From Cylindrospermopsis raciborskii Cr2010 (GTDB taxonomy: Bacteria > Cyanobacteriota > Cyanobacteriia > Cyanobacteriales > Nostocaceae), in the NCBI RefSeq assembly GCF_003367075.2, contig NZ_CP065936.1, positions 3,240,001 through 3,272,000 of the forward strand: a stretch of 32,000 nt of DNA. Reading direction: 5' to 3'. The notes under the pieces were generated by a model. It was not told the DNA's origin and did not search any database. It was given only the letters and a program-made list of their open reading frames with translations. The first letter of the stretch is position 1. Each line of letters opens with the position of its first letter. Positions 1-32,000 of this stretch are shown in pieces. The translations under genes were made by a program, and so were the position numbers.

Positions 1-131
1 CATTAGTGATTATGTTAAGGATTGTTCATCCTATCCTATGGATGTTTGTTAAAACTTTATGTACTATTTGCTGTTAGAGCCTAAATTGCCAGTATATTTG
101 AGTTATATTTCGGAGGTGCAAGTCTATTAAG

Positions 132-1343
132 ATGTTGAGTAGTTACCAAGTAAATAATTCCCCCATAAATAGCCATTTGCATGGTCTGCAGTTAAACAAT
201 TCCCCCCTAAATAGTCAAATAAGCCAAATCAGTAGTTCTCAAAGTTCCCCAGTAAGTCGACTAGATAATTATCACCTGTCCGTTATTGAGTCCCTATTTG
301 ATATTGCTAGAAATATTGAGATTTCAGCGGATTTCTCTATTCAACATCCCCAATATCAACCTTTTGCCATACCTAGTACGGTGGCACAAAGATTTAGACA
401 CAATTCACCGGATTTGCAGCAAAAATATCTAAACCTATTGCTGCGCAATTTCCTCCATGGTATTTATTATAACGGGGCACTGCAACCCATTTTATCTACC
501 AATAATCAGCAGTGTGGTCATTTACTAACCAACGGATTAGAACCAAATTATAAATTAGGTGTTGACCGAAATTTTTACCAACAGCTACATGAAAATAATC
601 ACGGTATAGGTAACTATGATGCTGAATGGGAGGTATTAAGAACAGAACCAGATGGGACTATTGCCGTGATGAAAAATAATCTCACACTGTATGTAGAACC
701 AGAATGTTATCTCAAGTCCAACCGATCTCCTAATCCTGGTGATTTAATAGGGATTTGGATGCCAAAGAACCGACTGCAAAATGGTTGTTACATAGCAGTT
801 GGCAACTGTAATCAGCAACATCTATCTTATAACCATAATATAAATTATTATTCTAAAAAAATAGTAAAAATCTATTTTAACATTACCCCATCCGGAGCGA
901 TCGCCCTGATGAACATTTTAACAAAACGACTAAACGATGCCAGCATTCCCTTTAGTTTTGAAGTATTATATAATCCTATTTCTTATAGAAGGTATGATAC
1001 AGCCACATTGCATTTTAACTGTCAAGACTATCCAGCTATCCGTAAAATTTTAGAACCAACTTACCTAGAGACCGAAATTTATTTTCAGCCCCAAATACCC
1101 CTATTTACCAAATACTTAGCCCCTGGATTGAGTTTAGCTGAAGAACCGAACCAAAAATTCTCTCCAGAAGAGAGTTTTGGTATGAACCGTTGTCAAATAA
1201 TTGCCAATGCTCTGTTAGAAGCTTGGCAAAAAGGTAAAAATGCCATAGAAGAGCGAATACAGATTATTCAGCAACATTTTGCATCTCAGCTAATTGATTT
1301 ACATTACCCTTACCTCAATCCCAGCTCTCAGGATGTTTATTGA
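132..1343 (+). CDS. Hypothetical protein with Q/N/S-rich N-terminus; tentatively HopA1-like family
   Basis: Uninterrupted 403-aa ORF. The N-terminus carries a duplicated NNSP(I/L)NS motif. The segment [50 protein letters not shown] resembles, from memory, the conserved core of proteins annotated as HopA1-family in cyanobacteria. No search was run, so the family assignment is tentative. Confidence 0.5.
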
Positions 1344-1371
1344 TTATCAACTATATATCTACATATCAACA

Positions 1372-1821
1372 ATGATTTTCACTTATCAAAGAACCATAAG
1401 ATTTGCGGATACTGATGCAGCAGGGGTTGTTTACTTCGCGAACATTTTAAATATATGTCACGAAGCCTATGAAGATTCCCTAATACATGTTAACATCAAC
1501 ATGAGGAATTTCTTTACCCATCCATCAATAGCTTATCCCATTGTACATGCAAGTGCAGATTATTTACGACCAATTTATTGTGGAGACAAATTAATAATTA
1601 ACTTGATTCCCAAAAAAATCACCGAGGACAAATTTGACATTAACTATGAAATTAGTGTGAATAACGTGATTGTAGCCAAAGCAATTACCAGACACGTGTG
1701 TATTGATGTAGCTACACGGAATAAGAGACAAATGTCAGGTGAGATAATTTCCTGGTTAGAAACTAATCGTAGAGACGTAGAAGATATCGAGAGAAAAAAA
1801 TCCAGGGAGGAGATTATATGA
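1372..1821 (+). CDS. 1,4-dihydroxy-2-naphthoyl-CoA thioesterase (hotdog/4HBT fold, Slr0204-like)
   Basis: The N-terminus [33 protein letters not shown] is the typical 4HBT-type thioesterase motif with the catalytic Asp. The gene is adjacent to menE, menC and menA. I chose the ATG at 1372 rather than the track start at 1294, because 1294 overlaps the upstream gene and encodes non-conserved residues. Confidence 0.75.
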
Positions 1822-3283
1822 TCATTTCCTGATCGAGAGATTCCAGGACGATCTGTTGAAGTTGTGAAATGTTGATTTTTCCCTGTGGATTACGAGGTAA
1901 GCTAACCACGGGAATCCAATATTTAGGAATTTTAAACCTGGTTAATGTTTGCTGGAGTTGGTTTTTGATTTCTGGGATGGGAGTGGGAGGAGATTGGGGG
2001 ACATAAATAGCTGTTACTGCTTCCCCCCAATTATGATCTGGTATGCCAATTACACACACATCCATAATCAGATTAGTTGCTCGGATTGCTGCTTCCACTT
2101 CTGGAGGATAAATATTCTCACCACCGGAAATAATTTTATTACTCCTACGTCCCATAATATGTAAATAACCATTCTGGTCTAAAAATCCCATATCATCGGT
2201 TAAAAAACCCTGACTATCCTGCCAAATTGTGGGATAATAGCCCAAAACCAAAGATTTAGCTTTAATCCTAATAGCTCCCAGATGATTTCCCCCATAATGT
2301 TCATTTTCCAGAAGATGCTCTATCACAATTTCTGCATGGGGGAGAGTCCGACCACTATTTTTAGTTTTTAAAAACTCATCCGGTGCTATTTTTAAAAACT
2401 CATCTGGTTTTAAGGTGGCTATTTGGGAAGCTGTTTCGGTCATACCGTATGTGGGAGCTAACCTAATGCCATTTGCTCTAGCTTTGGTTAATAAATCATT
2501 CCATGATGGTCCACCTCCCAATAATACAGTTTCAAACTCCGATAGCCATTGGGTTAATTTTTGATTGTCTAATAGTTTTTGTAATTGAGTTGGCACTAGA
2601 GATATAAAAAAGTCTGAGTTTTTTATCTTGTAAATATCTGATGTTTGGTTAGATTCAGATGTGAGCTGTTTAAATGAAGTAATAACTAATTTTCCACCGG
2701 TGGTAAAACTTCTTATAAACTGCATCAAACCACTCACATGATATAGTGGTAAAACACAGAAAGAATTCACCGAACTTAAATTAAAATATTCTGTAAATCC
2801 CCATACTGACGCGGTGAGAGTTTCCCAGGTATGAATGGCAAATTTAATCTTTCCCGATGAACCACCAGTGGGAATCATAATGCCACTAATCATAGGTTCT
2901 TCCGGAATATTAGTGGTGGTAAAATCAGGAAATTTTATCTCATCACCCCAAATAATATCTGGTTTTACTAAATTCCAAACTTGCTCCCATTCATTTTTTT
3001 CCCAGTCGGGATTACATAAAAAAACTGCACACTCAGCTGCACAACCAGCAATAAATCCCGCCAGAAATTTTACCGGATCTCGCTGGGCTAAAATGATTTT
3101 TAGGGGTTTATATACGGGTTCATGGTTGTGGTCAATTTGCCTATCTAATTGGTGACGTATTTCACCATATAATTCCTTAACAAGGGGTTCAAATTGTTCA
3201 CCATTTTTAACTATTAACCAATTTTCCCGAGAGATGTTTTTATCTTCTAGATCTGATAAACTTTTTAATAAATAGGATTCCAT
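1814..3283 (-). CDS. menE: o-succinylbenzoate-CoA ligase (acyl-CoA synthetase/AMP-binding family)
   Basis: 489 aa. AMP-binding motifs are present: [19 protein letters not shown] and [36 protein letters not shown]. It lies immediately upstream of, and overlaps, menC on the same strand. Confidence 0.8.
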
Positions 3284-4278
3284 AAAACTTCTGGCCAGTT
3301 TGTAGATTGTAGTGCAAAATAATGATCAATACCAAAACCTAAAGAACGGCAATTACCAGATAGGTTAGATATCCCATAAGATAGTTCCCCAGCTAACTTG
3401 AGCGCAGCTTCTCTACCAATAGGAGTTTCAAATACAGAAGAAAATACCAGATCAATGGTGTGATTTTGGCAGAATTCCCTCAACCGAGATGGTGAACCTA
3501 AAATAGCTGGTTTGACCACAAAAACTCCTCGCCACCCCATTTGATAACAACTTTCTAACTTTTGCCAGGTAGCAACAGACTCATCTAAAGCGATTTCTGT
3601 TAAATATACCTGACTCAATTCTAGCATTTCTTCCAACCTATCCATCCCCAACGGTTGCTCGATAAATTCAATCTTTTCAGAAAATTGATCACAAACTTCT
3701 AACCATAATTTAGCCTGTTGATAATTGAGTCCTCCATTAGCGTCTAACCGAATTTTGGCAGATTCTGGTAGTTGACCAACCAGTAAGTGCAAAATTTCTA
3801 ATTCCTGAGTTATGTCATCCACCGCTATTTTTAGTTTGAAGGTCTCATAACCCTTTTGCCATAAATTTTTCCATCCCTGAACAGCAGCTTCTCCTCTAGG
3901 TAATAAAGCACTATATTTCATCTTTTTACTTATTAGGCTTTCATCTCCTAAATGTTGATTTTTAAAAACAGGCATTGAATTGGAAAAATTTTCTCTGGCA
4001 GATTCAAAAGCAAATTGACAAGCTGGTAAGTGCGCTGGAATGCCCAAAATCATCTCCAGAGTAATTATCTTTGGTAGTTGACTACAAAACTCCCTAGCTT
4101 GTTCTAAGGTTTCTGAACCAAACCAAGCAATAGGAGAAATTTCCCCCCAACCTACTTTCCCAGTTCGGTCAACTAGTCTAATCATTACGCCCTCTCGCAT
4201 ATCCCAAACACCATGATTGGTAATCACAGCATGGGTAAATTTCTGACTAAAGTGACGAAAAGAAAATTGGTACTCCAT
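3265..4278 (-). CDS. menC: o-succinylbenzoate synthase (enolase superfamily)
   Basis: 337 aa. Enolase-superfamily metal and acid/base positions are visible: FKLKI, RLDANGG, IEQP, ALDES. It sits between menE and menA. Confidence 0.85.
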   Translation of the reverse strand: MEYQFSFRHFSQKFTHAVITNHGVWDMREGVMIRLVDRTGKVGWGEISPIAWFGSETLEQAREFCSQLPKIITLEMILGIPAHLPACQFAFESARENFSNSMPVFKNQHLGDESLISKKMKYSALLPRGEAAVQGWKNLWQKGYETFKLKIAVDDITQELEILHLLVGQLPESAKIRLDANGGLNYQQAKLWLEVCDQFSEKIEFIEQPLGMDRLEEMLELSQVYLTEIALDESVATWQKLESCYQMGWRGVFVVKPAILGSPSRLREFCQNHTIDLVFSSVFETPIGREAALKLAGELSYGISNLSGNCRSLGFGIDHYFALQSTNWPEVLWNPIY

Positions 4279-4282
4279 TTTT

Positions 4283-5176
4283 CTAACCCAAAATAAACCC
4301 TATCCCTAATAACAAACAACTCCAAAAATGCACCCCGATGGCAATGAACTTGCAATTACTCACCTTTTCGGGAAGATGATGGTTTTTCCACACGTGACCA
4401 CATAATTTCACCCCAAAAGGTAAACTCAACCAACTTAATAGAGTCCAAAAGGGAAAAATCCCTAACAATACCAATAATAAACATATCACATAAATGCTAG
4501 CGGTAAACCATACTAAAACTTCCGCACTCCTTTGTGTTCCTAACCTCACAATGGGTGACCGTTTTCCCGCAGCAATGTCATCTTTTACTTGATGAAAATG
4601 AGAACAGAATAATACTAAACTAGTTACAATACCCACAATAACCGAAGCAGCTAAATTAGTAGGTGACCAATTTTGGGTTTGACTGTAGTATGCTGCTGTC
4701 ATCCCCACAGGTCCAAACGCAAAGAAACACAAAACTTCTCCCCAACCCTTATACCCCAATCTAAAGGGAGGTCCCTGGTACACATAACCTAAACTACAAC
4801 ACAATAGAATAAGTCCAATCACAGTTGGATCTTTCTGTAACCAGGCGATCGCAATTATTCCTGACAAACCCAAAACTAGGCACAAATTACCCAACCAAAA
4901 CATTAATTGCTTATTACCTGTTAAACTTACTAATGAGTGATGTTTATTTTTATCAATACCCGTTTCCGCATCAAAAACATCATTAGTGATATTCTCCCAC
5001 GCTAGAATCAAAATTGCCGCAGTTGCAAAAATCCCAAATAGGACTCCATGAAAAATTTGAGTTTGCGCAAAAGCGACACAAGATCCCACCCATATAGGCA
5101 TAATAGCAACACTGTACATTGGTGGTTTAATAGCAGCCATCCATAACTTACGATTGGGTATTTGTCTTGTGGTCAT
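4283..5176 (-). CDS. menA: 1,4-dihydroxy-2-naphthoate phytyltransferase (UbiA prenyltransferase family)
   Basis: 297 aa, polytopic membrane protein. It has the UbiA-type Asp-rich motif NDVFDAETGIDKNK and lies in men gene context. Confidence 0.85.
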   Translation of the reverse strand: MTTRQIPNRKLWMAAIKPPMYSVAIMPIWVGSCVAFAQTQIFHGVLFGIFATAAILILAWENITNDVFDAETGIDKNKHHSLVSLTGNKQLMFWLGNLCLVLGLSGIIAIAWLQKDPTVIGLILLCCSLGYVYQGPPFRLGYKGWGEVLCFFAFGPVGMTAAYYSQTQNWSPTNLAASVIVGIVTSLVLFCSHFHQVKDDIAAGKRSPIVRLGTQRSAEVLVWFTASIYVICLLLVLLGIFPFWTLLSWLSLPFGVKLCGHVWKNHHLPEKVSNCKFIAIGVHFWSCLLLGIGFILG

Positions 5177-5376
5177 TATTCCTCATCAACTACAATCTAA
5201 TAAATTTACCACCGGATCCTATACTGAAATTTTATAGTTCTTATAGCTCCAAGTTCCCAGAAGATGCTAATTTGAACTAATAAAACCTGCAATAGAACTA
5301 GTAATAGAATTAAAATATTACAATCCATTTGTTACACTTGATCAATAAAACTTAAAAAAAATTAACAGACACATCC

Positions 5377-6798
5377 ATGACAATTTCACCATGTCTTCCA
5401 AGATTCCTCACAGATTATAAAGATTTGCATCAACTACTGTTAGCAGTGCAACAAAGATGCTATGAAAATCATCACCAGCAAATTGTTAGCATCTCCCTGG
5501 CAATTGATTTTATAGATCCCCTATTTGTATTAGATAAGTTAGGACAAAGGAACACATTGAACTTTTATTTTGAAAATAAAAGTAAAGGGGAAGCCATTGT
5601 GGCTATTGATGCCATAAAGAAATTAGATATTAATGGTCAAAACAGATTTAACAAAACGGAAGATTTTATCAAAGATTGTCTAAAAAATATCATTAATTTC
5701 GGTAATCTTAATGAACCGTTCACAGGTAGTCACTTTTTTTGCAGTTTTAGTTTTTTTGAACAGCACCAGCATTCAAATTATCCCTTTCCAGCAGCGACAA
5801 TTTTTCTACCCAAATTACAAGTAGCTGTGAAAAATTCCTCTTGTACTCTAGTAATCAACAAGCTAGTTGATGCTGATGCTGATGTTGATGTTAACCACAT
5901 ACTCCAAGATATCCAAAATAAAATCAGGACTTTACAATCTTTAACCAATGGTCTCCCCATGGCTGTGACTACCTGCAAAAGTTCCCACAGAAGCCAGATA
6001 AACAATCCGGACGTTTTTAAAAACTCAGTTTTATCAGCTCTCAAAAAAATAGAGGCTAAACAGTTAAGCAAAATTGTTTTGGCAGACACATTAGATGTAT
6101 ATTCATATAGTTCGTTTAATCTATTAAAATCCCTAAATAATTTAAGGAACTTACATCCTAACTGTTATGTGTTTTGTATTAGTAATGGTCGAGGAGAAAA
6201 CTTCCTAGGCGCCAGTCCAGAACGACTAATTAGCATTCAAGACCACCAGCTAATCACCGATGCACTAGCTGGTTCAGCTCCCAGGGGTAAAACACCTAAG
6301 GAAGATGCAGTTAATGCCCATAGATTAGTCAACAGTAGCAAGGAAAAACACGAACATAACCTGGTAATTGATTTTATCAGTCAGAGACTATCACAACTGG
6401 GGTTATTTCCCCAACCCCTAACTCCACGACTACGACAACTGGCAAATATTCAACACCTCTGGACACCAATTACTGCTGTGGTTCCCAATAATGTTCACCC
6501 CATAAAAATTGTTGCCCAATTACACCCCACACCTGCTGTAGCAGGGGCGACTAGAGAAATTGCCTGTGCGGAAATTAGGCACTACGAAAAATTTGATCGG
6601 GGTCTATATGCTGCACCCCTAGGATGGTTAGATAGTAGGGGAAATTGCGAGTTTATTGTGGGTATTCGTTCCGCTCTTATTAACAATAATTGTGCCAGAT
6701 TATATGCTGGTGCTGGTATTGTTGCGGGTTCTGACCCTGAACGAGAATTTGCTGAGGTGCAGCTTAAATTACAAGCCTTACTTAAAGCTTTGGTGTAG
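5377..6798 (+). CDS. menF: Isochorismate synthase
   Basis: 473 aa. Chorismate-binding enzyme motifs are present: GASPERLI, LHPTPAVAG, GLYAAPLGW, GAGIVAGSDPE. It is divergent from the menA-menC-menE genes. Confidence 0.85.
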   Translation: MTISPCLPRFLTDYKDLHQLLLAVQQRCYENHHQQIVSISLAIDFIDPLFVLDKLGQRNTLNFYFENKSKGEAIVAIDAIKKLDINGQNRFNKTEDFIKDCLKNIINFGNLNEPFTGSHFFCSFSFFEQHQHSNYPFPAATIFLPKLQVAVKNSSCTLVINKLVDADADVDVNHILQDIQNKIRTLQSLTNGLPMAVTTCKSSHRSQINNPDVFKNSVLSALKKIEAKQLSKIVLADTLDVYSYSSFNLLKSLNNLRNLHPNCYVFCISNGRGENFLGASPERLISIQDHQLITDALAGSAPRGKTPKEDAVNAHRLVNSSKEKHEHNLVIDFISQRLSQLGLFPQPLTPRLRQLANIQHLWTPITAVVPNNVHPIKIVAQLHPTPAVAGATREIACAEIRHYEKFDRGLYAAPLGWLDSRGNCEFIVGIRSALINNNCARLYAGAGIVAGSDPEREFAEVQLKLQALLKALV

Positions 6799-6844
6799 TG
6801 GGTACTTTCTGGTAAACTAGGACCAGCTGCGTTAATCTCTAACA

Positions 6845-8026
6845 ATGTCCGACACCCAAATCACTGCTGCTGTAGCCAAACTTTATGACACTTACCCGTT
6901 CCCCCCTGAACCAATTCTAGACCAACCACCACCAGGATATAATTGGCGCTGGAATTGGTTAGCTGCTTATAACTTCTGTACCGGGAGAAAACCCTCAAAA
7001 CAAGATATCCGGATTTTAGATGCTGGTTGTGGATCGGGAGTTAGCACGGAATATTTAGTACATTTGAATCCCTACTCACATGTAGTAGGAATAGATATTA
7101 GTCCAGGTACCCTAGAAGTTGCTAGAAAACGCTGTCAAAGTTCCGGTGCTAACCGGGTGGAATTTCACCACCTGAGTATTTATGATGTGGACCAAATACC
7201 AGGAAAGTTTGATTTGATTAATTCCGTTGGTGTACTCCATCATTTACCTGACCCCATCACTGGTATTCAGTCCCTCGCTGGTAAACTGGCACCAGGAGGA
7301 ATTATGCACATCTTTGTTTATGGTGAATTGGGTAGATGGGAAATACAACTTATGCAAAAGGCGATCGCACTTCTCCAAGGAAGTAAACGTGGCGATTATG
7401 GAGATGGGGTGCAAGTGGGTAGAAAAGTATTTGACACTCTACCAGAAAACAATAGAATTGTCAATAGAGAGAAAGCCAGATGGTCATGGGAAAATCAAAA
7501 GGACGAGTGTTTTGCTGACATGTACGTCCATCCCCAGGAAATAGATTATAATATTGATTCTTTATTCCAGCTCATAGATGCTTCTGGGTTACAGTTTGTA
7601 GGATTTTCCAATCCAGGCTTTTGGAACCTGGAGAGATTATTGGGGAGAGCGCCAGAACTGATGGCAAGAGCCCAAGAACTATCCCCCAGAGAACAATATC
7701 GCCTCATAGAACTATTAGACCCCGAAGTTGCCCACTACGAGTTTTTCCTGACTTCTCCTCCCTTAGAAAAAAGCCATTGGCAAGATGATCATGCCCTACT
7801 AGCAGCCATACCAGAACTAAACCCTTGTCTGGATGGATTTCCCAGTCGATGTATATTTAATTACGACTACCAGATTATTAATCTATCTCCCCAGGAGTTA
7901 GAGTTCATGGAAAAATGTAATGGCTCCCAAACCATATCACAAATTCTCGTAGAAAGTCAAGTGGATTTAGCTGGAGTCAGGAAATTGATAGAGCAGCAAT
8001 TATTGATACTCAGTCCCAACCCCTAG
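6845..8026 (+). CDS. Class I SAM-dependent methyltransferase
   Basis: 393 aa with SAM-binding motif I (ILDAGCGSGVST), followed by the DLINSVGVLHHL and GGIMHIFVY motifs. Confidence 0.75.
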   Translation: MSDTQITAAVAKLYDTYPFPPEPILDQPPPGYNWRWNWLAAYNFCTGRKPSKQDIRILDAGCGSGVSTEYLVHLNPYSHVVGIDISPGTLEVARKRCQSSGANRVEFHHLSIYDVDQIPGKFDLINSVGVLHHLPDPITGIQSLAGKLAPGGIMHIFVYGELGRWEIQLMQKAIALLQGSKRGDYGDGVQVGRKVFDTLPENNRIVNREKARWSWENQKDECFADMYVHPQEIDYNIDSLFQLIDASGLQFVGFSNPGFWNLERLLGRAPELMARAQELSPREQYRLIELLDPEVAHYEFFLTSPPLEKSHWQDDHALLAAIPELNPCLDGFPSRCIFNYDYQIINLSPQELEFMEKCNGSQTISQILVESQVDLAGVRKLIEQQLLILSPNP

Positions 8027-8163
8027 TTAGAATTGCGATCGCATTGTTAAAGGCGAGTGAGATAAAGGTAAGCGAAACAAGAACAATCTTTGCCAACTTC
8101 CGGCAAAAAATTGCCAAAAAAATTAAGTTAATTGTTTTTTCTAAAGTATTGTTACCACTAACG

Positions 8164-8172
8164 TGGTATGAT
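8164..8172 (+). promoter_or_regulatory. Candidate extended -10 element (TGgTATGAT) for the atp operon
   Basis: tggtatgat lies about 77 nt upstream of the atp1 ATG. No clear -35 element is visible. This is sequence pattern only. Confidence 0.25.
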
Positions 8173-8248
8173 TCAGCTGACTGAATAAGCAGTCACCCTA
8201 TTTAGTTGAACTGGTTTCAAGTTCCGTGAGCTTGTCATCAAGAACAAA

Positions 8249-8665
8249 ATGTATCCACTCCGACAACAAAAAACGATGACCAACCTGATTCTCAAACCAG
8301 AGGAACAAAAAAACTCTGCCATGAAAGAGTTTTACCAACTCTATCAAGAGCTGTTGGTCATTACCCTTGTCCTAACAGCAGTAATTTTCACAGCCGTTTG
8401 GATTGCTTATTCCCTGAACATGGCCTTAAACTATTTATTAGGGGCATGTGCGGGAGTGCTTTACCTAAGGATGTTGGCCAGAGATGTAGAGCGTTTAGGC
8501 ACAGAGAAACAACAGCTGAGTAAAACCCGATTAGCCTTATTAGTCGTGCTGATATTGTTAGCATCACGGTGGAATCAACTGCAAATCATGCCCATATTCT
8601 TGGGATTTCTGACCTACAAAGCCACGCTCATCATCTATGTAATCAGGATGGCTTTTGTCTTGTGA
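8249..8665 (+). CDS. atp1: ATP synthase protein I (atp1; E. coli atpI equivalent)
   Basis: Small hydrophobic ORF directly upstream of subunit a, with several TM-like stretches ([40 protein letters not shown]). The start is ambiguous: ATG at 8249 or 8276. Confidence 0.7.
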
Positions 8666-8741
8666 CTCTACAAAGCTGCGGGAACCTTAAAAAGCTCCGC
8701 TTCTCCAGTAAGATGAAAGAAGCGACCCCATTAGAAAGAAA

Positions 8742-9497
8742 ATGCTCAATTTTCTGAACTTCTACTCCTTTCCCTTAGCAGAATTGGAGGTGGGTAAGCA
8801 TCTGTACTGGCAAATAGGCAACCTAAAGCTCCATGGACAGGTGTTTCTCACATCCTGGTTTGTAATCGGCGTATTAACACTAGCTTCCATTCTGGCAAGC
8901 AGCAATGTGAAACGCATTCCTAGAGGCATTCAAAACCTAATGGAGTTTGCCCTAGAATTCATTCGGGACTTGGCAAAAAACCAGATTGGCGAAAAAGAAT
9001 ATCGCCCCTGGGTGCCTTTTGTGGGCACGTTGTTCTTGTTCATTTTCGTCTCCAACTGGTCCGGAGCATTAGTTCCATTTAAACTAATTCATTTGCCAGA
9101 AGGTGAACTGGCCGCTCCTACCAGCGATATCAATACAACAGTTGCCTTAGCGTTGTTAACATCTTTAGCTTATTTTTATGCTGGATTCAGCAAAAAAGGC
9201 TTAGGGTACTTTGGCAACTACGTGCAACCAGTGTCCTTTATGTTGCCCTTCAAGATTATTGAAGATTTCACCAAACCTCTTTCCCTAAGTTTCCGTTTAT
9301 TCGGTAACATTTTAGCTGATGAACTGGTAGTTGGCGTGCTAGTGTTACTAGTGCCCCTGTTTGTACCATTGCCAGTGATGGCCTTGGGACTATTCACAAG
9401 TGCCATTCAAGCCCTAATTTTTGCCACCCTCGCTGCTGCTTATATTGGTGAAGCGATGGAAGATCATCATGGCGAAGAGCATGAGGGAAGTCATTAG
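8742..9497 (+). CDS. atpI: F0F1 ATP synthase subunit a
   Basis: 251 aa. Contains the conserved [18 protein letters not shown] segment with the essential Arg. Cyanobacterial name atpI (E. coli atpB). Confidence 0.95.
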
Positions 9498-9516
9498 ACC
9501 CCTCAAAAAAAACAGT

Positions 9517-9579
9517 CAGTGATGAGGTGACAGGTGAGAGGTGAAAGTGCCAGGGTGACAACAGGTAGTCAAAAGTCAA
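9517..9579 (+). repeat. Heptameric STRR-like tract (consensus nAGGTGA)
   Basis: Reads in 7-nt phase: cagtgat gaggtga caggtga gaggtga aagtgcc agggtga caacagg tagtcaa aagtcaa. It lies in the spacer between subunit a and subunit c. Confidence 0.6.
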
Positions 9580-9682
9580 CCGAGGGAGCTTCACCAATTA
9601 ATAGCATCTGATCGCCAATAACTGATAGATGATAGCTGACTACTAACACTATATTCCCAAATCAACCGTATCTCTAAAGTAA

Positions 9683-9940
<258 letters not shown>

Positions 9941-9981
9941 GTAGTAACCAGTCTATTGGACTGAGTGACAAAAGATGGGAT

Positions 9982-10040
9982 TTAGGAGTTAAGAGTTAGG
10001 GATTGAATTAATCACTCACTAACTCATAACTCATCCTCTA
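9982..10040 (+). promoter_or_regulatory. Imperfect long stem-loop built from inverted heptamer repeats, between atpH and atpG
   Basis: The left arm ggagttaagagttagggattga pairs with the right arm tcactcactaactcataactca. Blocks gagtta and gagttag match perfectly. This is a candidate mRNA-stabilising or processing hairpin. Confidence 0.5.
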
Positions 10041-10082
10041 GTTATAACTCAGGACTATAACCATACATAGGAACAAGCAACA

Positions 10083-10574
10083 ATGACACATTGGATCACC
10101 TTGTTGGCAGTAGAAGAGGTTGCCAAGGAAGGGGGCTTGTTTGACTTAGACGCGACTTTGCCCTTGATGGCAATTCAGTTTCTAGTTTTAGCCCTGATAT
10201 TGAATGCAACCCTCTATAAACCATTGGGTCAAGCCATTGATGGACGTAATGACTACATCCGGAATAATCAATTGGATGCCCAACAGCGTTTGTCCCAGGC
10301 GGAAAAACTGGCGGCTCAGTATGAACAAGAACTAGCTGGTGCAAGAAGACAAGCGCAAGCAGTGATTGCTCAAGCTCAAGCAGAGGCGCAAAAAGTAGCG
10401 GCTCAAAAAATAGCGGCAGCACAGCAAGAAGCCCAGGCACAAAGAGAAAAAGCAGCTAGTGAAATTGAGCAGCAAAAACAACAAGCTTTAGCTTCTTTAG
10501 AAGCGCAAGTGGATGCCCTCAGTCGCCAAATATTGGAGAAGCTGTTAGGTGCTGATCTAATAAGCCAACGCTAA
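10083..10574 (+). CDS. atpG: F0F1 ATP synthase subunit b'
   Basis: 163 aa with an N-terminal TM segment ([20 protein letters not shown]) followed by a long A/Q/E-rich helix. Its position after subunit c matches cyanobacterial operons. Confidence 0.85.
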
Positions 10575-10686
10575 ATTAGGTCAAAACTAACTTACAGAAA
10601 TGTCATGGTGTCATAAATCATCAATTTGAAGAATGACCACTGACAAGAAAATTTGAATTTGGCTGCGCAGTTGTGGATGAAAAAAC

Positions 10687-11244
10687 ATGGGGACTTTTTT
10701 ACTATTGATAGCGGAAGCAACCGCTGTCACGGGTGAATTGGCAGAGGGAGCAGAACATAGCGGTATTGGTCTAAATACTAATATTTTTGAGACCAACCTA
10801 ATTAACCTTGCCATTATTATTACTGTGCTGTTTGTTTTTGGACGTAAAGTATTGGGTAATACCCTAAAAACTCGTCGAGAAAACATCGAAACAGCGATTA
10901 AGAGTGCAGAGGAAAGAGCTGCAAATGCTGCGAAGCAGTTAAAGGTAGCTGAGGAAAAACTAACACAAGCCCAGGTGGAAGCTAACAGAATTAAAGCTGA
11001 TGCGGAAACCAATGCCAAAGCAGCTGGGGAAGCAATTTTAGTCCAAGCTGCTGCTGACGTTGAGAAGATGCAAGCTGCTGGGGCAGCCGATTTAAATGCG
11101 GAACTGGAGCGGGTAATTTCTCAATTACGGCAGAAAGTGGTAGCTCAAGCTTTACAAAAAGCCGAAGCAGAACTCAAAGCTGGCATTGCTGAGGATGCTC
11201 AAATAAGAATTATTGACCGTAGCATCGCTCAATTGGGAGGTTAG
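10687..11244 (+). CDS. atpF: F0F1 ATP synthase subunit b
   Basis: 185 aa with a TM segment ([15 protein letters not shown]) and a long charged helix. It lies between b' and delta. Confidence 0.85.
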
Positions 11245-11249
11245 GAACC

Positions 11250-11804
11250 ATGAAAAGTAATGCAGCGACAGCAGAAGTAGCACAGCCCTATGCACAGGCT
11301 TTGTTATCAGTGGCTAAAGCCAACAATTTGACAGAAGAGTTCGGCACAGATGCGCGGACTTTGATTAGTTTGATTTCTGGTTCTGGGGAACTACAAAACT
11401 TTTTGGATAACCCCTTTATTCGACCAGAAAACAAAAAGAATCTACTCAGACAACTGTTGGGGGAAAGTGTTAATTCCTACCTGAGAAATTTCATCTTGCT
11501 GTTAGTTGATAGAAGACGGATTTCCTTTTTGGAACCAATTTTACAGCAGTATATCATTCTGTTGCGGGAATTAACCCAAACGGTTTTAGCAGAAGTTAGT
11601 TCTGCCATTCCCCTAACCGATGAACAACTACAAACAGTAAGAGAAAAGGTAATTTCTATTACCAAAGCTCGGGAAGTAGAAATTGAAACTAAAATCGACA
11701 CCGATTTAATTGGTGGTGTAGTGATTAAAGTAGGTTCCCAAGTAGTTGATGCCAGCTTACGTGGTCAACTACGTCGTCTTTCTCTACGCTTAACCAGTGG
11801 TTAA
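11250..11804 (+). CDS. atpD: F0F1 ATP synthase subunit delta (OSCP)
   Basis: 184 aa. The C-terminal IGGVVIKVGSQVVDASLRGQLRRL is typical of delta/OSCP. Cyanobacterial name atpD (E. coli atpH). Confidence 0.9.
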   Translation: MKSNAATAEVAQPYAQALLSVAKANNLTEEFGTDARTLISLISGSGELQNFLDNPFIRPENKKNLLRQLLGESVNSYLRNFILLLVDRRRISFLEPILQQYIILLRELTQTVLAEVSSAIPLTDEQLQTVREKVISITKAREVEIETKIDTDLIGGVVIKVGSQVVDASLRGQLRRLSLRLTSG

Positions 11805-11840
11805 ATAGGGAAAATGGGGAATTTGGATAGATTTCATCTG

Positions 11841-11875
11841 TTACCAATTACTCATTACCAATTAGCAATTACCAA
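11841..11875 (+). repeat. Heptameric STRR tract (TTACCAA)n
   Basis: ttaccaa ttactca ttaccaa ttagcaa ttaccaa, in the atpD-atpA spacer. Confidence 0.65.
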
Positions 11876-11914
11876 AAACTTCTGCCGTCTCACAAGAAAA
11901 CCGAAAATAGGCAC

Positions 11915-13435
11915 ATGAGCATTTCCATTAAACCTGACGAAATCAGCAGCATTATCCAACAACAAATCGAGCAATATGACCAAGAAGTCAAGGTTGCTAA
12001 TGTTGGTACTGTACTACAAGTTGGTGATGGTATTGCCCGGATCTACGGCTTAGAACAAGTCATGTCCGGGGAACTTTTAGAATTTGAAGATGGCACTGTT
12101 GGTATCGCCCAAAACTTAGAAGAAGATAACGTGGGCGCCGTACTAATGGGTGAAGGCAGAAATATTCAAGAAGGTAGTACCGTTACTGCAACCGCTAAAA
12201 TTGCCCAAGTAGGTGTGGGTGAAGCCCTCATCGGTCGGGTAGTAGATGCTTTAGGCAGAGCAATTGACGGTAAAGGTGAAATTAAGGCTACTACCACTCG
12301 CTTAATTGAGTCCCCCGCCCCTGGGATTATTGCCCGTCGTTCTGTACATGAACCCATGCAAACGGGTATTACAGCTATTGATTCCATGATTCCCATTGGT
12401 CGGGGTCAACGGGAGTTAATTATTGGTGACCGTCAAACTGGTAAGACCTCTATTGCTATTGACACCATTATTAACCAAAAAGGTGAAGATGTGGTTTGCG
12501 TTTATGTAGCAGTGGGTCAAAAGGCTTCCACAGTTGCTAACGTGGTTCAAACCCTACAGGAAAAAGGCGCTTTAGAATATACGGTAGTTGTAGCAGCTAA
12601 TGCCAGTGACCCAGCTACTTTACAATTCCTGGCTCCCTACACAGGTGCTACTATTGCTGAGTACTTTATGTACCAAGGTAAAGCTACCTTAGTGATTTAC
12701 GATGACCTTTCTAAGCAAGCTCAGGCTTATCGTCAAATGTCCTTGCTGTTACGTCGTCCACCCGGAAGAGAAGCATATCCAGGAGACGTGTTCTACATTC
12801 ACTCTCGCTTATTAGAAAGAGCAGCAAAATTGAGTGATGAATTGGGTAAGGGTAGTATGACTGCTTTACCTATCATTGAAACCCAAGCTGGTGACGTTTC
12901 TGCTTACATTCCTACCAACGTGATTTCTATCACTGATGGACAGATTTTCCTTTCTTCTGACCTGTTTAACTCTGGTGTTCGTCCAGCAGTGAATCCGGGT
13001 ATCTCCGTATCCCGGGTGGGTTCCGCTGCCCAAACTAAAGCAATGAAGAAAGTAGCAGGTAAGATTAAATTGGAATTGGCACAGTTTGATGACTTACAAG
13101 CCTTCGCCCAATTTGCTTCTGACCTAGATAAAACTACCCAGGATCAGTTAGCACGAGGACAACGTTTACGGGAACTGTTGAAACAGCCCCAAAATGATCC
13201 TCTCTCTGTTGCTGAACAGGTCGCTATTCTTTACGCCGGTATTAACGGTTATTTAGATGATATAGCTGTTAACCAGGTGACCAGCTTTGTTAAAGGTTTC
13301 CGTGACTACTTAAAGAGTGGTAATAACTCTTACTACCAAGGAGTGCAAACCAGCAAAGTCCTAGGAGAAGCGGAAGAAGTAGCCCTGAAAGAAGCTTTAG
13401 CTGATTACAAAAAGACTTTTCTAGCTACGGTGTAA
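11915..13435 (+). CDS. atpA: F0F1 ATP synthase subunit alpha
   Basis: 506 aa with Walker A GDRQTGKT and high-confidence alpha-subunit sequence throughout. Confidence 0.97.
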
Positions 13436-13442
13436 TCACAGT

Positions 13443-13512
13443 GTAATCGGTAATTGGTGATTGGTAATTCCCAAGACTAATCATCAATAACCAAGAACTC
13501 ATGACTAAGGAC
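13443..13512 (+). repeat. Heptameric STRR tract (GTAATTG)n grading into (nCAAGAC)n
   Basis: gtaatcg gtaattg gtgattg gtaattc ccaagac taatcat caataac caagaac tcatgac taaggac. The first four units are the reverse complement (cyclic permutation) of the TTACCAA tract at 11841. Confidence 0.65.
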
Positions 13513-13518
13513 TAAATT

Positions 13519-14466
13519 ATGGCTAATCTCAAAGCAATACGCGATCGCATTCAGTCGGTCAAGAACACTAAAAAAATCACCGAAGCTATGCGGCTAGTGG
13601 CTGCAGCGCGGGTGCGTCGTGCCCAGGAGCAGGTAATTGCCACCCGTCCCTTTGCTGACCGTTTAGCACAGGTGCTGTATGGTTTACAGGTCCGGTTAAA
13701 ATTTGAGGATGTAGATCTACCTCTACTGAAAAAACGGGAAGTGAAGTCTGTTGGTTTATTAGTAGTTTCCGGTGATAGAGGGCTATGTGGTGGTTACAAT
13801 TCCAACGTCATCCGACGAGCGGAAAACCGAGCCAAGGAATTAAAAGCTGAGGGGTTGGATGTTACCTTTGTTATTGTAGGTCGTAAAGCTAATCAATACT
13901 TCCAACGACGGGGTTACAAAATTGATGCCACCTACAGCGGTCTAGAACAAATTCCCACTGCTACCGAAGCTACAAATATAGCTGACGAGTTACTTTCTCT
14001 GTTTTTATCAGAAAAGGTAGACAGAATCGAATTAGTTTACACTCGTTTTGTTTCTTTAGTCAGTTCCCGTCCCGTAGTCCAAACCCTGTTACCCTTGGAT
14101 ACTCAAGGTTTGGAAACCCCCGATGACGAGATATTCCGACTAACTACTCGTGGGGGCAAATTTGAAGTAGAGCGGGAAAAAGTTACCAGCACAGTAGCAC
14201 CCCTACCCCGGGATATGATTTTTGAACAAGACCCCGTACAAATTTTAGATTCCCTGTTACCTTTATATCTGAGCAATCAGTTATTAAGAGCTTTGCAAGA
14301 ATCGGCGGCTAGTGAACTAGCAGCAAGGATGACAGCAATGAGCAATGCCAGTGATAATGCTGGTCAACTCATTAGCTCCCTCACTCTTTCTTACAATAAA
14401 GCCCGTCAAGCAGCAATTACCCAAGAACTCCTGGAAGTTGTTGGTGGTGCAGAAGCACTTGGCTAA
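13519..14466 (+). CDS. atpC: F0F1 ATP synthase subunit gamma
   Basis: 315 aa. It has the canonical N-terminus [30 protein letters not shown] and C-terminus [20 protein letters not shown]. Cyanobacterial name atpC (E. coli atpG). Confidence 0.95.
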
Positions 14467-14483
14467 TAAGCACCTACATAAGT

Positions 14484-14540
14484 AATTGGCAATAGGTAAT
14501 AGTACAAATATACCATTAACTTATTGCCGATTATTTGATG
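14484..14540 (+). terminator. Candidate atp-operon 3' hairpin / intrinsic terminator
   Basis: Arm aattggcaataggtaat (14484-14500) pairs with attaacttattgccgatt (14515-14532). The two apparent mismatches become G-U wobbles in RNA and there is one bulge. The stem is followed by a U-containing tail (atttgatg). Confidence 0.45.
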
Positions 14541-14610
14541 AATATAGATATATAATAGGGCTAGGTGGGCGTTCTGGTTCGCCTCCTTCCCCTAAAAGCT
14601 AAAGACATAT

Positions 14611-14934
14611 ATGGAAAACAACAACTGGTTAGAACAACTGATGATGGTGGGAATAGGTACAACTTCCCTAGTAGCAGATAAACTTAGACAGGTTGGGGAT
14701 GAACTGGTCAGGGATGGAAAACTCAATCCTGAGCAAGTGGGGACATTAATGGATGATATTGTTAACCAATTGAAATCAGAACAGGGGAACTGGGAAGGAC
14801 AAGTTCAAAGACAACTGCGGAACATGATGCAGGATTTTGGAGTTCCGCGCCAGTCCGAAGTTGACGAATTACGCGGGAGAATTGACCGCTTAGAACGTCA
14901 AATACGGGATTTGGAAAATAAATTTTGGCGTTAG
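14611..14934 (+). CDS. Small coiled-coil protein, phasin-like (tentative)
   Basis: 107 aa. The pattern MVGIGTTSLVADKLRQVGDELVRDGKL ... EVDELRGRIDRLERQIRDLE resembles the phasin_2-type family from memory. No search was run. Confidence 0.5.
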   Translation: MENNNWLEQLMMVGIGTTSLVADKLRQVGDELVRDGKLNPEQVGTLMDDIVNQLKSEQGNWEGQVQRQLRNMMQDFGVPRQSEVDELRGRIDRLERQIRDLENKFWR

Positions 14935-14946
14935 GGAGGGTTTATT

Positions 14947-15495
14947 TTGAAAGGTATTTTTATTAGTGCTGTATTGATAATAGTATGTGTTGCAGCTTTG
15001 GTAATAGCACAAATTAATAGTGGTAAACAAGACACCACAGCTAAACTCACAGAAACTACACCCACAGCTATCATTACAGAAAGCAAAACCCAAGACCAAG
15101 AAAATAATCAAAAAGATAAAAATTTAACTGCGAGCAACAACATGTCTGATACTAACACCGTCACTACTTCTACCGGTCTTAAATATGTTGAATTACAAGA
15201 AGGCACTGGTTTAATACCCCAAAAGGGACAAAAAGTAGCAGTTCATTATACTGGTACTTTAGAGAATGGTCAAAAATTTGACAGTTCACGCGATCGCAAT
15301 CAACCTTTCAGCTTTAAGCTAGGGGTTGGACAAGTAATTAAAGGGTGGGATGAAGGACTAAGTACCATGAAAGTAGGTGGTCGTCGTCAACTAATTATTC
15401 CCCCAGACCTGGGTTATGGATCTCGTGGTGCAGGTGGGGTAATTCCACCCAATGCTACCCTAATTTTTGATGTGGAGTTGTTGGGAGTCGAGTAG
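14947..15495 (+). CDS. FKBP-type peptidyl-prolyl cis-trans isomerase with N-terminal membrane anchor or signal
   Basis: FKBP core: [62 protein letters not shown]. The TTG start at 14947 is supported by GGAGGG 6-7 nt upstream. There is no in-frame ATG until about residue 65. Confidence 0.9.
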
Positions 15496-15506
15496 AAAGT
15501 CAACCG

Positions 15507-15622
15507 CCCCATCCCTTACACCACCACTAACCCATCTAGAACCTCTAAATAGAAAATCAGCGTAGGTTGGGTTGAAGCATGAAACCCAACATCCCCATCC
15601 CTTACACCACCACTAACCCATC
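15507..15622 (+). repeat. 86-bp unit present in 1.35 copies; 30-bp direct repeats flank a GGTTGGGTT...AACCCAAC hairpin
   Basis: ccccatcccttacaccaccactaacccatc occurs at 15507-15536 and again at 15593-15622. The hairpin ggttgggttgaagcatgaaacccaac lies between them at 15565-15590. Confidence 0.8.
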
Positions 15623-15883
15623 CTACCAATAATTGTGCTAAACCAATTTTTAAAAACAACGTCAAAGGATATATAAGCTTGTCTGAATTACGCAAATGTT
15701 TCGCTAAAACCTGAAAAAGTTTACGCTATTTCGGTTTAAAGTATTTTGGAGAATTGGCTTTTTGTTTAAAATTACCTGCTACTATTATCTTATTTCGGAT
15801 TAAAGTCCCTTCAAGTGCAATGGTAGCTCAAAAGATAGCAAATGCGATCGCTTTGCGTAATGATTGGTATGGACATTAGGGTT

Positions 15884-15975
15884 GTTGGGTTTCGTTCCTC
15901 AACCCAACCGAAAAAACTAGTCGATTGAAAACCGACTTGCGCTTTCAGACAGGGAATAAATTCCCTGTCTCCCTG
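15884..15975 (-). repeat. Inverted-orientation copy of the composite dispersed element that also builds the Uma2-array spacers
   Basis: gttgggtttcgttcctcaacccaacc + aaaactagtcgattgaaaaccgact + tgcgctttcagac + agggaataaattccct. This matches block by block the reverse complement of the array segment ggtctcaaagcgaaagtcagtttaaaaccgactagttttgtc...ggttgggttgaggaacgaaacccaac. Confidence 0.65.
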
Positions 15976-16366
15976 AATATTTCATCATTAATTTAGATGC
16001 TTTTTTACATCTCAGTAAAGATTGTGCTTTTTAATTGTCATAAAAATATATTTATATTTACTGTATTTTAAGTACCCAGGCAAATTTAATTTTACATATT
16101 CATTGAAGAAATAATTTCTGTAAGGGTTATCTGTTAGGTCTTTTCAGTTATCAGTTCCCTCCCTGAACTGCGAAATTTATTTTGCACGACCACTTAATAT
16201 ACTAAAAAATTGGTATATAACTATGCCAATTGTAGCTTTGAGTCTAAATACTGATTATATATAAAGTATTTTATTTTGTAAGTACAAATCAACTAAGACT
16301 TAGGTCAGTGCTAAACTCAATATATTTACGCAAGATTTATTTACCTAATAAGTTATTTTTGTTATA

Positions 16367-16690
16367 GATTAGACCTGGTTAAATTTAGTTACATCATTTT
16401 AATGTCTGAGACCAAATATCTATCTAAAGATAGATGAAATAAAATGTGATAATCAATTACGGTCTCATTGTTAACTCTAAGTTAAAACTTGCACCTTATC
16501 GAAATATGAAAATTCACTCATTCTTCTGGTTTCCTGCGGCACTCGCTAGTTTGGCTTTTACAACATCCGTTAAAGCTGAAGAAGTTTCCGCTAAAGCTGC
16601 TGACTTGATGGGAGTCAACACTGATAATCAGGATCCGTCTAATTTATTGGCTCAATCTTCTGACGGTTTCACACCATTAGCTCCCACACC
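16367..16690 (+). repeat. Copy A of a duplicated promoter, 5' leader and signal-peptide module (partner at 17505-17830)
   Basis: gattagacctggttaaa...atatctatctaaagatagatgaaataaaatg...ctaactctaagttaaaacttgcac...atgaaaatt.actca.tcttctggtttcctgc is shared by both copies with scattered substitutions. Confidence 0.85.
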
Positions 16691-17312
16691 AAGCTCTACC
16701 ACGCCTTGGTATAGTGATAATAATCCGGATTTACCCGCGAGTAATTATGGTTACGGTAGTCTTAGCGTTGGTTTTGGTTCTCAAAGTAATGTGGATATAA
16801 CGGATAATGGTCAAAAGTGGGCGGAATTCAAGGATTTTAATGGTGCATTTTCATTTAATGCAGCATTTGGTTATCAATTTCAACTATTTAGGGCTGAATT
16901 AGAAGTTGGTAACCAGTTTTTGAGTGCCAAGAATCTAGATTATGACCTCAATACAAGATTTCCCAGAACGGGAACACTCTCTGGTAACATGAGTGCAACT
17001 ACTATTCTATTGAATAGTTATTTTGATATCCCCACGGGTTCCAAATTCCGCCCCTATGTTGGTGGTGGACTTGGTTTAGGTGTTATTACGGGTAAAATAG
17101 AGAACTTTCTTGGTGGTTACAGTCTTAATGGAACTGCTTTTGCTTACCAGTTAAAAACTGGTCTACAGTATGAAATAGCAAGAAAGGCGAACATCTTTGG
17201 TGAGTTAAAATATTCCAGTATTTCCAGTTACCAGCAAAATCAGTATGCTAGTGATGTCATTGGTCCTTTTAATTCCTTTGGAGCTGCTATTGGCTATCGC
17301 CAAGGTTTTTAA
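16506..17312 (+). CDS. Outer-membrane beta-barrel protein (OmpW/Opa-like small barrel)
   Basis: Signal peptide MKIHSFFWFPAALASLAFTTSVKA. The sequence shows alternating aromatic and Gly-rich strands and ends in ...GAAIGYRQGF with a terminal Phe (OMP beta-signal). I prefer the ATG at 16506 to the GTG at 16446. Confidence 0.75.
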   Translation: MKIHSFFWFPAALASLAFTTSVKAEEVSAKAADLMGVNTDNQDPSNLLAQSSDGFTPLAPTPSSTTPWYSDNNPDLPASNYGYGSLSVGFGSQSNVDITDNGQKWAEFKDFNGAFSFNAAFGYQFQLFRAELEVGNQFLSAKNLDYDLNTRFPRTGTLSGNMSATTILLNSYFDIPTGSKFRPYVGGGLGLGVITGKIENFLGGYSLNGTAFAYQLKTGLQYEIARKANIFGELKYSSISSYQQNQYASDVIGPFNSFGAAIGYRQGF

Positions 17313-17324
17313 CTGTTAACTGTA

Positions 17325-17369
17325 AATAACCCTCTCACCATACTGGGGTAATTGTGATGGGAGTACATA
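17325..17369 (+). repeat. About 45-bp hairpin-containing dispersed repeat (partner at 22299-22343, same orientation)
   Basis: ataaccctctcaccatactggggtaattgtgatgggagtacata compared with ataactctcccaccacactggggtaattatggtgggaatacata. The partner folds as cccacca / tggtggg. Each copy sits just after a stop codon. Confidence 0.8.
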
Positions 17370-17394
17370 AATAAGTAGGGAGGCACAATTATTT

Positions 17395-17457
17395 GTAGGA
17401 TGGGTCGAGGAACGAGACCCATGCGGGGGTTGGGTTGAAGTATGAAACCCAACCTAC
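17395..17457 (+). repeat. Twin hairpin dispersed repeat
   Basis: atgggtcgaggaacgagacccat is followed by ggttgggttgaagtatgaaacccaacc, and the pair is enclosed by gtagg...cctac. Confidence 0.7.
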
Positions 17458-17504
17458 GTTGATCTTATATTTAATTCCACTCACCCACTTATATATCAAA
17501 TAGG

Positions 17505-17830
17505 GATTAGACCTGGTTAAAATTAGTGACATTATTATTTTAATATCTGAACCGAATATCTATCTAAAGATAGATGAAATAAAATGCTACAATTAATTAT
17601 GGTGTCACTGCTAACTCTAAGTTAAAACTTGCACTCTATCTTCTAAGAATATGAAAATTTACTCAATCTTCTGGTTTCCTGCAATACTTGCTAGTTTGGT
17701 TTCGACTGCATCCGTTAAAGCTGAGCAAGTTTCCAATAAATCTGCTAACCTAATAGGAGTCAGCACCGATAATCAGAACCGATCTAATTTGTTGGCTCAA
17801 TCTTCTAACCCCGGTTTTACGACAACATCC
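17505..17830 (+). repeat. Copy B of the duplicated promoter, 5' leader and signal-peptide module
   Basis: See 16367-16690. Confidence 0.85.
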
Positions 17831-18259
17831 CCTACAACAGGTTCTACTCCTTTAAAATTATCTCAAGGTATAGCACCTAGAGTTATTAAACTGCGGTTAT
17901 CAGACACTGGTATTTCAATTGGTAGTGTAATCTTTTGGGGAATTGCTGGGTTATTTCAAAAGAGATCAACGGACTGGGTACGGCTAGAAATAAATGGGAA
18001 TGAAGTTAAGGTAGTACATACAACCAGAACAACTAACACAATTACTCAGTTTTCAAAATGGTGGGATCATCCTGTCAGAAAAATTGCTTTCAAACCGGAT
18101 TCTTGTACTAACAGTTCAGATTGCGTTGTAGTCAATAAGGAAAATGGGATAATAGACATCAACGATATAAGTTTGTTGAGCAAAGGAGAATTTCAAATTG
18201 AATACCTAGAAAGCGGTGAGTGGAAATATGTGGACTTCAGAGTTCCAGCTAAAGAGTAG
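17651..18259 (+). CDS. Secreted protein of unknown function; N-terminal ~55 aa paralogous to the upstream OMP
   Basis: MKIYSIFWFPAILASLVSTASVKAEQVSNKSANLIGVSTDNQNRSNLLAQSS aligns with the OMP N-terminus. The C-terminal ~140 aa is unrelated to the barrel. Confidence 0.6.
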   Translation: MKIYSIFWFPAILASLVSTASVKAEQVSNKSANLIGVSTDNQNRSNLLAQSSNPGFTTTSPTTGSTPLKLSQGIAPRVIKLRLSDTGISIGSVIFWGIAGLFQKRSTDWVRLEINGNEVKVVHTTRTTNTITQFSKWWDHPVRKIAFKPDSCTNSSDCVVVNKENGIIDINDISLLSKGEFQIEYLESGEWKYVDFRVPAKE

Positions 18260-18395
18260 ATATAGAGGAAAAGGGCTAAAAGCTGAAAGGAAATTTCTAT
18301 CCAGATATTAACAAATCTATCGAAATGTCCACATACTAAAATGTAGTGTATGCAGAAGTAAAACCTAATAATCCTTGGTACTATGAATCCTCTAA

Positions 18396-18620
18396 GGTTC
18401 TAAGAATCGGGCTAAGGCTATTTCTAAACTGGCTAAAACTCACGCTAAAGTGTAAAACATTCGCAAAGATGCCATTCATAAACTCACTTATGATCTCGCT
18501 AAAAACCACAGCGTTATCAAAATTGAAGAATTGAGTATCAAAGCATTTTTGAAGAATTACAAACTAGCTGGTGCAATTGGGGATTGTGGAATGTACGAAT
18601 TCAAGCGCCAATTAGAATAT
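18396..18620 (+). pseudogene. tnpB: Internal fragment of an IS200/IS605-family TnpB gene
   Basis: Translation: GSKNRAKAISKLAKTHAKV*NIRKDAIHKLTYDLAKNHSVIKIEELSIKAFLKNYKLAGAIGDCGMYEFKRQLEY. This is a typical TnpB mid-section including the RuvC-II Glu. It has one in-frame stop and both ends are missing. Confidence 0.7.
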
Positions 18621-18760
18621 ATCCCACATTCCGCACCCTCAACTATGATGGAGGGAAATTACGGAGATAAAAAATCAAAGTTAGCATAAAAATAAACATA
18701 GAGAGTGAAAAAAGGATTCGAGAAACAGTAAATCAGCAAAAATGTCATCAAAATCTATTC

Positions 18761-19987
18761 TCAATGAGCAGCAATAAGAATTCACATTACCCACACAAGT
18801 AAACAAATAAATAAAATTAAGATATTCAATGAACATAACTGATTTGTTGACACATACAAGCTTGAAGATAGCGGAACTTATCTAACATTTTTTCACCCCA
18901 TTCATTGGGAACGGATACAAGTTGTAAAATTAGATAAGCGATGAGACTGGCATAAATTTGTATGCCAATGCCATTAACGTTTTTCGTAATTAATTTATCC
19001 AATTTTAGGTGCATTTTTAAAAACTTCCATAACAGTTCAACTCCCCACCGTAAACGATAAATATCTCTGATTTCATCATCTGTAACTGCTGCTTCTCCAT
19101 CTGCAGGTAAATTCGTGACTAAGCCAAATTCTGTTTTCGTTTCTAAATCACAAAAGTTAACTACCCTGTAAGCAGAAGCATGACTCGCCGAACCGATTTT
19201 TACTAATCCAGTTTCTACTTCAAATTCTAGTTTACAATTATTCTTAATTCGTACCACAAAGTATTTGTCTTTTTGTACTAACTCCCGTATAAAATTTAGT
19301 CCTGCAAAACCTCTATCCATTACCCCAACTGCATCTTGAGGTAAATTAGACATCATTGATGAGCCAAATTTGTAATCATGATTATGTCCAAAATTTATCA
19401 AATTATCTTCTGGACTTCCCGTAGAAAGATTCAGGGAGCTAAACAATTTTACTTGATGATAACCTAAAACCCATAACAACTTACTTGTTAAAGTAATTAT
19501 TGTTGAATCGATTGAACAAATTGCGTATTTATCATGTAGCTTTTTATAAGCTTTTTTTGTACCAATTTATTCAATTGATGATAAATATTTTGGAATATCT
19601 CTTGATTCCTGTGTTTGTTAGCTTTGGAAAATGTCGAAATTATTACATCAATACCTGTATGGTTTAATCTTGTAAATAAGTCCCGCATACTTGTTAAACT
19701 ATTATCCAAGGCATAAGCCAACCAACACTCAACATAAAGACGGCTGTTCAAAACTGGATAATCATTTTTTGGTAACGGTCTGAGGATGTCCTTGACAATC
19801 TTGGGGAATGAATTTATGATCATTATCAAATTAATATTTTGATATGGGTTGCCCAAATTTTAATATATTTTGGGCAATTTTTATCACAACTTTCTTAACA
19901 TTCAACACTTCTACTACATTACCTTTTGAGTGATTTCCTATTCTGTATTCCAGTGTTGTCTTCATATTGTTTCGTGGCTGCTATTGA
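18761..19987 (-). mobile_element. IS4-family insertion sequence (boundaries approximate)
   Basis: It contains the transposase below. The only terminal inverted-repeat candidates are weak: tcaatgagcagc at 18761 versus the reverse complement of gctgctattga ending at 19987. No target-site duplication was seen. Confidence 0.35.
18826..19856 (-). pseudogene. IS4-family DDE transposase, split by a frameshift in an A7/T7 run
   Basis: The two ORFs (119 aa and 217 aa) join into ...LVQKK|AYKKLHDKYAICSIDSTIITLTSKLLW... if one base is added in the T7 run at 19562-19568. The IS4 Y-(2)-R-(3)-E-(6)-K signature is present as YRLRWGVELLWKFLK, and the DDE Asp context as GVMDRGFAG. Confidence 0.8.
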
Positions 19988-20044
19988 CAAGTAAATCATA
20001 TCTCAACTATACTTTTGAAATCAACAAACATTGAAGGTCGAACA

Positions 20045-21312
20045 ATGTACGGATGCCAACAAGTTCTTATCAAGTCCGATAAATCAATAACAGCGATATT
20101 GGAGTACCTCTGCACAGAAGCTAAAAAGCTGACAAATTGTGGCGTTTACTATTCTAGGCAGATGTACTTTAAAACTGGTTATATTCCTAGTAGAGCAGAT
20201 TTGCATAAACAACTAGGAACTTATCAGAAAAACGTTCATTATCAGGCATTGTATTCTGATACTTCTCAACAAATACTAACCAGTGTAGCTGAATCCTTTA
20301 AATCGTACATTGGGCTAGTAAAAGCTGCAAAAAAGGGCGAAGTTTCCCAAAAACCAAAATTACCTAATTACTGTAAAAGTGTTATGACTGTAGCTACTTT
20401 TACGGGCAGGTCATTAAAGTTAATTGATGGGATGATTAGGTTTCCTTTGGGAACAAAAGTTAAGGCATGGTTTGGGATAGATTCTTTTTGTCTACCAATG
20501 CCATCTAACCTTGACTTCAAATCAATCAAGTACGCATTTTACCTAGAAATAGACAATTTTATGCAGAATTTGTCTATCAGGTAGATGAAATAAAATCTGA
20601 TGTTGATAGAAATAATGTTTTAGGGATTGACCACGGGTTAAATAACTGGTTAACTTGTGTTTCTAATCTGGGAACATCATTTATTGTTGATGGACTTCAT
20701 TTAAAAAGTTTAAATCAGTGGTACAACAAATCAGTAGCTAAACTTAAAAGTGATAAACCGCAGGGTTTTTGGTCTAACAGATTAGCTGCTATTACCGAAA
20801 AAAGAAACCGACAAATGTGTGATGCAGTTAACAAAGCTGCAAGAATAGTCGTTAACCACTGTATTGAAAATAAGATTGGTGCTATTGTTTTTGGATGGAA
20901 TAAAGGACAAAAAGATAGTATTGATTTGGGGCCTAAAAACAATCAGAAGTTTGTCCAAATTCCCACAGCAAGATTAAAAGACCGTATTGCTCAATTATGT
21001 AAACAATACGGAATAGATTTTATTGAAACAGAAGAATCATACACTTCTCAATCATCGTTTTTTGATTGCGACAATATACCTAAATTCGGTGAAAAACCCG
21101 AAGGGTGGGAAGCAAGCGGGAAACGAGTTAGTCGGGGAGTATATGAAACTTCTGATGGGTTCAAAATTAATGCGGACTGTAATGGTGCTGCTAATATTTT
21201 GAAAAAAGTAGCGGTGATGCTAGGAATTGATCTTAGCGGAATCAGTAGAGGCTGTTTAAGCCAGCCTCAGAAAGTTCGTTTATGGACTCTTCAGAAATCT
21301 CCGTGTCTTTAG
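20045..21312 (+). pseudogene. tnpB: RNA-guided endonuclease TnpB, one frameshift
   Basis: The N-terminal part (frame 2) runs to ...SNLDFKSI. The C-terminal part (frame 1) reads QVRILPRNRQFYAEFVYQVDEIK...VLGIDHGLNNW...ETEESYTSQ...INADCNGAANILKK, which contains the RuvC D/E/D contexts. The frame switch must lie between 20515 and about 20530. Confidence 0.85.
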
Positions 21313-21330
21313 ACCGGAGAAGCTTAACTG
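21130..21330 (+). ncRNA. Candidate TnpB omega/reRNA scaffold
   Basis: Called by position only. In IS200/IS605 TnpB elements the guide RNA is transcribed from the 3' end of tnpB through the right end, and the terminal hairpin is present here. No covariation or expression evidence is available. Confidence 0.3.
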
Positions 21331-21837
21331 AGACATAACTTGTGCGCGTATTGAATTAGCAGCTGTCTCTGCAATTTCTGCTCTATCAGAATCAGTAAGA
21401 AGTACTGCAAGTAGCGATTTAAGAGCTTCGCGGTTATATATAAACTCTTTCGAGTATAAATTATCTTGCAACAAGGTGGCTTCTAAGTAAGGTAATAGCT
21501 CAGGTGGAGGAGATAGCAACCTTTCTTTAATGCGTCTCCTTGCAGTCTCTATTGCTGAAGAAGTACCTACACCTAAATCCCATGTTTCAATTATTAGCCT
21601 GATTTCACGGTTAAGTGATACACGCAGCGTTGATAAGCGACTAAATAAAGGAAGGTTAAGCATTAAAGGTGGTAGTACATTTCCCCAATCTAAACCAGCA
21701 CTAATAGTGCAATTGGCTTCATCTTCGATACGAGTAGCCTCATCGAGCCATCCTTCACCCAAAAGTAAATCTATGGCTTCTTGGGTTGTTACTGGCTCAT
21801 TCACCTGAAAATTATTATTTTGCTGTTGATGATTCAT
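21280..21837 (-). CDS. Hypothetical protein; native 3' end replaced by the TnpB-element right end
   Basis: 185-aa ORF. The last ~14 codons (SFSGLKTRRFLKSP*) are read from the reverse complement of the TnpB right-end hairpin and the tnpB 3' end, so the C-terminus is chimeric. Confidence 0.5.
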   Translation of the reverse strand: MNHQQQNNNFQVNEPVTTQEAIDLLLGEGWLDEATRIEDEANCTISAGLDWGNVLPPLMLNLPLFSRLSTLRVSLNREIRLIIETWDLGVGTSSAIETARRRIKERLLSPPPELLPYLEATLLQDNLYSKEFIYNREALKSLLAVLLTDSDRAEIAETAANSIRAQVMSQLSFSGLKTRRFLKSP

Positions 21838-21848
21838 AAATTGTTACC

Positions 21849-22178
21849 TTATCTCCGTCTTAATGCCCCATACTCAAAATAAACTAGATTATCGTATTCT
21901 TCATCAGGTCCGCAGTTAAACATATTTTGTTTTTCATAAAATCCTACAGACCTTAGTAAAGAATGTAACCCCACTCTACCTTCATACCCAAGCTCAACAC
22001 TTCTAATTCTGGCAAAATTTAAAAGTGCTTGACCAACACCTTTGAATTGAGGCGGACGCTGAATTTCAATTCGGTTAGTGGGGGTAGTGGCAATACCATC
22101 AACATAAACTAGTCTCTTACCAATATTCAACCGGGAACCGTGCATTTGTGTTTCTATTATCATTAGAGGTATTATCAA
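21849..22178 (-). pseudogene. GNAT-family N-acetyltransferase, N-terminally truncated fragment
   Basis: It retains beta4 and the acetyl-CoA motif (VDGIATTPTNR...QFKGVGQALLNFA) and the C-terminal part. An in-frame stop lies just upstream of the TTG at 22178, and no upstream GNAT N-terminal sequence exists in any frame. Confidence 0.6.
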
Positions 22179-22298
22179 TACCTCTTTTTAATGAAATTTT
22201 TCGTTGCATTGCTTCGTCAAATATACCCCTACATTATTAATATTTTAGCCCACATTCCGCGCCTAAGCTGTAACAGATCAAAGAGGATAGTAGTACAT

Positions 22299-22343
22299 AA
22301 TAACTCTCCCACCACACTGGGGTAATTATGGTGGGAATACATA
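22299..22343 (+). repeat. Partner copy of the ~45-bp hairpin repeat at 17325
   Basis: See 17325-17369. Stem cccacca / tggtggg, located 5 nt from the aminotransferase stop codon. Confidence 0.8.
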
Positions 22344-22347
22344 TATA

Positions 22348-23502
22348 TTAAATTGTGGTAAATACCTTCACCGCAGCAGCAACACCAGCACCAGGAATAA
22401 AGTTCTCATAACCCAGTTCCCCAAGAACCACCTCCAGGGCCGAAACACAACTAAGAATATCCCGATCGCTCACGAATCCCAAATGACCGATACGAAAAAT
22501 CTTGTTAGTCAAATGATCCTGTCCACCCGCTAAAGCGATGTCAAACCGCTTTTTCATCAAAGAGCGAATTTTATCTGCTTCCATCCCGGGTACTGACACC
22601 GCAGTAATCGCGGGACTGGCCCATTCATCCGGTGCAAATAGGGGCAAATTCAATGCTTTCATCGCTGCACGGGTAGCATTTTTTTGCCGCTCGTGACGGG
22701 CAAAAATTGATTCTAATCCCTCCCTCTTCATCATCCCCAAGGTGGTATGTAATGCTACAATTAAATTCACTGGTGGGGTAAATGGTGTGGTGTTCTTGGC
22801 TGTGGATTTGCGATATTTACCTAGGTCTAAGTAGAATTTCGGTAATTTGGCAGTTTTATAGGCTTCCCATGCTTTGTCACTGACGGAAACAAATCCTAAA
22901 CCCGGTGGTATCATATACCCTTTCTGAGAACCGGAAGCGACTATGTCTAGTCCTAGTTCGTCTACTGCTACATTATATGCTCCCAAACTGGTAACTGCAT
23001 CAACTATAATTAATGCCTCACCGTGTGCTTTTACATGGCTGTTAATCGCTGCTAAATCATTGATCACCCCTGTGGAGGTTTCGCTATGGGTGATAACTAC
23101 AGCTTTAATTTCCTTTTTGCTGTCTGCTGCTAATATTTCCCCAAATTTGCTTGGGTCTAGGGGTTTTCCCCACTCAGCAGTTAATACTTCTACGTTTAAA
23201 CCAAATGCTTCTCCTACTTCTACCCAACGTTCCCCAAATTTGCCGTTATTACCCACTAATATGCGATCGCCTGGGGAGAGAAAGTTAATGATTCCTGCTT
23301 CTACTGCTCCTGTACCACTAACATTAAGCATTAATACATCATTAGTGGTTTGATGTAACCATTTTAGGTTTTCTGTGACCTCACCCATCATGTTGCTAAA
23401 CTCCCCGGTTCGATGACCAATGGGATGTTTGGCTAATGCTAGTAAAGCTGCTTCTGGTACTGGAGTTGGTCCAGGAATCATCAACATTAATTTGTTTTCC
23501 AT
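22348..23502 (-). CDS. Class V (alanine-glyoxylate / serine-pyruvate type) pyridoxal-phosphate aminotransferase
   Basis: 384 aa with N-terminus MLMIPGPTPVPE and the PLP-lysine context SGSQKGYMIPPGLG. Confidence 0.9.
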   Translation of the reverse strand: MENKLMLMIPGPTPVPEAALLALAKHPIGHRTGEFSNMMGEVTENLKWLHQTTNDVLMLNVSGTGAVEAGIINFLSPGDRILVGNNGKFGERWVEVGEAFGLNVEVLTAEWGKPLDPSKFGEILAADSKKEIKAVVITHSETSTGVINDLAAINSHVKAHGEALIIVDAVTSLGAYNVAVDELGLDIVASGSQKGYMIPPGLGFVSVSDKAWEAYKTAKLPKFYLDLGKYRKSTAKNTTPFTPPVNLIVALHTTLGMMKREGLESIFARHERQKNATRAAMKALNLPLFAPDEWASPAITAVSVPGMEADKIRSLMKKRFDIALAGGQDHLTNKIFRIGHLGFVSDRDILSCVSALEVVLGELGYENFIPGAGVAAAVKVFTTI

Positions 23503-23601
23503 TATTTCTACCTTAATTGTTTATAACACTAACACTACTAGGTTTTTGATTTTCCACGAACTCTCAATCATATCATTGGTTGATTATATCTAAATAATTC
23601 T

Positions 23602-24486
23602 TTACTTTCCAAAAAGTTGCTTAATTGCTAATTCCGGATCTGGTTGTTTGACTAGGGACTCGCCTACTAGTATTGCTGATGCACCTGCTTTTTCTACTAT
23701 ACTGATGTCCTCTGGTGTGTGTATTCCTGACTCGCTAACTACTAAAATATTTCTTTCTTGGATTTGACTTCCTCTCTGTTTGAGTAGTTCACCGGTGGTC
23801 TGCAAGTTAACGGAAAAATCTTCTAGGTTACGATTATTTATACCAATTAAATTTACTCCATCTAGTTTTAATACTCTGTCTAGTTCTTCTAAACTATGCA
23901 CTTCGATTAATGCGGTCATTTTCAAACTTTTGGCAATCTTGATGAAATACTGCAAATCTTGATCACTTAAAATCGCTGCTATCAATAAAATTGCGTCCGC
24001 ACCATTGACTCTGGCCAGGTACATTTGATAGGGATAAATAATGAATTCCTTGCACAGTAATGGCAGATCTACTGCACTACGAATCAATGATAGATTCTCA
24101 AAACTACCTTGAAAAAATTTGCCATCTGTCAACACCGAAAGACAACTTGCACCCCCTGCTACATAGGATTGGGCAATTTCCACAGGGTTAAAGTCTTTTC
24201 TTAATACCCCTTTGCTGGGAGATGCTTTTTTTACCTCTGCTATTAGAGCAGGCTTGGTTTTACTTTGGCGCAGTGCAGCTAGAAAATCACGGGTTGGAGG
24301 TGCAACTAAAACCTGCTTTTGCAGTTCCCTTAGAGGTACCTTGTCCCTCCTTTGTTCTACTTCTATCTCTTTTGACCAAACTATTTCTTCTAAAATGTTA
24401 TTTGGCGATGCGTCCTTTAGAACGACTTGGTAGCGCACTATAGAAACGTCTATGGCGGGACTGGGAGAACGACGACGTATTTGCAT
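23602..24486 (-). CDS. trpC: Indole-3-glycerol phosphate synthase
   Basis: 294 aa with motifs [32 protein letters not shown] and IGINNRNL. Confidence 0.92.
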
Positions 24487-24498
24487 GAAGTTAAAACA

Positions 24499-24539
24499 GG
24501 AGAGGGTTTAACACCTAGGGGAGGATTGACCTCTCCCCT
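24499..24539 (-). terminator. Candidate hairpin(s) between lpdA and trpC
   Basis: On the minus strand, ggagagg...cctctcc is followed by tgtttt. There is a nested alternative aggggag/ctcccct stem. The structure lies only ~12 nt upstream of the trpC ATG, so it may be an attenuator or processing structure rather than a full terminator. Confidence 0.3.
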
Positions 24540-24552
24540 ATGTTTGGATATT

Positions 24553-25983
24553 CTAGCTGGCGATCGCTCGTTTATAGGCCTCATCCAAAACTTCTGAAAG
24601 TGTGGGATGGGCGTGAACTAGATATGCTAGGTCTTTAACAGAGTGACGATAAGCTACAGCGGAGGATGCTTCATGAATCAGATCGGAAGCGTGTACACCG
24701 AAAATGTGTACGCCTAATACTTCCCCAGTGTCTTGACGATAAATCACCTTGGCTATACCATCTGCTTCGTTTTCTGCTAAAGCTTTAGAGTTACCTTTAA
24801 AGTAGCTTTTAGTAGTGCCAATTTCAAAACCTTGAGCCAAACCTAATTCTTGAGCTGCTGTTTCTGTGAGACCCACATAACTAACTTCTGGATGGGTAAA
24901 TGCAGCAGCGGGTATGCTACGGTAATCTACCTTTTTGTTTCTACCGAGGATATTTTCCACTGCAATAATTCCCTGAGCGGAAGCAGCGTGAGCCAACATC
25001 ATTTTACCATTAGCATCGCCAATCGCATAGAGATTAGGAACAATTTCACTACCAGCAAGTATGTGCATACCATCATTGACAGGAATAAAGTTCCGTTTAT
25101 CCAGTTCCACACCCACGGTTTCTAAACCCAGATTTTTAGTGGCAGGGATACGTCCTGTAGCTACCAAGCAGGCATCTACCTCTAACACTTCCACATCTTC
25201 TTTAGTTTGGAAGTCTGCCAATTCAATTACAACCGGGGAACCGGGAATAATTTTCTTAGCGTAAATACCTACCTTAGTTTCAATATCACGAGAGGTAATT
25301 AATACCCTTTCTGCTAGTTTGGCAATATCCCGATCAAATCCTGGCATTAATATATCCACGGCTTCAATCATTGTTACCTCAGAACCTAAAGCCGTATAAA
25401 TATCGGCAAATTCCAACCCAATGTAACCACTACCAATAATGGCAATCCAATCAGGTAAAGACTCTAATTTTACCCCTTGGTCACTGGTAAATACTGTTTT
25501 GCCATCTATTTCGATTCCAGGAGGGACAAAGGGAACTGAACCGGGAGAAAGAATAATATTTTGGGCAGTGATGATTTTTTCACTTCCAGTTGTCACCACA
25601 CTCACCTTTTGTGGCCCAGCTAACTTTCCCCAACCCCTAATAATATCTACACCCAAACGCTTGAGACTATTAGTTAAATCCCCTTGTATTTTGCTAACAA
25701 GATTATTGGCATGTTGGGCGATCGCATCTCGCTGGAAGGAGACTCCTCCCAACTGAATTCCCAGGGACTGAAGATGGTGAGCATCACGCAATTCGCGCAC
25801 TTTTCCCGATGCTGCCAACAAAGCCTTAGAAGGGATGCAACCCCTATTAACACAAGTGCCACCCATATCAGCTGCTTCAATAATAGCCGTTTTCAGACCA
25901 TAATGGACAGCATGTAAAGCCGCACCATGTCCGCCCACACCTGCGCCAACAATCACTAAATCGTAATCAAATCCAGAAGTCAC
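24553..25983 (-). CDS. lpdA: Dihydrolipoyl dehydrogenase
   Basis: 476 aa. FAD motif [10 protein letters not shown], redox-active disulfide [12 protein letters not shown], and C-terminal HAHPTLSE. Confidence 0.92.
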
Positions 25984-26128
25984 GTTAGTCTCCCCACTGC
26001 TTTAAACTGAGTTGCTTTTTCATTTTTCACCTGATCTCAAGTTACCATCGGGCAATTACTAAAAAGAGCAACTAGAAAAAATTTATCCACTGGTTGTTTA
26101 ATGAAGATGTGAATTAAACACATTTGTA

Positions 26129-26452
26129 TTACTCAGGGCAATTATGTGCAATCCAACCTAAAATCACCTGATTAACCAGTTCAGGTGACTCATCATGGGG
26201 ACAATGACCCACCTCTTGTAAATATAACACTTCTAACTTATCATTATATTTAGCAAATTCAGAAGCCAATTTAGGTGGGATAAATCTATCCTTTTCTCCC
26301 CAAATCAACAGCATAGGAATGGTTAAATTGGGTAATAGAGTCTTAGCGCTAGGACTAAGTTCTGCACCAATAGAGGCTTTAAACAGGGCGATAAAAGCAC
26401 GAGTAGAACATCTATCTTGGGGTGGTCCTGCCAAAATATCAATTAACTCATC
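26129..26452 (-). pseudogene. Alpha/beta-hydrolase, C-terminal ~107 codons only
   Basis: DELIDILAG...IPMLLIWGEKDRFIPP...LQEVGHCPHDESPELV retains the Asp and His regions but has no GxSxG nucleophile region. The first 35 codons of the track ORF (MLRNRLYGVNRIYIYPVGLLGFVPQPNLRLPTTKL) are read from the array repeat, not from the hydrolase. Confidence 0.7.
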
Positions 26453-26475
26453 TAGTTTTGTCGTGGGTAATCGTA

Positions 26476-26501
26476 GGTTGGGTTGAGGAACGAAACCCAA
26501 C
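26476..26501 (+). repeat. GGTTGGGTTGAGG-N-AACCCAAC hairpin, a dispersed Nostocales-type repeat, one per array unit
   Basis: ggttgggttgaggaacgaaacccaac. Cognates occur near 27976, 29432 and 30974, and related copies at 15565, 15884 (inverted) and 17428. Confidence 0.8.
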
Positions 26502-26542
26502 AAACCAACCGGATATATATAAATGCGATTGACTCCATACAG

Positions 26543-26688
26543 GCGATTGCGCAGCACTCCCTAGGGGAGATCGCCAATTACCCGTTATTGTTTAAATTAA
26601 ACCCTACCTGGAGACTGTCTGTGGGGGAGACCGGGAATCAATTCTGGGTCTCAAAGCGAAAGTCAGTTTAAAACCGACTAGTTTTGTG
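26543..26688 (+). repeat. Spacer sub-element B (146 bp); cognates at 28043-28188 and in units 3 and 4
   Basis: gcgattgcg.agcactccctaggggagatcgcc...attgtttaaattaa...tacctggagactgtctgtgggggagaccgggaatcaatt.tgggtctcaaagcgaaagtc.gttt.aaaccgact.gttttgtg. It ends in a 9-bp palindromic hairpin (agtcggttt/aaaccgact) followed by GTTTTGTG. Confidence 0.75.
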
Positions 26689-26697
26689 ATATTGTAA

Positions 26698-26717
26698 GTT
26701 GAGTTCAATAACTCAAC
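26698..26717 (+). promoter_or_regulatory. Perfect 8-bp hairpin gttgagtt-caat-aactcaac about 70 nt upstream of each Uma2 start (also at 28198, 29654, 31196)
   Basis: The inverted repeat is seen directly. Downstream lies a TGn-TATATT-like extended -10 (ctatgttatatt; tatatc in unit 1). Candidate operator or promoter-proximal structure. Confidence 0.4.
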
Positions 26718-26785
26718 ATCCCTAAACAAACTATGTTATATCAAATTAAACCGATTAAGTCAGTACCAAAGTGGGAGGTATAGAC

Positions 26786-27736
26786 ATGGTGAGGCAAATT
26801 CCATCAAAAACTCAACTGCGGGTGATAGATTCTAACATTAGTCAGGGTGTGGAGACGCCTAAAATTGTCTACCCAGAAAGTGATAATAAACCTATGGCGG
26901 ATAACACTAGACAATTTACATGGATTGTCAAAATTAAGGAAAATTTAGAAATACTATTTAAGTATAATGCGGATGTGTTTGTGGCTGGGGACTTATTTTG
27001 GTATCCAGTGGAGGGTAGTAACAAAATTAAACTAGCCCCTGACACCATGGTAGTGTTTGGGAGACCCAAGGGGCACCGGGGGTCTTATCGACAGTGGGAA
27101 GAGAATAATATTCCACCCCAGGTGGTGTTTGAAATTTTATCTCCTGGTAATAATAATACTGAGATGGACAGAAAAAAGCTCTTTTATCTGGAACATGGAG
27201 TGGAGGAGTATTATGTATATGATCCAGATAGGATTAGTCTAGAAGTATCCATTAGGGAAAATAACTCATTTAATGAGATTGAGAATTTTACCACTTGGAC
27301 CAGTCCAAGATTGAAAATAAGATTTGACATGAGCCAAGATGAATTAGTCATCTATTATCCAGATGGGAGTAAGTTTCTTAGTCCTGTAGAATTGAGTAAT
27401 TATGCAGAACAAGAAAGATTTCTCAAAGAACAAGAAACTCAACGTGCAGAACGTGAAAAATTGCTTAAAGAGCAAGAAACCCAACGTGCAGAACGTGAAA
27501 AATTGCTTAAAGAGCAAGAAACTCAACGTGCAGAACAAGAAACTCAACGTGCAGAACGTGAAAGACTTCTCAAAGAGCAAGAAACCCAACGTGCAGAACA
27601 AGAAAGATTTCTCAAAGAACAAGAAACTCAACGTGCAGAACGTGAAAGACTTCTCAAAGAGCAGGAACAAATAAAGTATCAAACCTTGCTATCACAATTA
27701 AAAGCTAAGGGTATTGATATTACTGCACTCGAATAA
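26786..27736 (+). CDS. Uma2-family (DUF820, PD-(D/E)XK-like) endonuclease with C-terminal E/R/K-rich repeat helix, copy 1 (316 aa; 6 QETQRAE heptads)
   Basis: Core: YPESDNKPMADNTRQFTWIVKIKENLE...DVFVAGDLFWYPVEG...APDTMVVFGRPKGHRGSYRQWEENNIPPQVVFEILSPGNN...GVEEYYVYDPD. GGAGG lies 8 nt upstream of the ATG at 26786. Confidence 0.85.
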   Translation: MVRQIPSKTQLRVIDSNISQGVETPKIVYPESDNKPMADNTRQFTWIVKIKENLEILFKYNADVFVAGDLFWYPVEGSNKIKLAPDTMVVFGRPKGHRGSYRQWEENNIPPQVVFEILSPGNNNTEMDRKKLFYLEHGVEEYYVYDPDRISLEVSIRENNSFNEIENFTTWTSPRLKIRFDMSQDELVIYYPDGSKFLSPVELSNYAEQERFLKEQETQRAEREKLLKEQETQRAEREKLLKEQETQRAEQETQRAERERLLKEQETQRAEQERFLKEQETQRAERERLLKEQEQIKYQTLLSQLKAKGIDITALE

Positions 27737-27742
27737 ACTATT

Positions 27743-27773
27743 ACCTCCACCAGAATACCCTTGGGAGGTTTTT
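27743..27773 (+). terminator. Intrinsic terminator after Uma2 copy 1
   Basis: The acctcc ... ggaggt stem is followed by TTTTT. Cognates lie at 29199-29229 (stem mutated to acctGc) and 30741-30771. Confidence 0.45.
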
Positions 27774-27802
27774 AAAAACTGGAGTTTATACTAAAGAGAA
27801 GA

Positions 27803-27962
27803 GCGATTGGGAAGCACTCCCTACGGGAGCTGGCGAAACACTCTCTATGGGAGCTCCCCAGGGGATTAACCATAATTGTTTAAATTAACCCCTACCTGGA
27901 GACTGTCTGTGGGGGAGACCGGTCTCAAAGCGAAAGTCAGTTTAAAACCGACTAGTTTTGTC
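27803..27962 (+). repeat. Spacer sub-element A (160 bp), paralogous to sub-element B; absent from the first unit
   Basis: It aligns with B over the shared blocks gcgattg.gaagcactccctacgggag, attgtttaaattaa, tacctggagactgtctgtgggggagaccgg and tctcaaagcgaaagtcagtttaaaaccgactagttttgt. It has a 29-nt insertion and a 13-nt deletion relative to B. Confidence 0.75.
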
Positions 27963-28285
27963 ATGGGTAATCGTAGGTTGGGTTGAGGCACGAAACCCAA
28001 CAAACCAACCGGATATATATAAATGCGATTGACTCCATACAGGCGATTGCGAAGCACTCCCTAGGGGAGATCGCCAATTACCCGTTATTGTTTAAATTAA
28101 TCCATACCTGGAGACTGTCTGTGGGGGAGACCGGGAATCAATTTTGGGTCTCAAAGCGAAAGTCGGTTTTAAACCGACTGGTTTTGTGATATTGTAAGTT
28201 GAGTTCAATAACTCAACATCCCTAAACAAACTATGTTATATTAAATTAAACCGATTAAGTCAGTACCAAAGTGGGAGGTATAGAC

Positions 28286-29192
28286 ATGGTGAGGCAAATT
28301 CCATCAAAAACTCAACTGGGGGTGATAAAATCTAACACTAATCAGGGTGTGGAGACGCCTAAAATTGTCTACCCAGAAAGTGATAATAAACCTATGGCGG
28401 ATAACACTAGACAATTTACATGGATTGTCAAAATTAAGGAAAATTTAGAAATACTATTTAAGTCCAATGCGGATGTGTTTGTGGCTGGGGACTTATTTTG
28501 GTATCCAGTGGAGGGTAGTAACAAAATTAAACTAGCCCCTGACACCATGGTAGTGTTTGGGAGACCCAAGGGTCACCGGGGGTCTTATCGACAGTGGGAA
28601 GAGGATAATATTCCCCCAGGTGGTGTTTGAAATTTTATCTCCTGGTAATAATAATACTGAGATGGACAGAAAAAAGCTCTTTTATCTAGAACATGGAGTG
28701 GAGGAGTATTATGTATATGATCCAGATAGGATTAGTCTAGAAGTATCCATTAGGGAAAATAACTCATTTAAGGAGATTGAGAATTTTACCACTTGGACCA
28801 GTCCAAGATTGAAAATAAGATTTGACATGAGCCAAGATGAATTAGTCATCTATTATCCAGATGGGAGTAAGTTTCTTAGTCCTGTAGAATTGAGTAATTA
28901 TGCAGAACAAGAAAGATTTCTCAAAGAACAAGAAACTCAACGTGCAGAACGTGAAAAATTGCTTAAAGAGCAAGAAACCCAACGTGCAGAACGTGAAAGA
29001 CTTCTCAAAGAACAAGAAACTCAACGTGCAGAACGTGAAAGACTTCTCAAAGAGCAGGAAACTCAACGTGCAGAACAAGAAACTCAACGTGCAGAACGTG
29101 AAAGACTTCTCAAAGAGCAGGAACAAATAAAGTATCAAACCTTGCTATCACAATTAAAAGCTAAGGGTATTGATATTACTGCACTCGAATAA
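28286..29192 (+). pseudogene. Uma2-family endonuclease copy 2, frameshifted at a poly-C tract (5 QETQRAE heptads)
   Basis: C5 at 28613-28617, where copy 3 has C7 and copies 1 and 4 have CCACCCC. The reading frame stops at 28628-28630. The downstream part continues in another frame (track ORF 28557..29192). Confidence 0.8.
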
Positions 29193-29741
29193 ACTATTAC
29201 CTGCACCAGAATACCCTTGGGAGGTTTTTAAAAACTGGAGTTTATACTAAAGAGAAGAGCGATTGGGAAGCACTCCCTACGGGAGCTGGCGAAACACTCT
29301 CTATGGGAGCTCCCCAGGGGATTAACCATAATTGTTTAAATTAACCCCTACCTGGAGACTGTCTGTGGGGGAGACCGGTCTCAAAGCGAAAGTCAGTTTA
29401 AAACCGACTAGTTTTGTCATGGGTAATCGTAGGTTGGGTTGAGGCACGAAACCCAACAAACCAACCGGATATATATAAATGCGATTGACTCCATACAGGC
29501 GATTGCGAAGCACTCCCTAGGGGAGATCGCCAATTACCCGTTATTGTTTAAATTAATCCATACCTGGAGACTGTCTGTGGGGGAGACCGGGAATCAATTT
29601 TGGGTCTCAAAGCGAAAGTCGGTTTAAAACCGACTGGTTTTGTGATATTGTAAGTTGAGTTCAATAACTCAACATCCCTAAATAAACTATGTTATATTAA
29701 ATTAAACCGATTAAGTCAGTACCAAAGTGGGAGGTATAGAC

Positions 29742-30734
29742 ATGGTGAGGCAAATTCCATCAAAAACTCAACTGGGGGTGATAAAATCTAACACTAATCA
29801 GGGTGTGGAGACGCCTAAAATTGTCTACCCAGAAAGTGATAATAAACCTATGGCGGATAACACTAGACAATTTACATGGATTGTCAAAATTAAGGAAAAT
29901 TTAGAAATACTATTTAAGTCCAATGCGGATGTGTTTGTGGCTGGGGACTTATTTTGGTATCCAGTGGAGGGTAGTAACAAAATTAAACTAGCCCCTGACA
30001 CCATGGTAGTGTTTGGGAGACCCAAGGGTCACCGGGGGTCTTATCGACAGTGGGAAGAGGATAATATTCCCCCCCAGGTGGTGTTTGAAATTTTATCTCC
30101 TGGTAATAATAATACTGAGATGGACAGAAAAAAGCTCTTTTATCTAGAACATGGAGTGGAGGAGTATTATGTATATGATCCAGATAGGATTAGTCTAGAA
30201 GTATCCATTAGGGAAAATAACTCATTTAAGGAAATTGAGAATTTTACCACTTGGACCAGCCCAAGATTGAAAATAAGATTTGACATGAGCCAAGATGAAT
30301 TAGTCATCTATTATCCAGATGGGAGTAAGTTTCTTAGTCCTGTAGAATTGAGTAATTATGCAGAACAAGAAAGATTTCTCAAAGAACAAGAAACTCAACG
30401 TGCAGAACGTGAAAAATTGCTTAAAGAGCAAGAAACCCAACGTGCAGAACGTGAAAAATTGCTTAAAGAGCAAGAAACCCAACGTGCAGAACGTGAAAGA
30501 CTTATCAAAGAACAAGAAACTCAACGTGCAGAACGCGAAAGACTTCTCAAAGAGCAGGAAACTCAACGTGCAGAACAAGAAACTCAACGTGCAGAACGTG
30601 AAAGACTTCTCAAAGAGCAGGAAACTCAACGTGCAGAACGTGAAAGACTTCTCAAAGAGCAGGAACAAATAAAGTATCAAACCTTGCTATCACAATTAAA
30701 AGCTAAGGGTATTGATATTACTGCACTCGAATAA
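29742..30734 (+). CDS. Uma2-family endonuclease copy 3 (330 aa; 7 QETQRAE heptads)
   Basis: Same core as copy 1. It has a C7 tract at 30069-30075 and one extra 42-bp repeat. Confidence 0.85.
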   Translation: MVRQIPSKTQLGVIKSNTNQGVETPKIVYPESDNKPMADNTRQFTWIVKIKENLEILFKSNADVFVAGDLFWYPVEGSNKIKLAPDTMVVFGRPKGHRGSYRQWEEDNIPPQVVFEILSPGNNNTEMDRKKLFYLEHGVEEYYVYDPDRISLEVSIRENNSFKEIENFTTWTSPRLKIRFDMSQDELVIYYPDGSKFLSPVELSNYAEQERFLKEQETQRAEREKLLKEQETQRAEREKLLKEQETQRAERERLIKEQETQRAERERLLKEQETQRAEQETQRAERERLLKEQETQRAERERLLKEQEQIKYQTLLSQLKAKGIDITALE

Positions 30735-31283
30735 ACTATTACCTCCACCAGAATACCCTTGGGAGGTTTTTAAAAACTGGAGTTTATACTAAAGAGAAGA
30801 GCGATTGGGAAGCACTCCCTACGGGAGCTGGCGAAACACTCTCTATGGGAGCTCCCCAGGGGATTAACCATAATTGTTTAAATTAACCCCTACCTGGAGA
30901 CTGTTTGTGGGGGAGACCGGTCTCAAAGCGAAAGTCAGTTTAAAACCGACTAGTTTTGTCGTGGGTAATCGTAGGTTGGGTTGAGGCACGAAACCCAACA
31001 AACCAACCGGATATATATAAATGCGATTGACTCCATACAGGCGATTGCGAAGCACTCCCTACGGGAGATCGCCAATTACCCGTTATTGTTTAAATTAATC
31101 CATACCTGGAGACTGTCTATTGGGGAGACCGGGAATCAATTTTGGGTCTCAAAGCGAAAGTCGGTTTAAAACCGACTGGTTTTGTGATATTGTAAGTTGA
31201 GTTCAATAACTCAACATCCCTAAACAAACTATGTTATATTAAATTAAACCGATTAAGTCAGTACCAAAGTGGGAGGTATAGAC

Positions 31284-32000
31284 ATGGTGAGGCAAATTCC
31301 ATCAAAAACTCAACTGGGGGTGATAAAATCTAACACTAATCAGGGTGTGGAGACGCCTAAAATTGTCTACCCAGAAAGTGATAATAAACCTATGGCGGAT
31401 AACACTAGACAATTTACATGGATTGTCAAAATTAAGGAAAATTTAGAAATACTATTTAAGTCCAATGCGGATGTGTTTGTGGCTGGGGACTTATTTTGGT
31501 ATCCAGTGGAGGGTAGTAACAAAATTAAACTAGCCCCTGACACCATGGTAGTGTTTGGGAGACCCAAGGGGCACCGGGGGTCTTATCGACAGTGGGAAGA
31601 GAATAATATTCCACCCCAGGTGGTGTTTGAAATTTTATCTCCTGGTAATAATAATACTGAGATGGACAGAAAAAAGCTCTTTTATCTAGAACATGGAGTG
31701 GAGGAGTATTATGTATATGATCCAGATAGGATTAGTCTAGAAGTATCCATTAGGGAAAATAACTCATTTAAGGAAATTGAGAATTTTACCACTTGGACCA
31801 GTCCAAGATTGAAAATAAGATTTGACATGAGCCAAGATGAATTAGTCATCTATTATCCAGATGGGAGTAAGTTTCTTAGTCCTGTAGAATTGAGTAATTA
31901 TGCAGAACAAGAAAGATTTCTCAAAGAACAAGAAACTCAACGTGCAGAACGTGAAAAATTGCTTAAAGAGCAAGAAACTCAACGTGCAGAACGTGAAAAA
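31284..32000 (+). CDS. Uma2-family endonuclease copy 4, 3'-partial (runs off the window)
   Basis: Open frame of 239 codons from the ATG at 31284 to the window end, with the same SD and same core. It is absent from the ORF track only because no stop codon is reached. Confidence 0.8.
   Translation, partial: MVRQIPSKTQLGVIKSNTNQGVETPKIVYPESDNKPMADNTRQFTWIVKIKENLEILFKSNADVFVAGDLFWYPVEGSNKIKLAPDTMVVFGRPKGHRGSYRQWEENNIPPQVVFEILSPGNNNTEMDRKKLFYLEHGVEEYYVYDPDRISLEVSIRENNSFKEIENFTTWTSPRLKIRFDMSQDELVIYYPDGSKFLSPVELSNYAEQERFLKEQETQRAEREKLLKEQETQRAEREK

What the first reader, a model, noticed from the sequence alone, without database searches (positions are those of the whole stretch)
26452..32000. Head-to-tail array of at least four near-identical Uma2 (DUF820) nuclease cassettes, open-ended at the window edge
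Seen in sequence:
- The junction motif ctagttttgtc(a/g)tgggtaatcgtaggttggg recurs at 26452, 27952, 29408 and 30950, giving periods of 1500, 1456 and 1542 bp.
- The units differ only by a handful of substitutions, 42-bp-step indels and one 2-nt indel.
- Each unit is a self-contained expression module. It has a structured spacer, an extended -10-like box, a GGAGG SD, an ATG, an ORF of 300-330 codons, and a hairpin-T5 terminator.
- The N-terminal ~200 aa carries the motifs I recognise as the Uma2/PF05685 PD-(D/E)XK-like core: APD...VVFEILSPGN...EEYYVYDP.

Established knowledge: Uma2 genes are greatly expanded in cyanobacteria and have no assigned biological role. To my recollection they occur as scattered single genes.

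Inference: a homogenised tandem array of independently expressed copies suggests one of three things. It could be recent amplification under dosage selection, concerted evolution of a functional multi-isoform locus, or the footprint of a selfish or mobile cassette. The array may be longer than what is visible.
Basis: partly seen in the sequence, partly recalled or inferred. Interest (0 to 1): 0.8.

Follow-up and report, generated by a model that had tools for sequence, protein, structure and literature searches.

The report
Hypervariable tandem Uma2 nuclease gene array
This is a real head-to-tail array of near-identical Uma2 (restriction-endonuclease-like) genes in Cylindrospermopsis raciborskii. 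It sits at the same chromosomal site in all seven conspecific genomes read, varies from 4 to 12 copies between strains, and encodes proteins whose long helical linker differs in 7-residue steps; no paper in the searched library describes it and its function is unknown.

Summary
The junction motif occurs exactly four times, and the units (1500, 1456 and 1542 bp) are 96-100% identical. Each unit carries a promoter-like box, a Shine-Dalgarno site, a Uma2 gene (PF05685, 58-60 bits against a cut-off of 27) and a terminator-like hairpin.

The organism is Cylindrospermopsis (Raphidiopsis) raciborskii. The same lpdA-hydrolase locus holds such an array in the six other genomes read:
- 4 units in one strain, 12 in another, and at least 5-7 in the rest.
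- No two strains share the same series of protein lengths (253-365 aa, always in 7-residue steps).

Repeats are nested at three levels:
- 21/42-bp repeats inside the gene, encoding a predicted helix of about 100 residues.
- A ~226-bp hairpin-rich spacer element, present 1-3 times.
- The ~1.3-1.75-kb gene unit.

At least two further arrays and one single-copy paralog exist in these genomes. Divergence within an array is low (dS 0.02-0.05) and between arrays higher (0.2-0.5), with dN/dS of 0.1-0.25. That pattern indicates concerted evolution of functional genes. Orthologs in about 75 other cyanobacterial genomes are single-copy.

I found no integrase, no phage relative, no Rfam family and no literature description. 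It is an old, species-wide, recombination-driven array, not a recent amplification, a mobile cassette or an assembly artefact. Its function remains unknown.

The parts
26027..26452 (-). Left copy of duplicated segment S: about 100 bp of intergenic DNA plus the 3' 324 bp of an alpha/beta-hydrolase gene. The listed ORF 26129-26557 is a chimera of 108 hydrolase codons and 34 codons read out of the first spacer element.
   Evidence: 99.5% identical over 426 bp to the 3' part of the intact 303-aa hydrolase at the far end of the array in L002. Pfam Abhydrolase matches cover only the C-terminal part of the profile. The right-hand copy is preceded by a deletion-ridden lpdA 5' remnant.
26452..27951 (+). 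Array unit 1 (1500 bp), the edge unit.
   Evidence: Junction motif and alignment A1. It is 99.85% identical over 650 nt to unit 1 of the 12-unit array in CP091284.1, which makes it a positional ortholog.
27952..29407 (+). Array unit 2 (1456 bp).
29408..30949 (+). Array unit 3 (1542 bp).
30950..32000 (+). Array unit 4, cut by the window end.
26786..27736 (+). Uma2 gene copy 1, 316 aa: a disordered N-terminal 23 residues, a PD-(D/E)XK core with a beta subdomain (about residues 35-195), one long helix (200-307), and the tail LKAKGIDITALE.
   Evidence: Pfam PF05685, 58.3 bits. AF2 model with mean pLDDT 82. Foldseek hits to 9y1l, 6okh, 3ot2 and 1wdj at probability 1.0. Residues invariant across 35 orthologs are kept.
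28286..29192 (+). Uma2 gene copy 2, frameshifted, either as a pseudogene or through an assembly error.
   Evidence: Split ORFs 28271-28630 and 28557-29192. A 2-nt deletion is visible in the alignment.
28613..28617 (+). C5 homopolymer, the site of the frameshift. Other units carry C7 or CCACCCC here, encoding Pro-Pro.
   Evidence: Across 47 units of this array in seven genomes: CCACCCC 22, C7 19, C6 2, C5 1 (the remaining three are CCTCCCC in array 3). All three tract-length frameshifts lie in the run of C.
29742..30734 (+). Uma2 gene copy 3, 330 aa, intact.
   Evidence: Pfam, 60.6 bits; ORF list.
31284..32000 (+). Uma2 gene copy 4, open at the window edge.
27403..27667 (+). 21/42-bp tandem repeats in copy 1, encoding E/R/K/Q-rich 7/14-residue repeats (ERLLKEQETQRAER). 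The equivalent blocks are 28901-29123, 30359-30665 and 31901-32000.
   Evidence: TRF periods of 21, 42, 63, 84 and 105; repeat families D1 and D2. This stretch is predicted as a single helix with pLDDT 91-98.
27737..27781 (+). Post-stop terminator-like hairpin followed by T5. It recurs at 29193-29237 and 30735-30779. Its first 12 nt (ACTATTACCTCC) are complementary to the Shine-Dalgarno region.
   Evidence: Sequence. These 44 bp are shared with the single-copy paralog. Pairing with the SD region appears in the MFE fold.
27802..27961 (+). Spacer element R, variant A, which lacks the 14-15-nt loop of hairpin H3. It recurs at 29258-29417 and 30800-30959.
   Evidence: (D10).
27962..28187 (+). Spacer element R, full 226-bp copy with hairpins H1 (GTTGGGTT..AACCCAAC), H2, H3 and H4 plus a U-tract. 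Further copies lie at 26452-26687 (5'-truncated at the array border), 29418-29643 and 30960-31185.
   Evidence: Direct repeat spaced 226 bp apart. R occurs 1-3 times per spacer in other strains and in array 3. It is related to the tail of an HNH-gene remnant found in array 2. The 549-nt spacer as a whole folds with z = -3.2 on the + strand and -5.3 on the - strand. No Rfam family matches.
28188..28285 (+). Promoter-like region and 5' leader, with a TG-extended -10 ending at 28242 and GGAGG about 7 nt before the ATG. It recurs at 26688-26785, 29644-29741 and 31186-31283.
   Evidence: Promoter scan. The last ~70 bp are conserved with array 2, array 3 and the single-copy paralog.

Best explanation
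The locus is an old, species-wide tandem array of functional Uma2 genes in Cylindrospermopsis raciborskii. It is a nested repeat maintained and reshuffled by homologous recombination.

Shown:
- One promoter-gene-terminator module, also present as a single-copy paralog elsewhere in the genome, lies between copies of a ~226-bp hairpin-rich element, R.
- Units are head to tail and kept alike within an array, but they differ from the other arrays.
- Copy number at this site ranges from 4 to 12 between strains.
- The number of R copies per spacer ranges from 1 to 3.
- Protein length varies in 7-residue steps through 21/42-bp repeat gain and loss.

Inferred:
- Unequal crossing-over and gene conversion between units and between R copies expand, contract and homogenise the array.
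- Slippage or unequal exchange in the 21/42-bp repeats sets the length of a ~100-residue charged alpha-helix. This helix separates the PD-(D/E)XK nuclease core from a conserved C-terminal tail (YQxLLxxLxAKGID).
- Each genome therefore encodes a ladder of isoforms of one nuclease, each from its own promoter.
- Purifying selection on the nuclease domain and retention of all family-invariant residues suggest the proteins are used.
- The array most likely serves dosage and/or linker-length diversity of a host nucleic-acid-cutting enzyme, rather than being a selfish element.

The substrate and cellular role are not known.
For: - Motif, periods and identity.
- Uma2 identity by HMM, fold and invariant residues.
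- Same locus in six other genomes, each with a different unit count, a different series of protein lengths (253-365 aa, all 1 mod 7) and spacer lengths of 309/525/549/761 bp.
- Complete arrays of 4 units (L002) and 12 units (L094, CP091284.1), both ending at an intact hydrolase.
- Further arrays: at least 13 units in CS-505 (L087) and 3 units in G7 (L093). Single-copy paralog.
- Divergence: dS within arrays 0.016-0.047 against 0.20-0.52 between arrays and the single copy; dN/dS 0.11-0.25 between them.
- About 70 bp upstream and 44 bp downstream are shared with the single-copy gene, so the module carries its own signals.
- Array GC (0.399) equals the rest of the window (0.392).
- Edge unit is positionally orthologous between strains.
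- Orthologs are single-copy in about 75 of 80 species-level genomes, and lie between panB and trmFO in 28-29 of them.
- Ortholog lengths also step by 7 aa (231 to 266).
Against: - No expression, protein or activity data exist for any copy, so 'functional' rests on dN/dS and conserved residues only.
- Within-array dN/dS is higher (0.34-0.38) and rests on very few substitutions.
- About 5-10% of units are frameshifted.
- The window's own genome is not in the look-up collection, so its true copy number is unknown.
- The species-representative genome collection returned no Cylindrospermopsis record. The within-genus picture therefore rests on seven genomes.
- The origin of the ~0.5-kb flanking duplication is unexplained by simple unequal crossing-over.
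- Short-read assemblies collapse such arrays, so their absence in other genera may be under-detected.
Confidence: 0.65

Rival explanations
1. Defence reading: the array is a battery of anti-phage or anti-plasmid nucleases, and its copy-number and linker-length hypervariability is driven by an arms race.
For: PADLOC candidate family PDC-S03 matches at E 5e-10. The locus is among the most strain-variable stretches seen. The restriction-endonuclease fold is confirmed.
Against: PDC-S03 is an untested candidate, and the match is at general Uma2-family level. The flanks are housekeeping genes (lpdA, trpC, hydrolase), not a defence island. Orthologs in Nostoc sit stably between panB and trmFO. The nuclease domain is conserved rather than diversifying, with dN/dS 0.1-0.25. 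No partner methylase or sensor gene is present in the units.
Confidence: 0.12
2. Selfish or neutral amplification: the units are junk or self-propagating DNA that spreads within the genome (for example by circles excised from an array and reinserted). They would be tolerated rather than used, with gene conversion mimicking constraint.
For: At least three arrays lie at unrelated loci in one species. Arrays 1 and 3 share the R spacer, so a gene-plus-spacer segment moved. The array is flanked by a ~0.5-kb target duplication, as after a Campbell-type insertion. Relatives at 64-67% identity occur in Desulfobacterales contigs of 45-50% GC, which suggests horizontal transfer. Some units are frameshifted.
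Against: Between-array dN/dS of 0.11-0.25 over dS 0.2-0.5 requires selection on the protein. All 35-ortholog invariant residues are retained. No transposase or integrase is associated with the units. The site is fixed across strains. Array 3 has no flanking duplication. There are no viral homologs.
Confidence: 0.15
3. Assembly artefact: a single or few-copy gene was inflated into an array by mis-assembly of repeats.
For: Repeats of 1.5 kb at 96-100% identity are hard to assemble. The frameshift sits in a homopolymer, a typical long-read error site.
Against: Units differ by unit-specific substitutions, repeat numbers and spacer types. Independent assemblies of six other strains, several of them complete chromosomes, all show arrays at the same site, and no two are alike. 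Short-read assemblies and metagenomes give collapsed 1.2-2.2-kb contigs containing gene-to-gene junctions, as expected for true tandem copies.
Confidence: 0.03

Closest known systems
Uma2 / DUF820 / TT1808 family (Pfam PF05685; structures 1wdj, 3ot2, 6okh, 9y1l)
   Same: HMM match well above the gathering score. The predicted core superposes on all four solved family members at probability 1.0. The conserved PD...E-I-L-S motif region is present. As with the whole family, no biochemical function is known; a published survey lists it only as a predicted endonuclease with conserved context in cyanobacteria (PMC3424549).
   Different: The solved proteins are 150-190-residue single domains. This subfamily adds a ~100-residue charged helix of variable length and a conserved C-terminal tail, and in this genus it is arrayed in tandem.
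Single-copy orthologs of the same subfamily in Nostocales and other filamentous cyanobacteria
   Same: 58-67% identity and the same three-part architecture. The linker is built of EQExQRA heptads, and its length varies between species in 7-aa steps.
   Different: One copy per locus in about 75 of 80 genomes, and at most pairs otherwise. They lie in a stable housekeeping context, panB-Uma2-trmFO. They lack the R spacers and the 15-residue N-terminal insertion of the Cylindrospermopsis clade.
Tandem gene amplification with concerted evolution (unequal crossing-over and gene conversion; general bacterial genetics, from established knowledge)
   Same: Head-to-tail units, copy-number polymorphism at a fixed site, within-array homogeneity, an edge unit that escapes homogenisation, and mosaic sharing of variants between units.
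   Different: Bacterial amplifications are usually transient and collapse without selection (my own knowledge). This one is present in every strain read, at three loci, in one of the smallest Nostocales genomes (PMC2821919).
NsiR1 small-RNA tandem array of heterocystous cyanobacteria (recalled from memory, not tested here)
   Same: A Nostocales locus made of direct repeats, each with its own promoter and terminator.
   Different: NsiR1 units are about 60-nt non-coding RNAs. Here the unit is a 1.3-1.75-kb protein-coding module, and Rfam (which should include NsiR1; I did not check) gave no match in the window.
Length-variable helical spacers acting as molecular rulers, such as the repeat-number variants of the HsdS subunit of type I restriction enzymes, and ER/K single alpha-helix linkers (recalled from memory)
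   Same: Short in-frame DNA repeats change the length of a helical spacer between two functional parts of a nuclease-related protein in discrete steps.
   Different: There is no evidence here that linker length changes specificity. The C-terminal partner is a ~20-residue tail, not a DNA-recognition domain. Whether the helix is monomeric or a coiled coil is untested.
PADLOC phage-defence candidate PDC-S03
   Same: The Uma2-type nuclease domain matches three PDC-S03 profiles at E 5e-10 to 1e-7.
   Different: It is a candidate only. There is no defence-island context here and there are no phage homologs.

Membership tests
Uma2 / DUF820 (PF05685) | Profile match above Pfam's gathering score | tested here: met
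   58.3 and 60.6 bits against a cut-off of 27 for the two intact copies; 40.5 bits for the C-terminal ORF of the frameshifted copy.
Uma2 / DUF820 (PF05685) | Restriction-endonuclease-like (PD-(D/E)XK) fold resembling solved family members | tested here: met
   AF2 model with mean pLDDT 82. The top seven Foldseek PDB hits are 9y1l, 6okh, 3ot2 and 1wdj, E 2e-6 to 3e-5, probability 1.0.
Uma2 / DUF820 (PF05685) | Conserved acidic motif residues (A-P-D ... V-V-F-E-I-L-S-P) | tested here: met
   D86, E116 and 60+ other columns are invariant across 35 orthologs and present in the window protein. Their catalytic role is inferred from the superfamily, not shown.
Uma2 / DUF820 (PF05685) | Nuclease activity | not testable with these tools
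   No member of the family has a published activity in the searched library.
Tandem gene array under concerted evolution | Head-to-tail units in one orientation sharing a junction | tested here: met
Tandem gene array under concerted evolution | Paralogs within an array more alike than paralogs between arrays of the same genome | tested here: met
   dS 0.016-0.047 within arrays against 0.20-0.52 between arrays and the single copy.
Tandem gene array under concerted evolution | Copy-number polymorphism at a fixed chromosomal site | tested here: met
   4 units (L002), 12 units (L094), and at least 5-7 in four others, all between lpdA and the hydrolase.
Integron or other site-specific cassette array | Adjacent integrase/recombinase, and cassettes with different cargo bounded by attC-type sites | tested here: not met
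   Gene lists for 10 kb on each side show no integrase. Every unit carries the same gene. The only transposase is an IS inserted inside the CS-505 array.
Anti-phage defence system (PADLOC PDC-S03 candidate) | Profile match | tested here: inconclusive
   E 5e-10, 37 bits, with no curated cut-off. The match covers only the generic Uma2 core.
Anti-phage defence system (PADLOC PDC-S03 candidate) | Defence-island or mobile-element context | tested here: not met
   Neighbours are lpdA, trpC, an aminotransferase and a hydrolase. Orthologs lie between panB and trmFO. No viral relatives.
Phase-variable contingency gene | Simple-sequence tract in the coding region whose length variants switch the reading frame | tested here: inconclusive
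   A C7 tract is present in 19 of 47 units. C6 (twice) and C5 (once) variants cause frameshifts in three genomes. Homopolymer assembly error cannot be excluded.
ER/K-type single alpha-helix or coiled-coil spacer | Long uninterrupted helix built of charged heptad-multiple repeats | tested here: met
   Helix 200-307 with pLDDT 91-98. 14-residue ERLLKEQETQRAER repeats. Weak Pfam FAZ1_C repeat match.
ER/K-type single alpha-helix or coiled-coil spacer | Monomeric stable helix as opposed to a dimeric coiled coil | not testable with these tools
   Needs CD, SEC-MALS or a complex prediction.

The most novel reading that the evidence does not exclude
The array is a selected 'length ladder'. Each genome keeps many copies of one nuclease because the copies differ in the length of a rigid helical spacer: 14 lengths were seen, spanning 112 residues, roughly 17 nm if fully helical. 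The spacer would act as a molecular ruler between the catalytic core and a tail-mediated anchor or partner. The battery would then cut, or sense, nucleic acid at a range of distances, and recombination in the nested repeats would continually regenerate that diversity. This would be a new way for bacteria to diversify an enzyme without changing its active site, and it would give the large Uma2 family its first functional handle.
Probability: 0.1. Interest if true: 0.8.

Novelty: new variant of a known kind. Interest (0 to 1): 0.5.

Why it matters
Uma2/DUF820 is one of the most expanded protein families in cyanobacteria, and no member has an assigned role. Here one conserved, normally single-copy member has been amplified to dozens of copies in a bloom-forming, toxin-producing species with one of the smallest Nostocales genomes. 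The copies remain under purifying selection.

Closely related strains (99.3-99.7% identical in the flank) differ from 4 to 12 copies at this site and in every linker length. That natural series is a ready-made experiment: correlate copy number and isoform set with phenotype, phage sensitivity, DNA uptake or genome stability.

The locus is also a practical hazard and a practical tool. It collapses in short-read assemblies into 1.2-2.2-kb contigs. Conversely, its nested repeats would make a very discriminating strain-typing marker for C. raciborskii blooms.

Tried and rejected
- **Exact-protein look-up of the window's own Uma2 copies.** They are not on record with either start codon, so the array could not be extended in this strain. 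I used lpdA and database paralogs instead.
- **Rfam.** Neither the gathering nor the permissive threshold gave anything credible for the spacer; the only hit was VrrA at E 2.4.
- **Spacer element R as an independent small-RNA gene.**
  - The spacer as a whole folds better than shuffles.
  - Its H3-H4-H1 hairpin module occurs outside arrays with compensatory changes in H3.
  - However, no promoter-like site precedes it.
  - Part of it is homologous to the 3' end of a decayed HNH gene.
  - I therefore treat it as a dispersed hairpin repeat or mobile-element remnant and did not build a covariance model.
- **Group II intron origin of the HNH remnant.** No domain V-like sequence follows it (judged by eye), so I dropped this.
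- **Integron or cassette model.** Rejected, because there is no integrase and every unit has identical cargo.
- **Synteny of the C. raciborskii single-copy paralog (aroE-UPF0175-Uma2-sucC) with other genera.** No match at all. Other genera use panB-trmFO.
- **Phage origin.** No viral relative.
- **Minus-strand ORFs.** The 63-, 66- and 98-126-aa ORFs are by-products of the repeats.
- **NCBIfam.** No meaningful hit.
- **Flanking duplication at array 3.** Searched for and found none.

Full report
**Observation**

The motif CTAGTTTTGTCRTGGGTAATCGTAGGTTGGG occurs exactly four times in the window, all on the + strand, at 26452, 27952, 29408 and 30950. None is expected by chance. The stretches between them (1500, 1456 and 1542 bp) and the partial fourth unit align at 96-100% identity.

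The length differences lie almost wholly in a block of 21/42-bp tandem repeats near the 3' end of each gene. The one other indel is a 2-nt deletion in unit 2. It shortens a run of C (C5 at 28613-28617) and splits that copy into two ORFs.

The intact copies are 316 aa (26786-27736) and 330 aa (29742-30734). I count from the ATG that aligns with the conserved MVQQ start of orthologs, not from the upstream GTG that the ORF list uses. Both match Pfam Uma2 (PF05685) at 58-61 bits against a gathering score of 27.

**Anatomy of a unit**

Comparison with a single-copy paralog elsewhere in the same species separates the parts of a unit.
- About 70 bp upstream of the ATG is shared with that paralog. This stretch holds the TG-extended -10 box TGTTATATT and GGAGG.
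- 44 bp after the stop is also shared. This holds a hairpin followed by T5. Together these look like the gene's own expression signals.
- The rest of each spacer is array-specific. It consists of one to three tandem copies of a ~226-bp element that I call R.

R is a string of hairpins: H1 (GTTGGGTT...AACCCAAC), H2, H3, and H4 followed by GGTTTTGT. In the window every inter-gene spacer is the 549-bp form with two R copies. One of the two lacks the H3 loop (family D10). Other strains also have 309-, 525- and 761-bp spacers.

The 549-nt spacer folds better than shuffled controls on both strands (z = -3.2 and -5.3). It matches no Rfam family, and no promoter-like site precedes R. Part of R is homologous to the 3' end of a decayed HNH gene that sits, in the opposite orientation, in the spacers of a second array. 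An H3-H4-H1 module also occurs outside arrays, at window 15884-15975 (minus strand) and upstream of the hydrolase, with compensatory changes in H3. I read R as a dispersed hairpin repeat or mobile-element remnant that supplies recombination homology, not as a demonstrated RNA gene.

**Organism and locus**

Database names identify the organism as Cylindrospermopsis (Raphidiopsis) raciborskii. The window's own Uma2 proteins are not on record. Its lpdA protein, however, is identical in 24 contigs, and the six places shown all carry a Uma2 array on the same side of lpdA.

No two strains agree:
- L002 has a complete array of 4 units.
- CP091284.1, the strain closest to the window in the flank (99.7%), has 12 units, two of them frameshifted.
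- The others have at least 5-7 units within the 10 kb that could be read.
- Intact proteins take 14 different lengths from 253 to 365 aa, all 1 mod 7.

Window unit 1 is 99.85% identical to unit 1 of CP091284.1 but only about 98% identical to the inner units. This is the classic edge unit that escapes homogenisation.

The array therefore almost certainly continues beyond base 32000. It is not an assembly artefact. It is also not a recent event.

**Borders of the array**

The 142-codon 'hydrolase' ORF at the left border is a chimera. It combines 108 codons from the 3' end of an alpha/beta-hydrolase gene with 34 codons read out of R.

The same 426 bp (99.5% identical) recur at the far end of the array as part of an intact 303-aa hydrolase. 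There they are preceded by a deletion-ridden remnant of the lpdA 5' end. The structure is therefore:

lpdA - S - array - S' - rest of the hydrolase

S is a ~0.5-kb duplicated segment. This could result from a tandem duplication with capture of the Uma2 segment at the junction, or from a Campbell-type insertion. I cannot decide between these. A second array that I could check on both sides has no such duplication.

**Other copies in the genome**

The same genomes hold further copies:
- An array of at least 13 units in CS-505, at 2.72 Mb.
- An array of 3 units in strain G7.
- A single-copy paralog between a UPF0175 gene and sucC.

The first CS-505 genome paper mentions an internally repetitive repeat cluster present 39 times (PMC2821919). 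That may be this unit, but I could not verify it.

Nei-Gojobori estimates on the 630-bp nuclease domain are as follows:

| Comparison | dS | dN/dS |
|---|---|---|
| Within arrays | 0.016-0.047 | 0.17-0.59 (few substitutions) |
| Between arrays and the single copy | 0.20-0.52 | 0.11-0.25 |

This is concerted evolution within each array combined with purifying selection on the protein.

Array GC equals that of the rest of the window. No integrase or transposase flanks the array, and no relative was found in viral contigs.

**Other taxa**

Among species-representative genomes, relatives of 58-67% identity occur in about 75 Nostocales and other filamentous cyanobacteria, and also in several Desulfobacterales bins. 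They are single-copy per locus, with two exceptions: a pair in one Nostocaceae MAG, and a collapsed 1.4-kb contig with a gene-to-gene junction in Sphaerospermopsis aphanizomenoides (87% identity).

In 28-29 Nostoc-type genomes the gene lies between panB and trmFO, which is a stable housekeeping context. Metagenome contigs show tandem copies only in the Cylindrospermopsis-like group (84% identity or more), plus occasional pairs elsewhere.

Two caveats apply. Short-read assemblies collapse such arrays. The genome collection also returned no Cylindrospermopsis record at all.

**The protein**

All orthologs share one architecture:
- a Uma2 core;
- a charged repeat linker, EQExQRA heptads elsewhere and 14-residue ERLLKEQETQRAER units here;
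- a conserved tail, YQxLLxxLxAKGIDxxxL.

Ortholog lengths in other species also step by 7 residues. An AlphaFold2 model of copy 1 (35-sequence alignment, mean pLDDT 82) gives an alpha/beta core with a beta subdomain and a single helix from residue 200 to 307 at pLDDT 91-98. The core matches the four solved Uma2/DUF820 structures at probability 1.0. All of these are structural-genomics entries without assigned function. All residues invariant across the 35 orthologs, including D86 and E116 of the PD...E-x-L-S motif, are present.

**Interpretation**

What is shown:
- a nested, three-level tandem repeat;
- a fixed location with variable content across strains;
- homogenisation within arrays;
- purifying selection;
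- an intact nuclease-family core joined to a variable-length helix.

What I infer:
- Unequal crossing-over and gene conversion between units and between R copies, perhaps aided by cyanobacterial polyploidy (my own knowledge), drive expansion, contraction and homogenisation.
- Repeat slippage or unequal exchange sets the linker length.
- The array gives the cell high dosage and/or a ladder of linker-length isoforms of a host nuclease.

The rivals are a defence battery, selfish spread, and artefact. I weigh them at about 0.12, 0.15 and 0.03. The PADLOC match to the untested candidate PDC-S03 is family-level similarity only.

**Literature and novelty**

Full-text searches found no description of Uma2 arrays in this or any organism. 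The searches combined Uma2, DUF820, Cylindrospermopsis/raciborskii, tandem, endonuclease and pangenome. A PD-(D/E)XK survey lists the family only as a predicted endonuclease with conserved context in cyanobacteria.

The genes are annotated one by one in public genomes, so the sequences themselves are not new. The recognition of the locus as a species-wide, hypervariable, nested array of a conserved nuclease appears to be new. I class it as a new variant of a known kind, namely a tandem gene array under concerted evolution of a known protein family, and I rate its interest as moderate.

Noticed in passing
window 28613-28617, and the same site in 47 units of L001-L004, L006, L093 and L094: The Pro-Pro codons exist as two synonymous alleles, CCACCCC (22 units) and C7 (19 units). 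The three tract-length frameshifts in this array (C6 twice, C5 once) all lie in the C-run allele. This could be slip-strand on/off switching of single copies or homopolymer assembly error.
   Followed up: partly
window 26027-26452; L002 (reverse-complemented) 17800-18314: The array is bracketed by a ~0.5-kb duplication of the lpdA 5' end, the intergenic region and the hydrolase 3' end. The lpdA remnant at the far end differs only by three deletions (5, 13 and about 47 bp), with no substitutions. How the Uma2 segment came to lie between the two copies is unexplained.
   Followed up: partly
window 15884-15975 (minus strand); L094 19749-19870: A ~95-nt module of three hairpins (H3, H4 with a U-tract, H1) like that of spacer element R occurs outside the arrays. 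H3 keeps its stem through changes on both sides (GAGACC...GGTCTC against GAGACAGGGAAT...ATTCCCTGTCTC). The H1 hairpin alone is dispersed in many Nostocales and is tandemly repeated six times in L066.
   Followed up: partly
window 27737-27750 against 28270-28285 (and each unit): The 12-14 nt directly after the stop codon (ACTATTACCTCCAC) are complementary to the Shine-Dalgarno region (GTGGGAGGTATAGAC), so the coding region is bracketed by a short inverted repeat. In the MFE fold the two pair. The CCTCC part is not conserved in other arrays (CCTGG, CCTGC, CCTGT).
   Followed up: no
L087 2424-2684, 4272-4388 and 7792-8052 (minus strand): The second array in CS-505 carries 86-aa HNH endonuclease remnants between some units, with no start codon and a stop just upstream. 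They are flanked by pieces of R in the opposite orientation to the Uma2 genes.
   Followed up: partly
L003 5452-7110: In strain CS-505 a 552-aa DUF4277 transposase gene is inserted inside the lpdA-locus array.
   Followed up: no
L008-L011, L031, L038, L048, L058, L059, L076: Relatives at 64-67% identity, with their own kind of charged repeat linker, sit on contigs binned as Desulfobacterales or Deltaproteobacteria. Most of these contigs have GC 45-50% (the gene itself is 48% in L011). This suggests horizontal transfer out of cyanobacteria rather than bin contamination.
   Followed up: partly
window 16000-22300 against L001-L006: The stretch on the other side of lpdA/trpC is also strain-variable. 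It holds outer-membrane beta-barrel genes, IS1 and TnpB/IS605-type genes in some strains, and identity drops from over 99% to 80-93%.
   Followed up: no
alignment A2, columns 50-66: The Cylindrospermopsis/Raphidiopsis proteins carry a ~15-residue N-terminal insertion (SKTQLRVIDSNISQG) that is absent from all other orthologs. It is predicted disordered (pLDDT below 50 for residues 1-23).
   Followed up: no
L071 6620-7420 and seven other loci: A different Uma2 subfamily member lies next to the ortholog in 8 genomes. It also ends in a Q/E/R-rich helix and a tail, LRDMGVNPDE. The helix-plus-tail extension may therefore be a wider feature of cyanobacterial Uma2 proteins.
   Followed up: no
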